In this document: positions 1-64,000 of the stretch, one piece after another
How the letters are laid out: each line of letters opens with the position of its first letter
How positions within the stretch are numbered: position 1 is the first letter of the stretch
NCBI GenBank assembly: GCA_963813715.1
Contig: CAWFAK010000017.1
Location: 1,024,001-1,088,000 of the forward strand
Source of the DNA: an uncultured Planctomycetaceae bacterium
Lineage (GTDB): Bacteria; Planctomycetota; Planctomycetia; Planctomycetales; Planctomycetaceae
Length of the DNA stretch: 64,000 bases
Direction: 5' to 3'
Notes under the pieces: model-generated
What the model saw: only the letters and a program-made list of their open reading frames with translations
Told to the model about the DNA's origin: nothing
Databases searched by the model: none
Position numbers and translations under genes: made by a program

Positions 1-570
1 CGCGGCCCGCAACGCGACAAAGGCGGCCGCCGGCCCCAACAGAAACTGGTTCGTGCAGCAAAAAAATGCCGCGGGAAAGGTCGTTATCGCCCGCATGTCG
101 ACGCCGGAAATCATGGCCGGCATCAAGGGCGAGACGCTCGACCCGGCTGCCAAGGCCAAGGATTCGCCCAACGGCACCTTCTTGCCGCTGATGCAGTATC
201 CCGAGTTTCAGGCGCTGGCGTCCAATCGGGCCGTCAAGATGCAGGCCGACGCAAAGTCCCGCAAAACTCAGGACATTTATGCCAAGATCGACCGCCAGGA
301 GGCGCGTCGCAAACGCTGGCGCTGGTTGCGAACCCTGGTCTCAAACGTGAAGGGGATCGTCAGCCTGATCGTTTACCTGGCGGTGATCGTCGGAGTTTGC
401 TTTGCCGCGTGGCACTGGGGCATTCCGCTCGTCCGTGAAAAACTAACGGGAGGACAGTCAAATCCGCCCGCCGCCGGCATCCCCTGCCCGGCACTCCTGT
501 CCCAGGCACTCCGGTTCCCGGCGCCCCCGCGGCTCCGCCCAGTCAGCCCGCCGGTGCCAATGGGCACTAA
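1..570 (+). CDS. 3' part of a membrane-anchored protein of unknown function (5' end outside the window)
   Basis: Open frame from the window edge with a TM segment (GIVSLIVYLAVIVGVCFAAWHWG). One added base near 480 gives a Pro-rich tail (PGTPVPGTPVPGAP...ANGH*) ending at TAA 568-570. Confidence 0.55.
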
Positions 571-1156
571 GGATCCGCGCGTCGACGCGTATATCGCCAA
601 GGCCGCCGATTTCGCGAAGCCTGTGCTGCGCCACGTTCGCAAGCTGGTCCACGACGTTTGTCCCAACGTTCAAGAGACCATGAAATGGGGCAGCGCGTTC
701 TTCGTGGACGGCGGCAACATTTGCGGCATGTCCGCCTTTAAGAAGCACTGCGGCATCATCATCTGGCACTATGAGCGAGGGTCCTGGGCGGCGAAGAACG
801 AACAGGGCCGCGGCGAACTCGGCAAGATCACGGGGCTGGCCGACCTCCCGAGCGACGCCGAGCTCAAGCGGTGTATCAAATACTCGATGCAGCAGAATGC
901 CGCCGGAGTGAAAAAATCGCGCACGAGCGGCAAACCTCAGCCGAAGCTGCCGGTTCCACCCGAGTTCACCGCGGCCCTGAAAAAGAACGCGAAAGCACGG
1001 GCGACCTACGAAAGCTTTCCGCCCGGCAAACAGCGCGACTACCTCGAATGGTTCCATCAAGCCAAGCAGGCGGAAACCAGCAAGCACCGAATCGAGACGG
1101 CGATCGAATGGCTCGCCGAGGGCAAGTCGCGCAACTGGAAGTACGAGCGCAGCTAG
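560..1156 (+). CDS. YdeI/OmpD-associated family protein (DUF1801-like N-terminus)
   Basis: MGTKDPRVDAYIAKAADFAKPVL...ETMKW N-terminus and a typical C-terminus (PPGKQRDYLEW...AKQAET...EGKSRNWKYE). ATG at 560. Confidence 0.85.
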   Translation: MGTKDPRVDAYIAKAADFAKPVLRHVRKLVHDVCPNVQETMKWGSAFFVDGGNICGMSAFKKHCGIIIWHYERGSWAAKNEQGRGELGKITGLADLPSDAELKRCIKYSMQQNAAGVKKSRTSGKPQPKLPVPPEFTAALKKNAKARATYESFPPGKQRDYLEWFHQAKQAETSKHRIETAIEWLAEGKSRNWKYERS

Positions 1157-1216
1157 CCCAATCGTTCGTGCCCGGCTCGCCCCCTCGCCGGCTTTGCGTA
1201 TGAGCTGTCCGGGCTT

Positions 1217-1246
1217 TTGACTTGCCCGCGCGGGTCGCCTTATAAC
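1217..1246 (+). promoter_or_regulatory. Candidate sigma-70 promoter for gmd-fcl
   Basis: TTGACT-N18-TATAAC about 80 bp upstream of the gmd ATG. Confidence 0.45.
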
Positions 1247-1323
1247 CAAAGAGGGCCACGGAGGGCACCGACAGGTTCACTGCGGGCGTCCCGGCTCGCG
1301 CAATCGCACGTGGAGTCTCAAAC

Positions 1324-2367
1324 ATGGGTCGCCGTGTCGCCTTGATCACCGGAGTGACCGGGCAGGACGGCGCGCTCTTGGCCGAGCTCTTGCTGTCCAA
1401 AGGGTACGCCGTCCATGGCATCAAGCGCCGTTCTTCGTCTTTCAACACGGCCCGCGTCGACCATTTGTATGTCGACCCGCACGAGACCGACGGGCAGTTC
1501 CGGATGCACTACGGGGACATGACCGACGCCACCAACCTCATCCGCATCATCCAGGAGACACAGCCCGACGAGATCTACAACCTGGCCGCCCAGAGCCACG
1601 TGCAGGTCAGTTTCGAAACGCCCGAATATACGGCCAACGCCGATGCGCTCGGCACGTTGCGACTGCTTGAGGCCATTCGCATCCTGAAGATGGAACCGCG
1701 CGTCCGTTTCTACCAGGCGTCGAGCTCGGAGATGTACGGCGACGCACCGCCTCCGCAGGATGAACAGAGTCCCTTTCGTCCCCGCAGTCCCTACGCGGCC
1801 GCCAAGGTCTACGCCTACTGGGTGACGGCCAACTATCGCGAAGCGTACGGCATCCATGCCTCCAACGGCATCCTCTTCAATCACGAGGGCCCGACCCGCG
1901 GCGAAACATTTGTGACTCGCAAAATCACGCGGGCCGTCGCGGCGATCGAGGCCGGCCGCCAAGAGGCCGTCTATCTTGGGAACCTCGATGCTCACCGCGA
2001 TTGGGGCCACGCTCGCGATTTCGTCGACGGGATCTGGCGGATCGTGCAGCAGGACCAACCGGACGACTATGTCCTGGCGACAGGCGAGTCACACACCGTG
2101 CGCGAATTCGTGGAACGGGCATTCGCGGCAATCGACATGCCGCTCGCTTGGCGCGGTGCGGGGATCGACGAACAAGGCCTCGACGCCCGGGGCACCTGTC
2201 GGGTGGCCATCGATCCGCGTTATTTTCGTCCCACGGAAGTCGTCGCCCTGTTGGGCAATCCGGCCAAAGCCCGCGAGCGGCTCGGTTGGAAACACACCGT
2301 CGGTTTTGAACAACTTGTCCGCGAAATGGTGCAATCCGATCGCGAGCTGCTCGCAAAGGGTTCCTAG
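1324..2367 (+). CDS. gmd: GDP-mannose 4,6-dehydratase
   Basis: [42 protein letters not shown] and RDWGHARD motifs. Confidence 0.97.
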
Positions 2368-2412
2368 TCCAGGTCTTTGTCGACTGATCGACCGTTGCAG
2401 GCCAATACATCG

Positions 2413-3381
2413 ATGACCGCACGACACCAATTCGAATGTCCCTTTCGCCTGGCCAACCGCCGCGTCTGGGTGGCTGGCCACGGCGGCATGGTCGGGCAGG
2501 CATTGGTGCGGCGACTGCAAAAAGAAAACTGCATTCTCCTGACAGCCGAGCGGACCCTTGATCTGCGCCGCCAGCGCGAGACCGAGGACTGGATTCGCGA
2601 CAACCGTCCCGACGCGATCTTTCTGGCCGCGGCCAAGGTCGGCGGGATCCTGGCCAACGACACGCGGCCGGCCGAATTCCTGTACGACAATCTGCTAATT
2701 CAGGCCAACGTCATCGAGGCGGCGTGGCGCTCTGGCGTGAAGAAGCTGCTGGCGTTGGGGTCTTCGTGCATTTATCCCAAGGAGTCGCCGCAACCGCTGA
2801 CCGAAAGCGCCCTCCTGACAGGGCCGCTGGAGCAGACAAACAAAGCTTACGCGATTGCGAAAATTGCCGGTCTGATGCTCTGCGAGAGTTATCGCCGGCA
2901 GCATGGCGCCGACTTCATTGCGGCGATGCCGACCAACCTGTACGGTCCCGGCGACAATTTCGATCTCGAATCGAGCCATGTCGTTCCGGCGCTCATGCGC
3001 AAGATCGAGGAAGCCGCTCGGCTGGGAAAGTCGGCGGTCACGATCTGGGGCACCGGCCGGCCGCGGCGCGAGTTTCTCCACGTCGACGACTGTGCCGATG
3101 CGCTCGTGCATCTCATGACGCACTATTCCGGCGACGAGCACGTGAACGTCGGCACCGGCACCGACATCGCAATTCGCGACCTGGCCGCTTTGATCGCCGA
3201 GATTATCGGCTACCGGGGCGAGTTTGTTTACGACATGTCGAAGCCGGACGGGACGCTCGTCAAGCGACTCGACGTGAGCCGACTCAGCGAGCTGGGCTGG
3301 AAGGCCTCGATCGATCTCGAAGCGGGACTGCGGCAAACCTACGAGTGGTACTGCCACCGCGCGCAGGCTGTCCGCGTCTGA
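2413..3381 (+). CDS. fcl: GDP-L-fucose synthase
   Basis: VAGHGGMVG, AAAKVGGILAN, LGSSCIYPK, YAIAK, PTNLYGPGDNF and REFLHVDD motifs; follows gmd. Start could be 2377. Confidence 0.95.
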   Translation: MTARHQFECPFRLANRRVWVAGHGGMVGQALVRRLQKENCILLTAERTLDLRRQRETEDWIRDNRPDAIFLAAAKVGGILANDTRPAEFLYDNLLIQANVIEAAWRSGVKKLLALGSSCIYPKESPQPLTESALLTGPLEQTNKAYAIAKIAGLMLCESYRRQHGADFIAAMPTNLYGPGDNFDLESSHVVPALMRKIEEAARLGKSAVTIWGTGRPRREFLHVDDCADALVHLMTHYSGDEHVNVGTGTDIAIRDLAALIAEIIGYRGEFVYDMSKPDGTLVKRLDVSRLSELGWKASIDLEAGLRQTYEWYCHRAQAVRV

Positions 3382-3447
3382 CGCTCGAGGGATCTCTTCG
3401 GGCCCGGTCATTCCGGGGTCGCCATGTCGGAACTTCCTGACGAAGTT

Positions 3448-3900
3448 CTAATCGCCGCAGCCGCACTCCAGGTTCATCGCCGTCTGCAACAAACGCGTCT
3501 CGTGGCGTCGATGCGAGATCTGGCGAGTCATCCATTGACGGACGGCTGAGTTCACCCGAACCGCGTCGCGCTCGTAGGGACCAGGCGTGTCCAGACGGTC
3601 ACGCAGCGCCTGCAGCGACAACACCAAGAGGCGTTGCTCGTTCTGCAAGTCCTCGACGTGCCGGTACCAACTTGGATACTCGTCGAGAACTTCGCTCAAA
3701 TAGCCGCTGGATTCCTTTAATGCCATTTGGCGCGGCAAGGTGTCTAGCAATGCGTCGAGAACGGCGATCAGCCAGCTGCGCGTGAATTGATCGGCCGGTT
3801 CCTCGAGCAGATCGCGAAGATCGCCGAGCAGGATGTATTCCAGGGCCGTGTAGTCTTCGAGGCTTTCGCAGGCTGCCGCGTCGAAGTGGATGCGGTCCAT
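3448..3900 (-). CDS. Hypothetical helical-bundle protein, degenerate hemerythrin-like
   Basis: 150 aa ORF with strong RBS (AAGGAGG). The pattern E..GYL..V...YP.W...V..L..E and HRRHE..LLQ resembles hemerythrin-like domains. Confidence 0.6.
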   Translation of the reverse strand: MDRIHFDAAACESLEDYTALEYILLGDLRDLLEEPADQFTRSWLIAVLDALLDTLPRQMALKESSGYLSEVLDEYPSWYRHVEDLQNEQRLLVLSLQALRDRLDTPGPYERDAVRVNSAVRQWMTRQISHRRHETRLLQTAMNLECGCGD

Positions 3901-3952
3901 CGTGTGACCTCCTTCACTTACGTGCCAGGATGCGTCGGGCAGTGCGTGCCAT

Positions 3953-3969
3953 TGCAGATTGTGTGCCGA
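3953..3969 (-). promoter_or_regulatory. Candidate sigma-54 (-24/-12) promoter
   Basis: Minus strand TCGGCACACAATCTGCA has exact GG-N10-GC spacing, about 50 bp upstream of the 3900 start. Confidence 0.6.
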
Positions 3970-4178
3970 AGCGGCGGCAGCGACTTCGACCCGACGCGAT
4001 CAACTCCTTTGTCCACGGTCGACGCCCTCCTTTGCGGACCGGCCCTGGAAACCGGCGTCTGAATTTCACGGCGAATACCGCGAATTCTCGGACGCCGCTG
4101 ACCCGTTGACTGCTTCCACTCTTGAGTCTACGTCGGCCCAAACCGAAGGTCAAAGAAAATCCGGGGCGACCGGATTCT

Positions 4179-5195
4179 TCAACTCAATTTGTAAAATTGA
4201 ACGGCGTTATCGTGAAACAGCCGCTTCTGGAACTCGCGCGAACGTCTGGCGACGATGGACTCGAGCGCCGCCAGCCACTGCTGCCAGGTTGCCACGCCGG
4301 TGCAGACGGGCCAATCGCCTCCGAAAAACACGCGCCGGTCGCCAAACGTCTCGAGACAGAAATTGATCGTTGGCGCGAGGTCAGCGGGCTTCCAGTGGCC
4401 GGGCCGGGCGGTCGCCACGATCCCCGAAATCTTGCAAACCACGTTCGAGTGCGCGGCGGCTTCGTGCATCGCGCGTTCCCACTCTGTTCGTGCCTTCGCG
4501 TCAGTCGATTGCGAGTCCCAGTTGCCGCAATGATCGATCACGAAACGCGTCTGTGGGGATTTGTCGATGAGCCGAACGGCGTCCATCATCTCCGCGGACC
4601 TCATACAGAGATCGAAACTCAGTCCCAGCTGGCCAAGCAGATGGACGTTTTCGACGAACTGCCGTTCCAGGCACATTCCTTTGGGGCGATCGGGGTCGTG
4701 CAGCACCATCCGCACCCCTTTGACGTACGGATTCTGCGCATACTCCTTGATGTAATCCGCGAACCGCTCACTTTGCATCGACCCGCCGATAACCGCCCCG
4801 GCCATCCGGCTTCCCGGCTGGCGGCATAAGTTGATGACGTACTCGGCTTCGACTGTGTGCTGCCGCGGATCGCAGGCCACCTCCATGTAGATGGTCTTGA
4901 CGACGTTCGCGCCCGCCGTGGCCGCGTCATAATCCTTGAGCAAGTAGTTGTGCGCCAACGGCTTGCCCTTCGGCAAACTCATCCAGGGGAGCCGCAGCTT
5001 GCTCAAGTCCCACAAATGCACATGCGTATCGACAATCGGGAATGCGTCGCGGAACACGGAATTCCCCTGGGCCGCCGCCAGCGTGGCCGTCACTTGGCCG
5101 GCGGCCGACGTCGCCAGCGCGGTTCCGGCCGCGGAAAGAAAGTCTCGCCGGGAGACGTCGGCCAGAGCACCGCGGTCCAAGACATTTGCAGCCAT
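4179..5195 (-). CDS. Tat-exported amidohydrolase family protein (Amidohydro_2, sugar-lactonase-like)
   Basis: SRRDFL twin-arginine signal; IVDTHVHLWD, VIDHCG, CKISG and FFGGDWPVC motifs. Confidence 0.88.
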   Translation of the reverse strand: MAANVLDRGALADVSRRDFLSAAGTALATSAAGQVTATLAAAQGNSVFRDAFPIVDTHVHLWDLSKLRLPWMSLPKGKPLAHNYLLKDYDAATAGANVVKTIYMEVACDPRQHTVEAEYVINLCRQPGSRMAGAVIGGSMQSERFADYIKEYAQNPYVKGVRMVLHDPDRPKGMCLERQFVENVHLLGQLGLSFDLCMRSAEMMDAVRLIDKSPQTRFVIDHCGNWDSQSTDAKARTEWERAMHEAAAHSNVVCKISGIVATARPGHWKPADLAPTINFCLETFGDRRVFFGGDWPVCTGVATWQQWLAALESIVARRSREFQKRLFHDNAVQFYKLS

Positions 5196-5219
5196 GACAA
5201 CGAATCCTTCTTCAAACTT

Positions 5220-5612
5220 CTAAACGCGCTCGATCCGCGCGATGTCGTCGATCGAAATCGGGCCGATCTCTGACGCGCGTCCGGACGCACCCGGCTCGTC
5301 TGACAACAGAAACAACCGCCCCGCTGCACTTTTGCGATTGTCGGGATATCCGGAGTGCACCTGCTCGTTCCGCAGGGTGACGCGAACCGCGTTCGTCTCG
5401 TTCACGCCGGCCAATCCCTCGTGCACAATCTCCGGAAATCGGCTCCACGCCCACGTCCACAACGTGGACTTGGGGTCCACCTTGCCGGCGATGTCCTCCC
5501 ATTCCAGCTCGGCTCGTTTGAGGTCGGCCAGTCGCGCGGAACCGCACCATGGCTTGAGCACCTGCTCCAGCCAATCGCGGCGTGAAGCAATGAGATCGGC
5601 AAAAGTGTTCAC
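5220..5612 (-). CDS. Hypothetical protein
   Basis: 130 aa ORF with protein-like composition, co-oriented and tightly packed with the amidohydrolase. Confidence 0.65.
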   Translation of the reverse strand: MNTFADLIASRRDWLEQVLKPWCGSARLADLKRAELEWEDIAGKVDPKSTLWTWAWSRFPEIVHEGLAGVNETNAVRVTLRNEQVHSGYPDNRKSAAGRLFLLSDEPGASGRASEIGPISIDDIARIERV

Positions 5613-5760
5613 GACTCCGATTTTCTCATGCCCGGATCACTTTTCGCCACCGAACGCGTTTTGGTCAGGCTGGTCAGCGGATTGCGTTGGACGGTCGTCG
5701 AAGCACGCGTTAACATTAAACTCCATTGATGCGTCGATTGCCGCCCGCCGGTGACGATCA

Positions 5761-8700
5761 ATGAAGCGCTCCCGCCTGGGTCTCCCGCCCCACGCCTTCC
5801 TGCTTTCGGCGATTTGTTCGGTCTGCTGCCTGTCGTTGCTGGCACGTCCGTCCTGCGCTGAAGGACCAGCCACAGGGAGAGCCAAAGATCCGGCGAAGAT
5901 CGAATTCGCCACCCAAATTGAGCCGATTTTCGCCCAACACTGCCTCGAGTGCCACGGCGGCAAAGACTCGCAATCGGGCCTGCGACTCGACAGCCTGGGG
6001 GCAATCCTCAAAGGAGGCGACCGCGGAGCGGCAGTCGTTCCCGGCAACGCAGCCAAGAGTCTGCTCGTGAAGGCTCTCCAAGGTGAAGGCGACCTGACGC
6101 CGATGCCGGCCGAGGCGCCTCGCCTGTCGAAAGAAACCATCGCCCGCGTGGTCCGCTGGATCAATGAAGGGGCGACCGGACCGGCCGAATCGACGGTCGG
6201 GCCGCGACCGACGCACTGGGCGTTTGTTCCCGTCGCTCACCCCCGCGTGCCGGCAATGGCTCCCGACGATCGCCCGGGCAATCCCATCGACGCCTTCATC
6301 CGGCAGCGGTTGGCGGCCGAACGACTTGCCCCGTCACCCGAGGCTGATCGATCCACGCTGATCCGCCGCCTCAGTTTTGATCTTCGGGGGCTGCCGCCGA
6401 GTCCCGATGAAGTGGAAGAATTCCAACGCGATGCCCGCCCGGACGGCTACGAACGGCTCGTCGACCGCATGCTGGCGTCGCCGGCTTACGGCGAGCGGTG
6501 GGGACGTCACTGGCTTGACCAGGCCCGCTATGCGGATTCCAACGGCTACACCGTTGACAGTCCGCGGCAAATTTGGCGCTATCGAGACTGGGTCATCGCC
6601 GCCACGAATGCCGATGTGCCGTTCGATCGCTTCGCGTTGGAACAGCTGGCCGGCGACCTGCTGCCGAAGCCGACACCCGACGAACTGGTCGCCACCGGCT
6701 TTCACCGCAACACACTCACCAACGAGGAAGGCGGCGTCGACAAGGAGCAATTCCGCGTCGAGTCGGTGATCGATCGCGTCAACACGACGGGCACGGTCTT
6801 CCTGGGGCTCACAGTCGGCTGTGCCCAGTGCCATCAGCACAAGTTCGACCCGATCTCCCAGCGCGACTACTACAACCTCTTCGCGATCTTCAACAACTGC
6901 GATGAGCCGGCCTTGCAGGTGGCGACGGCCGACCAGGCGTCGCAATTGAAACGGTTGACGCGCGAGATTGCGAAGGCCGAACGCCCGCTCGTCGAGTACG
7001 ATCGCGCTCTGCGGTCGCGGCAAACCGCGTGGGAGCAGACAATCGCCGCGCGGCCGCCGGTGAATTGGGAAACGGCAGCACTGTCAACGGTCCGCACCGA
7101 AAAAGGAACGCAACTCAATCCGGTCGGCGACGGTTCGCTCGTCGTCGATTTCAGCGTCCCGGCCAACGACACGTATCACCTCGAGTTCGACGTTCCCTCC
7201 GGCAAGGTCGATGCGATCCGGCTCGAGGCCCTGACGCATCCGAGCTTGCCGCTCTCGGGCCCGGGCCGAAGCGACGCCACTGGCAACTTTGTGCTGAGCG
7301 AGTTCGAGGTGAATGCCCGCCCGCTGGCCGGCAGTGCGATTCGAGGATGGATGCCGATCAAGCTGGCGGCCGCCGTCGCCGATCATTCACAGGAGGGCTA
7401 TCCCGCTGCGTTTGCCGTCGACGGCGACCGCGGCACGGGCTGGGCGATCGGCACGAAATTTGGCAATCCGCACATCCCTCGCGAGCTGATGGTCATTCCG
7501 CGAAATCCGATCCGCATGGCCGGCGGTGTGCGGTTGAAAGTCGTGCTTCGCCACGAGCACTCGGAGCCAAACTACCTCGTCGGCTGCGTACGACTGAGCA
7601 CGGCAGTCGGCCCGGTTGAAGCGTTGCAGGTCCCCAATTCCATCCGCGGCCTGGCGCTGGTCCCAGCCAATAAGCGCACCCGACAGCAGCGCGCCGAGTT
7701 ATCGGCAGCCTTTTACGAAACCGACGTCACCCGTAGACCGCTGGGGGCTCGCGTCGCGGTGCTCAAGTCGCAGAAAGCAGCGCTCGATCGGCGCGTGCCG
7801 ACGACCCTCGTCCTGAGCGAGCGAAAAATTCCCCGCGACTCGCATGTGCTGATCCGCGGCGACTTCCTCCGCCTGGGCGCCGTCGTGACCGGCGGCGTGC
7901 CGGAGTTCCTGCCGCCGTTGCCGCCCTCGAAGGAGCAGCCGACGCGGATCGATCTGGCTCGCTGGCTGTTTGACCCGGCCAATCCCCTCACCGCCCGCGT
8001 GACCGTCAATCGCGCCTGGGAACACTTCTTCGGCACGGGATTGGTCGACACGGAAAACGACTTCGGCACCCAGGGCTCGCGTCCCACGCATCCCGCGCTT
8101 CTCGACTGGCTCGCCGGCGAGTTGGTGCGACGCGGATGGAGCCAAAAGAGCCTGCACCGCTTGATCGTCACGTCGGCAACCTATCGGCAATCGTCGGAGC
8201 TGCGAGAAGATTTGATTGTCCGCGATCCCGGCAACCGCTGGCTCGCGCGGCAATCGCGGCTTCGCCTGGAAGCGGAATCGGTCCGCGACGCGGCACTCAC
8301 CGCCAGCGGTCTCTTGTGCCGCAAGATCGGTGGCCCCAGCGTCCACCCGCCGCAGCCTGAAGGCTTTTTTGTGATTACGCAGCAAAAAAAGGCGTGGCCC
8401 GAAAGCCAGGGAGCCGATCGTTATCGCCGCGGCATGTACACCTACTTTTGGCGGAGCAGCCCGTACCCGATGCTGCCGACATTCGATGCTCCCGACGGCA
8501 ATACCACCTGCACGCGCCGCAATCGCTCCGACACCCCCCTTCAAGCCCTGACCTTGGCCAATGACCGGGTCTTTGTGGAAATGTCAGACGGCCTGGCCGC
8601 CCGCATTTTGCGCGAGGCAGGCGGCGATCACCGGCGCAGATCCGGCGAGCTTTTTTGGTTTGTCTCGCCCGCGAACCAAGCGCGGCCGAAGCAGACCGGC

Positions 8701-8801
8701 TCGGCACGTTTCTGGCGGCTCAGACAGGTCCACCGAGCGAAGCCTGGCGCGCCGCCGCCCGTGTCCTGCTCAATCTTGACGAATTCATTACCCGGGAATG
8801 A
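5761..8801 (+). CDS. Planctomycete cytochrome c / DUF1549 / DUF1553 (PSD1) protein, frameshift near 8630
   Basis: CLECH and CAQCH heme motifs; YGERWGRHWLDQARYADS; NPLTARVTVNR; PTHPALLDWLA. The alternate frame restores the canonical end LLNLDEFITRE* at 8801, with an ATGA overlap into the next gene. Confidence 0.9.
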
Positions 8802-10260
8802 ACCCGATGCGTCCAGACGAAACCGAATTACGCAACCTGACCCGGCGGCACTTCTTCGCCGAATCCAGTCTGGGCATTGGCTCGGTTGCTCTGGCGTCGC
8901 TCCTTAGCGGCAATCAGCTTCTGGCCGCACCGACCACGGCGGCCAATGCGCGTCAAACCAATCCACTGGCGCCGGCATTGCCGCACTTCGCCGCGAAGGC
9001 CAAGCGGGTGATCTTCCTGTTCATGGCAGGCGGCCCGAGCCAGCTGGAACTGTTCGACAGTAAACCGAAGCTGCAGGAACTGGACGGCCAGGTGATCCCC
9101 GCTTCGTATGTGAAAAACAAGCGATTCGCCTTCATCAAGCAAGACGCCAAACTCCTGGGCACACGACGCAAGTTTCGCCGCTATGGCCAAAGCGGCCTGG
9201 AAATATCGACGCTTCTGCCACACCTGGGTTCGGTCATCGACGAATGCACACTTATTCGCAGCATGAAGACCGACGTTTTCAATCACGGGCCCGCCAAGTT
9301 GTTCGTCAATACGGGCTCTTCGCGATTCGGCCGTCCGTCGATGGGGGCCTGGGTCACGTACGGGATCGGCAGCGAATCCGAAAGTCTCCCCGCGTTCGTC
9401 GTGTTGCTCTCGGGCCGCGCGGGCCGCGGGGCGGAGCCCCTCTGTGGGGCAGCGGATTCTTGCCGACGACCTATCAGGGCGTCGCGTTCCTGAACGGGTC
9501 CGAGCCGATTCTCAATTTGTCGAATCCGCAGGGTGTCGACCGCCGCGCACAGGGCGAATTTGTGGCTGCGGTGCGCGATCTGAATTCGTTACGGCTCAAC
9601 CAGGTTCGCGATCCGGAAATTTCGACCCGCATCGCCGCGTACGAAATGGCTTACCGGATGCAGACCAGCGCCCCCGAGCTCATGGACCTCACTCGCGAGA
9701 CGAAGCAGACGCTGGCCGATTACGGTGCCGATCCGCACACGCCGTCGTTCGCCCGCAACTGCCTCCTGGCCCGCCGGCTGATCGAAAAGGGCTCGCGTTT
9801 CGTGCAGCTTTATCACACCGATTGGGACCATCACGGCAATCCAGGCACAAACCTGGGACAGCCGCTCGACGACCGCTGTCGCGAAGTCGACCGGCCGGCC
9901 GCGGCGCTCATTCGCGATCTCAAGCAGCGGGGACTACTCGACAGCACGCTGGTCATTTGGGGCGGCGAATTCGGCCGCACACCACAGGGCGAGCCCCGCG
10001 AAGTCCCCGGTCGCGATCACCACATCGAAGCCTACACGATGCTCTTGGCCGGCGGCGGCCTCAAAGGCGGCACGAGCATCGGCCAAACCGATGAGATCGG
10101 CTACTACGTCACGGAAGACCCGGTGCACGTTCACGACCTGCAGGCGACCGTGCTGCATTTGTTGGGACTCGACCACAAACGGCTCACGTACCGGTTCCAA
10201 GGTCGTGATTTCCGCCTGACCGACGTGGCCGGGAATGTGGTGCGGAAAGTCCTGGCATGA
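8798..10260 (+). CDS. DUF1501 domain-containing protein, frameshift near 9415
   Basis: TRRHF Tat-like signal; AKRVIFLFMAGGPSQLELFD, RPSMGAWVTYG, GGEFGRTP and YRFQGRDFRLTDV, spread over two frames. Confidence 0.9.
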
Positions 10261-10655
10261 ATCGCGACGCCGTCCTGCGCAAGGTGCTGTGGGCGACGGT
10301 CGTGTACAACTTGCTCGGAGCATCGGCGTTTGCGTTCCCGGCTTCTGTGGGGCAACTCGCCGGCTTACCACTGCCAGTTCCGCTGGTTTACAGCGTGATG
10401 CTCACGCTCTTTGTGCTGCTCTTCGGGGCGGCATATGCCTGGCTGGCACTTCAGCCGACGATCGACCGGCCGATGGTCGGTTTCGCCGCCTTCGGCAAAG
10501 CAAGCGTGTTCGTGGCGGCGGTCGTCTTATGGGCAACCGGCAATGCGTCCGCGTGGCTGATCCCCGGCGCGACGGGCGATCTGATTTTCGCGGCCGTCTT
10601 TGCCTGGTGGTTGCGGGCAACGGCTGCCGCTCCCACGGTCACCACCAACCGGTAA
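10257..10655 (+). CDS. Small four-TM membrane protein
   Basis: 132 aa hydrophobic ORF with an ATGA overlap with the DUF1501 stop. Confidence 0.75.
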   Translation: MNRDAVLRKVLWATVVYNLLGASAFAFPASVGQLAGLPLPVPLVYSVMLTLFVLLFGAAYAWLALQPTIDRPMVGFAAFGKASVFVAAVVLWATGNASAWLIPGATGDLIFAAVFAWWLRATAAAPTVTTNR

Positions 10656-10695
10656 CGTCCCCGCGAACGAGCAGGAGTTCGCCCGATGAACCGGT

Positions 10696-12150
10696 TCACT
10701 CGGCCGTGCCGGGGTCCGACAGCAATTGCTTTTCGATCGCCAAGCCCAAGCTTCGCATCTTGGCTCGCAAGGTCGTTCGTGAGATCCCCAGGACTTCGGC
10801 CGCCTGCACCTGGTTGCCTTTCACGTGCCGCAGCACCGTCTCGAGCACCAGGCGATCGACCGTGGTTGTGACCTTTTGATAAATGTCCGATTCGCCGCGC
10901 CGCATCAGTTCGCTCACCATCTCGACTACGCGCAGATTCTCGGAACTCGACTCGGGTCCCGCGGCCTGGCCGGAGGGTTCTTCTCGCAGATGGGAGGGAA
11001 GGCAATCGAGCGTAATCACTTCGGTGGGCGACTGGACGTAGGCGTGCTTGATCGCGCTCTGCAGCTCGCGAACGTTGCCCGGCCACGGGTAAGCCTCGAG
11101 CAGGCGGAGTGCGTCGGGCGCCACCGAGGTCACCCGCTTGTGCAGGTCGCGGTTTAAAGTTCGCAGAAAGTGCGCAATCAACAGCGGCAGGTCGTCTCTG
11201 CGCTTGCGAAGCGGCGGCAGTTGAATCGTCACGACCTTCAATCGATAGAGCAAATCCGAGCGAAACTCGCCGGCGGCCACCTTGCGTTCGAGGTCCTGAT
11301 TCGTGGCGGCAATCACGCGGACGTCGGTGCGAATGGTTTCCTCGCCGCCAACCCGTTCGAACTGCTGTTCCTGCAGCAGTCGCAAGAGCTTGGGCTGGGT
11401 GGCCAGTGTCATGTCGCCGATTTCGTCGAGGAACAATGTCCCCTTGTCGGCCTGCTCGAAGATGCCGATCCGGCGTCGATCGGCCCCGGTGAACGACCCC
11501 TTTTCGTGTCCGAAGAGCTCGCTTTCGAGTAATCCCTCGGGCATGGCGGCGCAGTTGATCGCCAAAAACGGCCCCTGGCTGCGGCCGCTGTGCTGATAGA
11601 TCGCCCGGGCCACCAGCTCCTTGCCGGTTCCGCTTTCCCCCTGCAGCAACACGGGGACGTCGAGCGGAGCGACGCGGCCGATCGTCTTATACAGGTCCTG
11701 CATTTCCGGAGTGTGCCCGACGATGCGGTCGACCGTTCCCTCGTCGGCGACTTCGTCCTCGGCAAAGACAGCCGGCACGTGACGCAGTCGGCTCAATTCG
11801 ATCGCTTTGTTCACCAGCTCGCGCAGTTGATGGAAGTCCACCGGCTTGAGCAGGTACTCGAAGGCTCCCCGCTTGGTCGCCTCGATCGCCGTGTCGGCCG
11901 TGCTAAAGGCCGTGATGATGATCACCGGCAAACGGGGATCGATGCGGCGAATTTCCTCGAACGCTTCCAGGCCCGGCTGATCGGGCAGACGCACATCGAG
12001 AATCACGGCGTCGGGAGGCTGGCGTCGGACGGCCTCGATCCCCAGGCGCGCGGTCCCGGCCGTCGCCACCTCAAGCGTCTCGGAACTCAGGCTCTTGACC
12101 AGCGAGTATTGCAGGTTCGGTTCGTCGTCAATGACGAGCAATCGGGCCAT
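10696..12150 (-). CDS. Sigma-54-dependent response regulator (NtrC/AtoC family)
   Basis: Receiver domain (LLVIDDE, ILDVRLPD); GESGTGKE, ESELFGHEKGSFTGA, LFLDEIG and WPGNVREL motifs; Fis-type HTH. Confidence 0.95.
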   Translation of the reverse strand: MARLLVIDDEPNLQYSLVKSLSSETLEVATAGTARLGIEAVRRQPPDAVILDVRLPDQPGLEAFEEIRRIDPRLPVIIITAFSTADTAIEATKRGAFEYLLKPVDFHQLRELVNKAIELSRLRHVPAVFAEDEVADEGTVDRIVGHTPEMQDLYKTIGRVAPLDVPVLLQGESGTGKELVARAIYQHSGRSQGPFLAINCAAMPEGLLESELFGHEKGSFTGADRRRIGIFEQADKGTLFLDEIGDMTLATQPKLLRLLQEQQFERVGGEETIRTDVRVIAATNQDLERKVAAGEFRSDLLYRLKVVTIQLPPLRKRRDDLPLLIAHFLRTLNRDLHKRVTSVAPDALRLLEAYPWPGNVRELQSAIKHAYVQSPTEVITLDCLPSHLREEPSGQAAGPESSSENLRVVEMVSELMRRGESDIYQKVTTTVDRLVLETVLRHVKGNQVQAAEVLGISRTTLRAKMRSLGLAIEKQLLSDPGTAE

Positions 12151-12193
12151 CAGCACAACTCAGAAGATTCTTGAACGGAAGGACCCCACTTGA

Positions 12194-13723
12194 TCACAAA
12201 CGAGCCGGCACCACCCCCGCGGCGGACATCTCGGCATGCGAAATTGCCGGCAGTCGGACGGTGAATTCGGCCCCACCTTCGGGCCGGTTGACGGCCTCGA
12301 TCTGACCTCCATGGGACTCGACAATCCGCTTGCAGATCGAAAGCCCCAACCCGATCCCGGTCGGCTTGGTCGACACGAACGGCTCGAAAATCTTGGATCC
12401 CAGCTCGCTCGGCAGTCCTCGACCCGTGTCGCGGACGCGGACGGTGACCCAACCAGGCCCGCCGTTGGTCGCGTCTTCGGCCGTCTCGATTTCGACCGAG
12501 ATTGACCCACCCTCAGGCACGGCGTCAAGCGCGTTGAGTACCAGGTTGAGTAGGACTTGCCGCACTTGCCCCATGTCGGCACGGATGGTGATCGGCTGGT
12601 CCTCGGGGGACTCGCAGGAAATCCGCACCCCCTCCCGTCCCGCTCGCGGGTGGACCAGGTCGAGCACTTGCCCGACCAGAAGTCGCAGATCGAACGTGCG
12701 CCGCTCGATCTCCGGCGGTCGGGCAAAATCCAAAAATGTCTCGGCCGACCGTTCGAGCCGGGTGATCTCCTCTTCCAGCACCAGCAGATCGCGGTCGGCC
12801 AGGTTGGGGGGCGACGCCTCGGCCGCCGCCTGCACGAGGATTTTCATCGCCATGAGCGGGTTGCGCAGCTCGTGGGCGATTCCCGCCGCCATCTGCCCGA
12901 CCGCGGCCAACTGCTCGGCCCGCAGCGCTTCGCGGCGGCTTTCCTGCAATCGCTCGACGACGGCCCCGATTTGGTCGGCAATCTTGTGCAGGACAATCTC
13001 GATTTCTTCCAGGCCCGCCTGTGCGGAAAACGTGATCGGCCCCACGATCTCATTCAGTTTTCCGGCCGCGTCCTGAATCGGCAAGCTGAGACGGACGATC
13101 GACCGCGAAAATCCCCGGGCAATTCCGAAACCGGCGACCAAACCCGACACCGGGCCGCAAATGCCCAGCAGAAACAATCCCAGCACGACCCGATTGCCCA
13201 TCAGCAGGTTTTTGGCGTTCGAGTTCTCGATGTCTTCCTCGTTCGTATCCAGGTAAACCTGCGCGGGTTTGAGCAACTTATCTTCGAGCACAGGGATCAG
13301 CTGGTTGATCTTCGGCTTCCGCTCTTCGAGGGAGTCCTTCGCTTCGACGATCTGGTCGAGCTGGTTGAAAAAGTCCGCCGATCCCTCCCGCAACTGGCGG
13401 ACGTCGAGCTTCTCCCGCTCGGTCGCCGCTGCCCCTTCGGCCTCCAGGATCCAGTGATTGATGTCGTTTTTGGCGCCGCTGGCCGACTGGAGCGATTGCG
13501 GATCCCCCGACTTCAAATACTGATTGAGCTCCGTCCGGACGTCCCGAATGCCGATCGCCAGTTTTTCGCCCGCCCGCAGACCGGCGACGTCGAGAGAAAG
13601 CTGGTTGGACACCCCTTTTTGCGAGGTTTTGACCTGCCAGGCCGAAACGACCCCCACGATCAGCGGAATGGCGCTGATCGCGATGACCGGGCCGGCCACC
13701 CGGACAAACATGTTTGTCTTCAC
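12194..13723 (-). CDS. Membrane sensor histidine kinase
   Basis: Two TM segments flank a periplasmic helical domain. H-box AHELRNPL, N-box LNLVLNALDA, DTGRG and GIGLGLSIC. Confidence 0.93.
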   Translation of the reverse strand: MKTNMFVRVAGPVIAISAIPLIVGVVSAWQVKTSQKGVSNQLSLDVAGLRAGEKLAIGIRDVRTELNQYLKSGDPQSLQSASGAKNDINHWILEAEGAAATEREKLDVRQLREGSADFFNQLDQIVEAKDSLEERKPKINQLIPVLEDKLLKPAQVYLDTNEEDIENSNAKNLLMGNRVVLGLFLLGICGPVSGLVAGFGIARGFSRSIVRLSLPIQDAAGKLNEIVGPITFSAQAGLEEIEIVLHKIADQIGAVVERLQESRREALRAEQLAAVGQMAAGIAHELRNPLMAMKILVQAAAEASPPNLADRDLLVLEEEITRLERSAETFLDFARPPEIERRTFDLRLLVGQVLDLVHPRAGREGVRISCESPEDQPITIRADMGQVRQVLLNLVLNALDAVPEGGSISVEIETAEDATNGGPGWVTVRVRDTGRGLPSELGSKIFEPFVSTKPTGIGLGLSICKRIVESHGGQIEAVNRPEGGAEFTVRLPAISHAEMSAAGVVPARL

Positions 13724-14147
13724 GGCGTCACCTCACAGAACATCGCGGCTGACCCGGTTGCAAATCGCCGCTAGCGCGGCTGGCCGAGTTGCAATCCGCC
13801 GCTTGACCGCGGCTAACCCGTCGCAATGCGCCGATCGACGATGGGCGTCTTAGGATATTGTCGCTCATCAGCATTGTCGCATAGTTTCAATTGTCGCACA
13901 GCCGCTCGCGAAAACGACGACCCGGCCTCGCAAACTGAAAAATCAGCGGGTAACGAGGGTCGGCCGGCGGCCGCGAGAGCCCCGCGTCGGCTCGAAATGG
14001 TAGTCGCAGGGCGCTTTGGCGCTTGATGTTCGAGGTTGATATTCTGGGACGAAATTCGGATTAACCGAGAAAACGTCGGCGAGCTTTGCCCGACAAGAAT
14101 TGGGAAACTGCAAGAGATCGGGAAACTGCCACAGAAAGATCACGTCG

Positions 14148-15029
14148 ATGCAGCTCGTTTCGGGGAAGTCGCAGGGCCAGCTCATCATCGTGCATGGCGG
14201 GGCGCCCTCGCGGCTTCCCGCACCGGAAAAGATCGCGGCGGCCGCCCAGGCGCTCGAGTCGATCGCCGTCGCGTGTTTCCCGGAGCTGGCGAAACGCCCG
14301 CCCACGGAGGTCGTCGCCTCCGCGCTTGCGGCCTTGGAGGCCGATCCTCAGTTCAATGCGGGGCTCGGCGGAGCCATTCAGAGCGACGGGGAGGTTCGCG
14401 TCTCGGCCGCCATCATGGACGGGGCCCGGCAATCGTTTTCCGGCGTCATCAATGCGTTGCGGGTGAAGCATCCCTCCGTCATCGCGTTGTCTCTTCAGTC
14501 GCAGAAATCGCGGGTGATCTCGCAGCCGGGCGTGCAGACGCTCGCCCGCGACCTGAAGCTTCCGGACGAAAGGCTGGCCACGGAAGAGCAGTTGGAAAGC
14601 TGGCGGCGGCGGAAGGAAGTCGGTGGCTTCGATACGGTGGGCTGCGTGGTCCGCAGCTCATCGGGTCAGCTTGCCGCGGGAACCAGCACGGGGGGGCGCT
14701 CGTTCGAGTTTCCCGGCCGCGTGAGCGATTCGGCGACCGTGGCGGGCAACTATGCATCCGCGGTCGTGGCGGTGAGCGCGACAGGAATCGGCGAGGAGAT
14801 CGTCGACGACGCCTTGGCGGCCCGCCTCGAAACGCGGTGCCGCGACGGGATGCCGCTCGAAGACGCGGCTAGACGCTGCCTCGACGAAGCCGTGTCGCGC
14901 AATCGTACGTACGGTTGGATCGCCCTGCATCGCAACGGTGATTGGGTCTCGGCCTACACGACGCCGACCATGAGTTTCTGCGTCCGAAGTGAGGCGGGAA
15001 CGCTCGCCTCATCGGCTCTGAAATCGTAG
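14148..15029 (+). CDS. Isoaspartyl peptidase / L-asparaginase (Ntn hydrolase)
   Basis: IVHGGA, FNAGLG, DTVG autoproteolysis site, GTSTGG, GRVSDS and ATGIGE. Confidence 0.88.
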   Translation: MQLVSGKSQGQLIIVHGGAPSRLPAPEKIAAAAQALESIAVACFPELAKRPPTEVVASALAALEADPQFNAGLGGAIQSDGEVRVSAAIMDGARQSFSGVINALRVKHPSVIALSLQSQKSRVISQPGVQTLARDLKLPDERLATEEQLESWRRRKEVGGFDTVGCVVRSSSGQLAAGTSTGGRSFEFPGRVSDSATVAGNYASAVVAVSATGIGEEIVDDALAARLETRCRDGMPLEDAARRCLDEAVSRNRTYGWIALHRNGDWVSAYTTPTMSFCVRSEAGTLASSALKS

Positions 15030-15230
15030 ACCGGCCGGAAGCTTAGATCATGCCACGGCCCTGCCCGCCAGCACCGGTCGCTTGGGCTTCCCTCCGTCGC
15101 ATCGTTCTCCTACCATCGTCGCGCCGCAGAAAAGCGGTCGCCGACCGACCCCGAGCAGCCTGTTCGCGGCGGCCAAACCTCATTCAGCACCAACACATTC
15201 ACAGTCCAGTCAGAGAGCGAAAGCAGGACC

Positions 15231-15842
15231 ATGGCGGAACAGAAAGCGACCAACATCACCTGGCACGAGCACAAGGTTTCCAAGGCCGACCGCAGCAAAC
15301 TCAACGCGCACAAAGGGGCCGTGCTCTGGTTCACCGGACTGAGCGCCTGCGGCAAGAGCACGGTTGCCAACACCGTCGACCACTTGCTGCATTCGCGCGG
15401 CAAGCACACGTTCGTGCTCGACGGCGACAACATCCGCCACGGCTTGAACAAGAACCTGGGATTCTCGGCCGCCGACCGCGCGGAAAACATTCGCCGCATC
15501 GGCGAGGTCGCCAAGCTGTTCTGCGAGGGCGGGACCATCGCGCTGACGGCCTTCATCTCGCCGTACAAAGCCGACCGGGATGCGGTTCGCGCTCTCCTCG
15601 CGCCGGGCGAGTTCATCGAGATCTACGTCAAGGCGTCGATCGAGACGTGCGAGAAGCGCGACCCCAAGGGACTCTACAAAAAGGCCCGGGCCGGCGAACT
15701 CAAGAATTTCACCGGCATCGACGACCCGTACGAAGCGCCGGAGAAAGCCGAACTGGTCCTCGATGCGGACACCAAGGGAATCGATGACCTCGCGCACGAA
15801 GTCGTTGCCTATCTGGAGAAGCACCACATCCTCTCGCTGTGA
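15231..15842 (+). CDS. cysC: Adenylyl-sulfate kinase
   Basis: WFTGLSACGKST P-loop, LDGDNIRHGL, ENIRRIGEVAKL, RDPKGLYKKA and FTGIDDPYE. Confidence 0.96.
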   Translation: MAEQKATNITWHEHKVSKADRSKLNAHKGAVLWFTGLSACGKSTVANTVDHLLHSRGKHTFVLDGDNIRHGLNKNLGFSAADRAENIRRIGEVAKLFCEGGTIALTAFISPYKADRDAVRALLAPGEFIEIYVKASIETCEKRDPKGLYKKARAGELKNFTGIDDPYEAPEKAELVLDADTKGIDDLAHEVVAYLEKHHILSL

Positions 15843-15887
15843 GCGGGAGTTGACTGGGCCGCTGTGATCGCCGCCCGTCCCTGAAGT

Positions 15888-17343
15888 TCACAGCAGCGGG
15901 CCCAGCAGTCGCGCGACATTTTCGAGCAGCCGGACCCCCATCCCGCGCTTCTCCCATCGCACCATATTGAGTGCGCGTGACTTGCCGACGTACTGCGCCT
16001 GCAGGGCTTCGAGCCGGCTGGTGAATTCGCGGTCGTAGATTGCCAGCGTGATTTCAAAGTTGAGGTGCAGGCTCCGCGGATCGAGGTTGAGCGAGCCGAA
16101 CAGGCAGTACTCGCCGTCGACGCAGACCGACTTCGTGTGCAAGAGTCCGCCACGGAATAGCAGGACCTCGACTCCCGCCTCGACGAGGTCGCCCTGGATG
16201 CTGCGACTGGCCAGACGGGCGAGCCGCGAATCGACCTTCTCGGGCACGATGAGCGTAACCTTCACGCCCCGCTGGGCGGAGGAAACCAACGCCTCCATCA
16301 GGGCCTCGTCTGGGACGAAATAGGGCGTCGTCAGGACCAGCCGCTGTTGGGCGCTGTAGATGAAGGCGATCATGATCCGCTCGATGGCGTCCCGCGAATC
16401 GGAGGGACCAGACGGCAGCACCTGGACCGGTGAGGCGGCCAACGGAGGTTGAGGTCGAACGTCTCCCGTTTGCTTTAGCCGCTCGACATCCTCTTCGGTT
16501 TCAATCGCCCAGTCGCCCAGAAACGTTACGCCCAGGGGCTCCACGGCTGGGCCCTCCACGCTCACAACCGCGTCGACCCACTGCCCGACGCCGGCAGACC
16601 GCTTGAACAGACGAGCGTCGACCAGGTTCATGCTGCCCGTATAGGCGATGCGACCGTCGATGATCGCCAGCTTGCGATGGAGCCGCAGGTCGAACCGCAC
16701 AAAGATCAACCGCCACAGCCTCGCTTGCAGCGCCGCCTCGACCATGACCCCCGCTTCGCGCAGGCGCGGCACCCAATCGCTGCGGAGGAATTGGCGGCTG
16801 CCGACGTCGTCGAGCAGCATGCGGCACTTCACGCCGCGCGCGGCCGCAGCCATCATGGCCTCGGCCACGCGATCCGCGAGACCCCCTGCTGTCCAGATAT
16901 AGAACTCGAGGTGACAGGTGCTGCGGGCCTCCTCAATCGCGCGCACCAGGACCTGCAATGCCTCGGCCGAGTTCTCGATTAACGTCAAGCGATTTCCCGC
17001 GGTGACCGGCATGCCCATCGTTTTCTGGCACATCCGCGCGAGCGCCTCGGCGGCGACGGGTTGGGAACTCCAGTCGATCGGGCCAGGCGTGACGTGGTCA
17101 AGCCAACTTTGGTAAGGGGCACTCAGTTCGGCAGCGCGGGCGGCCCGATAGACGCCCAGCCGCAGCTCGCCGAGCAGCAAATAGGCGATCGCGCCCGAAG
17201 AACGGAAACGTCAGGACGACGAACAGCCACGCCAGCGACACGCCGACCGGCAGCCGACGCATGATCACTCGCACCGACAGCCCCAGTCGAAGCACGAGAT
17301 CCAGGCAGACCAAAAAAACCGTCCACCAATTGACGTTCTCCAT
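15888..17343 (-). CDS. cls: Cardiolipin synthase, frameshift near 17195
   Basis: Two HKD motifs (HRKLAIIDG, HTKSVCVDG). The N-terminal TM part (MENVNWW...SLAWLFVVLTFPFFG) is in a different frame. Confidence 0.9.
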
Positions 17344-17496
17344 TCGTCCTCTCGAGTTGGCCGAGTACTCCGATCGGGGTTTGAGCGGGAAGCCGATTCG
17401 CGCGAGTCCTGCGCCGAGCGCGACTTCGCCAATCGATCGGGATTCTAGCGAACGCGGTCGCGAAACACGATTTGGCCGCGGCAAGAAGGCGGCGAT

Positions 17497-18342
17497 TCAG
17501 AACGCGTTGCGGAACTCGCCGGAGCGCAGCCACTTAGAACGGAACAAAGTCCAGATGTCGGCCGCGAGCTGGTCGGTGACGAAGCGATAGGGGAGCCAGC
17601 CGTAGCCGTCGTTGCCCCATTTCGTCCCCCACGAACTGCGGATCAAGAGCGCCCCGCGGGTGGAACGGATTCGCAAGTCGTCGTCGTAGCCGACAACCGT
17701 GACCGCCTGCCCCGTCCGGATCGAGTCGAAGCGGCTGGGAAAGGCGATTTCCGGATCCTCGGTGACGGAGCTGGGAACGCAAAAGCCGAGGGCGCAGACG
17801 AACCCGGCCGCCAATAGGGAGCGGAGCGCGTCCAATGTCTGGCCACCGGATTGCATCGCGGCATCGACCCGCACGTAGCGGACATCGCGATACTCGGTAT
17901 TGAAGGCGTAAAGATAGGGATCGGGAGCGCGCTCCAGGGCATCCGCTGCGTACGGCCAAAACCGCTCGGGGGGCAGGCCGAACTTGAGCGCGGCCTTCAA
18001 CGAAACTCTCAGGCAAGCTCCGCCGCGAGCGCCGTCGCAACCCGAAAATCGCAGCGCGTTGGCGTGTAAAAACAAACGCGACGGGCTGATGACGTGGCCG
18101 GTCGCTCGCCGCTCGAAGTACTGAAACAGGCCCACGCACGCGTGCGCCGAGCTGGTCCCCAAGTCGCCTTGATCCTGCACGGGCAGACAATATTCGCGCC
18201 AATCGACGGTGGTCGGCCGCGCCTGGTTGGATGTGCGTAGGCGATCGAGCATCCGGCGGATGCGCGCTTGGCGAACAGTGAAGTCCCGATGATCGGGAGC
18301 ATCCCGCCGCCAACCACAATCGCAGAGGTCGATCGCGAGCAT
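17497..18342 (-). CDS. C1 papain-like peptidase homolog lacking the catalytic triad
   Basis: VDWR, QDQGDLGTSSA, SRLF, GQAVTVVGYDD and IRSSWGTKWGNDGYGWLPY. The canonical Cys/His/Asn positions read Ser/Gln/Ser. Confidence 0.85.
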   Translation of the reverse strand: MLAIDLCDCGWRRDAPDHRDFTVRQARIRRMLDRLRTSNQARPTTVDWREYCLPVQDQGDLGTSSAHACVGLFQYFERRATGHVISPSRLFLHANALRFSGCDGARGGACLRVSLKAALKFGLPPERFWPYAADALERAPDPYLYAFNTEYRDVRYVRVDAAMQSGGQTLDALRSLLAAGFVCALGFCVPSSVTEDPEIAFPSRFDSIRTGQAVTVVGYDDDLRIRSTRGALLIRSSWGTKWGNDGYGWLPYRFVTDQLAADIWTLFRSKWLRSGEFRNAF

Positions 18343-18722
18343 TCATCCACCACAGGGACGTTGGGAATACCACGTGTGACGGCCACAGCGCAAAAAACAC
18401 GCTGAGGTGGAATCTAGACGCAAACCCATGTCGAAGACTAGTGGGAACCAGGTGAAGCTCGGGTGAAGCTATCGCACTTGAGCTGCCATCGTGGCACGCG
18501 AGCGAAGATGCATCGTGCCGTTGCGATTCGCGTCCCGCGCGCCGCCGTAACTTCGTTTGGCAACCTGCGCAACCACGTCACTCTCTTGTCGCCGCACATC
18601 CACCGTATTCCCACTTCATTGCCACTTGTTGGGGGATCCCACCGCCATGAAGATGGTCAAACACACTTTGCTTGGCACTGCCAGGGAAATCGCATTCGCA
18701 ACACTGTGTCAGTCGTGGGGTC

Positions 18723-18811
18723 GGGTCGGACGTGAGGTCGGGGTCGGACGCGAGGTCGAGGAGAAGTAGAACATGCCAGGTCAGAACGGGTCGGGTCACG
18801 GGTCGGGTCAC
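18723..18811 (+). repeat. GGGTC-rich tandem repeats around the start of the polysaccharide cluster
   Basis: 18-mer GGGTCGGACG(T/C)GAGGTCG x2 (18723-18758) and 12-mer GGGTCGGGTCAC x2 (18788-18811). Confidence 0.8.
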
Positions 18812-20230
18812 AACGGTTCGCACACACAACTCAGCGGCGCGACTTACGCCACGGTGCTTGGCAGCGTTTCGCGGCACCGAGGGAAGCTGCTTGTGTTCGG
18901 GTGCCTGATGCTGGTTGGCGCAGTCGTCCTCGGCGCCGTGTGGCCCAAGACCTACCGTTCCGAAGCCAAGTTGTATGTCCGCCTCGGTCGTGAAAATGTC
19001 GGCATGGATGCCACGGCGAGCCTGGGCCATGAAATTCAAGGCCTGCAGATCAGCCGCGAAGAGGAACTCAACACGGTCGTCGAGCTGCTCCGTAGTCGTT
19101 CGCTGTTGGAGAAAGTGGTCGACGCCGTCGGTCCCGAGACGATCTTGAATCCGTCGAACGCGTCGAGCCAGTCCGCCCCGCCGTCACTGGTCGCCACGCT
19201 TCGCGCCACCGTGAGTCAAGGAGCGCATTGGCTGACCAACGACGAACCGGTCACGCAGCGTGAGCGGGCGATCATCGCGTTGCGGCAGCAGCTCGATATG
19301 CAAAACGTCCGCAAGACCGACGTGATCCTGGTCGCCCACGAGGGCCCGAACGCCGCGGCCTCGCAGAAGATCGTCTCCCACCTCATCAATCTGTACCTCG
19401 ACGAACACGTGCGGATGAGCCGCTCGCCGCACGAACACGCCTTCCTGGCCGAACAGGCCGGTTCGATCAAGAAACAACTCGTCCAGCGGGAAGCCGAGCT
19501 CAAAGCGTTCAAAGACCAGACCGGACTGGCTTCGCCGGCCGAGCAGCGGCAGACGCTTGTCGGACAAATCGGTCGCCTCGAGGACGATCTGAAGACCACG
19601 CTCGCCATGAGCGAGGCAACCGAGGCCGAAAACCGCGAAATCTTCGCCGAGCAAGGCCGGGCCTCCGCCCTCGACGGCAAGGTCCACGACGAGCTGCGAT
19701 TGATGGCCCTCAAAGAGAAGCCGGCTCTGGCCGCCCAGCGAGCCAAGGCCGCTCTCCTGCGGACCCAGCTCGCCGAAGCCAAGGAGCAGTTGCGAGCGCT
19801 CAACGGCAACGAAAACAAGATCACGCAGATGCAGCGGGAAGCTCAGATCCTCGAAGTCAGCTACCGGAAATATTCGGAAAGCCTCGAGCAGGCCCGCCTC
19901 GATGCCTCGCTCGAAAGTCAGCGGATTTCCAACATCAATGTGGCCCAGCCGGCAACCTTGAGCCTCCAGCCCGTGCGGCCGCAGCGGTCGTTGTTCCTGG
20001 CCGCGGGCCTGCTGCTTGCCATCTTCGGTGGTCCGGCGCTGGCCGTACTCTTCGAGACCTACTGGCCGTCCGCGCGACGCGAAGCCGAGCAGCGGCTCGA
20101 CATGCCAGTGCTGACGCCGGCTCCCGCGATGCGGAGATCCGCAGCCGATCGGTGCGTAAGCACCGTTCTCGGGCCGAACGGTGGTGTCGCACGATTGGCA
20201 ACCAGAACTCGAAGAATCGACCAACTATGA
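18773..20230 (+). CDS. Polysaccharide co-polymerase / chain-length determinant (GumC/Wzz-like, no kinase domain)
   Basis: N-terminal TM plus PKTYRSEAKLYV, long coiled coil, ISNINVAQPA..PVRP and a C-terminal TM. Confidence 0.85.
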   Translation: MPGQNGSGHGSGHNGSHTQLSGATYATVLGSVSRHRGKLLVFGCLMLVGAVVLGAVWPKTYRSEAKLYVRLGRENVGMDATASLGHEIQGLQISREEELNTVVELLRSRSLLEKVVDAVGPETILNPSNASSQSAPPSLVATLRATVSQGAHWLTNDEPVTQRERAIIALRQQLDMQNVRKTDVILVAHEGPNAAASQKIVSHLINLYLDEHVRMSRSPHEHAFLAEQAGSIKKQLVQREAELKAFKDQTGLASPAEQRQTLVGQIGRLEDDLKTTLAMSEATEAENREIFAEQGRASALDGKVHDELRLMALKEKPALAAQRAKAALLRTQLAEAKEQLRALNGNENKITQMQREAQILEVSYRKYSESLEQARLDASLESQRISNINVAQPATLSLQPVRPQRSLFLAAGLLLAIFGGPALAVLFETYWPSARREAEQRLDMPVLTPAPAMRRSAADRCVSTVLGPNGGVARLATRTRRIDQL

Positions 20231-22260
20231 CGGGCCGGATTAGAAAGACACATCGCTTCTCGCACGCAAGCGGCAATCACGGGAGCTTTCCCGTGGTGGA
20301 GTCGTGCGAAACTCAAATCGCGACAGAGGCCGCCACAGCGATCGAAATTGTCACCCGGAGCGGCAAACGCCTCGTGCGGCTGTTCGTGCAGAACGCCTTC
20401 CTCCGCGTCGGTCTGCTCGGGTTCGGCCACCTGGCCGTCTTCTTCCTCTCCTACTGGCTGGCCTTCTGCCTGCGATTTGACTTCGCGGTGCCGTCGGCCT
20501 CCGTCTCCGTCTTCTGGGGCACGCTCGCTTTCGTGCTGTCGCTCAAGATCTGCATCTTTTTCGGCGCGGGACATTTCCACGGCTGGTGGCGTTATGTGAC
20601 CTTCGCCGACTTGGCGTCGCTTTTGCGGGCCTCCCTCCTGTCCCTGCTGTGCATCAGCACCATTAATCACTTTTTCTTGGGAAGCCATATCCCTCGCTCG
20701 GTGGCGATCATGGACTGCGTGATCACCATCGTCATGATCGGTGCGTTGCGGGCGAGCTGGCGGCTGGTCCGCGAGCAGTTCTGGCCTCTCTTTCAGCAGG
20801 ACGATTGCCGGCCGGCCCTTCTCGTGGGCACGGACGATGCCACGGGCTTGCTGGCCCACCAGATTCGCACGCATCCGCAATCGCGGTATCGCATCCGGGG
20901 ATTTTTGGACGTCAACGGGGCTCGCGTCGGTTCGAGCTTGGGCGGTATTCCGGTCGTCGGCTCGCTGGACGATCTGCCGGCCGTCGCCGTCACTCGCCGC
21001 ATCACCGACATCCTGGTGATTGCCGGCAGCCTCACGGGCAAGCGTCTGCGGAGCCTGATGGATGCCTGCGACGAAGCCCGGCTCACGCTCAAAATTATTC
21101 CTGGTCCCGAAGACCTCTTCGACGGCGGACGCGAGGTCCCCATTCGCAGCATCGATATCAACGACTTGTTGCGACGCGACCCGATTCAGCTCGACAACAC
21201 GGCCATCGGCGACCTGATCGAAGGCCGCACCGTGATGGTGACCGGCGCCGGCGGCAGCATCGGCTCCGAGATTTGTCGGCAGGTGCTCCGCTTCAGCCCG
21301 CGGGCCTTGATCATGGTCGGCCGCGGCGAGAACCGACTCTTCACGCTCGACCGTGAACTCAAGACTGTCGGCTCCGGCGCCGAGCTGGTCTCGTGCATCG
21401 GCGACGTGACGGACGAAGGCCGCATGCGGCAACTCTTCGGCCGCTACACGCCCGACGTGGTCTTCCATGCCGCCGCTCACAAGCATGTGCCGCTGATGGA
21501 AGCCAACCCCGCCGAGGCCGTCAAGAACAACGTCGGCGGCACGCGCTGCGTCGCCGACCTGGCCGACGAGTTCGGCGTCGGCTGCTTCATCCTGATCTCG
21601 ACCGACAAGGCGGTTTACCCGGCCAATATCATGGGAGCGACCAAGCGGCTGGCCGAGCGCTACGTGCTCGCCCTGTCGGAAACCTCCTCGACGCGGTTTG
21701 TCGTCACGCGGTTTGGCAATGTGCTCGGCTCCAACGGCAGCGTCGTCCCGATCTTCCAGGAACAAATCCGCCGCGGTGGCCCGATCACCGTGACCGATCC
21801 GCGGATGACCCGCTACTTCATGACGATTCCCGAAGCGTCGCAACTGGTGTTGCAGGCGGCCGCGATGGGCAACGGCGGCGAGATCTTCGTGTTGGACATG
21901 GGCGAACCGGTCCGCATCGTCGACCTGGCCCGCGACCTGATCCGGCTGTCTGGCTTGCCCGAGCACGCGATCGAGATTGCGTATTCGGGAATTCGGCCCG
22001 GCGAGAAGCTTTACGAGAAGCTTTGCACCGAGGAGGAAGGCACTCTCCCCACCCGGCACGAGAAGGTGCGTGTCGCCTACCACCGCCCCGATTCCCTGAT
22101 GGCTGTTCGGCGCGACTTTTCCGAACTCCAACAGCGGCTTGACGATACGGATGACGTAATTCGAGCTAAGCTTGAAGAACTTTTGCCCGAGTACAACCCC
22201 GAGGGTCGGATGAGTCCCGAAAAGCAAACTTCGGCCGACGCGTCCCTTGCATCCTCATAG
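20227..22260 (+). CDS. Membrane-bound UDP-GlcNAc 4,6-dehydratase (CapD/PglF/EpsC family)
   Basis: Four TMs; VTGAGGSIGSEICRQ, FHAAAHKHVPLME, STDKAV, MGATKR, RFGNVLGSNGSV and GIRPGEKL. Confidence 0.93.
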   Translation: MTGRIRKTHRFSHASGNHGSFPVVESCETQIATEAATAIEIVTRSGKRLVRLFVQNAFLRVGLLGFGHLAVFFLSYWLAFCLRFDFAVPSASVSVFWGTLAFVLSLKICIFFGAGHFHGWWRYVTFADLASLLRASLLSLLCISTINHFFLGSHIPRSVAIMDCVITIVMIGALRASWRLVREQFWPLFQQDDCRPALLVGTDDATGLLAHQIRTHPQSRYRIRGFLDVNGARVGSSLGGIPVVGSLDDLPAVAVTRRITDILVIAGSLTGKRLRSLMDACDEARLTLKIIPGPEDLFDGGREVPIRSIDINDLLRRDPIQLDNTAIGDLIEGRTVMVTGAGGSIGSEICRQVLRFSPRALIMVGRGENRLFTLDRELKTVGSGAELVSCIGDVTDEGRMRQLFGRYTPDVVFHAAAHKHVPLMEANPAEAVKNNVGGTRCVADLADEFGVGCFILISTDKAVYPANIMGATKRLAERYVLALSETSSTRFVVTRFGNVLGSNGSVVPIFQEQIRRGGPITVTDPRMTRYFMTIPEASQLVLQAAAMGNGGEIFVLDMGEPVRIVDLARDLIRLSGLPEHAIEIAYSGIRPGEKLYEKLCTEEEGTLPTRHEKVRVAYHRPDSLMAVRRDFSELQQRLDDTDDVIRAKLEELLPEYNPEGRMSPEKQTSADASLASS

Positions 22261-22314
22261 CGCAACGACTGGGTCCATAACCCGACAGTCAGCGGAAAAA
22301 CTCGAAACCAACCT

Positions 22315-23729
22315 GTGACCACGCGTCCCGCAACCGCCGATAGCCAGGCTGCGATCGCCGAGCGCGATCCGCCATTGGCTGCTGAATTCCCGGTTGATGC
22401 GCCGAGTCCCGCTCCCGCCCTCGCAGAAAAGAAGTCGCAGGGATCGCTGCGATCCAACTTCTGGTGGATGCTGTCGGGAAATGCCGTCTACGCCCTGTGC
22501 CAGTGGGCACTCTTGGCAATTCTCGCCCGGCTGGGAACGCCGGCGATCGTGGGGCAGTACGTGCTGGCAGTGGCCGTCACCACGCCCATTACCGTCTTCT
22601 TCATGCTCCACCTGCGGGCGATCCAGGCAACCGACACGAAGCGGGATTATCAATTCGGTCATTACCTGGCGTTGCGGCTCTGTGCGATGGCGTTTGCCCT
22701 GGTCGTTGTCATCGGTGTCGGGCTGACGTCGGGTCACTCGGGGGACACGTTCCTCGTCATTACCGCGGTCGCCGTCTCTGCCGTTTGTGACTCGCTCAGC
22801 GACATCGTCTACGGGTTGCTGCAACAGCGGGAACGACTCGATCGGATCGGCCAGTCGATGATGTTGCGGGGGCTCGCCTCTGTCCTCCTGCTATCGGTGA
22901 CGATCGCCGCCACCGGCCGCGCGTTTTACGCAATTCTCGCGGTCGCCTGCGGCCGCTTGACGGTCTTGGCATTCTTCGACCTGCGCAACGCACGTCAAGA
23001 ACTCGCGCGAACGGGCAATCCCTGGCAGGCTTCGATCAAGCCGCGGTGGGAGCCGCGCCGGATGCTTCAGTTGGCCAAACTCGCCCTGCCCTTGGGGCTG
23101 GTGATGATGCTGGTCGTGCTGAGCACGAACATCCCGCGGTATTTCGTCGAGAGTTACGTGGACCAGGCCGCCCTGGGAATCTTCGGCGCCATTGGTTACC
23201 TCAGCGTCGCCGGAACGATGGCCGTGGGTGCGCTGGGAGACTCGGTCACACCGCAGCTCGCTCGCGATTACGCCTGCGGTCGTCGCCGCGAATTCGGACT
23301 GTTCGTGCTCCGTCTGGCTGGGCTCGGTGCGGCGTTGGGCGCGGCCGGCGTGCTCGTCGCCCTGGTCGCCGGCGGGCCGCTCCTGAAGATTCTGTACGGG
23401 CCCGTCTATGCCGAACGGACCGACGTTCTGATTCTGACCATGATCGCGGCGGGCATCGGCTACGTCGCTTCGTTCTCGGGATACGCGGTCACCGCAGCCC
23501 GCTTTTTCCGGCGCAATTGCCGCTGTTCGCGGCCGTCGCTCTCGTCACCGCTCTCGGATGCTGGTGGCTGGTTCCCCGGTGGGGACTGCGGGGTGCGGCC
23601 GTGGCATTGGCCCTTTCGGCGCTGACGCAACTCCTCGGCTCCGGGCTGATCCTTATCTACGCCCTGCGCGCGAACACGGACGACGAGTCCTCGCTGCGAG
23701 CCGACGGCCTGTCGAGGTGCGCATCATGA
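22315..23729 (+). CDS. wzx: Oligosaccharide flippase, frameshift near 23505
   Basis: Multi-TM MOP-type protein (NFWWMLSGNAVYALCQW, NIPRYF, P.WGL.GAAVA in the second frame) inside the cluster. Confidence 0.85.
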
Positions 23730-24960
23730 GTACGAATCACCCGATTCGCGTGCTGCACGTTTTCGGCGCGCTCAATCGCGCCGGGGCCGAGACCTGGCTC
23801 ATGAACGTGCTGCGTAATATTGACCGCGAGCGATTTCAGCTCGATTTCGTCGTTCACACGACTGTCCCCGGTGCGTACGACCCGGAAGTTCGCCGCGCTC
23901 GGTGGCCGGATCTTTCCCTGCCTAGGCACGCGGAATCCCTTGCGGTACGGCCGCAACCTGAAGGCCATCCTGGAAACCGCCGGTCCTTTCGACGTCGTCC
24001 ACAGCCATGTTCATAACTACTCGGGCTTCGTGCTGCGAACGGCGCGGCAAACGGGCGTCCCGATCCGAATCGCTCACAGTCATTGCGACACGTCACTGTT
24101 CGACAACCAAGCCGGCGCGCCACGGCGGGCCTATCTGAAACTGATGAATTGGTGGCTGCACCGGCACACCACCCTCGGGTTGGCGGTGAGTCGCTGCGCA
24201 GCCGATTCGCTCTTTGGCGCAAATTGGTCGAGCGATCCGCGGTTTCGCATCTCTTATTGCGGCATCGATCTCGCCCCCTTCCGCGCTCAGGCGGATCGCA
24301 AGGCCGTTCGCGGCGAATTCAACATTCCCGAAAACAGCTTCGTCGTCGGCCACGTCGGGCGATTCGACTACCAGAAGAATCACAAGTTCCTCATCGAAAT
24401 CTTCGCCGCCCTGGTGAAACGGAAGCCCGAAGCTCGGCTGCTGTTGATCGGTGAAGGGCCGCTCCGACCCGAGATCGAAGCCCAAGTCGCGCAGGCACAA
24501 CTGCAGAGACCGCGTGATCTTCGCCGGTCCGCGGCCCGATGTCCCGCGGCTGATGACGGCGGCCATGGACGCGTTCGTCTTCCCGTCGCATTTCGAGGGA
24601 CTGCCCCTCGTGCTGCTCGAAGCCCAAGCGGCGGGCTTGCCGTGTCTGCTCGCAGACACCGTCGCCGAGGAGACCACCGTCAATTCAGCGCTTGTGCGTC
24701 GTTTGTCGCTCTCGCAGACCCCGCAGACCTGGTGCGACGAATTGGCCGTACTGTGTCATTCGCTCGCAGGCCGCACTCGCCAGGAAGCGGTGAGCGTAAT
24801 CGAGCAGAGCCCGTTCAATATCGATGTGGGAGTGGCCCGGCTGCAGGAGTTTTACCGCGGCGAACAAAACGCGCTGAGCAGTTCCGCGGCCCAAGCCACC
24901 CCCGTAATCGACCGGTCGTTCATTGAGTCGCATCCGCAACCGTTAGAGGCCGTTTCCTAA
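23726..24960 (+). CDS. GT4 glycosyltransferase (EpsF-like), frameshifts near 23890 and 24505
   Basis: IRVLHVFGALNRAGAETWLMN, VVHSH, IAHSH, GHVGRFDYQKNHKFL and FPSHFEGLPLVLLEAQAAGLP, over three frames. Confidence 0.88.
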
Positions 24961-24972
24961 AGTCGTCCGACC

Positions 24973-26504
24973 ATGATTGCCGCTGTCACTACTCAACGTC
25001 GCGAACCGTCCGCCGTGCCGCTCCTGCAGGCCGTCTTTGTGGGCTTGCTGGTGTTGGGCGGGTTGGTCGTTCCGTCGCTCGACCTGGATGCGGCCTCGCT
25101 CGTCTATCCACTCTGCTGCCTGATCCTGGCCCACGGCGTCTGGTCGGTTCTTTCTTGGGCGCGGATCACGCGTAGCTGGTTTGACTGCTACAACTTGTTC
25201 CTGATCGCGGCGACGCTCTTCAACGCCGGTCAGGCCTGTCTCGAGGTGTTCGGCCTCAACCAAGAGTCCATGCTGGGCGGACAGTTTTCGCCCGTCACTC
25301 TCGATCGCACCTTGTACGTGGTGTTGCTTGGCCTGGCCGCCATGCATCTGGGTGCGGTGGTCGCCGCCGTTCGGGCTCCGCGCCGAGTCGAATCGACGCA
25401 AGTCGATCTGGACGCAGTGCGTGTCAGTCTGCGTACGGTCGGCTGGATCCTGCTGCTGGTTTCGCTCCCCTTCACGGCACTCGTGATCCGGGAAGAACTG
25501 GCCGTGGTGGCGTCGGGCGGCTACTTCGCCTTGTATCAGCAACAGGCGGCCACCGGTTTGAACGCGGGCCACCTGGTGCTTTCGATCTGCTTGATTCCCG
25601 GCACGCTGTTCCTGCTGGCCGGCGCCAGTCGCAATCCGTGGCAGCGACTCGTAGCCGTCGGCGTCATCGGCGGATACGCGGCCATCCAGTTTTATCTCGG
25701 TGTTCGCCACGAGGCGGCCATTCTGGCGGTCGAAGCGGCTTGGGTGTGGCACCGGCTCGTGCGGCCCATCCGTCCGGCGCTCCTGCTCGGAGCGGCCGCG
25801 GTCCTGATCGCGGTCGTCTTTCCGCTCGTCGGTGCCGTGCGAAACACCAGCGGCAAAGACCGCTCGAGCTTCGAGTACCTCACGCAGAACTTCAGAGACG
25901 ATCGACAACCCGCTCGTGGCCAGCATCAGCGAGATGGGCGGCTCGATGGAAACCGTCGCACACACCCTCAACTTCGTCCCCGCTCGAGCGCGATTACGAA
26001 ATGGGCGTGGGCTACGCGTACGCCGTCTCGACCTTGTTCCCGAATCTGTTTTGGAAGATTCATCCGGCGATGGAGCACGAGCTGCCGAGCAGCTGGCTCA
26101 CCTGGCAAGTCGACCCCTACACGGCCAGCCAGGGCGGCGGCTTGGGTTTCTCGTTCATCGCCGAGGCCTATTTCAACTTCGGCTACATCGGCGTGCCCGT
26201 GGTCCTCTTCGGCTGCGGGTACTTCCTCAGCAAGCTGGCCCGATGGTCCCGTGGCGTGCGACCGGACCGAGTGGCCCTCGTCGCCACGGCGGCATGCTTT
26301 GCGATCTTTCTGGTTCGTGCCGAGTTGGCCGTCGTGCTGCGAGGCGTCATCTGGTACTCGATCGGCCCTTATCTGGCCACTGTTTGGCTCACGCGTCGCC
26401 GCATGGCCCAGTTGGCCCCGCCAATCGACATCCCAGCAATCAACCGCCGACTCGAGCCGTCACTGCCGTCTTCGCGGCTCAGCGGTTCCATTGGAAACAA
26501 CTAG
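24973..26504 (+). CDS. wzy: O-antigen/polysaccharide polymerase, frameshifts near 25895 and 25985
   Basis: About 10 TM segments; EMGGSMETVAHT and GGGLGFSFIAEAYFNFGYIG motifs. Confidence 0.8.
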
Positions 26505-26516
26505 AGACTGTCGGTC

Positions 26517-27752
26517 ATGAAAGTTTGTGTCGCACTTGAACAGCGGTTTTACAGAACGCCGGACCGCGCCGTCTGGACCGACGGACCGTGCGCCCGTCCG
26601 TTCTGGGATCGCTATCTCGAAGTCTTCGACGAAGTGCAGGCGATCGCCCGCGTGAAGCCCGTCGATCAACGACCGGCCAACGTGCTGCGGGCCGACGGCG
26701 ACGGCGTCGCCTTCGCGCCCGTGACCTATTACATCGGGCCGCGCGAGTACCTGCAAAAAGCGACGGCCGTGCGCAAATCGGTCATCGCCGGAGCCGGAAC
26801 AGCCGACGCCATCATGTTGCGCGTGCCCTCGAATCTCGCCTCGGTGCTCGTGCCGACGCTCGTCCGCCGCGGTCAGCCGTTCGCCGCGGAAGTCGTCGGC
26901 GACCCGTACGATGCCTTCTCGCCCGGGGCCGTCAAGCATCCGCTGCGGCCGTTCTTGCGGCGATGGTTCGCCCGCGAGTTGCGGCAGCACTGCCGCCAGG
27001 CGTTCGCGGCGGCTTACGTCACGGCCGAGGCGCTGCAGCGACGCTATCCCGTCGGGCCCAACGGCCGGAGCTTCTACTTCTCCGACGTGCAACTGAGCGG
27101 TCTCACGGCTGAGTCTCCGCGGCCGCTGACGCAGAAAACATCCTGGAAGTTGATCTCAGTCGGCTCACTGGAACACCTCTACAAAGCCCAGGACGTGCAG
27201 ATCGACGCCGTCGCCCGCTGCCGCCAGCAGGGCCTCGACGTGGAGTTGATTCTCGTCGGCGACGGGCAGCATCGGCCCGCATTGGCCGAGCGAGCCGCGC
27301 GGCTCGGCATTGCCGCGAATGTTCACTTCCGGGGGCAACTTGCGTCCGGCGAACCGATTCGGGACGAGCTGGATCAGGCCGATCTCTTCCTGCTGCCGTC
27401 GCGGCAAGAGGGACTGCCCCGGGCGATGATCGAAGCGATGGCCCGGGCCCTGCCCTGCCTCGGCTCCACAGTCGGCGGCATTCCCGAGCTTCTACCACCC
27501 GAAGACATGGTGCCGCCCGGCGACGCGGAGGCCCTTGCCCAAGAGATCAAAGAGTTCGTCACCGATCCCGCGCGGATGCAACGCACGTCGGCCGTCAACT
27601 TGGTCCGCGCCGGCGACTTCCAGGAGGAGGTGCTCCGCGAGCGGCGCCTCGAGTTTTACCGTTACGTCCGCGAACAGACCCAAGAGTGGCTCGCCCGCCG
27701 CCAGACAGCGAGAGGGACAGGAACAGCGAGCCTCGTGACTGCAAACTCCTAG
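26517..27752 (+). CDS. GT4 glycosyltransferase
   Basis: ISVGSLEHLYK, LVGDG, LPSRQEGLPRAMIEAMA and VGGIPELL. Confidence 0.92.
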   Translation: MKVCVALEQRFYRTPDRAVWTDGPCARPFWDRYLEVFDEVQAIARVKPVDQRPANVLRADGDGVAFAPVTYYIGPREYLQKATAVRKSVIAGAGTADAIMLRVPSNLASVLVPTLVRRGQPFAAEVVGDPYDAFSPGAVKHPLRPFLRRWFARELRQHCRQAFAAAYVTAEALQRRYPVGPNGRSFYFSDVQLSGLTAESPRPLTQKTSWKLISVGSLEHLYKAQDVQIDAVARCRQQGLDVELILVGDGQHRPALAERAARLGIAANVHFRGQLASGEPIRDELDQADLFLLPSRQEGLPRAMIEAMARALPCLGSTVGGIPELLPPEDMVPPGDAEALAQEIKEFVTDPARMQRTSAVNLVRAGDFQEEVLRERRLEFYRYVREQTQEWLARRQTARGTGTASLVTANS

Positions 27753-27773
27753 TCGCCAACCAGACAAACCCGC

Positions 27774-30292
<2,519 letters not shown>

Positions 30293-30296
<4 letters not shown>

Positions 30297-31053
30297 AAAG
30301 CTCTCCGGCAGTCATGGATACCTTTGAACCCAAATTTCGGTCACAGGAATTGCGTGCCCAGGTGCGTGCAGGGGGCAGCGCCATTCAGCGGTGTGCCAAG
30401 CGAGCGAGCGACGTCACCGGCGCCATCGTCGGACTGATCGTGCTCTCCCCGGTCTTTGCCCTCGTGGCTCTGGCTGTGTGGGCGCGAATGGGACGACCAG
30501 TCCTGTTTCGGCAAGTGCGGGCCGGCCGCAACGAACAACCATTTCGCCTCTTCAAATTCCGTACGATGACCAACGACCGCGAACCAACCGGCGAGCTGCT
30601 GCCCGATTCGGTCCGCCTGACGCGCTGGGCCGCTTCCTCAGGAGCACGAGCCTAGACGAGCTGCCCCAGTTGATCAACGTGGTGATGGGCGATCTGTCGC
30701 TCGTCGGCCCGCGTCCGCTACCGATGCGGTATCTGCCGCGCTATACGAGTCGCCAGCAGCTGAGACATCGCGTGCGGCCCGGCATTACCGGACTGGCGCA
30801 GGTCAATGGACGCAACCAGTTGGATTGGGAGCGTCGGCTCGAACTGGACGTGACTTATTACGAGCGGTTCTCGATCTGGCTCGACGTGAAAATTCTGGCG
30901 GCAACAGTCCGCGAGGTCGCGCTGCGGCGAGGGGCTTCCGACAGCGCAGAAACGCAAGAGTTCTGGGGGACGCATGGCAAACCCGCCAACAGTCCCAACA
31001 GTTATCCGGTGGAAGAGAACGAACTCGCACAGTTGAGCAGCAAGACTGTCTGA
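30293..31053 (+). CDS. Initiating phosphoglycosyl transferase (PglC/EpsL-like), frameshift near 30628
   Basis: KRASD, PVLFRQ.R.G, KFRTM, SLDELPQLINV, LVGPRP and RPGITGLAQVNGRN. Confidence 0.92.
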
Positions 31054-31108
31054 GAAACAGGGCGAACGCGGCGCGACGCCGCAAGCGAACGATGGGACCA
31101 AGTGGCGA

Positions 31109-32224
31109 ATGTTGTGGGACTTGGTAGAACCGGGCTCCGAACTCTGGACGGCCGCCCTGCGCGATCTCCGGCACGATTTCTATCATTTGCCGGAATACGT
31201 ACGGCTCAGCGTCGGCCTCTACGACGGAGGGAGGCCCCGCGCCTTCATCGCCCGCGACGACGACGGCCTGTTCCTGTTGCCGCTGATCCTGCGACCGATC
31301 GAGATCGGGTCTCAAGATCCGCAGCTTTTCGATGCGATCAGCCCGTACGGCTATCCCTCGCCGATCGTGTCGGTTCGTCCCGGTTGTGACGAAGGCCAGT
31401 TCCTGGATCGGGCCATCGGAATGCTGGTCGAATGCCTGGGGCAGTCGCAGGTGGTGAGCGTGTTTTGCCGTCTGCACCCGATGCTGCCCCTGCCGGCAGA
31501 GCCGCTGTCCCGCTGGGGAACCGTGATCGAGCACGGTCCGACTGTCTATTGCGACCTGCACATGCCCCAAGCGGAGCTGTGGTCATCGACGCGGGAGACG
31601 GTCCGCCGCCAGATCCGCCGCCTTGAAAAGCGCGGATTCTTCGCCGAGGAAGACACGACCTGGCGGCATTATGACGCCTTCCAGAAGGTCTACACCGACA
31701 CCATGCGTCGGGTGGGGGCGACCGAGTGGTACTTTTTCGACAGCGATCACTTCGAGGACTTGCGCCAGGCGCTCGTCGATCAACTGCACCTGATCGTCGT
31801 CCGCAACGAGGAATTGGTGATTTGCGCGGGTCTGTTTGCGGAAACGTGCGGAATCGTGCAGTATCACCTGGCCGGCACGGGTGACGGGTATGAAAAAAGC
31901 GACGCGTCGAAATTATTGATTCATTACGCCCGCCAATGGGCCCAAGAACGCGGAAATGACGTGCTCCACCTGGGCGGAGGCGTCGGAGCGGCGCATGATT
32001 CTTTGCTGCACTTCAAAGGAGCCTTTTCCAAGCTTCAGAGCACGTTCCGCACCTGGCGGCTGATCGTGGACGAAAATGCCTACCGCGCGTTGGTCGCCGA
32101 AAACCGAGCCCAAGCGGCAGTAATTGAAGAAGAGGCTTCTGGCAGCTTTTTTCCGGAGTATCGAATCGACTATCCTCGATCGGTTTCCCGCGAGGGACAA
32201 GAAGCTTCCGCGCTGCAAAAATAA
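31109..32224 (+). CDS. GNAT/FemAB-like acyltransferase
   Basis: HDFYHLPEY, DAISPYGY, YTDTMRRVGA..WYFF, QYHLAG and LHLGGGVG...LLHFK. Confidence 0.8.
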   Translation: MLWDLVEPGSELWTAALRDLRHDFYHLPEYVRLSVGLYDGGRPRAFIARDDDGLFLLPLILRPIEIGSQDPQLFDAISPYGYPSPIVSVRPGCDEGQFLDRAIGMLVECLGQSQVVSVFCRLHPMLPLPAEPLSRWGTVIEHGPTVYCDLHMPQAELWSSTRETVRRQIRRLEKRGFFAEEDTTWRHYDAFQKVYTDTMRRVGATEWYFFDSDHFEDLRQALVDQLHLIVVRNEELVICAGLFAETCGIVQYHLAGTGDGYEKSDASKLLIHYARQWAQERGNDVLHLGGGVGAAHDSLLHFKGAFSKLQSTFRTWRLIVDENAYRALVAENRAQAAVIEEEASGSFFPEYRIDYPRSVSREGQEASALQK

Positions 32225-32302
32225 GGCGTGGCGATCGCGGACCGATCGCTGATTCCACGGGAAGGATCGACGTTGTGATTGTGCGATGAGTGCCCAATCA
32301 TT

Positions 32303-33346
32303 ATGAACGTTCTCCTCACTTGTGCCGGCCGGCGTAACTTTCTGGTCAAATTCTTCCAGAGCGCACTGGCAGGCCGCGGGCGCGTCGTCGCCTGTGACAC
32401 CAGCATGGCCGCCCCGGCCCTTTCTGCCGCGGACGAGGGGCTGCTCGTTCCGTCCATGCACGATCCGGGCTACTTCGACGCGCTCTTGTCGCTCTGCCAG
32501 GAACAGCACATTCGCCTCTTGATCTCCGTGAACGACCTCGAGCTGGGTGGGCTGGCTCGCCGGGCCGAGGAATTTCGCGAGGTCGGCACGACTGTTGTGG
32601 TGTCTGACTCCAGAGTCATCGCTCAGTGTCAGGACAAGTGGAAGACGTTCCAACTCTTGCGCGAGTCCGACATCGCGACTCCCGACACCTACCTGACTCC
32701 GGCCGACGTGCGGCAAGCCCTGGCTCGCGGAGCGCTCAAGTTCCCGATCATCGTCAAGCCCCGCTGGGGATCAAGCTCGATCGGCTTCGAGCGCATCGAA
32801 AACGACCGCGAGCTGTCGCTGGCCTACGAATGGGGCATGATCCAGGTCCGCCGCTCAATCTTCTGGAACCTGAGCGAGGGAGATTGCGACGAGTGCCTCG
32901 TCTTCCAGCAGCAACTCTGCGGCGACGAATACGGCATGGACGTGGTGAATGACCTCGAAGGTCGCCACATCGCCACGCTGGTGCGGCGGAAGATGGTGAT
33001 GCGCTGCGGCAATACCGACCGCGCGATGACCGTCTCCGATCAGCCGCTCGAGCGGCTGGGGCAGGTGATTGGGCGTCGCCTGGGGCACATCGGCAGCCTC
33101 GATTGTGACGTGATGATGACCGAGGCGGGGCCTCAGGTGCTCGATCTCAACCCGCGAATCGGTGGGGGCTACCCGTTCTCGCACGTTGCCGGCGCGAACC
33201 TGCCGGCCGCTCTGATCGCTTGGGCCAACGGTGAAGAGCCTGATCCCGCCTGGTTCAAACCAAGGGCGGGAGTGGTCGCTTCAAGATGTGACGAAATGAT
33301 GATTGTCAATTCGGTTGAAAGCAACGCGAGGAGAGTCCTGTGTTGA
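32303..33346 (+). CDS. ATP-grasp ligase (carbamoyl-phosphate-synthase-like, polysaccharide-cluster type)
   Basis: MNVLLTCAGRR, CQDKW, FPIIVKPRWGSSSIG, EYGMDV and LNPRIGGGYPFSH. Confidence 0.88.
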   Translation: MNVLLTCAGRRNFLVKFFQSALAGRGRVVACDTSMAAPALSAADEGLLVPSMHDPGYFDALLSLCQEQHIRLLISVNDLELGGLARRAEEFREVGTTVVVSDSRVIAQCQDKWKTFQLLRESDIATPDTYLTPADVRQALARGALKFPIIVKPRWGSSSIGFERIENDRELSLAYEWGMIQVRRSIFWNLSEGDCDECLVFQQQLCGDEYGMDVVNDLEGRHIATLVRRKMVMRCGNTDRAMTVSDQPLERLGQVIGRRLGHIGSLDCDVMMTEAGPQVLDLNPRIGGGYPFSHVAGANLPAALIAWANGEEPDPAWFKPRAGVVASRCDEMMIVNSVESNARRVLC

Positions 33347-34578
33347 ATTCTCATTCACAATGTCAGTTTGCGGTCGTGGGCGCAGGTCCGTACGGTTTGG
33401 CCGTCGGTGCTCACTTGCGTGCCCGTGGACTCGACGTGCGGATCTTCGGCAAGCCGATGGACTTCTGGGCCAGCCAGATGCCCAAAGGGATGCTGCTGCG
33501 TTCGCCGCGCACGGGATCGCACATCTCCGATCCGACCAGCGCCTTCTCGCTCGAGAATTACGAGACTGCCCGCAGCTGCCGCATCCCCAAGTCGATGCCG
33601 CTGGAAATGTTTGTCGATTACGGCCGCTGGTTCCAATCGCAGGCCCTGCCCGACCTCGACCAGCGGCATGTCGAAGAGATCGACCAGGCCGCCGACGGGT
33701 TCACGCTGACTTTGGACGACGGCGAGCAGCTCGAGGCCCGCAACGTCGTCGTGGCGACGGGAATCGGCTCCTTCCCGAATTATCCGGTCGCCTTCGCGTC
33801 GCTGCCCAAGGAACTGGCCTCCCACACGAGCGACCGAGCAAACGCCGACCTGGGCCGCTTCGCCGGCAAACGCGTCGCCGTGATTGGCGGCGGCCAAAGC
33901 GCGCTCGAATCGACGGCCCTCTTGTTGGAAAACGGGGCCGAGGTGGACGTGCTGGTCCGGCAGCCGATCGTGCGCTGGCTGAAGAACAGCGCCTGGCTGG
34001 AACAGTTGATGGACCTGCCGATCAATCCGTTCCAAGTGCCCGGCAAGATCGGGCCGCTCGGAATCAACTGGCTGGTCGAGAACCCGCGGCTCTTCACCGC
34101 GTTTCCCCGATCGGTCCAGGACCGGATGGCAGCTCGAGCGATTCGCTCGGCCGGCAGCAGCTGGCTGCGGCCCCGCACGACCCGCGCCGCATTCAAGCCG
34201 GGAACGCACGTCGTTTCGGCCTCGGCCCGCGGCGACAAAGTGCACCTGCAACTGAACGACGGGAAAGAAAGCACCGTCGATCACGTGCTCTTGGGCACCG
34301 GCTACCGCGTCTCCGTGGCGCGGATGAACTTCCTGGCGGCCGACTTGTCGCAGGCGATTCACACGGTGAAAGGCTACCCGGTCCTCAACCGGGGCTTCGA
34401 GTCGTCCATTCGCGGGCTGTACTTCGTCGGTGCCAGCGGCGCCTACTCGTTCGGCCCGCTCTGCCGCTTCGTCGCCGGAACGCCCTACACGGCTCCGACG
34501 ATTGCCAACTTCGCGGCGAAACAGGCGAAGAAGCAATCACGCCGCAGCCTGACCGTCGTCGAGCCCCAGCGAGCCTGA
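33340..34578 (+). CDS. FAD/NAD(P)-dependent oxidoreductase (flavin monooxygenase/TrxB-like)
   Basis: VVGAGPYGL, MPKGMLLRS, VIGGGQSALE, LGTGY, FESS..GLYFVG and FGPLCRFVAG. Confidence 0.85.
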   Translation: MLNSHSQCQFAVVGAGPYGLAVGAHLRARGLDVRIFGKPMDFWASQMPKGMLLRSPRTGSHISDPTSAFSLENYETARSCRIPKSMPLEMFVDYGRWFQSQALPDLDQRHVEEIDQAADGFTLTLDDGEQLEARNVVVATGIGSFPNYPVAFASLPKELASHTSDRANADLGRFAGKRVAVIGGGQSALESTALLLENGAEVDVLVRQPIVRWLKNSAWLEQLMDLPINPFQVPGKIGPLGINWLVENPRLFTAFPRSVQDRMAARAIRSAGSSWLRPRTTRAAFKPGTHVVSASARGDKVHLQLNDGKESTVDHVLLGTGYRVSVARMNFLAADLSQAIHTVKGYPVLNRGFESSIRGLYFVGASGAYSFGPLCRFVAGTPYTAPTIANFAAKQAKKQSRRSLTVVEPQRA

Positions 34579-34653
34579 TTGCTCGAGTCGAGCCGCAGCG
34601 AGCCTAATCGCTCGGGGCGACCGACGGTTGCCAAACCGTGAGACGGTCAAACG

Positions 34654-34697
34654 AAAAAGTCCCCAGCCGGCGAATCCGCCGTCGGCTGGGGATTTTT
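34654..34697. terminator. Bidirectional rho-independent terminator
   Basis: AAAAAGTCCCCAGCCGGCG...CGTCGGCTGGGGATTTTT between convergent operons. Confidence 0.85.
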
Positions 34698-34772
34698 GTT
34701 TAGTACGACGACTGGAGCGACTCGGTTCGCTCCGAGCGCCCACGGGACCGACCGCGAGTTATGACCCGTCCG

Positions 34773-36718
34773 CTACTTCATCGGCAGTGCGTCGAACGGC
34801 GGTTGAGCGCCGGCGCCGGGCGCCGCCTTCTTCGCCGCGTCCGTCCCTTTCGGTTGAATGAGGCTGGCGCGGGCCTGACGCAGATTTTCGAAGCTCTCGG
34901 CGGAAATCACGTAGTACCAAGGGCCAAAGCGCTCGTTGAGCTGTTTGGCCTTCTCCTGCCCCTTTTTGATCTTCTTCTCGAATTCAGACTTGTCGTTCTG
35001 GTACTTTTCGATGTCCTTCTTGTACTGAACCAAGGCCTTATCGTACTCGGCCTTCGGATCGCGCTTGGCGGGCGCCGCCGGTTTGATCACTGGACCCGAC
35101 TTGCCTGCCGGCGTTCCCTTCTGGGGCGCGGCCGGTGCTTTGGGCGGAGTGGCCGCCTTTCCATCGCCCGCCTTCGGATCGGACGACTTCGGCGGATCGG
35201 GCAGGGCCAGCGCCAGCATTCGCGAATCGTCGAGCCGCGTGGCGGAGGAGTGCTTCTGATCCGTCTTGCCGTTGTTCGCCGGCGGCGAATTGGGCTCGCT
35301 CTTGGTTCCGCTGGCGCCGACTGGACTCGAAGCGGCGGGGCTGGAGGCAGGCGGAGCTGCCGGAGCGCTCTTGGTCGCGGGCTGATCGAGGACCAAACCC
35401 TGCGGCTTCTTCGGCTCGAGCGGACGGATCGGCGGGAAGCCAACGAGCGCGGGGTCAAACTTAACATAGACCATTAAATAGCGGCGCTTGAGCTGCTCTT
35501 TGTCCTTGTCCTTCGCGTCTTTGCCGTCCTTCTTGGCGCCGTTCTTTTCCGCGGTCTTGGCATCTGCGGTCTTGGCGTCGGTCGCCTTCGACTTGTCGGC
35601 GTCCTTCGCCCCCTTCTCTTTTGAGTCCTTGGAGAGGCCCGTCTCGATTTCAAATTCGGTGCCTGTGAAGATCTGACCGAAGTTGAGTGCGTACAGCAGG
35701 CCGTCGCTCGTTCCCGCTTCCAGCTCGCCTTCCTTGGAAAAGACCCGCGGCTTGCCCCCCTTGCGATCGGAGCCGACGAAGTAGCCCTTCTCTTGCATGT
35801 CGGCTCGCAGGATGTCAACCAAATTGCGGCTCTGGGCGTAGCGCGGGTCGATCGAAAGATCGGGCAGAACTCCCGGCGGTTTAGGCGCACCCCGACCAGC
35901 CGCAGGTTGTCGAGATTGTTGACCAGCGTGTTCACCGCATCGAGCTTCAGCTCTTCGTTCGGCTTGATGCCCTTGAGTATCCACGGATCGGAGGGGTTTT
36001 TCCGCGTCAGCTCGGTGGCGTCGCCCGGGATGATTGCTCCCTGCTGCTCGTCGATCGAGTAATTGTCGATGCGGATCTCGCTGAGCAGCTCACGGTCCAC
36101 CTTCAGCAGGTCGGGCTCGATCCAGTCGCTGAACTTCGTCGACAGATCGATCTTGAGCTTGGCCAGATAGATCGTGTTCGAATCGTCGGCTTTGGTGGCC
36201 CGCACGTAGTAGGTGTCGGTCTGGCCGGGCAGCTCGCTCGGCTTCCCGATGATGTATTCGGCCAGCACCGTGCCGTCGTTTTTGGAAATCGTGATCTTCC
36301 TGCCACGGCCGGTCAGCACGGTGTCGTCCGGATCTTCCGGATCGAGGACGTCGTAGCGGGCCTGGTCGCTCTTCAATCGCGAAACGAAGGCCGTGCGGCT
36401 GGTGCCGATGACCGACGCAGCCGTCTTGGCAAGGCGGTCCTTGCCGTCGACCGGGTAGTTGTGATGCGAGGGGATCTTCCACTTGCCGTCCTTGTACTCC
36501 ACCGTAAACGGCTTGATCGCAGCCGTGTCTTTGTCGTACACGACGACCCGCAAGACCTGCGCGTCGGTCGGGAATTTGAAGTCGGGATAGAACTCGGTGC
36601 CAATCCGCCCCGAGTCCGCGTCCTTGTGCGGCACGGACCCGTAATAAGTCGCGGCCGCCGCCCCCACGGACACCAGGGCCACGGCCAGAAAAATCAACGT
36701 GCGTTTCGTCTCGTTCAT
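34773..36718 (-). CDS. DUF4340 domain protein with Lys/Pro/Ala-rich insertions, frameshift near 35880
   Basis: N-terminal TM; WKIPSHHNYP, LSTKFSDWIEPDLL and LNERFGPWYYVIS; lies downstream of the GldG-like gene. Confidence 0.8.
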
Positions 36719-36842
36719 CGTCCTTCGTCCCTGCCGGATGCGTGCGATCCGGATGAATTCGTTTAACTCAATTTGTTACGTTCAAAAAACGCACGGGGCG
36801 TTTGGCCGGGCGAACACGCCCTGGATCGACCTCGTCAATGTC

Positions 36843-39494
36843 TCAATGGGCGGCCCGGCGGTCCGGCGAGATGGCCCGGCGCTCGCGGCCGAGCCGCAGC
36901 AAAAAGACCACCACGCCCAGCACGATGGCCGGAATCGGCGGGATCAGCACCGCCTGAATCATGATTTTGCGTTCGGTCTCGCGAATGCGTCGTTCGGCCG
37001 CGCTCTTCGCACTGTCGATCTCTTGCTGCTTATCCCGATCGATATTGGCTTTCGCCACTTCCAGCCGACGCTCCTCGCCCTCCTTCAAGCGGCGGATCAA
37101 CTCCTCCTTCTGCGGCGGCGAGAGATTTTTATCGTTTTCGATTTCCGCCCGCTTCTCGTCGAAACGGCCCTGCGCGTCCTTCAGTTTCTGCTTGGCATCG
37201 TCGTCGGCCACCTTGGTCATGGCGACACGCTCTTCGACGAACTTCGCCGTCTGCGCCTCGACGGTCGTCAGCGTCCGCAAGGCGGTTCGGCGTTTCCGCA
37301 AATCGAGGAACTTCTGGTCCCCGGCCAGCACGTCGACCGCGTTGAGCACGAAGGGGACGTTATCGAAATTGAGGTTGAGTTCGCCCAAGTTCCGCGTCAC
37401 GAAGAACCAGTCCGAAATCAGGTCGACGTCCGCGACGTAGACCACGTTGAGCTTGTACGGGTTGTCGGCTTCCGACGTCAGGTGCGCGGCCAGCACGTGG
37501 CCCCCCTGATCGCGAAAATGCGGGCGGCCGTCCTTGATGCGGGCGGTCGGCGTGAAGCCGTGCTGAAAATCGAATCCCTGCTCGGTGAATTCGTCCCATT
37601 CCATCACGCCGGACGTCGCGCTCGTCCGCAAGAGCGGCTCGAACTTCACGCCCTTCTCCTTGAGCGGCATGATTTCGCCCGCGAACGCAGCCAGCATTTC
37701 CTGCAGGCCGTTGGTGATTTCGCTCGTCGTGCTGAACGCGCCCTTCATCCGGCTCTTGGGCGAGATGAAGATGAATTCTTCGGGCAGCGTGACGAATTCC
37801 GGATGGGGATTGAACGAATCCCAAACGACCCGGCCGTTGTCCCAGGCGATGTGCAGCGTGTTGAGCAAGCTGGTGGCCTTGCCATCGTCGGCCTTGGGCG
37901 GAGCCGGCTGGCGGCCCATGCCCCCCATCATGCCGCCGAACTGTCCGCCGGGGGCCGGCTTGGGCAGTTTCGGGGCCTGCGAAACGCCGAACGCCGAGTT
38001 GAAGACCCACGGATACGGGTCGTCGAAGATCAGCGTCGGACGCCCCTTCTTGATGTAGTTGAGGAAGTTGGCCATCTGCGGCTCCGTCAGCGACGACGGC
38101 ATGACGGCCAGCAGCACGTCGTATTTGCTTTCGTCGATCGGGCTGTCCGGCGACACCTCTTTTACGTTGTATTGCTGCTTGAGCTCGGTGACGATCTGCC
38201 AATCGCGCGAGCCGATCACGTCGGCATCGGTGCGGAGCACGCCCACGGTCGACCGCTTTTCGTTGGCCACCGTTCGGATCGAGCGGGTGAGCTCGTATTC
38301 CAGCGGCATACCCGCTCCAAAGAACGGGATGACGACCTGGTCAAAGCTGCTGCTGATCACGGCTCCTAAATAGATCGTGTCTTCGTAGTGCCGGCCTTCG
38401 CGTTCGGACCGGACGCGCTCCGGGGTGATGCCGAGCGTCTTGGCTTCCTCGGCCTCTTTGCTGAAGGGCTCGACCTCGACGTATTGGACGTCCACTTTGG
38501 CGCCGGCCAGCCGCGCGTATTGCCGCAAGAGGCCCGTGAGCCGCGTGCGGACGGGGGCATAATCGCGGGGTACGTCGGTCGAGACGAACGCCTGAATCCG
38601 CACCGGATGCTCCGACTTGATCTCGGACAACACGTCGCGCGTCGTCGGCGACAGGCTATACACCTGCTCGTGCGTCAAATCGGCCCGGGCATTGGTGTGC
38701 GACGCGATGTACGCGATGCTCACGAGCGCCAGCGCCAGGCAAACCGCGCGGGCGAAATACTGCGCCCCCATCGAAGTCTGCTGGCCGCTGCTCCAGTGCC
38801 GTTTGCGAATCATCACCAGGTTGAGATAGAGCATCACCACCGTCAGCGAGACGAAATACAAAATCCCCGAGAGCGGAATGATCCCCAGCTCGAAGTCATG
38901 CATCTGCTCGCGAACGCTCAGTCCGCGGAGTAGATCGCTCGACTGCGCGATCGATCCGATGAAAACCGGCACTGCGCAGATCACAACTCCCAGCACGAAG
39001 GCCACCGTCGTGCTGTTGGTCAGCACCGAGCCGAGCATTCCCGCGCTCAGCAGGGCGGCGCCGGCGAACCAGTAGCCCAAATACGTGCAAAAGGCGACGC
39101 CCAAATCGGGATTGCCGATCGATCGCAGCACCAACAGGTGCGTCAGCGAAAAGGCCAGTGCGATGCTATAGACGGCCAGCACGGCGAAGTATTTGCCGAG
39201 AAGAATCTCCAGATCGGTGGCGGGCAGCGTGAAGAGCAGCTCGTCGGTGCCGAGCTTCTTCTCGTCGGCCCACGCGCTCATCGTGATCGCCGGGACCAGG
39301 AACAACAGCAGCATCGGAAAGCCTTCGCTCAGCTGGTCCAGGCTGGCGATGTTGTTCGTGAAGAACTGCGGCCGAAACGCCAACAGCCCGCCCGCCACGA
39401 CGAAGGCGATGATGAACAGGTAGCCCAACACGCCCGAAAAATAGCTGGCGACATTGCGGCGAAAGACGGCGGAAACAACATGCCATCGCAACAC
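36843..39494 (-). CDS. ABC-2 permease (GldF-like) fused to a GldG-family auxiliary domain
   Basis: PAITMSAWADEKKLGTDELL and ILLGKYF, followed by DLT...YSLS..T, LEYELTRSI, VADVDLISD and N.PFVLNAVD.LAGD. Confidence 0.88.
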   Translation of the reverse strand: MLRWHVVSAVFRRNVASYFSGVLGYLFIIAFVVAGGLLAFRPQFFTNNIASLDQLSEGFPMLLLFLVPAITMSAWADEKKLGTDELLFTLPATDLEILLGKYFAVLAVYSIALAFSLTHLLVLRSIGNPDLGVAFCTYLGYWFAGAALLSAGMLGSVLTNSTTVAFVLGVVICAVPVFIGSIAQSSDLLRGLSVREQMHDFELGIIPLSGILYFVSLTVVMLYLNLVMIRKRHWSSGQQTSMGAQYFARAVCLALALVSIAYIASHTNARADLTHEQVYSLSPTTRDVLSEIKSEHPVRIQAFVSTDVPRDYAPVRTRLTGLLRQYARLAGAKVDVQYVEVEPFSKEAEEAKTLGITPERVRSEREGRHYEDTIYLGAVISSSFDQVVIPFFGAGMPLEYELTRSIRTVANEKRSTVGVLRTDADVIGSRDWQIVTELKQQYNVKEVSPDSPIDESKYDVLLAVMPSSLTEPQMANFLNYIKKGRPTLIFDDPYPWVFNSAFGVSQAPKLPKPAPGGQFGGMMGGMGRQPAPPKADDGKATSLLNTLHIAWDNGRVVWDSFNPHPEFVTLPEEFIFISPKSRMKGAFSTTSEITNGLQEMLAAFAGEIMPLKEKGVKFEPLLRTSATSGVMEWDEFTEQGFDFQHGFTPTARIKDGRPHFRDQGGHVLAAHLTSEADNPYKLNVVYVADVDLISDWFFVTRNLGELNLNFDNVPFVLNAVDVLAGDQKFLDLRKRRTALRTLTTVEAQTAKFVEERVAMTKVADDDAKQKLKDAQGRFDEKRAEIENDKNLSPPQKEELIRRLKEGEERRLEVAKANIDRDKQQEIDSAKSAAERRIRETERKIMIQAVLIPPIPAIVLGVVVFLLRLGRERRAISPDRRAAH

Positions 39495-39685
39495 GATCGT
39501 GCTCCTGGATCAGTCGAGATCTGTAAACCTGATTCCCGACGGAAAAATACTCGGCGAAAGTCTGTTCAATCTGTCCGCACCGCGCGAGTCGCGACCAGCT
39601 CTGGGTTGCCACGCAGCCCCGCGCTGTTCCGTCGATGTTCGGCGGACGCAGAGCCGCGCGGACTGCTGGCTGGTTGCTGTTACGG

Positions 39686-40462
39686 TCAATGACGCGATTT
39701 GCCCGCTCCTGCCGCCCCGGTCAGCTCCCGGAACCGCTTGTCCATTTCGGGCGGAGAGTCGGCCATCTCCTGAACCGTGCCGTCAAACACGATCCGGCCT
39801 TCGTTGATCAAAATCACTCGGGTGCAAACGGCGGCCACTTCTTGCAGGATGTGCGTCGACAGCAGGATCGTTTTGGTGGCTCCCAACGAACGAATCAGCC
39901 CCCGCACTTCGTGAACCTGGTTCGGATCGAGACCGCTGGTCGGCTCGTCGAGGATCAGGACGTCCGGATCGTGCAGCAGGGCCTGCGCCATGCCGACGCG
40001 CTGGCGAAACCCGCGCGACAGCTTGCCGATCGGCTTGTGCCACACCTCGTCGAGCGCACACTTCTCGCAGACAAAGTCGAGCCGCTTCTTGAGCAGATCG
40101 GATTTCAGGCCGCGGGCCTGGCCGATATAAGTCAGCAGCCCTACCGGCGTCATTTCGTTGTAGAGCGGACCGTTTTCCGGCAAGTAACCCATCACCTTGC
40201 TGGCTTCGATCCGATCGGTCGCCATATTGAAGCCGGCGATCCGAGCGACGCCCGTGGTCGGCGCCAAATACCCGGTCAAAAGCTTCATGGTCGTCGACTT
40301 GCCGGCCCCGTTGGGCCCCAAAAAGGCGACGACCGCCCCCCGCGGCACCGTGAAGCTCACATCCTTAGTGGCCGCAAACTGACCGAAATTCTTGCTCAGG
40401 CCCTGCGCCTCGATCATCGGGCGCCGGCCATCGCCGGTCGCCGTCCCGTTCCCGTTGTTCAT
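39686..40462 (-). CDS. ABC transporter ATP-binding protein (GldA-like)
   Basis: [31 protein letters not shown] and LSTHIL. Confidence 0.95.
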   Translation of the reverse strand: MNNGNGTATGDGRRPMIEAQGLSKNFGQFAATKDVSFTVPRGAVVAFLGPNGAGKSTTMKLLTGYLAPTTGVARIAGFNMATDRIEASKVMGYLPENGPLYNEMTPVGLLTYIGQARGLKSDLLKKRLDFVCEKCALDEVWHKPIGKLSRGFRQRVGMAQALLHDPDVLILDEPTSGLDPNQVHEVRGLIRSLGATKTILLSTHILQEVAAVCTRVILINEGRIVFDGTVQEMADSPPEMDKRFRELTGAAGAGKSRH

Positions 40463-40665
40463 GCGCCCGTTATCCCCAAAAAACGCCCGTCGCTTACTAC
40501 TTTTACGTCATTCTTTACAATCCGTGCTGGACGATGTCCAGTAATCGCCCAGCGCCGCCAGAACGGGCGATGTCGCCAGCTCCAAAGCCCAAAGTCGAGT
40601 CCTTGCCGGACTTTGGGGTGCCGGCAGAGTCCACAAAGAGACCTTAGACCGCGGGATCTCGAACT

Positions 40666-41860
40666 TTGAACGTGCCGAACGAACTTGAATTGATCGCGAC
40701 GACCACCTTCGGTCTGGAGGCGGTCGTCGCGCGCGAGCTCAAAGCCCTTGGTTACGAGAACCAGACCATTGCCGACGGAAAAATCACCTTTCGCGGCGGC
40801 CCGGAGGCGATTTGCCGCGCCAATCTCTGGCTCCGCAGCGCCGACCGAGTCGTCATCAAGATCGGCGAGTTCGAGGCGGCCGACTTCGGCACGTTGTTCG
40901 ATCGATGTGCCGACCTCGACTGGGCTCGCTGGATTCCCGTGAACGGCCAGTTCCCCGTCAGCGGGAAGTCCGTCCGCTCGCAACTTCACAGTGTTCCCGA
41001 TTGCCAGGCGCTGATCAAGAAAGCGATCGTTGAAAAACTGAAACAGACGCATCGCGTGTCGTGGTTCGCCGAGAACGGGCCGCTGTTTACCGTTCAGGTG
41101 TCGCTGCTCAAAGACGTCGCCACGCTCACGCTCGATACGACAGGCCCCGGGCTGCACAAACGCGGCTATCGCACATTGAGCGGACTGGCGCCGCTCAAGG
41201 AAACTCTGGCGGCCGCGCTCGTACAGCTCAGCTTTTGGACTGAGTCGCGGCCACTGCTCGATCCCTTTTGCGGCACGGGCACCATCCCCATCGAGGCCGC
41301 ACTCTGGGCTCGCAACCGAGCACCCGGGCTGTCGCGCCGCTTTGCCGCCGACGATTGGCCCGCGCTCGATCGCCGGCTCTGGCACGAAGCCCGCGAGGAA
41401 GCCAAGGACCGAGCCGTGCGGAGCGGAACGTTGGCGATCGTCGGCAGCGACATCGACGACACCAGCCTCTCCATGGCGAAAAAGCACGCGCGGAACGCCG
41501 GCGTCGAGGCCGACATTCGCTTCGAGCGGCGCGATTTCGCCGAGGCCCGGCCGCAGGGCAATTACGGTTGCCTGATTGCCAATCCGCCGTACGGCGAACG
41601 TTCGGGAGACGTGGAGTCGGCCGAAGAACTCGCCCGCGCGGCCCGCGGACGTCTTCGGGCGGTTCGACACCTGGTCGTTTTATATTTTGAGCGCGCTGGC
41701 GAATTTCGAGCAGCAATGCGGTCGACATGCGGACCGTCGCCGCAAGCTTTACAATGGGCGAATTGCCTGCACTTATTACCAGTTTCACGGTCCACGCCCG
41801 CCCAAGCCGACGGTCGCGACGGAAAGCGCCCCGGCATCCCACACAGATCCGGCCGAGTGA
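40666..41860 (+). CDS. rlmL: THUMP-domain rRNA m2G methyltransferase (RlmL/YpsC family), frameshift near 41640
   Basis: FGLEAVVAREL, RANLWLR, GLHKRGYR, APLKETLAAAL, DPFCGTGTIPIEAA and NPPYGER. The true C-terminus (RRKLYNGRIACTYYQF) is in another frame. Confidence 0.85.
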
Positions 41861-41892
41861 ATCGGTCTCCCAGTCGGAGTTTTAGCGAATCC

Positions 41893-42783
41893 ATGCCCGT
41901 TGCTCACGAAGAGGATTATCGTCGCCGCGTCGGCGAGGTTGGCCCGACGCGATTTTTGCCCGGGACCTCGATCGAAATCGTGCGAGAGGTCAAGCTCGAC
42001 GCACCGCCACGCTTCGCGCTGTTTGATTTCGACGGCACGCTGAGCCTCGTCCGCGAGGGCTGGCCCGACGTCATGATTCCCCTGATGGTCGAGGAACTGG
42101 CGGCAACCGGAACGTCCGAAACGCCCGAGCAGCTCGCCACGCTAGCCCGCAACTTCGTGATGGAACTCAACGGCAAGCAGACGATCTACCAGATGATTCG
42201 CCTGACGGAGGAGATCCAAGCCCGCGGAGGAACGCCGCGCGAACCCCGGGCGTATAAACAGAAATATCACGACCGGCTGATGGAGCGGATCGCTCGGCGG
42301 CGCGAATCGCTGGAAAACAAGACGATCGCGCCGGAAGAGCTGCTCGTGCCTGGCGTCTATTCCGCCTTGAAGCTTCTCCAAGAGCGTGGCCTGGAACTTT
42401 ATCTGGCCAGCGGCACCGATGAGAACTACGTGCGGGAAGAGGCCGAGCTGCTGGGTCTCGCGCCATTTTTCGGCCGCCACATCTACGGAGCGATCGACGA
42501 TCACCGGGCCTTCTCCAAGCAGATGGTGATCGAACGGATTCTTCGCGAAAACCAGGTCGAAGGCGCGCGGCTCATCGGCCTGGGCGACGGCTACGTCGAG
42601 ATCGACAATATTAAAGGCGCCGGCGGCACCGCGATCGCCGTCGCCAGCGACGAATCCGGTCGCAGCGGCAAACCCGATCCCTGGAAGCGCGACCGACTGA
42701 TCGGCGTCGGGGCCGACGTCGTCATTCCCGACTTCCGCGAGTTTGCGGCCGTGTGCGATTATCTGTGGCGTGATTTCCGCTGA
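41893..42783 (+). CDS. HAD-superfamily hydrolase
   Basis: FDFDGTLSLVREGW, YLASGTD, FSK and GDGYVEI motifs. ATG at 41893. Confidence 0.85.
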   Translation: MPVAHEEDYRRRVGEVGPTRFLPGTSIEIVREVKLDAPPRFALFDFDGTLSLVREGWPDVMIPLMVEELAATGTSETPEQLATLARNFVMELNGKQTIYQMIRLTEEIQARGGTPREPRAYKQKYHDRLMERIARRRESLENKTIAPEELLVPGVYSALKLLQERGLELYLASGTDENYVREEAELLGLAPFFGRHIYGAIDDHRAFSKQMVIERILRENQVEGARLIGLGDGYVEIDNIKGAGGTAIAVASDESGRSGKPDPWKRDRLIGVGADVVIPDFREFAAVCDYLWRDFR

Positions 42784-42796
42784 CGGAGTTTTTTTG

Positions 42797-42907
42797 CCCC
42801 CTCTCCCGGTCCGCCGGGAGAGGGCCGGGGTGAGGGCGGGATTTAGAAACCGAACCAGCCAAGAAGAGCCCTCACCCTACCCTCTCCCATCGGAATGAGA
42901 GAGGGGA
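42797..42907. repeat. REP-like inverted palindromic repeat pair
   Basis: CCCCTCTCCCGG...CCGGGAGAGGGCCGGGGTGAGGG and its inverted partner CCCTCACCCTACCCTCTCCC...GAGAGGGGA, intergenic. Confidence 0.8.
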
Positions 42908-42938
42908 TAAGCAAACAGATCAGAAAGAGAAAGTCTGG

Positions 42939-43910
42939 ATGCCTTTCCCGCAGTTTGATCGCAGCCGGCTCAAGATCCAGCCGCTGGCGGAACGGACGCA
43001 CGATCTCGATCTCGATAAGATCATCAACGTGCCGCACGGACCGCGCGTGCCCTTCGCGCACAAGGCGATTCCCATCCTGGCCGAGCGGATCGTCCAGGCC
43101 GCGGCAGCCAAACGCGCGATCCTCTTTGCCTGCGGCGCGCACGTGCTGCGGCAAGGGAACGGACCGCTGTTGATCGACTTGATGCAGCGGGGGCTCTTAT
43201 CGCATTTGGCACTCAACGGAGCCGGGGCAATCCACGACTTCGAGCTGGCGATGATCGGCCACACCTGTGAAAGCGTCGCCCGCTACGTCCGCGAAGGTCA
43301 ATTTGGCCTGTGGGACGAGTCGTCGCGGCTCAACGACGCCGTCAATGCCGGCCACCGCGCCGGCCTCGGCTTTGGGGAGGCCGTCGGCAAATACATCGAG
43401 GACCAACAGTTTCCGCACCGGGCGACGAGCGTGCTGGCGGCCGGCTATCGGCTGCGCGTTCCCGTCACCGTGCACGTGTCGATCGGGCAGGACATCGTCC
43501 ACGAACATCCGAATTTCGACGGCGCGGCCACGGGCGCGGCATCGCTTGCCGATTTCTTGATCTATACCGACACGGTCACGCGGCTCGAAGGCGGCGTGTT
43601 TTTGAATCTCGGCACGGCCGTCATGGGGCCGGAGGTTTATCTCAAGGCGCTTGCGATGGCCCGCAACGTGGCCCATCAGGGCAACGAGCGAATCGCCCGC
43701 TTCACGACGGCCGTCTTCGATCTTCCCGAGCTTGGCGAAGACCTGACTCACGAAGCGCCCAAAAACGATCCGCGCTACTACTTCCGGCCGTACAAGACGA
43801 TCCTCGTCCGCACGGTGGCCGACGGCGGCGAAAGTTACTACGTCCAGGGGGATCACAAGGCGACTGTCCCCGCCCTCTACGACGCTATCCTGGAGCGCGT
43901 CAAACCGTGA
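42939..43910 (+). CDS. Conserved protein with a deoxyhypusine-synthase-like fold, function unknown
   Basis: GAHVLRQG, ALNGAGAIHDFELA, PVTVHVSIGQDIVH and NLGTAVMGPEVYLKAL. Confidence 0.7.
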   Translation: MPFPQFDRSRLKIQPLAERTHDLDLDKIINVPHGPRVPFAHKAIPILAERIVQAAAAKRAILFACGAHVLRQGNGPLLIDLMQRGLLSHLALNGAGAIHDFELAMIGHTCESVARYVREGQFGLWDESSRLNDAVNAGHRAGLGFGEAVGKYIEDQQFPHRATSVLAAGYRLRVPVTVHVSIGQDIVHEHPNFDGAATGAASLADFLIYTDTVTRLEGGVFLNLGTAVMGPEVYLKALAMARNVAHQGNERIARFTTAVFDLPELGEDLTHEAPKNDPRYYFRPYKTILVRTVADGGESYYVQGDHKATVPALYDAILERVKP

Positions 43911-44939
43911 AACGCGACCGCCTGGAAGAGCTGCTCGCCAAATTCCCCTCGCGCCGCGTGGCCGTGCTGGGTGACTTTTTCCTCGACAAGTACCTCGAAG
44001 TCGACCCGCGGCTGGCCGAGACGAGCGTCGAAACGGGCAAACGTGCCAACCAGGTCGTCGAGATTCGCACGAGCCCCGGGGCGGCTGGCACGGTCGTCAA
44101 CAATCTGGCGGCGCTGGGGGCCGGCGAGCTGCATGCTATCGGTGCGACAGGCGACGATGGCGAGGCCTACGATCTCCGCCGCGGCTTGGAGGCGCGGAAC
44201 TGCTCCATCGCCGGCCTGGTTCCCTTTTCGTTCCTGCATACGCCGACCTATCTCAAGCCGCGGGACGTCAACGATCCCAGCCTTGAGGGTGAGCACGAGC
44301 GGTACGACACGAAGAACCGCGCACATGCCGACGGAAGTTTGGCGACGCGTGATCTCCGAATTAGAACAGCTCGTACCGAAAGTGGACGCCGTAATTGTGG
44401 CCGACCAAGTCGAGAATCCGAATAATGGTGTCATCGGTTCCGTCGTCCGCAATGACATCTCACGGCTCGCCCAGCGGTATCCAAACGTCTGTTTCTGGGC
44501 AGACAGTCGGACGCAAATCTGGCAATTTCGCGACGTAATCGTCAAGCCGAACCAGTTCGAAGCGTTCAATCGAGCCAATCCGCGTCCGGGTGATACCGTG
44601 CCGATGGAAAAGTTGCGCGGTGCGGTTGGGCGTTTGCGATTTGAAACCGGTGCCCCCGTATGCTGCACGCTCGGGGCTAATGGGATGCTGGTTAGCGATC
44701 CTGAGTTAACAGTCATCCCGGGCGTGAAACTCACGGGACCCACTGATACGACTGGTGCGGGCGACAGCGCGACAGCCGGCGCCGTGCTCGCATTGGCCGC
44801 CGGAGCTACACTTCCAGAAGCCGCGCTCGTGGGCTGCTTGGTTGCTTCAATAACCGTACAACAACTGGCCACGACCGGCACTGCCACGCCGGCACAGGTC
44901 TTGGATCGACTCGCACTGTGGCAGGAACAACAAGGCTAA
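43907..44939 (+). CDS. PfkB-family sugar kinase (RfaE/HldE kinase-domain-like), frameshift near 44320
   Basis: VAVLGDFFLDKY, PGAAGTVVNNLAALG, VKPN..EA and DTTGAGDS. Confidence 0.85.
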
Positions 44940-44980
44940 AAGATACGAACGACACTTTCCGCGAAGGAACAGGACCGCTC

Positions 44981-45544
44981 ATGTCAGACGAACGCTTTGC
45001 CGTCAACTATCTGACTGACCTCGCCGGGCTGTTGCCCAAGCTCGATACGAAGCGGATCGGCGAGGCGATTACCGCCGTCCGCAAGGTCCGCGACGACAAT
45101 AAGACGATCTACATCTGCGGCAACGGCGGCAGCGCGTCGATCGCCTCGCAGATGGTGGTCGACATGGTCAAGGGGGCCTCGTTCAAGAAGAAGGCCCGCT
45201 TCAAGATGATCGGCCTGACCGACAGCATGGCCACGGTGAGCGCCTACGCCAACGACGAAGGTTACGAGGTCGTGTTCGCCGAGCCCCTCAAGAATTTTGC
45301 CGTGGCCGGCGATCTCTTGATCGCCATCAGTGGCAGCGGCAACAGCCCCAACGTGCTGCGGGCCGTCGAATACGCCAACTCGATCGGCTGCACGACGATG
45401 GGACTGACGACCGGCGAAGGGGGCAAACTTCGCGACCTGGTCAAGCTGCCGTTGTTGGTGCCGTCGCGGCACATGGGGCGGCTGGAAGACTCTTTCTTCA
45501 TCCTCACGCATATCATTTGCTATGCGTTCATGGAAGCGGATTGA
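44981..45544 (+). CDS. gmhA: SIS-domain phosphoheptose isomerase-like protein
   Basis: ICGNGGSAS, SAYANDEGY and AISGSGNSPNVLRA. Confidence 0.8.
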   Translation: MSDERFAVNYLTDLAGLLPKLDTKRIGEAITAVRKVRDDNKTIYICGNGGSASIASQMVVDMVKGASFKKKARFKMIGLTDSMATVSAYANDEGYEVVFAEPLKNFAVAGDLLIAISGSGNSPNVLRAVEYANSIGCTTMGLTTGEGGKLRDLVKLPLLVPSRHMGRLEDSFFILTHIICYAFMEAD

Positions 45545-45548
45545 CAGC

Positions 45549-46958
45549 GTGAGTGCGGCCCGAGTGCCAGCCAATCGGTCCTTGTCACTGTTGCTAGCGG
45601 CCGTGGCTGTTTGTCTCGGCGCGACGCACCTCTCCGCGCAAACGTCCGGAGCGAAAGCAGCTCTGCCGGCCCTTGCCGGAGAGCCCGATTATCGAAGCCC
45701 CGACCAGCGGCCGCAGCACGACGACGCCCACTTGAGCACGCTGGGCATCGCATCGATCCAGTCGAAGCGGCTCAAGCTCTACTCCGACGGCCCGCTCGAT
45801 CGCCTTAAATCGATCGGCCCGGCTGTCGATGCGCTCTACGACGCGCTTGTCGAATACTTCGGTCCGCTGCCGCCGGCCCGGGACAAATCCGAATTCGCCG
45901 TCACGGGCTACCTGATGACCGATAAGTCTCGCTTTCGCAACGCGGGACTCTTGCCCGAGGAGTTGCCGCCGTTTTTGAACGGCCGCCACCGCGGCCTGGA
46001 ATTCTGGGTGAACGAGCAGGAGACCGACTACTATCGCCGCCATCTGATCCTGCACGAATTCACGCACTGTTTCATGTACGCGCCGGAAGGCGTGGAGATG
46101 CCCGTCTGGTACTCGGAAGGGATGGCCGAGCTCTTCGGGACGCACACCGTCGACGCGGCCGGCCATTACCAGTTCCGCGTGATGCCGGATCGGAACGAGA
46201 ACTTTCGCGGCCACGGCCGCATCCCGCTCATCCGCAGCGAAATCGCCGCCAATCATTGGAAGTCGCTCCGCGACGTCACTCGCATCACCGCCCAGGATTT
46301 TCTGCAGACGCCGGCCTATGCTTGGTCGTGGGCCTTGTGTGCGCTGCTCGACGGGAATCCGCGATACTCGTCCAAATTCCGCCAACTGAGCCATCACCGG
46401 GGCTACGGCCAGTTTGCCGCCGCGTTTCGCGAACTCTTCGGCGACTCGCTAGACGAACTGCGAACCGAGCGGTCCCTGTTCTCGCACGAGCTGCAATACG
46501 GTTTCGACCTCAAGCGGGCGGCGATCGACTTCAAGCCGGGCAAGCCCCTGGTGCCGAATGATCCGAGCTGGCCGATCGACGTGGCGGCCGACCGCGGCTG
46601 GCAATCGAGCGGCGTCCTCGTCCGCGCGGGGGCCGAATACGAAATCACGGCCACCGGCGAAGTCACGCTGGGCACGAGCCCCAAACCGTGGATCAGTCAG
46701 CCGCCCGGCGTGAGCATCGTCTATTCGGAAGGCCATCCGATCGGCCTGCTGTTGGCCGCCGTTCATCGCGAATCCCCGGCGACTGATCCCGCGACCGAAG
46801 AATCGATGCTCCGCCAGATCGCGGTTGGCCGAGGCGTGCGATTCACGCCGTCGGTCGGCGGCACGCTCTACTTCCGCATCAACGACCACTGGAATTCGCT
46901 CGCCGATAACGACGGCCACTACCGCGTGACCGTTCGCGAGCTGTCCGCTCCCAAGTGA
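45549..46958 (+). CDS. Secreted gluzincin-type metallopeptidase-like protein with a C-terminal beta-sandwich
   Basis: Signal peptide; HEFTH followed by WYSEGMAE; C-terminal GWQSSGV...ITATG...LYFRIND...DNDG.Y.V domain. Confidence 0.7.
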   Translation: MSAARVPANRSLSLLLAAVAVCLGATHLSAQTSGAKAALPALAGEPDYRSPDQRPQHDDAHLSTLGIASIQSKRLKLYSDGPLDRLKSIGPAVDALYDALVEYFGPLPPARDKSEFAVTGYLMTDKSRFRNAGLLPEELPPFLNGRHRGLEFWVNEQETDYYRRHLILHEFTHCFMYAPEGVEMPVWYSEGMAELFGTHTVDAAGHYQFRVMPDRNENFRGHGRIPLIRSEIAANHWKSLRDVTRITAQDFLQTPAYAWSWALCALLDGNPRYSSKFRQLSHHRGYGQFAAAFRELFGDSLDELRTERSLFSHELQYGFDLKRAAIDFKPGKPLVPNDPSWPIDVAADRGWQSSGVLVRAGAEYEITATGEVTLGTSPKPWISQPPGVSIVYSEGHPIGLLLAAVHRESPATDPATEESMLRQIAVGRGVRFTPSVGGTLYFRINDHWNSLADNDGHYRVTVRELSAPK

Positions 46959-47020
46959 TCGCGCCGGCAAGCCGTCAGACAGTGTGTGTCACGGTTTCAG
47001 CAAGAGGGGCAAAAAGTCGC

Positions 47021-49470
47021 CTATTTGATCTTGCCCGCGTAGGACAGATCCTGCAGCAGGGCATAACGGATCACGTTGAAGGCGATGCGGACGGCGTCGC
47101 CGTGTTCGTAGCCCGCGCAGGACACCGAGGCCTGCCGCTCGAGCGCGCAGCTCAGGTCGTACTTGCTATAGATGACACAGTACCGGCCATTGAGTTCGAT
47201 GCCTTCCAGAAACGGCTCGCCTTCCTTGAAAGTCGAATCGAGCGGGCCGTTCGGGTTGCCGTTCTGTGGAATGCGGCGTTTCACCCGCTGGATGGGAAAG
47301 CCGATGCCCGCCGTAAAGAGTTCGTGCGTCACCGGAATTCGTTCGAGTTTCTTGTCCGGATAGAGCTGATGGACCATCTCGCGAAAGCTTTTGTCGAACT
47401 GGGGCGAACCGCAGCACGAGTCGGCAAACAGCACCGCCCCGTTCTGCAGGTACTTGCGCATGTTCTGGATTTCTTGCGGCCCGAACTCGAACGTGGCCCG
47501 GCCGTGCATGTAGGCGAGCGGATAACGGCGGAGCTGCGGATCGCTGGGGACGAGATTTTTCTGCCGCGTCGAGGCCAGGACGCCCGACTTCTGGTTGAGG
47601 GCCATCAGGACGTTGTGGAGGGCCCGCGGCGCCGCGTCCCAGTCCCCCATGTGCCGCAGCTTGGCGACTTGGAGCAAACCCCGCTCGATGTGGTCCTGCG
47701 GCCCCGCCACCTGCTCCTGCGGGGCATCGAGCTTGTCGTAGGGCTCGCGGCCCGTCGCGTACGCCACGACGTTCGCCCCCACCTTCATCGAATGCAGCAC
47801 GAGCAGGTTGAAGACCGCCGTCCGCTTGGGGACCGGCTGGAGCGACCACTTGTCCCACAGGCACGAGTGATCGCGAGGGGAATAGACAAACGAAGTGCGG
47901 CACCCAAAATCGACGCCCAACAGCTCCGTCCCCTCCGGATCGAGCGGAAACTCGGAGCGATAAATCGGATGCTCGGGCGGCAGCCGCTTGAGCTGAGCTT
48001 CCCCCGGGTAAATCCGCGACACCAGATTCTTGATCCCCTCGTCGAAGCCCGCGCCGTTGCAGTTGTTGACGGCGAAAATGAAGCCCCCCTGCTCGACGTA
48101 GGCCCGCAGCAATTGCACCTGGGCCTCGGTAAATTTCGGCTCTTCCAAGCCGCCAATGTAGAGGATCGGCGCCTGCAGCAAATCGCGGACGCTGCCGTTG
48201 GCCACCACCTTGTCGAGGTCCAGCTCCTGATAGGTCAGCAGCTTGGGCCACTTCGGCAGGCCGCTGACATACTCGGTCAGATTGCGGGCGTCGTTGGGAT
48301 GCAGATTCCAGTTGGGCAGCGCGTCGTCGTCCCGCCGGCACCCGGCTGCGAGTCATAGTTCAGCTTGTTGATCAAAACCGGCGCGAGGCCCTTCGACAGG
48401 AACAACAAAGCAAAGCTCGACGCGACGACGCGATCCGACTCGACGGACGTAAACGTCGCGTTCCAGCTCCCCTGCACGCGCGACTGCCCCTCGATCAGGT
48501 AGCTGGCCCCTTCGCGGTACCAGTCGTGATTGCCGAAGAAGCGCTGGCCCGAGAGCCGGCCGGCCCGCTCGACGCCGTATAGGTAATACAGGACCCAGCT
48601 GGCACCGTGCCCGGGATTCACGCCGACGGCGAAATAATGCTCGAACCATTCGACCGCGCGCCGTAGCGCCGCAGTCGACCGCGGGGCCTTGTTGCAGCAT
48701 TTGGGCGTGCCGTCGGCGTTCGTGTCCTCCTCGGATGAGCCGAGCATTTGCTCGCAGATCACCAGGCACCCCATGCCCGAGCAGGTCATACTGCCTGTGC
48801 TGGGATCCAAGTTGTGATAACCCCAACCGCCGTCCCCGTTCTGATACTCGATGAAATGCTTGAGAGTCAGCTCCCAGGTCTTGCGGCGGATCTTGACGCC
48901 GGCAATCGCCGCCTCGCGAAGTCCCAGGATGGCGAATTGCGTGTTACTGTTGTCTTCGCTGCCGCCGCCGAATTGGCCGTGCCCGTAGTTCCACATGCCA
49001 GCGAGCGGTGCTCGGGTCGTCTGAATGCTCTCCAGTCGCTCGGCCAGCATGGCGATCCGCAACTTATCGCGGTCCCAGTCCTTGGCAGCGACGAGGGCCA
49101 TCAACACCAGCGAGGTTTCGTACGTTCCGCCCGGATCGTGAAAGCTCCGGAGATAACCCAGCGCCGGGTGATCACCGGATCGTTGGGGGCGACTCCCGAG
49201 TTGAGCAGGGCCAGCGTGGCGAGCGCCGTCGGTCCGACGGGATACGCGCCTCGGGCGAGGCCTCCGTTGCCGAACGAGCCGTTCTCGTTCTGGGTGGTCG
49301 CCATATAGGCCGTGCCGCGGGCGATCGACGTCTTGACCATCTCCGCGGTCAGCTCGGGCCAGCGCCCCTGCGCCTGACCCCAGGCGGCGCCCGACTCCAC
49401 CGCAGGCGACACCCGCGACGGCCAGTGCGACGGCCATCGCTCGAGCGACCGGCCGGACGCCGTGTGACAT
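47021..49470 (-). CDS. DUF4159 domain protein with an N-terminal prenyltransferase-like alpha/alpha barrel; several frameshifts
   Basis: DNSNTQFAILGLREA, STGSMT, YYLYGVERAGRL and DWYREGA, then two DUF4159-like repeats (GGFIFA, GAVLFADSCCG, YSKYDLSCALE). Confidence 0.82.
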
Positions 49471-49681
49471 CTCTTTCGTTCCTGAGTGCTGGCGGTCGAA
49501 CGTGCTGGCGTGCAAAGGACGCCTCAATTCTACCCGACCTCTGAAGCCGGGCAAACGGCCTATGTTCTGCGTCCATCTCATCGACGCGTGGCCGACGGAG
49601 AGGATTGATGCTGACCGATGTCCCCCCTAGAATCGGCAAGCCGAAGAATTCCGCCTCAAACTTCGAGGAAATTCGCCCACC

Positions 49682-50704
49682 GTGGCTCCCGAAAAACGCG
49701 ACTTCGACGACTTTCTTGATCGGTTCAAGCGGCACCACGACCTGATGGTCGAAGAGCTGCACAAGGTGATCATCGGGCAGGACGCCGTCATCGATCAAAT
49801 CCTGGCGGCGATCTTTACGGGCGGCCATTGCCTGCTGGTGGGCGTGCCGGGGCTGGCCAAAACGCTCGTGGTCAGCACGATCGCCCAAATTCTCGACGCC
49901 CAGTTCAAGCGGATTCAGTTCACCCCCGACCTGATGCCCTCGGACATCACCGGAACAAACGTGCTGGAAGAAGGAGACGGCGGCAAGCGCGAGTTTCGTT
50001 TCGTGCAGGGGCCGGTCTTCACCAACATTCTGCTCGCCGACGAGATCAACCGCACGCCGCCCAAAACGCAGGCGGCCCTCCTGCAGTCGATGCAGGAGCA
50101 CGAAGTGACGGCCGGCAAGCAAACCTACGCCCTGCCCGAGCCGTTCTTCGTCATCGCCACGCAGAACCCGATCGAGCAGGAAGGGACTTATCCGCTGCCC
50201 GAAGCCCAGCTCGACCGGTTCATGTTCAACATCAAGGTCGACTACCCGACTCTCGAGCACGAAGAAGAGATCCTCTCGCGCACAACCGGCATGGAGAAAC
50301 CCGAGGTCCGCAAGGTCCTCTCGTCGAAGTCGATCCTGTTCCTGCAAAAGCAGATCGGCCAGATCGAAGCGACGCCGCTGACCATCAATTACGTGGCGCG
50401 CCTGGTCCGAGCGACGCGACCTTCCGATCCGTCTTCGCCGAAATTCGTGCGAGAGATGATCGACTGGGGCGGCGGGCCGCGGGCCGGGCAATACCTGATC
50501 GCCGGGGCCAAGGCGGTTGCCGCCATGGACGGCCGTCCCAGCGTCTCGCTCGACGACGTCCGCAAGGTGGCCGTCCCGGTGCTGCGGCACCGGATCTCGA
50601 CCAACTTCCAGTCGCAGGCGGAAGGCATGACGCCCGAAGACATCATCAATCGCCTGATCAAAGAAGTCCCCGAGCCGACGATCGACAAGTACGACAAACG
50701 ATGA
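49682..50704 (+). CDS. moxR: MoxR-family AAA+ ATPase
   Basis: GVPGLAKT, RIQFTPDLMPSDITG, LADEINRTPPKTQAALL and ATQNPIEQEGTYPLPEAQLDRF. Confidence 0.96.
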   Translation: MAPEKRDFDDFLDRFKRHHDLMVEELHKVIIGQDAVIDQILAAIFTGGHCLLVGVPGLAKTLVVSTIAQILDAQFKRIQFTPDLMPSDITGTNVLEEGDGGKREFRFVQGPVFTNILLADEINRTPPKTQAALLQSMQEHEVTAGKQTYALPEPFFVIATQNPIEQEGTYPLPEAQLDRFMFNIKVDYPTLEHEEEILSRTTGMEKPEVRKVLSSKSILFLQKQIGQIEATPLTINYVARLVRATRPSDPSSPKFVREMIDWGGGPRAGQYLIAGAKAVAAMDGRPSVSLDDVRKVAVPVLRHRISTNFQSQAEGMTPEDIINRLIKEVPEPTIDKYDKR

Positions 50705-50739
50705 GCGGGTTCGCCGAACCCGTGCTGGCCGCCAGCCGG

Positions 50740-50970
50740 CCTGTCCCCGACTCCCTCCTCGCCCCCGCCGCTTCGCCCCAGCCATCACCCCCCGCCCGTT
50801 CCTGATGGGGATGCACCGCCACGACGAGATGTGCGCAACCACAGAAGCGGAGCACGTTGTCAAAACGCTTGCCAACCCCAAACGCCAAACTCTCGTTCTA
50901 CGACGGCACCCACAAAATCGGCCCGGCGTTTGTGCCGGAGGCGGTGGCGTGGTTGAAGAAGAATTTGTAA
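50740..50970 (+). pseudogene. Orphan 3' fragment of an alpha/beta hydrolase
   Basis: Joined frames read RFAPAITPRPFLMGMHRHDEMC...NAKLSFYDGTHKIGPAFVPEAVAWLKKNL*. No N-terminal nucleophile region is present. Confidence 0.55.
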
Positions 50971-51183
50971 GGCGCGGCTCCATCGGCTCCCCGGAACGGG
51001 ATTGCTCCCCGCAGGCCGCGTTCTTTCCCAGCGGCTTTTCCAAGTTCTATCGACAAGCGGCCGCGTTATATTGGGGAGACTGAACGGCCGTCGATTGCCG
51101 TGAATCGCGGCGCGCGATCTTGGCAAACGGCAACCAACACTATCGGACGAAAGTGTTGATCTCGATCAAGTCCGGAGGCTGCG

Positions 51184-54100
51184 ATGGGGATCGAGTTTAC
51201 TTGCAGCGCGGGCCACAAAATCCGCGTTGCCGACGAACTGGCTGGGAAGACGGTGCGTTGCCCCAAGTGCTCGGAGCGGATCGCGGTCCCGCGAATTGGA
51301 CGCAACCCGATCGAAGCTTCCACGTCCGACGTGCAACTGATCGAGCCTCCCGCGCGAAGCCCCGCGAAGAGCTCGCGGAAAGTCCCGCCTGCCGAATCGC
51401 GGGCGTCGACCGGTCCGGCACCGTCCACGCATCCGAGTCGCTCCCGTGACTCAGGCCGCCACGAACCGCCCCCTATCCCGTCCAAAGCGTCCGCGTCGAA
51501 ACGGATCTGGTTCCTCGTCGCCGGATTCGGGGCTGCGGCTCTCCTGCTGGTCACGGTCGGGATGTTTGTTGCCTTAAAGTTCTTGGCGCCGAAAGGTGCC
51601 GCCCAACAGTCGGTCGCGCAAAACGCCAACGCGCCGGGCGAGTCGCCACAAAAGGCCGGAGCCGGCTCAAAGCAGGTCGCGGCGGACAAAGGCGACGCGG
51701 CAGCGCCCGCCAAGGCAGCGCCCGCAATCGCCAACGCGAATGGCGAAAAGCCGGACGCGGAAGACCCCACGCCCGCGGCAGCTCCTCAGGGCGCACGGAG
51801 TCGCGAGACTCTCCCGCTGCCCGCTCCCATCCAGCAGCTCGTCGTGGGCGGATCGGGGAACTATCTCGTCGCGGCACTCCCCGGCATCAAGCAAGTGGCC
51901 ATCGTCGACGTCGCGGCCAAAAAAATCTCGAAGCTCGTCCCGGTCGAGGATAGCGATCCGTTGCTTGCCGCCGGCGAGACCAAGTTCGTCGTCCTCGAGC
52001 GCGGGCAGGGAATCCTCAGCCGTTACGACTTGAAGACCGGCGCGCGCGAGGCAACCGAACCGTGCGAGTCTCACGCCGCCATCGCCATGGGATCGTCCTC
52101 CGAAGGGCCCATCATGGCGGCCGGAATGACGACCGAACTGATCGACCTCAAAACGCTCAAAACGACCATCACGCGGCCCAACGACAACCTGCGGAGTGCA
52201 TCGGTCAGCCTGCTTGCCTCGCCCGACAGCAAGGTCTTCGGCGCGTGCCGGTTGAACACGTCGCCTACGGGCATCTTTGTTTTCGAGATCAACGGAGACG
52301 ACCTCCAATCGACGTACTTGCATACCACTCAACGGGCCGTCATTCCGAGTGCCGATGGGAAAACGATCTTTTCCGGACCGATGCGCTACGACTTGAAGTG
52401 CCACCCTCTGCCCGGCCAGCCGCGCCCCAATTCGTCGATCCTGCTCCTGCCGGCGGCCACGGGACAGCTTTATATGTCGTGGACCGTGCCCGGGTACGCC
52501 GCCCGGAGAACGACCAGTCGCTCGCGCAGAGGCTCCGCTCCCGCCAACGGCTCCCCGCCGACTCGCGATCCTGGCCTGCTCACAATTCAATCTGCCAGCG
52601 ACAACACGCCTCTCGTGGACGTGAAGGACGTGGTTCTGCCCGATTTCGATCAGTTCGTCGACCACGTCCATCCTAAGTTGCCCAACGAGCGACGCCTGTT
52701 CTGGCTGCCGATTGTCGACGCTCTGGTTACGGTCCCCTCCGGCTACGAACAGCTTGTGATCCAGCATTTCAATGTTAAGGAAGAACTCGACAACAGCGGC
52801 GTCGACTATTTCCGCGTCGCCTCGTCTCCGCCGCACCTCTTAGAACGCGGGAAGAAGCTGACCTACGCAATCGATGTCCTCTCGAAGAGCGGCAAGGTGC
52901 AATACGCCCTCGAGAACGGCCCGCCGGGAGCGAAAGTTTCACCGGAAGGCGAATTGACCTGGGACGTCCCCAACGACTTCGGGCCCCACGATGCAGTGCT
53001 GCTCGTCAAATTGACCGATGGCTCCGGCCGAGAGCTGATCCATGCCGTCAAGTTGTCCGACGCCGAACCAACTCCCCTACCGACACCCGTACAGGCGCCG
53101 CCGGTCGTCGTGGAACGCAGAGCGTTCCAGGACCCTGTAAGACGCCTCCCGATAGCCCCTCCGCCCAACGGCCCCATCGGGTCGACAGTCCCCAATCGCT
53201 TCGTCGGCCCCGTCACTGCGTTTCCCAAGAACGCGGGCACGAACTGCTGGCATTGGACCGGAGGACTGGCCTTTCCCGTTCGCACGGAGAAAGGCGGTTT
53301 CGGCGGCATCGTGCTGAGCGAAAAACTCTACCTGCTCAAAGAGAACGGCGCGATGTCGACCGAGCCGGTCACGCTGCCGTCCGATTATTTGCACACGGGC
53401 CTGCGCCAAACAGCATCATCGGCGTGGCCATCAATCCCACCCGCGTCGAGATTTGCGACCGTCACGGCAAGCTGTTGCGAAAGATTTCGCTGGAGAATGT
53501 CAGCCCCGCTGGACCTGGCACTGCATCCCACGAAACCGATTTGCTACGTCGGCCTCGATCGCAGCATCCCGCCGATGCGCGGCGCGTTTGTCGTCGTCGA
53601 CGAACAGGCCGGCAACGTGACCTCCGGAGACGAAGACCTCGGGCAGAACGTAGTCGTCGATCCGTCCGGCCGTTTTCTCGTGAGCACGTACGTGCATCGC
53701 GTGCACGTCGGTGACCAGATCGTCGTCACGCAATCGCCCGGCGGTGCGGGCCGCTTCCGCGGGCGACGGCCCGGCGGCGCGGTTCCGCCTCCGCGTGTCG
53801 GCGTGCTGCACACCTTTTCTCATATCGCGGTGATGGTGGTGTACGACTTGGACTCCCCCCTGCAGCCGGAGTTCCACGCCTTCACACCGTTCACATCAGT
53901 TCCCGGACCGCTACGGATCTCGTCCGACGGCCGCCGCGCAACGGCGCAGCGCGCTCACGGACCGAATCGGGGTTTTCTCCGCTTCGCAATCCCCTCGATT
54001 TCAAGGCCGCCGCGACCAACTATGAATTGACGTCCTCGACGGGCACCAGTCGCGGCTCGGACGTCGCCTTCCATCCCACGCTGCCCTTAAGCGCCGTCGT

Positions 54101-55189
54101 CGGCGCCGGCACGGTCGCTCTCTTCGACGCCGACTCCGGCAACCTGATTCCGTTGAAGGCAAAGCCCGATCTGGGCGAGCTGGACAATTCGACCATCCGG
54201 CGCGTCCTGTTCTCCGGCGACGGCAAATCCCTCGTGATCCTGGCCGACGGCAACGCCGGCAGGCAGACCTTGCTGCGAGTCCCCGCGTCTCTCCCCTCCG
54301 ACCAGCTCGCAGCCCTGAAAAAACGGGCCACGTCGCAGCACAAAAACCTCAAGTCGAACGCTCCGCCGTTGGCCGAGCTCACCGCCTGGCGCGGAGGACT
54401 ATCCAAACCGGCAACGCCCGCCGAGATCGCCGCCGACTTCTCCGATTCGGTCGCAATCGTCCGCTCGGGAGATTCGACGGGAACCGGCTTCTTCGTCGGC
54501 ACATCGGGCCTCGTGCTCACGGCCGCCCATTGCGTCTCTCCCATGGACAGCGTCCAAGTCATCTACCATTCCCAGGGAAAGGCCGATGAGAAGAACACCG
54601 CGGACGCCAGCGTCGTCTATCGCGACCGCAAGGCGGACCTGGCTCTGCTCAAGATCAAGGTGTCGAAGAAACTCCATCCGGTCGTGCTCGCCGACCCGAT
54701 CGACGTCAAGAGCGGCGAAGAAGTGACGATCATCGCCAATCCCGGCCTGGGCACCGAGGTCCTCGACAACACCGTGACGACGGGCATCATCAGCAACGTC
54801 AAGCGAATGATCGCCGGCCTTCCCTACATCCAGTCATCCGCGGCCGTCAATCCGGGCTCGAGCGGGGGGCCGATGTTCGATCGCAGCGGCCACGTGATCG
54901 GCGTCGTCGTCCTCAAGGCGGGAATCGAAGGCGTCGGCTTCGCCGTCCCGCCGCAAGCGATCGCCCGATTCCTCCTCAAAGCGACCCGCCACGACACCAA
55001 GCAAGGCCTCCTCGAACGCGCCTGGGTCGACGCGCAACTCAAAAGCGAAATCCCCGGCGGCTTCCTGACGAATCGAAAAAGGCTCGGTCACTCTCCAGAA
55101 ACAAAAGCGGCGAGTCGAAGTCGCGCCCCCTCTCCGACTTCAGCCCCGGCGACCAGAAGCTGTTGGCTCTGCTGGCGACTGACGATTAA
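51184..55189 (+). CDS. Large membrane-anchored multidomain S1 (trypsin-like) serine protease; several frameshifts
   Basis: Zn-ribbon (CSAGH...CPKC), TM, beta-propeller-like region, Ig-like region (GPPGAKVSPEGELTW), intact triad LTAAHC / DLALLK / NPGSSGGP, and an SHD1-like tail ending at TAA 55189. Confidence 0.75.
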
Positions 55190-55267
55190 GCCGCAGGCAA
55201 GCGATCTTCAGCGTCGTAGGGTGTGACAAGAACCGCCAAACGCGGGCGCAGGCAACACCAGCTTTCT

Positions 55268-55408
55268 CTCGTGCTCAAGCTCTGCTTGGGCACGCACGTT
55301 CCGGGAAGCTCCGCTTCCCCGGGACCGTACCGCGGGCCAGCATCTCGCTTGGCTCGAGCAAAGCGGTGCTTCGCGGACGTGCGTTCCCAAGGGAACCTTG
55401 CGAACGAG
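55268..55408. repeat. REPIN-like composite inverted repeat
   Basis: ~49 bp imperfect inverted arms (CTCGTGCTCAAGCTCTGCTTGGGCACGCACG...GAAGCTCCGCTT / AAGCGGTGCTTC...CGTGCGTTCCCAAGGGAACCTTGCGAACGAG), each internally palindromic. Confidence 0.75.
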
Positions 55409-55413
55409 CGGGA

Positions 55414-55543
55414 AACTTCAAGTCGCAGGCCGAAGGCAAAACGCCCGAGGACATCATCAACGACCTGATCAATGCCGTCCCCGAGCCGACGATCGAGAAG
55501 TACGAGAAACGCTGAGCGGGTTTGCCAAACCCGTGCTGGCCGC
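55414..55543 (+). repeat. Diverged direct-repeat copy of the moxR 3' end and downstream palindrome (matches 50603-50732)
   Basis: 130 bp with no indels and 16 mismatches by manual alignment; encodes NFKSQAEGKTPEDIINDLINAVPEPTIEKYEKR*. Confidence 0.92.
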
Positions 55544-55557
55544 AGCTAAGAGTGCAC

Positions 55558-57544
55558 TTAGACATCCTCGACGTCTCGGCGCAAGACAACGCCGTCGCGC
55601 TGCGACTTACGCCGACCCGATTCGATGAGCGCCTTAATCGCGGAATGGGCCTCCTTTGCTGTACATCCGAGCGAATCCGCGACATCTAGATGAACTCCGA
55701 GTTTCCAGGGCTGCTCCGGAAGGACTTTGTCCACGCGGTCGATGAACGCGGCACTGAAAGGGGCAGCGTCGAGGCAACGTACCGTCATTGCATCCGTCTG
55801 AGTTGCGGCACGGATCGCTTGAGTAGGGAGCCCACCCTTATGAACGGCCTCAACATTCGCAATGCCAAAGTCCTTGGCTGCCCTTAGACAACACGCTTTT
55901 ATGAAACCTGGGCTTCTGCCGAATGACCGCTTGTGCGGTTCTCGCATCTCGCCATGAACAACTTGCAAGATCTCAGTCACCATGCCTGTATCGATTCGGG
56001 TAGCGTCGAGGCGCATGAGATCAGGCACACTAAACGAGTAGCGCCCCGAAAGACGAGCAACGGCGATCAAGGCGATCGGATAGCGCCAATATGGCCTAAC
56101 ACGCCTATTCTGTCGGTCAGCCTGAATTTCCTGAAGCAAGGAATCAATTCGTTTTAGCGTCTCAGTGACTGCGAGCCATGTTTCAATAGGCGTCTCGTCC
56201 GAAAAGACGAGTCTGTAGCTGGCGTCCTGCCGCATAAACTTCATCCGCAACCTTGTCGCAGCCGCGGGTCTCTTCAATACAAGCGACACATACCCGGCGG
56301 CAAGATAGGCGGGCGTCACAAATCGCTCGGCTGGCTTCCCAAAATTCTTAAAGTAGTTTTTCCGCCTCTCGTATACCATCCGTGGCGGTCAAGGAACTCC
56401 TCGATGTCTCGTTGAACTTTATCAGTCGCACGCAACCGAGAAACTTCGACAATGTTCTGATTATTGGTCGCTTGGATGATGCGGTCTCGATGGATGTTGT
56501 CGGTTGAGACGATGATCTTTACCAGTAGAGAGCGATCAACTGGGTAACGCCTCCCGATTTGAAGAATTGAAAGATGGTCTCTGTCGTTTGAAGGCCGTTG
56601 ACAATCTGAATGTTCTCAAGATGGATAGTCCTGCCGACGACTGTAGCGGCCGTCACGAGAATGGTTACGCCGTTGTTTAGCCACCAGAAATCGAGCGAGC
56701 CGGCTTCACGAAAGCGAGATGAGAATGTCATCGTTGATTTGCGTGCTTCCGAGGTAATCTCGCACATTTGAGTCAAAGAGGTATCGCCGAAGATTGCCAA
56801 CGTCGTCCGTCACAAAACGAGCAATTTCCTCGACGCGGGCAAGCACCACGTACGCCGATTCCCCGTGAGAAAGACATTCACAAACGGGCAGCTCAAGCGA
56901 GAATTTCTTTGCACGCCGATACATTGCGATAAGTTCAGCGGCACCGATGAAGTCGAATTGGCACTCGCACGAACTGAAAAGCGAACGGATCGTCTCAACG
57001 ATCTGATTTGCGCGAGCCTGGACGTTCGGCTCCACTGCAGCGATGTCGCCTCGGGAAACATATGCCAGGCGAACCCGAACCGACGGACGGGTAACTGCCA
57101 AGCGTCGATAGGCGGCATGGAACGACGCTCGGGCCTCGAGAACTGGCCGAGAGCGCTTCCCTTAAGTTCCTTACGGTCGATCGACAGGTCGAAGAGTTCC
57201 GCCACACTTGCCACAAGCGAGTTCAGTGGCGATTGCTGGAATGTGTCGTGATGTTTGCAAGTCAAAATCCAGACCGTAATCTCGCAGTTTGTCTTCGGCC
57301 AGGAAAAGTCCTCGGGATCGCGAAATAGGTGGCCGTTAATGAGCGTGAAAAAACCGTCGATTCCGCCGTCGTCTCGACCGTCGACCCAGCCGGACTCGAT
57401 CTCCTCCGGAGAGAGATCGTAGTTTTTGAGGACCTGTTCGAAACAGAAATACTCAAAGACCTCGGAGCGAACCGATGACGGAAAGGCCTCGTCAACGCGT
57501 TGGTCGATGATGCCGTCAACCAGAATTGCGTCGTTTTTCGCCAT
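55558..57544 (-). CDS. AIPR (abortive infection phage resistance) family protein; about four frameshifts (pseudogene or sequencing error)
   Basis: DDGGIDGFF, FDSNVRDYLG, FWWLNNGVTI, IVNGLQT, ATNNQN and YERRKNYFKN across frames; visibly more AT-rich than its flanks. Confidence 0.82.
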
Positions 57545-58109
57545 GTCACTCCCTAGGGCGACTGAGGAAGGTGCGCCGGCTTCCGATCGCTTGCCGGCCT
57601 TCTGCAATTCCAGCGACTCGCTGAGCGGCACGGAGGACCAACAGATCGACGACCGCCCAAAGCACGGCGCGACCGTTTTGGCAAAATGGCGCCACTTGGA
57701 CTCGACAACTTACTCCTTACGAGTTCGTTGCTCCAAGCCTGTGCTTCATCCAAAGTCGAGACCCGGATTTTACTTATGGCACGAAACGCCTTCAACTCGA
57801 ACGGATCGAACTGGAAATCTGACCTGCGAAGGGCAAGGGGATCGTCAGGCAAGATCGAGCCCCGGGCTGTGCTGACTTCCGAAAAAACTGATCTTGGCCG
57901 ATTTGGACTTTTGTGGCTGAATGTAGGGAGGGGCTTTGGCGCGAGCGGGTTGGTGGCGCGGTTGGCCGAAACCGGGCGCGGTGCAGTAACGAAACGTCAC
58001 CGAAAGGGCGTGTGGTGTGGTCACCTTCTTCCCCAGGTAGTTGACCACGAGAATAGTTGACCACAGGGTCACCGGCGAGACCGCATCCGTTCCGGACAGG
58101 TTTGTCGAC

Positions 58110-58810
58110 GGGACGGGAATTGGGACGGGACTCGACGTTCTATCGAGCGAATCCCGAGGAATGCGGATGACTCCGATAGTCGGCCGCCCGTCTGGCCTCC
58201 GTTAACCGCGGCGGGGGGATGGGGACGAGACACGGACGCGACCCGGGAAATTTGGCCGGAACCACGGGACGGGACACGTTGTTTTACCGGGCGAATCCCG
58301 ACAGATTCTTCCGGAACTGCGCTGGTCGACGCCGGTCCGGAGTCCGTTCGGCTGGGACGGAACTCGCGGGACGGGACTCGGTCCTCTGAGCGAGCCGGTG
58401 CAGATCACGAATATCCGGCCGGTCAGATCTGTCACGCGGCGCCGACGATTAGGCCGCCGGCCGGACCCCGAAAATGCTCTCTCTGCTGGTGGTGGGGATC
58501 CGTTTTCATATAGGGGAGGGAAAGATCCCCAGCAGCCTTCGTTGCCGGCGTCCGCCATGGGCCGGGCGGCACGGTGGGACAAGTGGACCCGCCGGGACAC
58601 TCGAAAAGTGGACCCGCCGTGACGGGACTCTCTGATTTGATATAAGGGGCCCCGCCAAAAGTGGTCCCACCGCGGGCCCTGAGTGGCAGGCCACGGCTCG
58701 CAGGCGGATCAGAGCGGCGCGGCGGGAAGATCGCCGGGGACGAAAAAAGGATCCCCGCCGGGCCGCCGGGGTGGGGATTCTCTTTTTCACTCAGGGGAGG
58801 GAACATCTCC
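58110..58810. repeat. Non-coding tract with several families of short direct repeats (iteron-like)
   Basis: About 7 GGGACGGGA(CTC)-like units, 3 AAGTGG(A/T)CCC(G/A)CC units, and a ~40 bp imperfect repeat at 58491 and 58770. Confidence 0.7.
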
Positions 58811-58857
58811 GGCGCGCTGATCTACAATGCCGCGGTCCGAGCCCCGGAGGGATCCTC

Positions 58858-59358
58858 ATGCAAGACGATGTCGTGGCGTTGTTCGCGTACGATCGCTGGG
58901 CCAATGCCAAGGTCCTCGACGCTTGCCGCAAGCTGACCGCCGAACAGTACGTCGCGGAGCCGGTCCCGGGGTGGTCGTCGGTGCGCTCGACCATCTACCA
59001 CATCGCCTGGGTGACCGATTTCCACCTGCGCACGCTGGCCGGCGATCCGGATGACAGCATCCCGACCGAAGCCGACCTGGCCACGGTGGACGACGCGGCC
59101 CGGTTGCTGGAGCGTGCCTACCGCCGCTTCGAGGAGCTGCGTCCCACGCTCACGCCGGAGCGGCTCAACACCATGCTGACGCTGCGCGGGCGCGGCTCCA
59201 CGTTGACTCTGCCGCGGTGGGCGATGCTGCGCCACATTGTCAATCACTCCACCTACCACCGCGGTCAGGTCGCCTCCAAGCTGAAACGGTTCGGGATCGA
59301 ACAACCGATCTCCGACTTCTTCTTTTGGGTGATCGAGCAGATTCCCCAGGAGGCATAA
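58858..59358 (+). CDS. DinB family protein
   Basis: YDRWANAKVL, SVRSTIYHI and HIVNHSTYHRGQV; GGAGG RBS. Confidence 0.9.
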   Translation: MQDDVVALFAYDRWANAKVLDACRKLTAEQYVAEPVPGWSSVRSTIYHIAWVTDFHLRTLAGDPDDSIPTEADLATVDDAARLLERAYRRFEELRPTLTPERLNTMLTLRGRGSTLTLPRWAMLRHIVNHSTYHRGQVASKLKRFGIEQPISDFFFWVIEQIPQEA

Positions 59359-59417
59359 GCCGCAACCGTGTACACTCAAGATCGCATCCGTCGAATTCAG
59401 TCGAAGATGAGGCCGGC

Positions 59418-59642
59418 ATGACACCTCAAGCCCGAGCATTCTGGAACAAGTGGAGCTTGACGCTTGCGGGTTGCGCCGTGCTGCTCCCACTCACCATCTA
59501 CCAGTTGTTTCATAACTGGGGCGAATGGTTGTTCCTGACCGCCTTGGGGCTCGGCTGGTTTGCCGTGGGGTACCGTTTCGTCCGAGACGTCAAGGACCTG
59601 AGACGAATTCACGATCGGAAGCCCGACCCCGGTTCCGCTTGA
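59418..59642 (+). CDS. Small two-TM hypothetical protein (74 aa)
   Basis: GAGG RBS, two hydrophobic segments and a basic tail. Confidence 0.55.
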   Translation: MTPQARAFWNKWSLTLAGCAVLLPLTIYQLFHNWGEWLFLTALGLGWFAVGYRFVRDVKDLRRIHDRKPDPGSA

Positions 59643-59660
59643 CCGTCATCGCGAGATGCG

Positions 59661-59700
59661 CAAAAACAAAGCGGCACGGTCGGCTGACCGTGCCGCTTTG
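59661..59700 (-). terminator. Rho-independent terminator downstream of urtA (probably bidirectional)
   Basis: Perfect 15 bp stem CAAAGCGGCACGGTC / GACCGTGCCGCTTTG with a 4 nt loop and a T-tract on the minus strand. Confidence 0.88.
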
Positions 59701-59731
59701 CGCTCCTTGACGAGAGCAAGCGAGGCCCGCG

Positions 59732-61207
59732 TTATTTGAGGCCTTTGGCCGTGCAGAAGGCTTTGAAGTCCTGCACGAACTTCTGGTTTTCGGGCGAGTC
59801 GATGCTCTGGAAGTAGTTCCAGGCGGCCAGGTGGCCGACCAGCGGCGGAACGTCCATCGCCCGCAGCTCGTCCTCGGCAACCGAGAACGCCATGATCGGG
59901 CAGTCGACGGCCGAGAGGCCCTGGTTGGCGAATTCCTTGTAGAACGGCACGTTGCTGTCGCCGTTGATCGTCGAGAGGACGCACGCACCGCCGCCCGAGG
60001 CGAAGGCCTTAATCTTCTGGACGATCGTCTGATAGTCCTGGTGGTGGAACGGCGTGTACTCTTCCACGATGTTCTTGTCCGGAATGCCGCGGAACTTGAG
60101 GTACGCCTTCAGCACTTTGTTGGCCGTGCGGGGGAAGACGTAGTCGGTCCCCAGGAGGTAGAACTTGCGGAAGCCTTCGTCGAGCATGTAGGCGGCGGCC
60201 GGGTTGAGCTGCTGGTTTGGCGGGGCGGCCGTGTAAAAGACGTTCTTCGACTGCTCTTCGCCTTCGTACTGCACGGGGTAGAAGAGGAGCGCGTTGAGTT
60301 CCTCGAACACCGGCAGCACCGACTTGCGGCTCACCGAGGTCCAGCAGCCTTCGACCATCGCCACCTTGTCCTGGCTGATGAGCTTGCGGGCCTTTTCGGC
60401 AAACAGGGGCCAGTCGCTCGCCGGATCTTCGATCACCGGCTTGATCTTGTAGCTCTTGCCGCCGACCTTGATGCCGCCGGCGTTGTTGATTTCCTCGATG
60501 GCGAACAGGTCCGCGTCCTTGAGCGACGTTTCGGAGATGGCCATCGTGCCGCTGAGCGAGTGGAGGATGCCGACGCGGACGGTGTCGTCCGACAGATCGG
60601 GGCTGGGATAGGTCTTGCCCGGCTGCGGGCCGCCCGTGGGCGCGGGGTAAATGCCGTCGGTGCCGGTCAGCTTCGGATCGTGGAGGTACTTTGAATAACT
60701 ATCCGGCTTGACCAGGCCCTTCATCGCCTTGACGATTTTGAACTGGCCGTTGCGCTTGATCTCGCCGATGTAGACCGGCTTGTAGACGTGCTGGTTGACC
60801 GGGTCCATCTTCTTCTTGCCGCCCGGCGCGTTGAACTCGAGGCCATAAACGGCCTGGCGGACTTTGTCGACGTCGAAGGAATCGGCCTTTTCGCAGGCGG
60901 CCGCCCAGACCTTGATCCCGTAGTAAGCGGCTTCGATCGGGTCGTCGGCAACGCGACCGGAGATATCGGGCAGGTCTGCGCTCTTGGCGGTTTCGACGAA
61001 CTCGATATCCGGATCTTCTTTGATTTCGATGGCGCCCTTCTTGGGACCCAGCGACAGGGCCGGCGCCAGCGTGCGCTGCACGTCGGCCGCCGAAGCCAGA
61101 ACGGTGACCTTGCCCGCGGCGGAGGGCTGTTGTGCGTCGCTACGCACGCCGAAGCCCGCCAGCAGCACGCCGGTCCCCACACTCGCCCAAAAACAGAACT
61201 TCTTCAT
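59732..61207 (-). CDS. urtA: Urea/short-amide ABC transporter substrate-binding protein, circularly permuted
   Basis: Signal peptide; [63 protein letters not shown] and [11 protein letters not shown]. The block that is normally C-terminal (DDPIEAAY...[13 protein letters not shown]) comes first. Confidence 0.9.
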
Positions 61208-61585
61208 TACGCCTGTTTCCTTCTTAGAAAGAGAGCCCGAAGCAGAATCCGACCGTCCCTTCGCCAACACGGTTGCGCGTCCTTGCATCGGCCACGCGGA
61301 CTGCGAATCATCTCGCCCATCCGAGCGGCGAGTCGAACCCGTGAAGCTGCAGCGCGTGCGACATTGGCTCGAACGTCCTGGTCCGGCGACTCGCCCGGAG
61401 CGCTCCTCGACGGCGGGACGGACTTCGAGACAGATGTTGAAACACGATACGGAGCGGGCGGCAGCGATTTTGGAGAAGCGGGCGAACGGCCCTTGTCAGC
61501 CCAGCAGCGCGCTTCAAAACCGGTCGCTTAAACGCGCCGGTTCGCTGGCCGCTCACCTCAATGGATTCAAATCGTCCAGGCAAAA

Positions 61586-61601
61586 AGCAATTTCAATGCC
61601 G
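61586..61601 (-). promoter_or_regulatory. Sigma-54 promoter for urtA
   Basis: Minus strand CGGCATTGAAATTGCT (GG-N10-GC, with TTGC). Confidence 0.75.
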
Positions 61602-61725
61602 CGAAATCTAGCGCAATCACCGACGCGCGCAGCGGATAGGCGTTTTGCGGCCGAATTCGAGCAGTTTGGTCTCGCGGGAAGCACTGATCATGAACTCACC
61701 CTTGAGCTCACTCCTTCCACCGTGG

Positions 61726-61763
61726 TGCACCGAATGGGCGCACTGCTGCATTTTGTTCGGGCA
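61726..61763. promoter_or_regulatory. Tandem NtrC-type enhancer sites
   Basis: TGCACCGAATGGGCGCA (61726-61742) and TGCATTTTGTTCGGGCA (61747-61763), compared with the consensus TGCACC-N5-GGTGCA. Confidence 0.7.
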
Positions 61764-61957
61764 TCGCGAGTCGGCCATTTGGTCAAAGATTACCGGTTCT
61801 CCGACTTGTGTCGGATTGACAGCACGCAGATAACTTAACACTGATTAGCCTATGCCCCGAGTTTGTGCGGGGACGCGCAACTTTGGATACTGTTTGAGAC
61901 GAAAGGCCGTCGTAACACGTCCGCTCTGCAAGTGCCCTACGGAATGGTTCCACTCGC

Positions 61958-62854
61958 ATGCACTCCGCCGAGGAATATCTCAAACCCGAAGTGATCCGCA
62001 CGGTGGCCCGGCTCGATTTGCGAGCGCGGTTCATCGTCGAGGGATTCTTGAGCGGCCTGCACGCCAGTCCGTATCACGGCTTCAGCGTCGAATTCAGCGA
62101 GCACCGGCGGTACACACAGGGGGACGACCCCAAAGACATCGACTGGCTCGTCTACGCGAAGACCGACCGCTATTACGTGAAGAAGTACCAGGCCGAAACC
62201 AACATCACCGGCTATCTGACGGTCGATCTCTCCGAGAGCATGGGCTACACGTATCGGCAGAAACTGACCAAACTCGACTATGCGATTTGCCTGTCGGCGG
62301 CCCTGGGTTACCTGATGGTCCATCAGCAGGACCCAGTCGGCTTGCTGACGTTCGACGATCGCATTCGTCAGAGCCTGCCCGCCCGCAGCCGCCGCACGCA
62401 ATTGGCCAACATCCTGGCGGTGCTCGCGCGGGCCAAGCCGGGCGGACCGACCGAAATCGCGCACAATCTCCGGCGGATCGCGGCCATGATCCGCCACCGC
62501 AGTCTGGTGATGCTCTTTTCCGACCTGCTCACCGACGCCGGGCCGGTCATCGAAAGCCTGCGGCTGTTGCGGCACGCCGGGCACGACGTGATCGTGTTCC
62601 ACATCCTCGACGAAGCCGAAGTCACCTTCCCCTTCAGCGGGATGGTCGACCTGAAGGACCCGGAAACGGGCGAATCGCTGGTCGTCGACGCGGACGGCAT
62701 TCGGGCCGACTACCAGGAAACGCTGACCGAGCTGCGGCAAAGATATCGCACTGAGTGCCAAAAGAGCCGCATCGACTATGTGGCGCTCGACACAAGCATG
62801 CCCTTCGACCGGGCCCTGGTCGAGTATTTGTTGCAGCGCAAAGCGAGGTTCTAG
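61958..62854 (+). CDS. DUF58 domain protein (MoxR-associated, vWA-like)
   Basis: GLHASPYHGFSVEFSEHRRY..GDD...IDW..YAKTD, VDLSESM and FSDL. Confidence 0.93.
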   Translation: MHSAEEYLKPEVIRTVARLDLRARFIVEGFLSGLHASPYHGFSVEFSEHRRYTQGDDPKDIDWLVYAKTDRYYVKKYQAETNITGYLTVDLSESMGYTYRQKLTKLDYAICLSAALGYLMVHQQDPVGLLTFDDRIRQSLPARSRRTQLANILAVLARAKPGGPTEIAHNLRRIAAMIRHRSLVMLFSDLLTDAGPVIESLRLLRHAGHDVIVFHILDEAEVTFPFSGMVDLKDPETGESLVVDADGIRADYQETLTELRQRYRTECQKSRIDYVALDTSMPFDRALVEYLLQRKARF

Positions 62855-63439
62855 CCCAGCTGGCAAATTGCCCGGGCCATTCTAACGATCGCGGAAGGGC
62901 GGCCGAATGTGTTGACGCCGAAGGCGGCAGCCTTTGTCTTCGAGTGCGTGCCGCGGGCGCAAGCTCCAGCCCGCTCACTTTGCTTGACCGGCGCGTTTGT
63001 TACGGGAAGCAAATAAGCCCAAGTGCAGGCCGTTGCGTCTCTTGCAATGGGGTAATATCGCTTTTAAAGTGGATCCGAGAGCAGCCGGAAGGGATTGCGC
63101 CCAGTGACCGCTCTCACACGTTTTTTGATCACGTCGCCTCGGGAAAAATTTCCAAACGGCCCGCCGCAGCAAGGCGTAGTGTCGTGGGACGGGCACAGTT
63201 CCGTTTCGCGCGGCCTTGTGAGGAGTCGTTAAGTCGCGGCCGAGCCCGTCGGGGGGGTTCCTTTCCGAGAGGCGTTGATATCAAGCGGGGACGTCGGCGC
63301 GTTTCGGGCGAAGATCCGGGCCGATCTCTCGACAACATCTCTCTCCGCAGGCGGTGCAGTCCACTAGCAGAAGGGCTGCCACGCCTTCGTTTTATCGGCA
63401 ATTCCGTATCCATTATCCGAACGCGTTGGGGAAGTCTCG

Positions 63440-64000
63440 ATGGCTAGCGAGTCGGTCATTGAAATCAGCAATCTGACGAAAATCTATCGCGACTTCTGGG
63501 GCCGCCCCAAGGTGCGGGCCCTCAACTCGCTGAGCCTGGACGTCCATCGCGGCGAAGTCTTCGGACTGCTCGGCCCCAACGGGTCCGGCAAGACGACGAC
63601 GATGAAGCTGCTCCTGGGGCTCTTGTTCCCCACCGAGGGCGAAATCAAGATCCTCGGCCGGCCCGCCGCCGACGTCGAAAAGAACGAGAAAATCGGCTAC
63701 CTGCCGGAAGAGTCGTACCTCTACCGCTTCTTGAACGCCGAAGAAACGCTCGACTTCTACGGGCGGCTGTTCAAGATGCCCGCCTCGCAGCGACGTGAAC
63801 GGGCCGACTCGCTGATCAAAATGGTCGGCCTGGACGGGGCCCGTCGGCGGCAATTGAAGGAATATTCCAAGGGCATGACCCGCCGTATCGGTCTCGCCCA
63901 GGCGTTGATCAACAATCCCGAACTCGTGCTGCTCGACGAGCCGACCAGCGGCCTGGACCCGATCGGCACGCGTGAAATGAAGGACCTGATCTTGCGGCTG
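63440..64000 (+). CDS. ABC transporter ATP-binding protein (truncated by the window end)
   Basis: [21 protein letters not shown]...GPNGSGKTT...[15 protein letters not shown]...[11 protein letters not shown]. Confidence 0.92.

Follow-up and report, generated by a model that had tools for sequence, protein, structure and literature searches.

At the level of sequence, the gene at positions 59732-61207 (minus strand) of the window, by which we mean the whole 64,000-nt stretch of DNA that was analysed, is confirmed as a circularly permuted UrtA, in which the canonical last quarter of the protein now stands in front. It is a single uninterrupted frame of 491 aa, running from the ATG at 61207 to the TAA at 59732-59734, and its parts follow one another as signal peptide, spacer, canonical C-terminal block (block B), linker and canonical N-terminal block (block A). 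The first-pass annotation had proposed this order, with pairwise alignment against UrtA as a check, and the alignments bear it out: four solved UrtA proteins match the gene product in two stretches of swapped order rather than in one collinear run. For 8tg1, residues 84-173 of the gene product correspond to chain residues 284-373 (E 6.8e-25), and residues 204-482 to chain residues 9-278 (E 2.3e-102); 8hic and 7s6e give the same swapped pattern. No collinear alignment of the product to a solved UrtA was found, and block B lies ahead of block A, the reverse of the canonical A-then-B order.

Chain order, junction and urea pocket

The TIGR03407 (UrtA) profile scores 524.2 bits with the gene product, above its curated cut-off of 492.75 bits, and the score is split over two stretches; Pfam and NCBIfam likewise each match the 491-aa protein in two stretches. 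Annotation pipelines overlook the rearrangement because the summed profile score is still above the cut-off. In the numbering of the canonical protein P0045, the swapped blocks cover residues ~316-420 and then 30-310 of the parent, with about five loop residues lost or replaced. The old termini are covalently joined within the one frame, through the native TGGP tail, 14 new residues and the first strand.

The features of the locus, all on the minus strand, are as follows. A ribosome-binding-site-like AAGGA, read from the sequence, lies at 61218-61222, 10 nt above the ATG, and the start methionine of close homologues matches the position of this ATG. Residues 1-25 (61133-61207) form a probable signal peptide, judged by sequence shape and by comparison with relatives, and are followed by a variable spacer (residues 26-83; 60959-61132), of which the last ~25 residues are conserved in a subclade; in the AlphaFold2 model the spacer has a predicted helix at 40-52 and confident blocks at 61-80. 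Block B (residues 84-175; 60683-60958), placed by alignment to solved UrtA, is the canonical C-terminal quarter and includes hinge strand 3, its domain and hinge limits being transferred through alignments from those given in passages of PMC10392092. The native C-terminal tail (residues 176-194; 60626-60682), which ends in PAPTGGP and carries a short clade-specific insertion, was delimited by comparison of canonical tails, and the new linker from the old C-terminus to the old N-terminus (residues 195-208; 60584-60625) by comparison with permuted and canonical representatives. Block A (residues 209-491; 59735-60583), also placed by alignment, is the canonical N-terminal three quarters and holds all nine urea-pocket residues. 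The new stop codon (59732-59734) comes straight after GLK, at the old A-B loop, as read from the sequence and homologues. Beyond it is a terminator-like 16-bp hairpin with a U tract (59662-59701), with a folding z of -5.45 and 0 of 200 shuffles folding as well; it is absent from the list of the consensus terminator scan.

The block limits of the first-pass annotation (block B 60958-60683, tail and linker 60682-60584, block A 60583-59735) hold, and its proposal that the chain was opened at the loop after KAFC..KGL is supported by the alignments and the homologues. The junction that it described also stands, but not the length of its new linker (~33 aa): tail and linker together are 33 aa, of which about 19 (H...PAPTGGP) are the native tail of the closest unpermuted relatives and about 14 are new, so that a wholly new linker of this size is rejected. 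All of the 124 canonical representatives tallied end in the TGGP tail, and residues 176-194 are thus native, with only 195-208 new. The new linker has a length of 14-15 aa in 33 of 37 permuted representatives (those measurable by pattern), a comparison with canonical ends did not turn up its GKxYP-like word, and its sequence is under weak constraint (pN 0.17-0.24 vs pS 0.32-0.36).

The cut takes the place of a short loop that led from the helix now ending at residue 487 to the one now starting at residue 88, and corresponds to position ~320/321 of 8HIC. According to the domain limits given in passages of PMC10392092, it falls within the second N-lobe segment, which would leave all three hinge strands intact. 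The linker would connect the C-lobe tail with the first N-lobe strand. We propose that the protein would be exported and fold into the normal two-lobed shape; with the hinge strands uncut and the cut in a surface loop of the N-lobe, the new linker would tie the old ends together as a fourth covalent connection, and the protein would close on urea and pass it to UrtBC.

The UrtA ligand pocket is defined by published mutants, and the nine urea-pocket residues are, in 8HIC numbering, W120, S122, Y141, Q144, E146, Y190, F192, N246 and S274 (both from passages of PMC10392092). All nine are present here, as W289, S291, Y310, Q313, E315, Y356, F358, N415 and S442. Among representatives with the same chain order as this gene (type 1, below), eight of the nine are found in 33 of 33, and F192 in 32 of 33. 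The AlphaFold2 model (33 aligned sequences) has a pLDDT of 81 and a pTM of 0.83 (linker blocks, 81-96). Order-keeping structure aligners matched only model residues 207-491 to UrtA, with block A superposing on 8tg1 with a Z of 22.4 and an rmsd of 2.9 Å over 269 residues, and none of the solved structures listed aligned across both blocks; for the model, this partial match is as a permutant would give. A single-sequence fold prediction was uninformative (pLDDT 36).

The protein is like UrtA (TIGR03407; PDB 8HIC, 7S6E, 7S6F, 8TG1; PMC10392092) in its score above the family cut-off and its full pocket, and also in that relatives of the gene sit in urtABCDE-urease operons. It is unlike UrtA in its B-linker-A chain, with the cut and the 14-aa link described above, and in that the locus is unlinked from urtBCDE in this gene's clade.

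Conservation of the permuted order

The first-pass annotation had advised a check of the junction for misassembly and a search for its homologues elsewhere. An assembly artefact is vanishingly improbable: the assembly does have frameshifts at other places, which would favour one, but a gapless 942-nt contig from another run (X1) spans 60300-61241 and differs by 15 substitutions, and the same order, each time with a stop codon of its own, recurs in dozens of divergent homologues (66-89% identity). The signal-B-linker-A-stop order occurs in 32 of the best 120 homologue clusters (8000 scored), and a DNA pattern for the tail-to-first-strand junction recovers 34 metagenome loci, 33 of type 1 (some of them cut by contig ends) and one of type 3. 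Misassembly is rejected by the homologues, the metagenome loci and the X1 contig taken together.

Of 151 genomes from the same family, 7 have a match that crosses the junction and one has the close canonical form; the named relatives are Planctomycetaceae. The exact junction pattern has 0 matches in 400 other genomes of the phylum (20 of this family), which shows that it is rare, at least in this sample. The best identity in a plasmid search was 64%, the block order of the matches being outside that comparison. Blocks A and B have 38 synonymous and 0 non-synonymous differences from L013, and pN/pS values against L116 of 0.015/0.30 (block A) and 0.038/0.47 (block B). Judged by these differences, both blocks are under purifying selection. 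The permutant is real and conserved, and it is probably functional.

Three cut points and their origin

The junction search revealed two further block orders in the same subfamily. Type 1, which includes this gene, is cut at ~310/316 in P0045 numbering, type 2 (P0040, P0124 and cluster members) at 168, and type 3 (P0119, P0125, L119 and members) at 216-224. Every type comes with a signal peptide and a stop of its own, the cuts all fall in loops of the AlphaFold2 model, and all 37 permuted representatives end in Lys.

Trees were based on 362 reference-anchored core columns, with the linker excluded, the frameshifted L044 left out, and 305 rows reduced to 136 and then to 46. Types 1 and 2 each form a clade, and type 3 is nested among canonical Planctomycetia genes. 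Monophyly is rejected for all permuted types together (p-AU 2.3e-5) and for types 1 and 3 (p-AU 0.0035), but not for types 1 and 2 (p-AU 0.129) or types 2 and 3 (p-AU 0.109). These trees support at least two origins and are compatible with three. A GKxYP-like linker is common to types 1 and 2, which argues for a shared junction, and all three linkers begin with GGPxxG and are of equal length. Type 2 is nearest to canonical proteins, not to type 1, in all four segments, and these per-segment identities give no support to a chimeric type 2 assembled from type-1 and canonical parts. In a 129-aa fragment (P0282), a type-1-like linker leads into a first-strand region that is closer to canonical or type-2 proteins; the fragment may link types 1 and 2.

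We consider the most likely origin, and a reasonably probable one, to be duplication, fusion and deletion. A tandem duplication of urtA would be followed by in-frame fusion of the copies through the C-tail, and then by deletion behind the first signal peptide, with a new stop in the second copy; this process would have run at least twice in the subfamily, leaving three cut points. The permutation by duplication model, known for DNA methyltransferases and saposin/swaposin (passages of PMC3320104), starts from a tandem pair. The subfamily resembles it in having several cut points and a tandem pair beside one permuted lineage. This pair is that of L044, a frameshifted sister lineage and the closest unpermuted relative of type 3, in which two canonical urtA genes (94% identical, 141 bp apart) lie in tandem above urtB, a situation found at 1 of 72 canonical loci. 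Among 73 sequences, both type-3 halves have these two copies as their best DNA matches, and the type-3 signal/spacer region matches no others; the halves are not sorted between the copies (89.3 vs 88.3%; 90.3 vs 90.1%). A tandem precursor for type 1 was not seen among the 72 canonical loci.

Unlike the methyltransferases, for which fused and half-trimmed intermediates are documented (passages of PMC3320104), the UrtA lineages have no such forms among the matches listed. None of 86 longer proteins covers the junction as a fused tandem intermediate would (at most 58% of the region is covered), and an exhaustive search for fused forms gave only distant head-to-tail repeats (24-52% identity, with a different linker). 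A further difference from the duplication model is that the new start would have come from deletion behind an existing signal peptide, and not from a new start codon. Distant proteins have up to nine head-to-tail UrtA units, which suggests, from sequence comparison, that the UrtA fold tolerates an end-to-end join. Nine such units, or two ~750 aa apart, occur in P0279 (3745 aa), P0289 and P0290, and in P0283-P0285, P0288 and P0382, and an 855-aa protein (P0354) has an arginase-family domain fused to a UrtA-like domain. An out-of-frame relic of the old stop in one type-3 linker was dropped as a candidate, being too short and present in one lineage only.

The junction might alternatively have been made only once, by one ancient fusion or through a circular DNA intermediate, with types 1 and 2 (and type 3 by gene conversion) as re-cuts of it. 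This is possible but doubtful. It would explain the GKxYP-like linker that types 1 and 2 have and canonical ends lack, and the common GGPxxG start and length of all three linkers, although equal length could also reflect the distance between the old termini. The trees cut both ways, since they reject the grouping of all three and that of types 1 and 3 but neither the pairing of type 2 with type 1 nor that with type 3; the nesting of type 3 among canonical genes, and the closeness of type 2 to canonical proteins in all four segments, argue against a single junction.

Natural permutants usually have distant parents. In B. subtilis OpuAC, the halves are presumably swapped relative to ProX (a natural half-swap for which the passages searched gave no confirmation). 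Like OpuAC and engineered permuted sensor modules, the permuted UrtA is a two-lobed binding protein that tolerates relocated termini; unlike them, it has very close unpermuted relatives (84-95% core identity) and a pocket mapped by published mutants. The combination of three cut points, close canonical relatives and a tandem pair makes this subfamily a natural test case for a change of chain order, in which one can test both duplication as the source of permutants and whether the change is neutral or under selection for tether position, opening dynamics or affinity. Permuted urea biosensors could also take their design rules from the natural linker and from the three sites at which a cut is tolerated. 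Permuted binding proteins have been used as engineered sensor modules (passages of PMC3454389). Circular permutation and UrtA are each well known; no permuted UrtA or natural permutant of the UrtA family was found in the full texts searched, which take in few subscription journals, and the case is absent from the matched passages of PMC8694067, PMC3454389, PMC10087775 and PMC2861598.

Genomic setting, lipid anchor and function

The genome (7.49 Mb, 82.6% complete) is of Planctomycetaceae type, and no second UrtA was found in it. Contig C8 has urtB and urtD above the cut-off, in a urtBCDE cluster without an adjoining urtA, and also carries ureC. In none of 7 permuted-gene genomes searched with TIGR03407 was a canonical UrtA found. 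In L016-L019, L090 and 17 of the 33 metagenome loci, the permuted gene is the first of a urtB(CDE) operon. In a genome of the same genus (G062, 98% complete), neither UrtA nor an above-cut-off UrtB was found.

A promoter-like 14-mer (-24/-12, GG-N10-GC) lies at 61587-61600 on the minus strand, 393 nt above the start; we take it to be of sigma-54 type from its consensus, and it presumably acts as a promoter. The identical 14-mer has exactly two copies in the 7.49-Mb genome, one above this gene and one 248 nt above urtB on C8. G125 has two matches to its degenerate form, at the same two places, and similar motifs lie ahead of most permuted genes and of the detached urtB of G535 and G536. Two copies of this 14-mer type are also present in G062, in which neither urtA nor an above-cut-off urtB was found, and so the motif type is not exclusive to urt. 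The first-pass annotation had read the gene as intact, with a promoter and a terminator; the intact frame, the conserved gene and the terminator-like hairpin stand, but a sigma-70 promoter is rejected (0 found in a consensus scan, 0.5 expected). Between the 14-mer and the start codon is a leader of ~370 nt (61223-61586), which has an 11-mer in common with the urtB upstream region and shows single-base indels in related contigs, suggesting that it is non-coding. A structured RNA in this leader is rejected, as no part of it has an Rfam match; the two sub-threshold matches obtained lie on the terminator hairpin only.

As far as sequence goes, the gene is very probably a functional natural permutant of UrtA that serves the unlinked urtBCDE under nitrogen-type (sigma-54) control, and its product in all likelihood acts in trans, as a free and exported binding protein for urea. 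Some observations weigh against a functional gene. RNA-library contigs, which cover flanking DNA as well as parts of the gene but do not extend over the junction, give no evidence of expression, and this assembly has frameshifts in urtC-D and in ureC. The frameshifts are probably assembly errors, for urtC-D because G125 breaks elsewhere and G536 has the stretch whole; a search of G125 (87% complete) and G535 gave no ureC. In the Planctomycetaceae operons of L016 (4649-6988) and L168 / G536:C1, urtC and urtD are seemingly fused into one ~780-aa frame; in G000 and G125 this stretch has frameshifts, at positions that differ between the two.

The subclade P0001-P0005, which includes this gene, lies outside the urt operon and has lost the lipobox Cys; this gene has LAG-F-G where lipoprotein relatives carry LAG-C-G. 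Both the detachment from urtBCDE and the loss of the Cys weigh against a role in the importer, and a real protein that is no longer the importer's binding protein, being detached and delipidated and serving a receptor or binding another amide, is an alternative to which we give little credence. Its orphan position, with a DinB-family gene on one side and a DUF58 gene on the other, would fit this alternative, as would the ~800-aa proteins with UrtA-like domains that are common in the family, but no receptor gene adjoins, searches of these genomes gave no second UrtA, the pocket is complete, a 14-mer is common to the gene and urtB, and sister permuted genes lie within urt operons. Among same-family genomes L136-L155, many frames of ~800-950 aa have a UrtA-like domain (39-50% identical), and are possibly sensor proteins.

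In the subfamily as a whole, one pattern rule, used for every row, finds a lipobox-like Cys in 31 of the 37 permuted representatives and in 13 of the 124 canonical ones; a stricter rule finds it in 24 of 37 and 16 of 124. Within type 1, 27 of the 33 representatives have it by a simple pattern rule. This enrichment, which rests on two or three origins, hints that either a long, loose lipoprotein tether eases the deletion or relocation of the anchor is useful. In its extended form, the latter idea makes permutation a recurrent route for relocating the membrane tether: three separate tandem duplications, each in a lipoprotein, would have taken the anchor away from the first strand and placed it on a surface loop, in the N-lobe for type 1 and in the C-lobe for types 2 and 3, and the canonical gene would then have been replaced as the new tether suits UrtBC docking. 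We regard this as unlikely.

Elsewhere in the window, intergenic short repeats at ~58000-58800 belong to dozens of copies, 75-90% identical, across the genome. An 82-nt stretch within the DinB-family gene (~59205-59286) is 93% identical to G000:C5:1406139-1406219, which lies ~2 kb from a branched-chain-type ABC operon.
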